DNA from: a virus
Lineage: Duplodnaviria > Heunggongvirae > Uroviricota > Caudoviricetes
Direction: 5' to 3' (one strand)
IMG/VR virus record: IMGVR_UViG_3300043313_000558
DNA length: 13,989 nt
A program made the position numbers and the translations under genes. This document shows, piece after piece, positions 1-13,989 of this stretch (positions are counted from its first letter, which is position 1; every line of letters starts with the position of its first letter). The notes beneath the pieces were generated by a model. It had not been told where the DNA came from. It was given only the letters and a program-made list of their open reading frames with translations, and made no database searches.

Positions 1-66
1 GCGGATCTGGGCCTTGGCCCTGCTCAGACGGTCTCGTAGCGCCGTCAGCTCTCGGTAGTCGCTCAC
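1..66 (-). CDS. 5' end of the next minus-strand gene (MSDYRELTALRDRLSRAKAQIR..., runs off the window); position suggests a neck/tail-completion protein
   Basis: GTG at 66-64 preceded by SD-like AAGGCGG at a 5-nt spacing, with 22 open codons to the window edge. Product guessed from gene order only. Confidence 0.5.
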   Translation of the reverse strand, partial: MSDYRELTALRDRLSRAKAQIR

Positions 67-80
67 CAGGACCGCCTTGG
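63..80 (-). repeat. Imperfect direct repeat, copy 1 (CCAAGGCGGTCCTGGTGA on the minus strand)
   Basis: 14 of 17 aligned positions match 486-502 (CCAAGGCGTCATGGTAG), including an exact 8-mer. The two copies flank the HNH gene. Confidence 0.6.
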
Positions 81-81
81 G

Positions 82-87
82 TATGGT
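82..87 (+). promoter_or_regulatory. Possible -10 hexamer (TATGGT) for a leaderless HNH transcript
   Basis: TANNNT hexamer ends 5 nt before the ATG at 93. There is no SD before that ATG and no recognisable -35. Confidence 0.3.
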
Positions 88-92
88 GCAGC

Positions 93-494
93 ATGGAGAA
101 GTTCTGGAACCACGTCGAGAAGACGGAAACCTGCTGGCTCTGGCGAGGACCGGTAGGGAACCACGGGTACGGGGTGTTCTACACCGGATCGAAGCGCTAC
201 CTGGCCCACCGGTGGGTGATGGGGGACATCCCGAAGGGGATGCACATCGACCACCTGTGCCGGGTGGTCCTGTGCGTACGACCACTTCACCTGGAGATCG
301 TCACCCCGGGCGAGAACACCCGCCGAGCCACCCCGTACCGGAAGAGCCGTACCCGGACGCACTGCGCCAACGGTCACGAGATCACCCCTTCCAGCCATGT
401 GATCCGGGTGCAGGAGCGCTCTGAGGCCTTCCGATGCCTGGTCTGCGATCGGGAGAAGAGTGCGCGGTACGCCGCGAAGCGAGCTCTACCATGA
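93..494 (+). CDS. HNH homing endonuclease (HNH_3-like, with C-terminal Cys/His zinc-finger DNA-binding module)
   Basis: CWLWRG...GYG...AHR...IDHLCR..CV.P.HLE.VT..EN.RR, followed by THCANGH...RCLVC. Antisense to all neighbouring genes. Confidence 0.92.
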   Translation: MEKFWNHVEKTETCWLWRGPVGNHGYGVFYTGSKRYLAHRWVMGDIPKGMHIDHLCRVVLCVRPLHLEIVTPGENTRRATPYRKSRTRTHCANGHEITPSSHVIRVQERSEAFRCLVCDREKSARYAAKRALP

Positions 495-502
495 CGCCTT
501 GG
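486..502 (-). repeat. Imperfect direct repeat, copy 2 (3' end of stopper gene, codons K-A-S-W-stop)
   Basis: See copy 1 at 63-80. Confidence 0.6.
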
Positions 503-899
503 TGCTTTCCACGACCTGCACGCGGAACCGACGCGACGCTCGCAAGCCGCCACCTCGGACCACGGACAGGATGTTGACCATCCGACCGACCAGGTCGGAG
601 TCCACGCTCATGGTGATCTGCACGACATCGTCGGCCTCGGGAACCACTGAGTTGAACGGCAGGCTCAGGTAGGCCTCGGTGGTGGTGATCTGCTCGTCCC
701 CCACGACGATCTGAGAGCCTGCGTTGACCTCCCAGAACCGGCAGGGCCCGTCGTACTTGATCTCGCCCTGAAGACGCACTGCGTCGCCGGTATCGGGGTC
801 CACCACGATCTCGCCCGGGGTCCAGATCGTACAGGCGTCCACCATGTGCTCGGTGGTCCGCTTGCGCACGTAGGAAGCGGCGAACGGAGAGATCCTCAC
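486..899 (-). CDS. Head-to-tail stopper / head-closure protein (DUF6093-like), 137 aa
   Basis: Beta-rich 'DACTIW...G.IV.DPDTG...KYDGPCRF' pattern directly after the adaptor. Start moved from 917 to GTG 899: GTGA overlap with the adaptor stop and SD GGGAGGG at 915-909. Confidence 0.7.
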   Translation of the reverse strand: MRISPFAASYVRKRTTEHMVDACTIWTPGEIVVDPDTGDAVRLQGEIKYDGPCRFWEVNAGSQIVVGDEQITTTEAYLSLPFNSVVPEADDVVQITMSVDSDLVGRMVNILSVVRGGGLRASRRFRVQVVESTKASW

Positions 900-1366
900 C
901 GGTACCAGCCCTCCCACTCCGGACTCAGGTACGCGGCCTCGTCACCTCGGTCCTGCGGACCGGCCTCGACGAAGTCGTGCATGCCCGTGCCGAAGGCGGG
1001 ACGGGTGACCGTGGGGTCGGGCTGCTCACCGGCATTGATGCCGCCCATGCTTACCTCGCCGCCGGTGAGCAGCGTTTCGTGCTGGCGCAGCAGGCGCGCA
1101 GCCAGATCTAGGTACTTGCGTTGCAGCTCTGAGGTGCCGACGGTCTGGCTGTCGGAGGTGGTGGTGACCTCACGGGAGAACTTGGCCGCGATAGCCTCAC
1201 ACGCCATCGCGGCCACGTAGTAGATCGACCCCTTGGGGTACCAGATGTCGATCAGCCAGCTGATCTCGTCATCCTGGAGAAAGACCTCGGTCTCGTCGGC
1301 GTCACCCACGAGGAAGCGGACCTGGTCAAGCTTGGTGACCAGGCCGCTGTCGTAGGAGAACCCCAT
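896..1366 (-). CDS. Head-to-tail adaptor (connector) protein, 156 aa
   Basis: 'FSYD...LDQVRFLVGD.D...FLQDDEI.WL...YYVAAMACEAIAAKF' is the typical helical adaptor pattern, and the gene lies downstream of the capsid gene. Confidence 0.8.
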   Translation of the reverse strand: MGFSYDSGLVTKLDQVRFLVGDADETEVFLQDDEISWLIDIWYPKGSIYYVAAMACEAIAAKFSREVTTTSDSQTVGTSELQRKYLDLAARLLRQHETLLTGGEVSMGGINAGEQPDPTVTRPAFGTGMHDFVEAGPQDRGDEAAYLSPEWEGWYR

Positions 1367-1372
1367 CGATGA

Positions 1373-1804
1373 TCAGCTCTTCGATTCGACCTTCGGAGCT
1401 GAACCAGTCGACACCCGGGTCCGCTCGGAGTCCTTCTGAGGACCACGGCCCTTCTTGCGCTCCTCGCGCTCCTTGGCGCGCTGCTGACGCTGCTCCTTCT
1501 GGCCTTCCACAGCTCCTTCGGCGACCTCTTCGGCAGTGGCCTCGGCTGAGGTGTCCTCGACCTTGGCGTCCGGGCCGTTCTGCTCGGACTCCTCGACGTC
1601 CTCGACGTACAGGCCCTGCTTGACCGAGTGCATCTCCAGGTAGTCCTGGACCTCCTCGTTGGCGGCGTCCAGGTCCTTGTCCAGGTCCGAGGTGGGCACG
1701 TAGTCGCCCGAGGCCTTGTCCTGGTCACGCTTGTCGGAGGCCTCGGAGATCCGCTGGCTTACGGTCTTCTTGGCGGTACGGGTGCTGCTCTGGTTCTCGG
1801 GCAT
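1373..1804 (-). CDS. Hypothetical highly charged, probably disordered protein, 143 aa
   Basis: TAATG coupling with the upstream gene, SD GAAAGGA, typical codon usage. E/D/K/R-rich with few hydrophobic residues. Confidence 0.75.
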   Translation of the reverse strand: MPENQSSTRTAKKTVSQRISEASDKRDQDKASGDYVPTSDLDKDLDAANEEVQDYLEMHSVKQGLYVEDVEESEQNGPDAKVEDTSAEATAEEVAEGAVEGQKEQRQQRAKEREERKKGRGPQKDSERTRVSTGSAPKVESKS

Positions 1805-2319
1805 TACTTTGTTTCCTTTCGCGGGGCGGGGGGCGTCTTGTCCCCACGCGTCAGCTTGCGACCGAGGGCACCTTCGGCGACCTCCAGGGTGGTGGGACCC
1901 TCGGGTCGTTCGACCCCAGGCTGTTGGGTGGCCTTGAGCTTGTCGTGGATGATGACCTGCTCTTCGGCCTCGTCCTCGGCTCGCAGGACTTCCTCAGGCG
2001 GCTCGCCCTCTTCGGTGGGGTCCTCCGGGTCTGGGAACTGCGGCACGCTGCGGGTGCCCATCGGGTCGCCCTCCAGAACCGCCTTGACCTCGTCCATCGT
2101 CTTCACGTCGTTGAACAGGTGCGGAGGCAGCCAGTCGTAGCCCTCGTCGGGGGCGTAAGGCCAGATGAACCGGTTGTCGATCAGCACCTGCAGGTTGCCG
2201 AACTGCTCGGCCTCCTCGTTAGGGATCACCGACCCGGCTTCATGCACACCGAACTCGCTCTGGAAGGTCTGCCCGGCGATGTAGGCCACCCCGGGAACGT
2301 GCTGGAAGTTACCCGGCAT
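1804..2319 (-). CDS. Hypothetical acidic protein, 171 aa (folded N-terminal half, Pro/Glu-rich C-terminal half)
   Basis: SD GGAGG at 2329-2325 and an 11-nt overlap with the upstream gene. No family recognised. Confidence 0.8.
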   Translation of the reverse strand: MPGNFQHVPGVAYIAGQTFQSEFGVHEAGSVIPNEEAEQFGNLQVLIDNRFIWPYAPDEGYDWLPPHLFNDVKTMDEVKAVLEGDPMGTRSVPQFPDPEDPTEEGEPPEEVLRAEDEAEEQVIIHDKLKATQQPGVERPEGPTTLEVAEGALGRKLTRGDKTPPAPRKETK

Positions 2320-2710
2320 TAGTGCCTCCGTGCTTCTTTTCCCATCGGGAGTCGATCTTGGAACGGATCTTGGTGGCCCGCTTGCCCTTGCTGTTCTTGT
2401 TCAGGGTGAGCGCTCCCGCAGAAGCTCCACCGGCAGCACCAGCAGCTGCCATGGTGCCCACGAAGCCCTTGAAGTTGCGGACCTTGTAAGGAGCTCCGAC
2501 GCGCTTGATCCCCCGGTGAACACCCCAGGAGCTGCCGACACCGCCACCGATCGCACCAGCGACCCCGGCGTTACGAGCGTTCTCACCGCGGCTGTTGTTC
2601 ACCGCCTGACGGTTCATCGAGTGCTTGCGCTGCGACGGACGGGTCTTGGTCTCGAACGGGTCGGACTTGGAGATCTCGTCGCCGTGGTCGATGCCCCAGT
2701 AGCTGATCAT
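2309..2710 (-). CDS. Small basic protein with two Gly/Ala-rich hydrophobic segments and an N-terminal leader ending in ISK, 133 aa; putative internal virion protein
   Basis: MISYWGIDHGDEISK leader, then AGVAGAIGGGVG and MAAAGAAGGASAGAL segments, K/R-rich. ATGA-coupled to the upstream mini-gene. Function is inferred. Confidence 0.75.
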   Translation of the reverse strand: MISYWGIDHGDEISKSDPFETKTRPSQRKHSMNRQAVNNSRGENARNAGVAGAIGGGVGSSWGVHRGIKRVGAPYKVRNFKGFVGTMAAAGAAGGASAGALTLNKNSKGKRATKIRSKIDSRWEKKHGGTNAG

Positions 2711-2799
2711 CCGCGCCTCCCGAGAATGAACATGAGCAGCGCGATGATCAACAGCACGCCGACGATGATCCAGATGATGTTGCCGCCACCGATGTCCAT
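2707..2799 (-). CDS. 30-aa single-pass membrane peptide MDIGGGNIIWIIVGVLLIIALLMFILGRRG (not in the ORF track)
   Basis: ATG at 2799 with SD TAAGGAG at 2810-2804. One uninterrupted hydrophobic stretch is followed by RR. Its TGA overlaps the next ATG (ATGA), and it fills the gap after the hairpin. Confidence 0.85.
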   Translation of the reverse strand: MDIGGGNIIWIIVGVLLIIALLMFILGRRG

Positions 2800-2815
2800 G
2801 GTTCTCCTTACGACT

Positions 2816-2849
2816 GGAGGGGGACCGGGACCGAACCCGATCCCCCTCC
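2816..2849 (-). terminator. GC-rich stem-loop downstream of the major capsid gene (terminator/attenuator or mRNA-stabilising hairpin)
   Basis: GGAGGGGGAUCGGG-UUCGGU-CCCGGUCCCCCUCC forms a 14-bp stem with one U-G pair that exists only in the minus-strand RNA. There is no U-tract. Confidence 0.7.
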
Positions 2850-2862
2850 GAGGCCGAATCGA

Positions 2863-3861
2863 TCAGGCGACAGCGTTCGCGAGGAAGACGCCGACGTCCT
2901 TGGAGATCAGCCGCATGTCGTAGGTCATCTCACCCTCGATGCGGTCGGACCGGATGTTCTCCTGACGGAACCGGCTCATCCGGATGCCCTGGCTGTTCCC
3001 AGAGAGGTAGCCGTTCCAGGTGAACGTGTAACCCGAGGCGGGCTGCATGATCGACGGCGAGCTCGGGGTGTAGCACAGGAGGACACCGTTGGGGTTGGCG
3101 ATGAAGCCGTAGCTGGCTGCGAGGTCCTGGGCCTTGGCGTCCGGGATCTGCGGGCCGGTGCTCACCGTCGCGTAGCTGACCAGGATCCGGTCCACATCGA
3201 ACAGCGTGGAGATCAGGTCGGTGGTGACGATGCCCTTTTGGGTGTACTTGATCCGGTCAATGATCGCCGGGTGGTTCTTGAGCGACTTCAGCACGTTCGC
3301 GCCCATGACCATGGTGTTGGCCTTGAACCCGGTGGACTGGATGAACGCGATCTGCAGCGTGGCCAGCTGGGAGATCGGGTCCGAGGTCGCCAGGTTCCAC
3401 TGGAGGAACTGGTTACCGGTCGGGTTGGAGCCCACACCGGTGTAGTCCGCGCCCCACACGCCCGCCTTGAAGTAGGTGGCCGCCCAGTCGATGTCCCGCT
3501 TGAGCAGGAGCTGGTTGGTCACGAAGCTCGTGGCGTCGGAGTCCAGCTTGAAGTTGGAGTCCGCGTTGGCTCGCAGCTGGTCGTCGATGTCCTTGTGGAC
3601 GCCGTAGACGTGCGCGAAGTAGGTGTCCGTGTCCACGTTCCAGCCGACACCCGGGGTCTCGGTGGACGGGGCCCGACGTTCGACGTCGGTACGCCGCCAG
3701 TCGGACTTGGAGTACTTCCAGTACAGGTCGGACTGCTTCTGGACCTGGACCAGTGGGAACACCTTGGTCGCGATGAAGGCGTCGGCCTTCTGGATATACG
3801 CGACGGAGACGTTGGTGAGGGGCTGGTTAATGTGCAGGTCAGCCTGAGTGGGGTTCGGCAT
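2863..3861 (-). CDS. Major capsid protein (HK97 fold, lambda gpE-like family), 332 aa
   Basis: 'LHINQPLTNVSVAY.Q....FIA..VFP.V.V.KQSD.Y..Y' N-terminus typical of this capsid family. SD GAAAGGA. Directly follows scaffold and decoration genes. Confidence 0.93.
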   Translation of the reverse strand: MPNPTQADLHINQPLTNVSVAYIQKADAFIATKVFPLVQVQKQSDLYWKYSKSDWRRTDVERRAPSTETPGVGWNVDTDTYFAHVYGVHKDIDDQLRANADSNFKLDSDATSFVTNQLLLKRDIDWAATYFKAGVWGADYTGVGSNPTGNQFLQWNLATSDPISQLATLQIAFIQSTGFKANTMVMGANVLKSLKNHPAIIDRIKYTQKGIVTTDLISTLFDVDRILVSYATVSTGPQIPDAKAQDLAASYGFIANPNGVLLCYTPSSPSIMQPASGYTFTWNGYLSGNSQGIRMSRFRQENIRSDRIEGEMTYDMRLISKDVGVFLANAVA

Positions 3862-3876
3862 TAGTCAGATCCTTTC

Positions 3877-4287
3877 TCAGGACAGCCGCAGGAGGACTGG
3901 AAACAGGACGTTTGCTCCAGATGCCGCCCCGAGGGCTACCCCCATCACGTCGGCCGCCGTGGTCGTGGTAACTCCACGGCCCTGCGCATCCGAGGTGACG
4001 AGATCGCCAGCCGCGACGGCGGCACTGGCCATCACGTTGGTCACCCCGAAGATGCCCACCTGGGCAGCTTGTCCGGTGACCTGGGGCTTGTTCTGCATGA
4101 CGCCCACCGCGTTATCGGTGGCCGCGACGGCCAGACCCACCTGGTGAAGGCCGGTGACCTTCACGAAGCGGTACTGGAAACCGTAGTTAACGGCGGGTGC
4201 ACCCGGGATGCCCGGGACTCCCGTGTACACGGCCAGGGAGGCATCCGCGTTCAGCGAGATGCTCTTTAGGCTCTCTTCGTAGCTCAT
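3877..4287 (-). CDS. Capsid decoration/cement protein (DUF2190-like beta-tulip type), 136 aa
   Basis: 'YRFVKV......A....AVGV.QNKP..GQAA.V...G.T.V.A...VAAGD.VTSDA.GR.V......G.AL..A' pattern, located between scaffold and capsid. SD GAAAGGGA. Confidence 0.8.
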   Translation of the reverse strand: MSYEESLKSISLNADASLAVYTGVPGIPGAPAVNYGFQYRFVKVTGLHQVGLAVAATDNAVGVMQNKPQVTGQAAQVGIFGVTNVMASAAVAAGDLVTSDAQGRGVTTTTAADVMGVALGAASGANVLFPVLLRLS

Positions 4288-4302
4288 CTGCTAATCCCTT
4301 TC

Positions 4303-5010
4303 TCAGCCGCGCTCGGCGAGGTACTGGTCGTAGGCCTCGGGGTTCTGACCGAAGACCTCGGAGACGAGCTCTTCCCGCGAGTAGTTCGCGCCCTTGGCGA
4401 CGTAGCCGTCGACGTGGGCGTTGACCATGGCGAGGACGTCGGAGTTGTCTCCGCCGCCGACCGAACCGATCTCCTCGTAGAGGACGTTCCCGGCGTCGGA
4501 AGCGAAAGCGAGGGCCTTACCGATGACCTCGCAGTCCTCGAAGCTGAGCTTCTCGGCCGCGTGCTTGAGGGTCTCGCCGAGCTGCTCGGCGTTCAGGCCC
4601 GGGAGGTCGTAGCTCTTGGCGATCTCCACGTACTCCTGGGTGAGCCGGATGTCGCGCTCTTCCTCGGCAGCCCGCTTGGCGATCTCGGTGGCCTCGGTGA
4701 GGGCCTCGATCTGGGAGAAGGCCTTGTTGATGACCGCGTCACGGTCACGGTCGGTGAGGGCCTTGGAAAGCTCCTCACGCAGGCCTTCGGAGAAGCCCTT
4801 GGCGACCGGCTGGCGCTGGGTCTCCCGCTTGGCGAAGGGGTTGGTGAAGGACTTGGCCACGGCGAGCTCGGGCTCACGCTCTTCGACCTGCTCTTCGGTG
4901 TCGTCGTCAGCCTGGATCTCGTAGGCGTCGCCAGTAGCGTCGTAGACCACGTCACCGATCTCCAGAGCATCCTCGTCGAGCGGGTTGCCCAGCTCGTCAT
5001 AGATGTCCAT
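4303..5010 (-). CDS. Scaffolding protein, nested short form starting at Met43 (MDIYDELG..., 235 aa)
   Basis: In-frame ATG at 5010 preceded by TAAGGAG at a 6-nt spacing, a stronger SD than that of the long form. Confidence 0.6.
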   Translation of the reverse strand: MDIYDELGNPLDEDALEIGDVVYDATGDAYEIQADDDTEEQVEEREPELAVAKSFTNPFAKRETQRQPVAKGFSEGLREELSKALTDRDRDAVINKAFSQIEALTEATEIAKRAAEEERDIRLTQEYVEIAKSYDLPGLNAEQLGETLKHAAEKLSFEDCEVIGKALAFASDAGNVLYEEIGSVGGGDNSDVLAMVNAHVDGYVAKGANYSREELVSEVFGQNPEAYDQYLAERG

Positions 5011-5136
5011 GTAGTTCTCCTTATCGCCATCGGCAGACTTTGCGATGGTCACGGTCGCGTGCTGGTTAGCACCCTTATCCACCAGAGAGATCTCGTCGAT
5101 GACGAGGTCCTGGATTTCTCTCACCTTGCGGGTCAT
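4303..5136 (-). CDS. Scaffolding protein, long form (277 aa), with an N-terminal prohead-protease fragment (EISLVDKGAN)
   Basis: Acidic, helical, coiled-coil-like body upstream of decoration and capsid genes. The first ~33 aa match the 'l..l.i.E[IV]SLVD..AN..A.....K' segment of HK97/XkdF-type proteases. SD GAGG. Confidence 0.8.
   Translation of the reverse strand: MTRKVREIQDLVIDEISLVDKGANQHATVTIAKSADGDKENYMDIYDELGNPLDEDALEIGDVVYDATGDAYEIQADDDTEEQVEEREPELAVAKSFTNPFAKRETQRQPVAKGFSEGLREELSKALTDRDRDAVINKAFSQIEALTEATEIAKRAAEEERDIRLTQEYVEIAKSYDLPGLNAEQLGETLKHAAEKLSFEDCEVIGKALAFASDAGNVLYEEIGSVGGGDNSDVLAMVNAHVDGYVAKGANYSREELVSEVFGQNPEAYDQYLAERG
5017..5023 (-). promoter_or_regulatory. Internal Shine-Dalgarno site TAAGGAG inside the scaffold gene
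   Basis: TAAGGAGAACTACATG. The same TAAGGAGAAC 10-mer precedes the 30-aa gene (2810-2801). Confidence 0.65.
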
Positions 5137-5178
5137 CTTCTCTACCTCGCTTCTAGTCTCGTGGGCTGCGCAATAGGC

Positions 5179-6810
5179 TCACGAGGACGTGATCCGATGC
5201 AGGGGTCGATAGGTCTTCCCCTTCTTGTGCTGGTAGCTACCGACACGGTCGGAGGCCACCGCCAGACCCACTGCTCCCAGACCGAGCGCACCGGCCTTGG
5301 TTGCGGTTCGAGCTCCACCGCGGATCCCGCTGGATGGCTTCTTCCACTGCCCGGCGATGTCAGAACGAAGTCCGGTTCCGTGGTGTCGGACCACGCCGCC
5401 CTTCAGCTTTTCGCCGTCCGGGACCGGGATGTCCTTGCCCTTGGTGCCCAGTGCCCGGTGACCCAGAACCGCGCCATAGGTAGCCGACGCACCTGAGCCC
5501 ACGGCCAGGGCAGTGGCGGTGTGCTCGTTACGCCGTCTGCGCTTGGCCTCGGGGTTGTAGGTGGCGGCCTTGCCGAAAGGAGACCGACGACCGGCCTCGT
5601 AGGACCCGCCGACGGCTGCTACCGCGGTGCCACCTACAGCAGCTCCTCCGGCGAGGGCCTTCTTGTTGGAACGTCCGGTCGTCGGCGGATTGGTGGGTGC
5701 CGTGGCCGGGGCAGGACGAGCTGCCATCGGAGCCGGGACCGGTGGGTTGGCTGTGGCCAGCGGGGCCGTAGTCGGCTGCTGCCAGGCGTTGAGCTGACGG
5801 GCGTTCGGGTTGGTCTTCACAGCGCGGTGTCGTCCCCCTGAGGGGGCCTTGCCACCAGCGTGGCGCGCACCGGAGGAGACCTTGACCGCCTTTGCCCCAT
5901 GCTTGGCGGTGGCCCCATGCTTACCGGCGTACTTTGCAGCACCGCCGAAGCTGAGCTTGGAGACCTCTTCGTAGGTGAGCGCCTTGCCGAACCGCTTGCG
6001 CTGTCCGACCTGGTTGGCCCCGTAAGCCCCGGCTCCCACGGTGGCCACGCCCCCAGTAGCCGCAGTGCCCACGCCCAGCTTGGTCATCTTGAACTTGGCC
6101 GCGTGACCCGTGGTGGTCGAAGCACCTCCAGCTCCGGTGACGGTCCGCTGGACACCCGCTGAGCGCTTGAAGAACGGGTTGTTGACCGCGCTGGTCTTGG
6201 TCGTCGAGGTCGAGACCGGGCCCTTCATCCCCACCGTCGTGGTCTTCTTCGGAGCGAAGGTCGCGCCCTTGAAAGGACTGGCCACCTTCTTGGCAGCTCC
6301 GGCGATGCCACTGAAGCCGAGCGCCTTGGTGACCAGTTCGGCATCGCCCTGGTGGACGTCACTGAGCCCGTAGTCCATCATGTCGAGTCCCTTCGTCACC
6401 GGCTCGGTCCCGGCCTTGATGTTCTTGATCTGCTTCTTGTTACGGACCACGTAGACGGTCTGCTTCGGGCCGCGCTTCTTGCTTTCCTGGTTCTGGATGG
6501 AGGCGAAGTTGTAGGCCCCGACCCCGCTGATACCAGCACCGACGGCACTGACCGCCGGGATGTGGGGCTTGAGTTTGGGGACCTTCTTGGTCGCCAACAG
6601 CATGCCCAGGCCGCCCAGACCGACGGTTCCACCGGCCAGCGAGGTGACCGCGGAGGCCTTCTTCTGAGCTCGCAGCCGCTTCTCGCTGGAGACGAACTTG
6701 GCGACCCGCTCCTTCTTGCGCTTGGACCGGATCTCGGCGTCCCACTTGGCGGCGATGTCCGGGTGCTTGGCGTGCAGGTAACGACGCTGCGCGTCGGACT
6801 TGTAGGGCAT
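5179..6810 (-). CDS. 543-aa basic, Gly/Ala-rich modular protein with six glycine-zipper-like hydrophobic segments; putative internal/ejection polyprotein
   Basis: Start moved from 6921 to ATG 6810 (MPYKSDAQRR...): TGATG overlap with the protease stop and SD GGAGG at 6819-6815. Composition and modules were read from the translation. Function is inferred. Confidence 0.75.
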   Translation of the reverse strand: MPYKSDAQRRYLHAKHPDIAAKWDAEIRSKRKKERVAKFVSSEKRLRAQKKASAVTSLAGGTVGLGGLGMLLATKKVPKLKPHIPAVSAVGAGISGVGAYNFASIQNQESKKRGPKQTVYVVRNKKQIKNIKAGTEPVTKGLDMMDYGLSDVHQGDAELVTKALGFSGIAGAAKKVASPFKGATFAPKKTTTVGMKGPVSTSTTKTSAVNNPFFKRSAGVQRTVTGAGGASTTTGHAAKFKMTKLGVGTAATGGVATVGAGAYGANQVGQRKRFGKALTYEEVSKLSFGGAAKYAGKHGATAKHGAKAVKVSSGARHAGGKAPSGGRHRAVKTNPNARQLNAWQQPTTAPLATANPPVPAPMAARPAPATAPTNPPTTGRSNKKALAGGAAVGGTAVAAVGGSYEAGRRSPFGKAATYNPEAKRRRRNEHTATALAVGSGASATYGAVLGHRALGTKGKDIPVPDGEKLKGGVVRHHGTGLRSDIAGQWKKPSSGIRGGARTATKAGALGLGAVGLAVASDRVGSYQHKKGKTYRPLHRITSS

Positions 6811-7796
6811 CAGACCTCCATGTCCTTGCGCACACCAGACCCATGGATGCTGAACTCCTTGAGCTTGCCGTCCTTGTAGGACTGCCAGGTGTCGTCGTCG
6901 TTGATCTGGAAGCCCACCCACCAGCCGGTCGGGGTGGTGGTGGGCAGCCCCATCTGCTCCTTCTTCTCCGGAGTGAGCACGAAGGACTCGATCATGTCGC
7001 TCACGTGCAGCGGCTCCTCGCCGTTGCGCTGGTGTTGACGACCGCCCTTGCGGGACTTGTGCACGTAGTCGTACGCGGCCTTCTCGATGGTCTCGATGGT
7101 CATCACGTCGTCCTGCAGGTCGATCACCGGCTCGCCGTTCATCTCGATCACCGAGGCCCAGCCGAACACCTGCTTGAGGTCGACGTTCATCTTGGAGACC
7201 TCACCACGCACGGTGAAGTCGACGTCGTCCTTGCGCACTACCTCGACGGCCTTCTGGCTCAGATCCGGGGCCATCTGAGCTCGGGCCATCGTCGTCGCGG
7301 CGACCTTGGGAGCTTGCTTAGCCCCGGTCCCGACGGCGTTGACCCCCTTCTTGACCAGCTTGTACTTGATCTGCTTGGCGTCCGGAGCGTTCTTCTTAAC
7401 CAGCTTCTTGTGGGTCTCGGGCTTCTTCGCACTGCGAGCCAGCACCCGGTTGGCCACCGCGTCACCGGCGATGTTGGCTACCTGCAGGCCCAGTGCACCA
7501 CCGGCGAGCATCGCCCCGGCACGGCCCTTCTTGCTGGAGATCGGAGAAGGCAGCTTCCCGGACTTCTCGTGCAGCCACTTGGCGGCCTTGCCGCCTTCCT
7601 TGAACCGGTCGTCACGCAGCGCAGCCGCCGTACCAGCGATGCCAGCACCCAGACCCACCACATTGGAGGCCAGCCCGACCCGGGCCTGGGTCTGCTGGTT
7701 CTTCTGCTGCTTGGTCATGGCCTTGGTGATCTCGTAGGCACCATCGCCATAAAGGACGTCGAGCACCTCGATGACGCGCTGCTGGTCCTGGTTCAC
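6810..7796 (-). CDS. Prohead (capsid maturation) serine protease, XkdF-like domain (about 6813-7229), with a 189-aa N-terminal extension
   Basis: 'KQVFGWASV.....VID.QDD....E.IEKAAYDY......G..H.......ESFV......G.....GWWVGF.I.DD..W...K.G....FSIHG' matches the XkdF/S78-like protease pattern, with candidate catalytic His (7032-7034) and Ser (6849-6851). GTG start with GTGA overlap. Confidence 0.85.
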   Translation of the reverse strand: MNQDQQRVIEVLDVLYGDGAYEITKAMTKQQKNQQTQARVGLASNVVGLGAGIAGTAAALRDDRFKEGGKAAKWLHEKSGKLPSPISSKKGRAGAMLAGGALGLQVANIAGDAVANRVLARSAKKPETHKKLVKKNAPDAKQIKYKLVKKGVNAVGTGAKQAPKVAATTMARAQMAPDLSQKAVEVVRKDDVDFTVRGEVSKMNVDLKQVFGWASVIEMNGEPVIDLQDDVMTIETIEKAAYDYVHKSRKGGRQHQRNGEEPLHVSDMIESFVLTPEKKEQMGLPTTTPTGWWVGFQINDDDTWQSYKDGKLKEFSIHGSGVRKDMEV

Positions 7797-9859
7797 GTTC
7801 TCATTCTCCCGTCGCCTTCAACAGGCCCCTGGAACCGCTCGGGCTCGGTCTCGATTCGGATGAACGGAATACCGTCCAAGGTGACGTCGTCTTCGGTGTC
7901 CCAGTCGACCTCGCGCCAGCGCCCAGGGTTGACCCACACATCGGCTACTGCCCACGGGGCCTTATCGGTGGATCCTGGATGACCGTGCGCGGTCTCGATC
8001 ACGTACGGCAGGTTTTGACGGACCAGCTCGTCGATTTCCAGCTGCTCGGCCAGCTCCACGGGATTGGCCAGAACCACGGCATCCGCGTAATGGGCCTGGC
8101 CTTGGAGCTCGACCTTGTTCTCCTGCAGCTTTCCGTCCGGGTACTTCATCCCGTTGAGGTAGGCGTCCAGAGCCAGGCCGTAAGCCTCGTCATCGATGAC
8201 AAACCTGCGCTGCGACCACGGGTCGGTGTAGGTCATCGGCGGTCCGGCGGCGTAGTCGTCGACCAGCCGGTTGATCGTCGCGTTCCAGTGCTGCGCCAGA
8301 GCTCGGTTTAGCGAGGACCCATGGGTGTCGGTATCGGACGGAGTGTGCTTTTCGTAGAACTCCATATCCTTGGGGGCTTTGAAGACCCCCTTGGATGAAT
8401 ACTGCTCATACTCCTTGCGGGTGACCACCGTGGCCAGCGAGAAGCCCAGCGGATACCAGGTCTCGTTGTTGTCGTCCACGATCGGCTCGTTGACCAGGAT
8501 GGTTCGTGGCGGGCGTGCCAGCTTGGGGTTCGACTTCGGCTGCAGCGGAACTCGTTGACGACCTAGCCCACTGCGCCGTAGCTGATCACGAGCATGAAGT
8601 TCAGGACGGGTCTCGGAAAGCTGTGGCCCACCCAGCTTGGGCCTGGCCTTCTCGCCCAGCTTGCTGGCCCCACCCAGCTTGCTGGCTCCACCGAGCTTGG
8701 ACCCGCCCAGTTTGGCTCCACCCAGCTTCTCTCTGGGCTTAACCTGCTCTTCCTCCACCGGTGCGGGGATGGTCAGGGTCCGGTTGACCTGAGCCAGCAT
8801 CTCGTCGACCTCGGCCTCGCGCTCCTTGTAGCGGGTGGTCCGGGACTCCACCCGAGCGAACCGCCCACGCTTATCACGGTCGAACTTGTCGGTGGCATAG
8901 GCCTTGGCCACACTCTCGGACGCCAGCAGCTCGTCGAGTTCTTCTTGTACCTCGTCGGATAGATCCAGGATTACGTCGCAGCGGCAGTTCACGTGCGTAG
9001 GTGGAGACCAGAACATCCCCGCCGGGGTGAAGAACTTCGTCGAGACCAGCTCGGCTACCCCGTCCATCGGTCCGCAGATCTCGCAGACCTTCTCGTCATC
9101 GGCGGTGATCCATCGACGCCGGGCGTAAGCCGGGATCACCCCGTTGTTTACGCCGTAAAGCCAGACCATCTGCTTGCCCTGGGTACGTGCTGCCCAGGCC
9201 TCGTTGTCACCGACCTGTCGAGCTCGCAGCTGGTTGGCGGCCACGATCAGGGCATGGGCTCGGTCCGCCTTGGCTGAGGGCAGCACCTGGTCGGTGACGT
9301 TCTTGGGGTCCTCGCCAGACCAGATGTTGACCAGGGTGTTCATGCTGCGCTGCGGCACCCCGTAGGCGTCCGCGATCCGCTGGGCCGCCATGATCGGGGG
9401 CACCTTGCGGTTGACCTGGGCCTGGTAGCCAGAGAGCACTGCATCCAGAGAGACCTCGTTGAGGTGCATCCCCAGCTCTTCGGCGTAGTCCTGGGCGACT
9501 CCCATCAGGATCTCCCGGGGCACGTCCCCGAGCTTTGCGTCCTCGATCCCTTCGATGTACCCGGCGACCAGGTACGGAGCGGTCATCGATACCCAGCGTG
9601 GAACGAAGGCGCTCCAGATCCCCGCTGCTGCTCCGCCCAGGGCCTTGTAGGTCATCGTGTGACCGATGCTCTTCACCTCGTCCCCGAGCCGACGGGACAT
9701 GTAGGCCCGGTAGACCAGGTAGGCAGCACCCAGACCGAGCGCGGCCTTGACCACACCATGGCCGCCCTTGACGGCCGTTTCCTGCTCCAGCTCAGGTGGA
9801 GTCAGCAGAGCTGCGTACGGGTCGACCAGCTCGTAGGGGTCTGGGATGACAGCCGTCAT
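7793..9859 (-). CDS. MuF / SPP1 gp7-like head morphogenesis (minor capsid) protein with a ~369-aa C-terminal extension, 688 aa
   Basis: 'RRWITADDEKVCEICGPMDG...PPTHVNCRC' (about 8975-9125) is the MuF signature. TGATG coupling and SD GGGAGGG. Confidence 0.9.
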   Translation of the reverse strand: MTAVIPDPYELVDPYAALLTPPELEQETAVKGGHGVVKAALGLGAAYLVYRAYMSRRLGDEVKSIGHTMTYKALGGAAAGIWSAFVPRWVSMTAPYLVAGYIEGIEDAKLGDVPREILMGVAQDYAEELGMHLNEVSLDAVLSGYQAQVNRKVPPIMAAQRIADAYGVPQRSMNTLVNIWSGEDPKNVTDQVLPSAKADRAHALIVAANQLRARQVGDNEAWAARTQGKQMVWLYGVNNGVIPAYARRRWITADDEKVCEICGPMDGVAELVSTKFFTPAGMFWSPPTHVNCRCDVILDLSDEVQEELDELLASESVAKAYATDKFDRDKRGRFARVESRTTRYKEREAEVDEMLAQVNRTLTIPAPVEEEQVKPREKLGGAKLGGSKLGGASKLGGASKLGEKARPKLGGPQLSETRPELHARDQLRRSGLGRQRVPLQPKSNPKLARPPRTILVNEPIVDDNNETWYPLGFSLATVVTRKEYEQYSSKGVFKAPKDMEFYEKHTPSDTDTHGSSLNRALAQHWNATINRLVDDYAAGPPMTYTDPWSQRRFVIDDEAYGLALDAYLNGMKYPDGKLQENKVELQGQAHYADAVVLANPVELAEQLEIDELVRQNLPYVIETAHGHPGSTDKAPWAVADVWVNPGRWREVDWDTEDDVTLDGIPFIRIETEPERFQGPVEGDGRMRT
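8627..8728 (-). repeat. Six degenerate in-frame KLG(G) tandem repeats
   Basis: KLGGA-KLGGS-KLGGAS-KLGGAS-KLGEKARP-KLGG, 34 codons. On the plus strand the recurring unit is CCCAGCTT. Confidence 0.9.
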
Positions 9860-12800
9860 CAGCCCTCCCAGTCAGGATCCTCGGCCCGCAGCGCTCGCAG
9901 AATGGTCTCCACCTCCGGGCCGTAGTCCTCCTCGAAGCCCTTGGGCAGCTTCTGCATCGCCGAGAACATGGCCTTATGGTCGCGGTACTCGATCGCCGAG
10001 GCCAGGTCCTTAAGGTTCTCGGCCTCCTCGGTGCTCAGCTGCGAAGTTTTGATGTAGCCCTTAACGTCGGCAGCCGTGCGGTCCAGCACCTTGTCGCTCA
10101 GCTGGGACTTCGCGCTAATCGGGGCCTGGCTGATATGCCGCATCAGAGCCTGTGAGGCGTGCGAGTAGATCGAGGGCAGCTTCTCCACTGCGGCCATCTG
10201 CTCGGCGGAGGAACCCTGCGCGAAGGCCTGACGAACCGCCTTGACCGCGTTCTTGTGGTCCTGCGGAGCATCCGGGTGGTTGGTCGAGACCTCCATATCC
10301 TTGATCAGAGCGTCGACGTCGACCGAGCTACGGTCCTCGGTCTCATGTGGGCTCTTACCGTGCTGGAGCTTCTCGGTGCGAGCGACCACCTGGGACTGGA
10401 CCACCGACCCGGCGGGCGGGGTACTGGGACCGGTCAGCGGAGCATCCCCGGCAGCGGCCTTGACCGAACGCAGTCGGATCAGCCCCTTGGCCTTCTTCTC
10501 GGTGTTCTCCACGACCTTGGCTAGTGCCGCCTTGTTGCCCTTGTCGAACACCTCGGTGCGCAGGTCCTCGATCATGGTGTCGCCCATGCCGACCTTGGTC
10601 AGTGAGGTCTCCAGCTCGGTCCAGGACTTTTCATCGCCCGGGTTTTCGCTCATCTTGCGGGCCGCCAGGTTGGCACGCGACCAGCGGGTCTGGTGAGCTC
10701 GCAGGATGTCGTCGTTGTCGTTTGGCGAGACGAACTTACCCAGCTCGTGCTCTTGCAGAGCACGGTTCCACTCCTGGGCGTAGACCTGTGGGTTCTCTGC
10801 GTCCGGGGAGTGCGCCGGTACCTTGGCCCAGCGCTGCGGGTGCGGGTTGACGAAGCTGGGGTCCCAGGTGGACTGGTCGAACGGGTTACGGGACTGCAGC
10901 CTGCCCTCAGCCTTCTTGGCCGTGGTACGCAGGTCATCCAGCGAAGCGTGGATCGCCTTCCACTCGCTTTCCTTGGACCGTCCAGCCAGGTCGGTGACGT
11001 GATCCAGCTCATCCATCAGCTTGGACACTTCGGCGGTAGAGAACAGCTCCAGGTCTGGGTTGGCCTTGAACTTGGCCAGCATCTTCAGCGAGTCGCGCTC
11101 TTCGGCGTCGATGTCGGTCCAGATCCTGGCGGCCTCCGTTGCCAGCGCACCCACCGCGGCGTTGCGTCGCTCCTCGTCAGCGACCCGCTCCCGGGCATCA
11201 CGAGCTCGCTGCCCTTTGGGCGCGTTGGCTTCCACCTTCGTCTCGCCCTCGGCTGCGTTCTCGTGCACCTCGCTGGGGCCCTGGTGACGGGCGTTCTGGT
11301 AGTGCATCTCGGAGGCCGAAAACTTGCCGGACTCGCCCTTCAGACCCTGGATCTTCGGGTCGTAGTAGCCCTCCCGAGCCGCCTCGGGGCGGTTGTAGTT
11401 GGGCCGGACATAGCCAGTGTCCTTCTCACCCGCGCCACGCGGGATCTTCTTGACTTCGACCCGCTGCACGAAGTACGGGAACTGCTCTTGCAGGGCCTGC
11501 ATCGCGGCCTCGTAGCCGTCCGCATCCAGCTGGTACATCCGCTTGGACTTGCCCTCCATGGCCTGGTCGTACATGTCGGAGTAGTAGGCCTTGTAGCGCA
11601 GCTTGGGGTCAGAAGGCATCCGTTCGCTTCCCGGAGAGACCTTGGAGGCGTCGTAGGAGTGGGTGGCCTGAACGGCTGCGTCCTCGATGTCCTGGATCTC
11701 GCCCTTGGTCAGCCGCGGGTTGGCCATGAACTCCCGCTCGCGCTCCGCGATCTTGGCCTCGATCTCGGTCTTGGAGTAGCCCTGGCCTTCCAGCTCGGTC
11801 TCCACGTCGTCACGGATCTCTCCGCGCTCGCCCGGGGTGAGCTTGCGCTGGGCGACCTTGCCGGACTTGACCGCGTCGAGGGTCTGGGCGTAACGCCCGA
11901 CCATCTGCCGGGCCTTGTCGGAGTACCGCCGCCCACCACGCAGGTGGTCGTCGAAGTCCAGGGTGAACACCCCGGAGCGGGAGACCACGGTGACACTGCG
12001 AGCCCCACCGACCAGGCCGGTGTAGATGTCCTCGCTGGTCAGCCCACCAGAGCTGCGGGTGCGCACGTAAGCCCCGCCCTTGAGGCCCTTGAGGTTTTTG
12101 AGGTTGAACGGCAGGTAGTGGTCCTCCTGGTAGCCGACCGCCTGTGTGACGATCTCGCCCTCGGAGTTGATGATCACGCCCTCGCTGGGCGGGATCTTGC
12201 CGGAGTTCAGCTGCAGGTCAGCCAGGCGCTTAGAGGGCAGCCGCTTGACCAGGTAACCCACCGAGGCATCCTCAGCAGCGGCCATGTTCTGCTCATCGGT
12301 CAGTTCCGGGGTGCCACCGACTCGGTTGAAGTCCCGGTCCGAGAAGGTCCGCTTCCGCAGCGTGCCCTTGGCCTGCTCATGGTAGCGAGCCAGCTGCTTG
12401 TCCGGCTCCCGCTCGGTGCCCCGGTACCGGTACGCAGTGCGTCGGGCAGCCGGACCGATCACCTTCTCGGCCTCGGGACCGAACTGACCAGCGAACTGAC
12501 CCACCTGGGAGGCCAGCTTGGCGTGCTCACCGGGCAGGTGACCGAGCAGCTCAGCACCGGCAGCGACCCGTCGGTAGGTGCGCTCGTTCGTCCGGTGGTC
12601 GTTGGGACCCTGCTCGGTCCAGCGCTCCGCGAAGGACGATCCGGCCTTCCCGGTCCGATTCAGGGCACCGGTGACATCGATCCCGGGACGCTCTTCACCC
12701 TGCTGACGGGGCTTGGCGTAGCTCTTCGGACCCTTGCCGCGTTCGTAGTGCACCGAAGGACCGGTCGCACCGATCCGCACCCACTTGCCGCCCTTGCCAC

Positions 12801-13086
12801 GGGGCTGCTCGGCGTGGTGCAGCTCTTCCCAGTTGGTATCCCAGTCGTCCTTTCGGATGACCATCCGCTTGGAGACTTCCTCGCGCAGAGCAGGCTGAAG
12901 GTCATCCATCAGCGACTTCTGAACTTCCTCGACGTGACGGTCGAGAGTGCGCCGGTTGTTCTCGATGTCCTGCTTGTGGACCTCGTACACGAAAAACTGC
13001 GCGAACATCTGCGCCTCATCGGGGTCCATGCCCGACATCGACTTGGTGATCCACTGCGCCACTTCGTGGTTAAAGAAATCGTCCAT
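9859..13086 (-). CDS. Large probable internal virion protein, 1075 aa, with a degenerate JAB/MPN-like domain and long helical regions
   Basis: Start moved from 13509 to ATG 13086 (SD AGGAGG at 13097-13092, 5-nt spacing), because the longer frame overlaps the fibre gene and reads as shadow sequence. Coupled to the MuF gene by TGATG. Domain call is by eye. Confidence 0.75.
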   Translation of the reverse strand: MDDFFNHEVAQWITKSMSGMDPDEAQMFAQFFVYEVHKQDIENNRRTLDRHVEEVQKSLMDDLQPALREEVSKRMVIRKDDWDTNWEELHHAEQPRGKGGKWVRIGATGPSVHYERGKGPKSYAKPRQQGEERPGIDVTGALNRTGKAGSSFAERWTEQGPNDHRTNERTYRRVAAGAELLGHLPGEHAKLASQVGQFAGQFGPEAEKVIGPAARRTAYRYRGTEREPDKQLARYHEQAKGTLRKRTFSDRDFNRVGGTPELTDEQNMAAAEDASVGYLVKRLPSKRLADLQLNSGKIPPSEGVIINSEGEIVTQAVGYQEDHYLPFNLKNLKGLKGGAYVRTRSSGGLTSEDIYTGLVGGARSVTVVSRSGVFTLDFDDHLRGGRRYSDKARQMVGRYAQTLDAVKSGKVAQRKLTPGERGEIRDDVETELEGQGYSKTEIEAKIAEREREFMANPRLTKGEIQDIEDAAVQATHSYDASKVSPGSERMPSDPKLRYKAYYSDMYDQAMEGKSKRMYQLDADGYEAAMQALQEQFPYFVQRVEVKKIPRGAGEKDTGYVRPNYNRPEAAREGYYDPKIQGLKGESGKFSASEMHYQNARHQGPSEVHENAAEGETKVEANAPKGQRARDARERVADEERRNAAVGALATEAARIWTDIDAEERDSLKMLAKFKANPDLELFSTAEVSKLMDELDHVTDLAGRSKESEWKAIHASLDDLRTTAKKAEGRLQSRNPFDQSTWDPSFVNPHPQRWAKVPAHSPDAENPQVYAQEWNRALQEHELGKFVSPNDNDDILRAHQTRWSRANLAARKMSENPGDEKSWTELETSLTKVGMGDTMIEDLRTEVFDKGNKAALAKVVENTEKKAKGLIRLRSVKAAAGDAPLTGPSTPPAGSVVQSQVVARTEKLQHGKSPHETEDRSSVDVDALIKDMEVSTNHPDAPQDHKNAVKAVRQAFAQGSSAEQMAAVEKLPSIYSHASQALMRHISQAPISAKSQLSDKVLDRTAADVKGYIKTSQLSTEEAENLKDLASAIEYRDHKAMFSAMQKLPKGFEEDYGPEVETILRALRAEDPDWEG

Positions 13087-13130
13087 GAAAGCCTCCTGGG
13101 TCCATCCTCCCGGGCGTAGCCAGTGAGGCC

Positions 13131-13989
13131 TTACGCGTCGGCGGGGAAGGGAGCCACGGTGATCGAGGTCCACTGCGCGACCAGGCCATACATCCCGCTG
13201 ACGTTCCCGGTCAGCTGAACGTCGATACGGGCGGTCGCGCCACCCGGCGAGCAGACCGTCGCGTTCATATGGTCGAAAGGCGGCCGGAACCCCACTGGCA
13301 GAGTACCCATCACGGTCTGGTTGGCGATCGTGCCGTTTTTGAGCAGCCCTCGCACATAGACGATCCCACCGACCTTGCGGAACGACGCGGGCGGATAGGT
13401 ACCCGAGGTCACGTAGTCCACCCAGCCGTTGGACAGCGGCAGCGGGATCCAGCCGGTGTCGCAGTACGGGCTGTTGTCGATCTTGGTCACCGAGAAGTCG
13501 TCGAAGCACACCGTGGAGCCGGTGCTGGGCAGGTTGTTGAAGACCCGGAAAGCGGCCCGGGTGACCCCAGCCGGGATCGGACCGACGATCAGGAAGACCT
13601 GGTACCAGGTGCTGGCGGCGGCCAGGTTCCTGTTCTCGAACTGGAAGGCGGTGTTGGTGGGCAGCATGGTCGCGTTGTTGTGGCCCGGATACTCGGTCAG
13701 GGCATCGTCACTACCCCCGACCAGGCGCACATAGAGGCTCAAGGCCCCGGCGGTGGTCTTGGCCGCCCAACAGGAAGCCAGGTAGTACTGCCCCTCTTCG
13801 ACGTCGAAGTTCGGACCCAGTGCACTGACCGTGTTGGTCGGTGACCCGGCGCTGGAGGTGGACAGTCGCAGCGACTGTGCGCCGCTGTGAACCAGGGTGC
13901 CATCCAGAACACAGGCGATCGCACCACCGGCACCCAAGGCGGTGCTGGCGATCCGGTACTGGTCGGAGTACAACGAGAAGTCGCTGATG
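13131..13989 (-). CDS. Fibre / receptor-binding minor structural protein, 3' part (5' end outside the window)
   Basis: The frame stays open past the TTG at 13973 to the window edge. A jelly-roll carbohydrate-binding-like segment ('GAQSLRL...YYLASCWA...WYQV....P.G...A.F........CFDDFSV') is followed by the C-terminal 'DTGW..L.L.NGW....FRKVGGIVYVRG.....GTLPVGFRP' domain common in phage fibres. Confidence 0.8.
   Translation of the reverse strand, partial: ISDFSLYSDQYRIASTALGAGGAIACVLDGTLVHSGAQSLRLSTSSAGSPTNTVSALGPNFDVEEGQYYLASCWAAKTTAGALSLYVRLVGGSDDALTEYPGHNNATMLPTNTAFQFENRNLAAASTWYQVFLIVGPIPAGVTRAAFRVFNNLPSTGSTVCFDDFSVTKIDNSPYCDTGWIPLPLSNGWVDYVTSGTYPPASFRKVGGIVYVRGLLKNGTIANQTVMGTLPVGFRPPFDHMNATVCSPGGATARIDVQLTGNVSGMYGLVAQWTSITVAPFPADA

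Follow-up and report, generated by a model that had tools for sequence, protein, structure and literature searches.

The window analysed here, a 13,989-nt stretch of DNA from an uncultured soil phage, carries a head module in which all features described below lie on the minus strand. Open reading frames define a protease gene of 328 aa (6810-7796), a gene of 543 aa (5179-6810) and a scaffold-like gene of 277 aa (4303-5136) located directly upstream of a decoration-like gene and the major capsid gene, giving the gene order protease, putative cargo, scaffold, decoration-like gene and major capsid gene. Residues 1-185 of the protease form a Gly-zipper-rich N-terminal extension, and residues 186-328 (6813-7241) form an XkdF-type catalytic core, as assigned by PF14550 and by PHROG head-maturation-protease families. 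PF14550 covers residues 200-322 (profile positions 5-123 of 126) with 64.3 bits against a cut-off of 24 (E 1.5e-17), by which the protein is a clear member of this family with predicted proteolysis of head proteins. The core contains His255 (7032-7034) and Ser316 (6849-6851), named H70 and S131 in core numbering. Neither residue varies among 51 relatives; both align with equally invariant positions, His71 and Ser113, in relatives with the whole domain in one chain (single-chain forms), and follow the same order as His65 and Ser114 of HK97 gp4. The chain terminates with KLKEFSIHGSGVRKDMEV and a TGA stop codon at 6812-6810, and the core ends only 12 residues past Ser316. The E-[IV]-S-x-V-x-x-[PG]-A-N strand was found neither in this protease nor in any of its 150 nearest protease representatives, and the chain falls short of a complete PF04586 domain by the last hairpin strand of the S78 fold. 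Sequence searches of the PDB with the protease and the scaffold gave no meaningful match for either protein.

The scaffold protein begins with MTRKVREIQDLVIDEISLVDKGANQHATVTIAKS. Its residues 1-42 (5011-5136) are assigned as the detached protease strand segment on the basis of conservation, profile alignment and co-folding. Conservation in this segment is 0.92 and 0.89, compared with 0.35-0.86 elsewhere in the scaffold across 104 homologues. The best-conserved part comprises residues 11-33 (5038-5106), within which D14-N24 (5065-5097) carry the motif EISLVDKGAN. A relaxed pattern of this motif, run over all six frames of the window, occurs a single time, on the scaffold. The scaffold has 478 homologues in total, and its residues 3-205 match the PHROG 3270 protease-scaffold profile downstream of its protease part (positions 100-285 of 603). 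The synteny around the gene is preserved in a relative, L001, and a tblastn search of the scaffold against cultured phages returned no match. Its position and its relationship with the scaffold portions of protease-scaffold fusions mark the gene as scaffold-like, and its Atlas model is of low confidence (pLDDT 0.57). A preliminary description of the locus had proposed a prohead protease split over two non-adjacent genes, with the XkdF-like domain ending at 6813, the completing motif at 5097-5065 in the scaffold N-terminus and a complete 543-aa gene in between. The coordinates and sequences agree with each of these statements, and the profiles below map the two parts to consecutive S78 segments.

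The two gene products jointly reproduce the S78 domain colinearly. In hhalign comparisons, the core aligned to columns 19-131 of the single-chain profile (probability 97.4, E 1.3e-11), and columns 138-172 were matched by the scaffold N-terminus (probability 97.1, E 4.9e-11). The single-chain relatives match two Pfam families, PF14550 over positions 5-122 of 126 and PF04586 over positions ~8-154 of 165; therefore, PF14550 represents the part of the S78 profile before its last ~30 positions, and its model reaches no further than the Ser strand, like the protease in the window. Against Pfam Peptidase_S78, the scaffold N-terminus aligned to positions 127-156 of 165 with E 0.04 and 14.5 bits, under the cut-off of 21. 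HK97 gp4 (MEROPS S78, PF04586) resembles the split pair in its catalytic His and Ser, in its element order, in its place in the head module and in the E-I-S-x-V-x-x-x-A-N strand (motif at 139-160), with an identical spacing of 27 residues from Ser to the motif Glu. The difference is that the HK97 strand lies in the protease chain, whereas here it forms the beginning of the scaffold protein, whose gene is separated from that of the protease by a further gene. When HK97 gp4 is aligned without gaps over 47 residues, with the catalytic Ser as anchor, 11 positions are identical, a number reached by 5 of 100,000 shuffles; the scores of HK97 gp4 against the family HMMs were too weak for use alone.

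The structure prediction for a single-chain relative reached a pLDDT of 85.7, with 94-98 over residues 31-150. In this model, the Ser strand (residues 111-122) and the motif strand (residues 125-140) follow each other directly in a hairpin-like arrangement. The model matches T4 gp21 (Z 11.5, rmsd 2.5, 118 residues aligned) and herpesvirus proteases (Z 8-11) through the motif strand, and the hits ranked below gp21 comprise 37 herpesvirus protease entries before an unrelated fold first appears at Z 5.8. In the single-chain relative, the Ser and motif strands are thus predicted to form one confident hairpin within the T4 gp21/herpesvirus-protease fold. T4 gp21 (PDB 5JBL) and the herpesvirus assemblins (HCMV, VZV and PrV proteases) share this fold but are single chains.

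For the co-fold, protease residues 186-328 and scaffold residues 1-42 were modelled together along with three controls. The score was 0.71 for the pair, with a partner pLDDT of 64-65, and 0.00 for the best control. Of 80 solved complexes, 58 attain the mark applied to this score, as do 2 of 110 mismatched pairs; both counts are rough, as our own alignments were used. At least 90% of the contacts are shared between runs. Scaffold residues 7-17 run antiparallel to core residues 130-139, the Ser316 strand, and the interface takes in scaffold residues 2-33. The scaffold strand is therefore predicted by the model to dock antiparallel on the Ser316 strand and to restore the hairpin of the single-chain forms, and the split probably docks the protease onto the scaffold; the confidence of the co-fold may also reflect a likeness to single-chain folds learned by the prediction model. 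The earlier suggestion that the scaffold segment is the missing strand of the S78-type fold thus gains support from profile mapping, HK97 spacing, fold predictions and the controlled co-fold, and the co-fold, which had been proposed to see whether the peptide completes the barrel and active site, predicted an antiparallel pairing. A scaffold N-terminus with no profile match to protease strands had been named as evidence against the suggestion; the match to single-chain forms was found at the E value given above.

Two further features were identified in the scaffold downstream of the strand. An internal ribosome-binding site, AAGGAG (5017-5022), is followed after a 6-nt spacer by an in-frame ATG (5008-5010) encoding Met43. 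A Shine-Dalgarno-like site with an ATG or GTG 14-33 codons past the motif is present in 37 of 41 distinct family scaffolds, whereas among NTG codons in frame further along these ORFs, taken as the comparison, 13-14% have such a site. An independent sample gave the internal start in 17 of 24 split forms against 13-14% of control windows. This conserved start after the strand suggests a putative short scaffold form that lacks the strand. The second feature is the island E-L-A-V-A-K-S (residues 90-96; 4849-4869), embedded in a variable acidic linker. Its family consensus is E-x-x-V-G-K-S, with V93 conserved in 98, K95 in 102 and S/A96 in 92 of 104 homologues, and a similar (D/E)-E-I-G-K-[SA] stretch follows the core in 10 of 29 relatives with a continuing protease ORF. 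We infer that the island is a candidate maturation cleavage site, at which the strand segment would be cut loose from the rest of the scaffold.

The split was found in 62 of 62 distinct family loci holding both parts, none of them fused; loci were counted only where enough downstream DNA was present. It was also identified in seven phage records, six of them cultured (RcZahn, Summit, CRP-6, RDJL Phi 1, RHph_Y1_11, RSP and MT835491), as well as in 23 of the 120 viral loci bearing the motif. All 40 split cores fall on one side of a single branch (SH-aLRT 99), and, at E values up to 0.001, the clade comprises about 3,200 cluster representatives. As far as these sequence comparisons reach, the split, no peculiarity of this phage, is ancient and normal throughout the XkdF-type clade. 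Regarding the states among relatives, the preliminary description had called for a survey of fused, permuted and split forms. Split and single-chain states were both encountered, a scan of genome contigs yielding only single-chain forms, in Alphaproteobacteria. The permuted state, with the strand before the core in one chain, was absent from the 120 motif-bearing viral loci and from the 150 nearest protease representatives. The coordinates of the PHROG 3017 profile hint at forms with an N-terminal strand, and PBSX XkdF is presumably such a permuted form with the strand at its own N-terminus.

We favour the reading, with a probability of roughly 0.62, that the window encodes a two-gene prohead protease of the HK97/S78 superfamily whose return hairpin strand is supplied by the scaffold N-terminus, including the following steps of docking, tethering, activation and isoform production. 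The protease gene would supply the barrel through the catalytic-Ser strand, and the scaffold N-terminus would supply the return strand I-D-E-I-S-L-V-D-K-G-A-N. The docked strand may tether the protease non-covalently to the long scaffold form, by which the protease would be carried into the prohead, and docking may order the active-site strand such that full activity needs the scaffold. Initiation at Met43 would generate a short scaffold without the strand and set the protease-to-scaffold ratio, in a manner similar to lambda C/Nu3 and herpesvirus UL26/UL26.5. Cleavage at the V-[GA]-K-[SA] island would then detach the strand segment from the scaffold body. A wider proposal, which we put forward tentatively and consider somewhat doubtful, is that all XkdF-type prohead proteases are obligate two-component enzymes. 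The strand, present only on the minor long isoform, would close the barrel beside the Ser and in some lineages may give an acidic third catalytic residue, so that proteolysis would be licensed only inside the assembling prohead; the arrangement would be the phage counterpart of adenovirus protease and pVIc, having arisen once and been kept in a large clade.

Long and short scaffold pairs are known from the nested protease-scaffold genes of lambda C/Nu3, Mu I/Z and P2 gpO, which have an in-frame internal start. The herpesvirus UL26/UL26.5 genes likewise nest protease and scaffold and give a minor long and a major short form (PMC11565193). The candidate start at Met43 with its AAGGAG would resemble the start of these nested genes, but their long form carries the whole protease covalently, in contrast to the one strand and the non-covalent joining proposed here. 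A peptide cofactor that adds a beta-strand is found in adenovirus protease/pVIc, flavivirus NS2B-NS3 and HCV NS3-NS4A, for which the dependence of activity is proven, and the adenovirus strand donor is a capsid-protein precursor. If our reading holds, the phage pair would be alike in that a peptide of another viral protein ties activity to place and time; unlike it, these enzymes have unrelated folds with no homology, and the cofactor-dependent activity of the phage protease is a conjecture. In gp21-type enzymes, the third catalytic residue is located about 25 residues after the Ser (PMC5694885), and this position corresponds roughly to the place of the detached strand, in which Asp14 and Glu15 of the scaffold would be the candidates for such a role. 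A catalytic role of the motif Glu is not general, because the Glu is not conserved in the split lineages RcZahn, Summit and RHph_Y1_11.

How prohead proteases are delivered to the procapsid and kept silent until assembly is known for a few model phages only. A protease with its last strand in the scaffold offers a simple, testable solution for a clade that is large and for the most part unexplored and, if true, docking, the stoichiometry of long and short scaffold and possibly activation would all arise from one strand. In the papers searched for XkdF-type or PF14550 proteases, we found annotation mentions only, with no description of a split, a missing strand or a scaffold partner. The analysis also corrects annotation, as the partner genes are filed as hypothetical proteins, some XkdF cores are filed as DNA methyltransferases, and PF14550 is a domain that ends short of the last strand.

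Modelling of the core alone bears on an alternative in which the strand is a packaging signal and nothing else, the core being folded and active by itself and restrained by other means. Five models of the split core had pLDDT values of 80.5, 68.6, 63.4, 63.1 and 61.8. The best structural match in the PDB was T4 gp21 (5jbl_A; Z 7.9, rmsd 4.2, 107 residues aligned), followed by herpesvirus proteases (Z 5.4). From its best model, gp21-like at 80.5, the core might fold and act without a partner. The variation of the motif Glu in several split lineages points the same way, and in work by Duda and colleagues from 2013 the C-terminal part of HK97 gp4 reportedly acts in capsid targeting. Against this alternative, the docking site is the catalytic-Ser strand itself, which is poorly ordered in models without the partner (pLDDT about 60 over the last 20 residues), and the strand is an integral and very confident part of the barrel in single-chain relatives. 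The core alignment is less diverse than the single-chain set (mean column identity 56% versus 37%), and the low confidence of the core alone may stem from this rather than from real instability. On balance, we consider a pure tether unlikely.

The predicted interface includes residues near His255 and Ser316, as would fit a scaffold N-terminus that acts as a pseudo-substrate or first cleavage site and holds the protease inactive until assembly. [quoted passage not shown] Such a substrate-like or inhibitory peptide is improbable here, however, as the segment takes the place, in linear order, of a structural strand in the single-chain proteases, at a spacing identical to HK97, and the conserved island proposed for cleavage follows about 75 residues later. 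Less credible still, and in our view very improbable, is a motif that is merely left from an ancestral protease-scaffold fusion and kept for another job such as portal or capsid binding. While a present-day contact cannot follow from sequence homology alone, no other block of the scaffold is as conserved as the strand among the homologues, each split protease with enough flanking DNA has a strand-keeping partner, and the co-fold passes with its controls at zero.

At the junction between the parts, the ATG of the 543-aa gene (6810-6808) overlaps the protease stop (ATGA), and the scaffold start lies about 1.7 kb (1.67 kb) downstream of the protease. A single chain made by frameshifting, read-through, splicing or removal of a mobile insert finds some appeal in the shared frame of the 543-aa and scaffold genes, with one TGA and 14 sense codons between them, but is hardly conceivable given that the protease frame differs from that of the 543-aa gene, that joining would put 543 residues inside the hairpin, and that the protease-scaffold gap varies from -3 to 4815 nt among relatives and is filled with ordinary genes. 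Fusion by recoding or splicing was rejected because relatives with adjacent genes retain two distinct ORFs that lie in different frames, overlap in ATGA fashion and have start sites of their own. The 543-aa protein matches no family in Pfam or PHROG. It is basic, Gly/Ala-rich and mostly disordered (Atlas model pLDDT 0.47), is built of glycine-zipper modules, and is conserved only in the C-terminal ~40 aa with respect to its 530-aa counterpart in L001. It is probably a head-internal cargo protein and no part of the protease, and the site between the protease and scaffold genes is a hot spot for accumulating cargo genes.

The prohead protease domain of the phage is divided between two genes, and this division is old and conserved. 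The 328-aa protease (6810–7796, minus strand, like all genes of interest in the window) ends in ...KLKEFSIHGSGVRKDMEV, and its TGA overlaps the ATG of a 543-aa gene (5179–6810, minus). This gene stands complete between the protease gene and that of the 277-aa scaffold-like protein (4303–5136, minus), as the preliminary description had it. PF14550 (XkdF type) matches protease residues 200–322 with 64.3 bits (cut-off 24 bits); since profile positions 5–123 of 126 are covered, the PF14550 domain is complete, and it does stop directly after the Ser strand, the match ending at residue 322. The scaffold N-terminus reads MTRKVREIQDLVIDEISLVDKGANQHATVTIAKS, and its motif strand (D14–N24) was located at 5097–5065, the coordinates first assigned to it. 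A relaxed pattern in six frames found the motif once in the window, at the scaffold N-terminus only.

At the sequence level, four independent lines identify the scaffold N-terminus as the missing protease piece: library profiles, bridging relatives, profile-profile mapping, and HK97 gp4. Scaffold residues 4–33 match positions 127–156 of 165 of Pfam Peptidase_S78 weakly (E 0.04, under the cut-off), and the equivalent peptide of phage CRP-6 matches positions 131–160 (E 0.0085). Several PHROG head-maturation-protease profiles were also matched, at internal positions just past a core-sized stretch. An IMG/VR DNA-pattern scan for the motif yielded 120 loci, 92 of which are single-chain, with the motif 20–31 residues after the Ser strand (S-[IV]-G-x) in the same ORF, while 23 are split and 5 are interrupted by contig ends. 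The single-chain proteins match PF14550 up to the Ser strand (positions 5–122 of 126) and also PF04586 through the motif (positions ~8–154 of 165); PF14550 thus corresponds to the part of the S78 profile before its last ~30 positions. In profile-profile comparison with the single-chain alignment, the core alignment of the window family maps to columns 19–131 (probability 97.4, E 1.3e-11). The N-terminal alignment of the scaffold does match protease strands: it falls on columns 138–172 (probability 97.1, E 4.9e-11), and the two segments are consecutive without overlap. HK97 gp4 carries His65, Ser114, and LREISVCTFPANEQAGIAAMKS at residues 139–160. Its Ser-to-Glu spacing of 27 residues equals that of the window, where it is made up of 12 protease residues after Ser and the scaffold up to Glu15. 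A gapless Ser-anchored alignment with gp4 gives 11/47 identities, equalled by 5 of 100,000 shuffles.

Structure prediction was carried out for the core (residues 186–328) and for a single-chain relative, L123. The best model of the split core alone reached pLDDT 80.5 and the remaining four 62–69, with the last 20 residues, Ser strand included, at about 60. Its best PDB match is T4 gp21 (Foldseek probability 0.84; VIA Z 7.9, rmsd 4.2, 107 aligned), followed by herpesvirus proteases at Z 4–5.4. The five L123 models are consistent (pLDDT 83–86; residues 31–150 at 94–98), although the more diverse single-chain alignment could by itself lift this confidence. In L123, the Ser strand (111–122) is directly followed by the motif strand (125–140) in a hairpin-like order, and the structural alignment range extends through the motif strand. 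For L123 the gp21 match reaches Z 11.5 (rmsd 2.5, 118 aligned), and 37 herpesvirus protease entries score Z 5.9–11, mostly at least 7; the best-scoring unrelated fold has Z 5.8.

Co-folding of the 143-residue core (51-row alignment) with scaffold residues 1–50 (42-row alignment) scored 0.71 (three runs 0.71, 0.71, and 0.73), against 0.00 for the best of three controls. Among solved complexes 58 of 80 attain the co-fold mark, and among mismatched pairs 2 of 110, counts that apply only roughly because the alignments were our own. At least 90% of contacts are shared between runs, with the scaffold partner at pLDDT 64–65. In the co-fold, the peptide is placed antiparallel at the Ser strand: core positions 131 (Ser316), 133, 135, and 138 contact scaffold residues 17, 14, 12, and 8. 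The protease C-terminus hence lies beside the scaffold N-terminus, as in a hairpin whose loop has been cut. The scaffold strand is thus predicted to pair with the Ser316 strand, and the co-fold, as a prediction, supports scaffold–protease binding; the pass may reflect likeness to single-chain folds.

At E ≤ 0.001, a core search retrieved 3,208 cluster representatives; among the best 150 of them, 117 stop within 15 residues past the core and none carries the motif in the protease. In a family sample of 80 IMG/VR loci, 62 distinct loci hold both parts, each with one motif-bearing ORF downstream of the protease in the same orientation. Protease stop and motif strand are -3 to 4815 nt apart (median 1.9 kb); genes intervene in 56 loci, and even the six adjacent pairs consist of two ORFs that lie in different frames and have ATGA-type overlaps. 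The interval is a hot spot for inserted genes across these 62 loci, and family locus L001 has two (151 and 530 aa). Of the fused, permuted, and split states envisaged among relatives, the survey recovered the split one (62 family loci, 23/120) and the fused one (92/120). The split also occurs in RcZahn, Summit, CRP-6, RDJL Phi 1, RHph_Y1_11, RSP, and a gut phage record, MT835491; six of these seven records are from cultured phages, and their partner genes are listed as hypothetical. In a tree of 122 cores with limited sampling and the motif columns left out, a single branch (SH-aLRT 99) separates all 40 split cores from the rest, and one state change suffices, versus a mean of 34.1 with shuffled labels. 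The tree is unrooted, so this single event could be a split or a fusion. Stand-alone XkdF-type cores within head modules carry the annotation DNA methyltransferase, or DNA methyltransferase/prohead protease (RDJL Phi 1 gp71, RHph_Y1_11 gene 149, PHROG 1530); as the 132-aa gp71 is a protease core only, its methyltransferase label has likely been propagated in error.

The strand region is the best-conserved scaffold block (0.92 and 0.89), and directly after it come AAGGAG and, following a six-base spacer, an in-frame ATG (Met43, 5008–5010). An SD-like site with ATG or GTG occurs at the equivalent place in 37/41 distinct family scaffolds, against a background of 14% per in-frame NTG codon further along the same ORFs. 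In an independent sample, it was found in 17/24 split forms, against 14% of control windows and only 23/83 single-chain forms. This suggests two putative scaffold forms, a long one with the strand and a short one without it. A second conserved island, E-x-x-V-[GA]-K-[SA] (residues 90–96; 4849–4869, minus), lies inside a variable acidic linker, with K95 kept in 102/104 homologues, and a similar (D/E)-E-I-G-K-[SA] is found just past the core in relatives with a continuing protease ORF; we infer that the island is a candidate cleavage site. The 543-aa protein contains RFGKA and PFGKA.

Through strand pairing, the protease would be tethered to the long scaffold form, so that the two co-assemble, and the active-site strand would become ordered; the long:short ratio would set the protease dose, and later cleavage would free the pieces. 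The gp21-type enzymes have a third catalytic residue, an Asp, about 25 residues past Ser (PMC5694885). Asp14 and Glu15 are invariant in the window's scaffold family, but the RcZahn, Summit, and RHph lineages do not retain the motif Glu. By family, the window protease belongs to the S78/assemblin superfamily as an XkdF-type (PF14550) protein, but it lacks the complete single-chain domain that marks S78; in the literature open to search, XkdF appears as an annotation label only. By its proposed mechanism, the arrangement resembles nested protease-scaffold systems, and it would resemble peptide-cofactor proteases, e.g. adenovirus protease with pVIc, if activity depends on the strand. Judged from sequence, the split reading is well supported, with its function predicted.

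Around these genes lie those of a major capsid protein (2863–3861, minus), a decoration/cement-like protein (3877–4287, minus), and a MuF-like head-morphogenesis protein (7793–9859, minus), the last with a K-L-G-G-type repeat run (KLGGAKLGGSKLGGASKLGGASKLG) at residues ~390–420 after a conserved Cys/His motif. A large ORF (9859–13509, minus; up to 1216 aa) without Pfam or PHROG match occupies the expected portal position; its L001 counterpart has 993 aa. An identical copy of the scaffold protein is present on a 58.7-kb JGI metagenome contig. The 543-aa and scaffold genes share one frame, separated by TGA and 14 sense codons (5137–5181, minus), probably by coincidence; read-through, if it occurs, would give a cargo-scaffold fusion. 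Glycine-zipper modules followed by basic tails run throughout the 543-aa gene, occur in the protease N-terminal extension (7400–7680, minus), and recur as 70–140-aa inserts in scaffold homologues P0026, P0029, P0076, and P0077; they resemble a cargo module shuffled among head-internal proteins.
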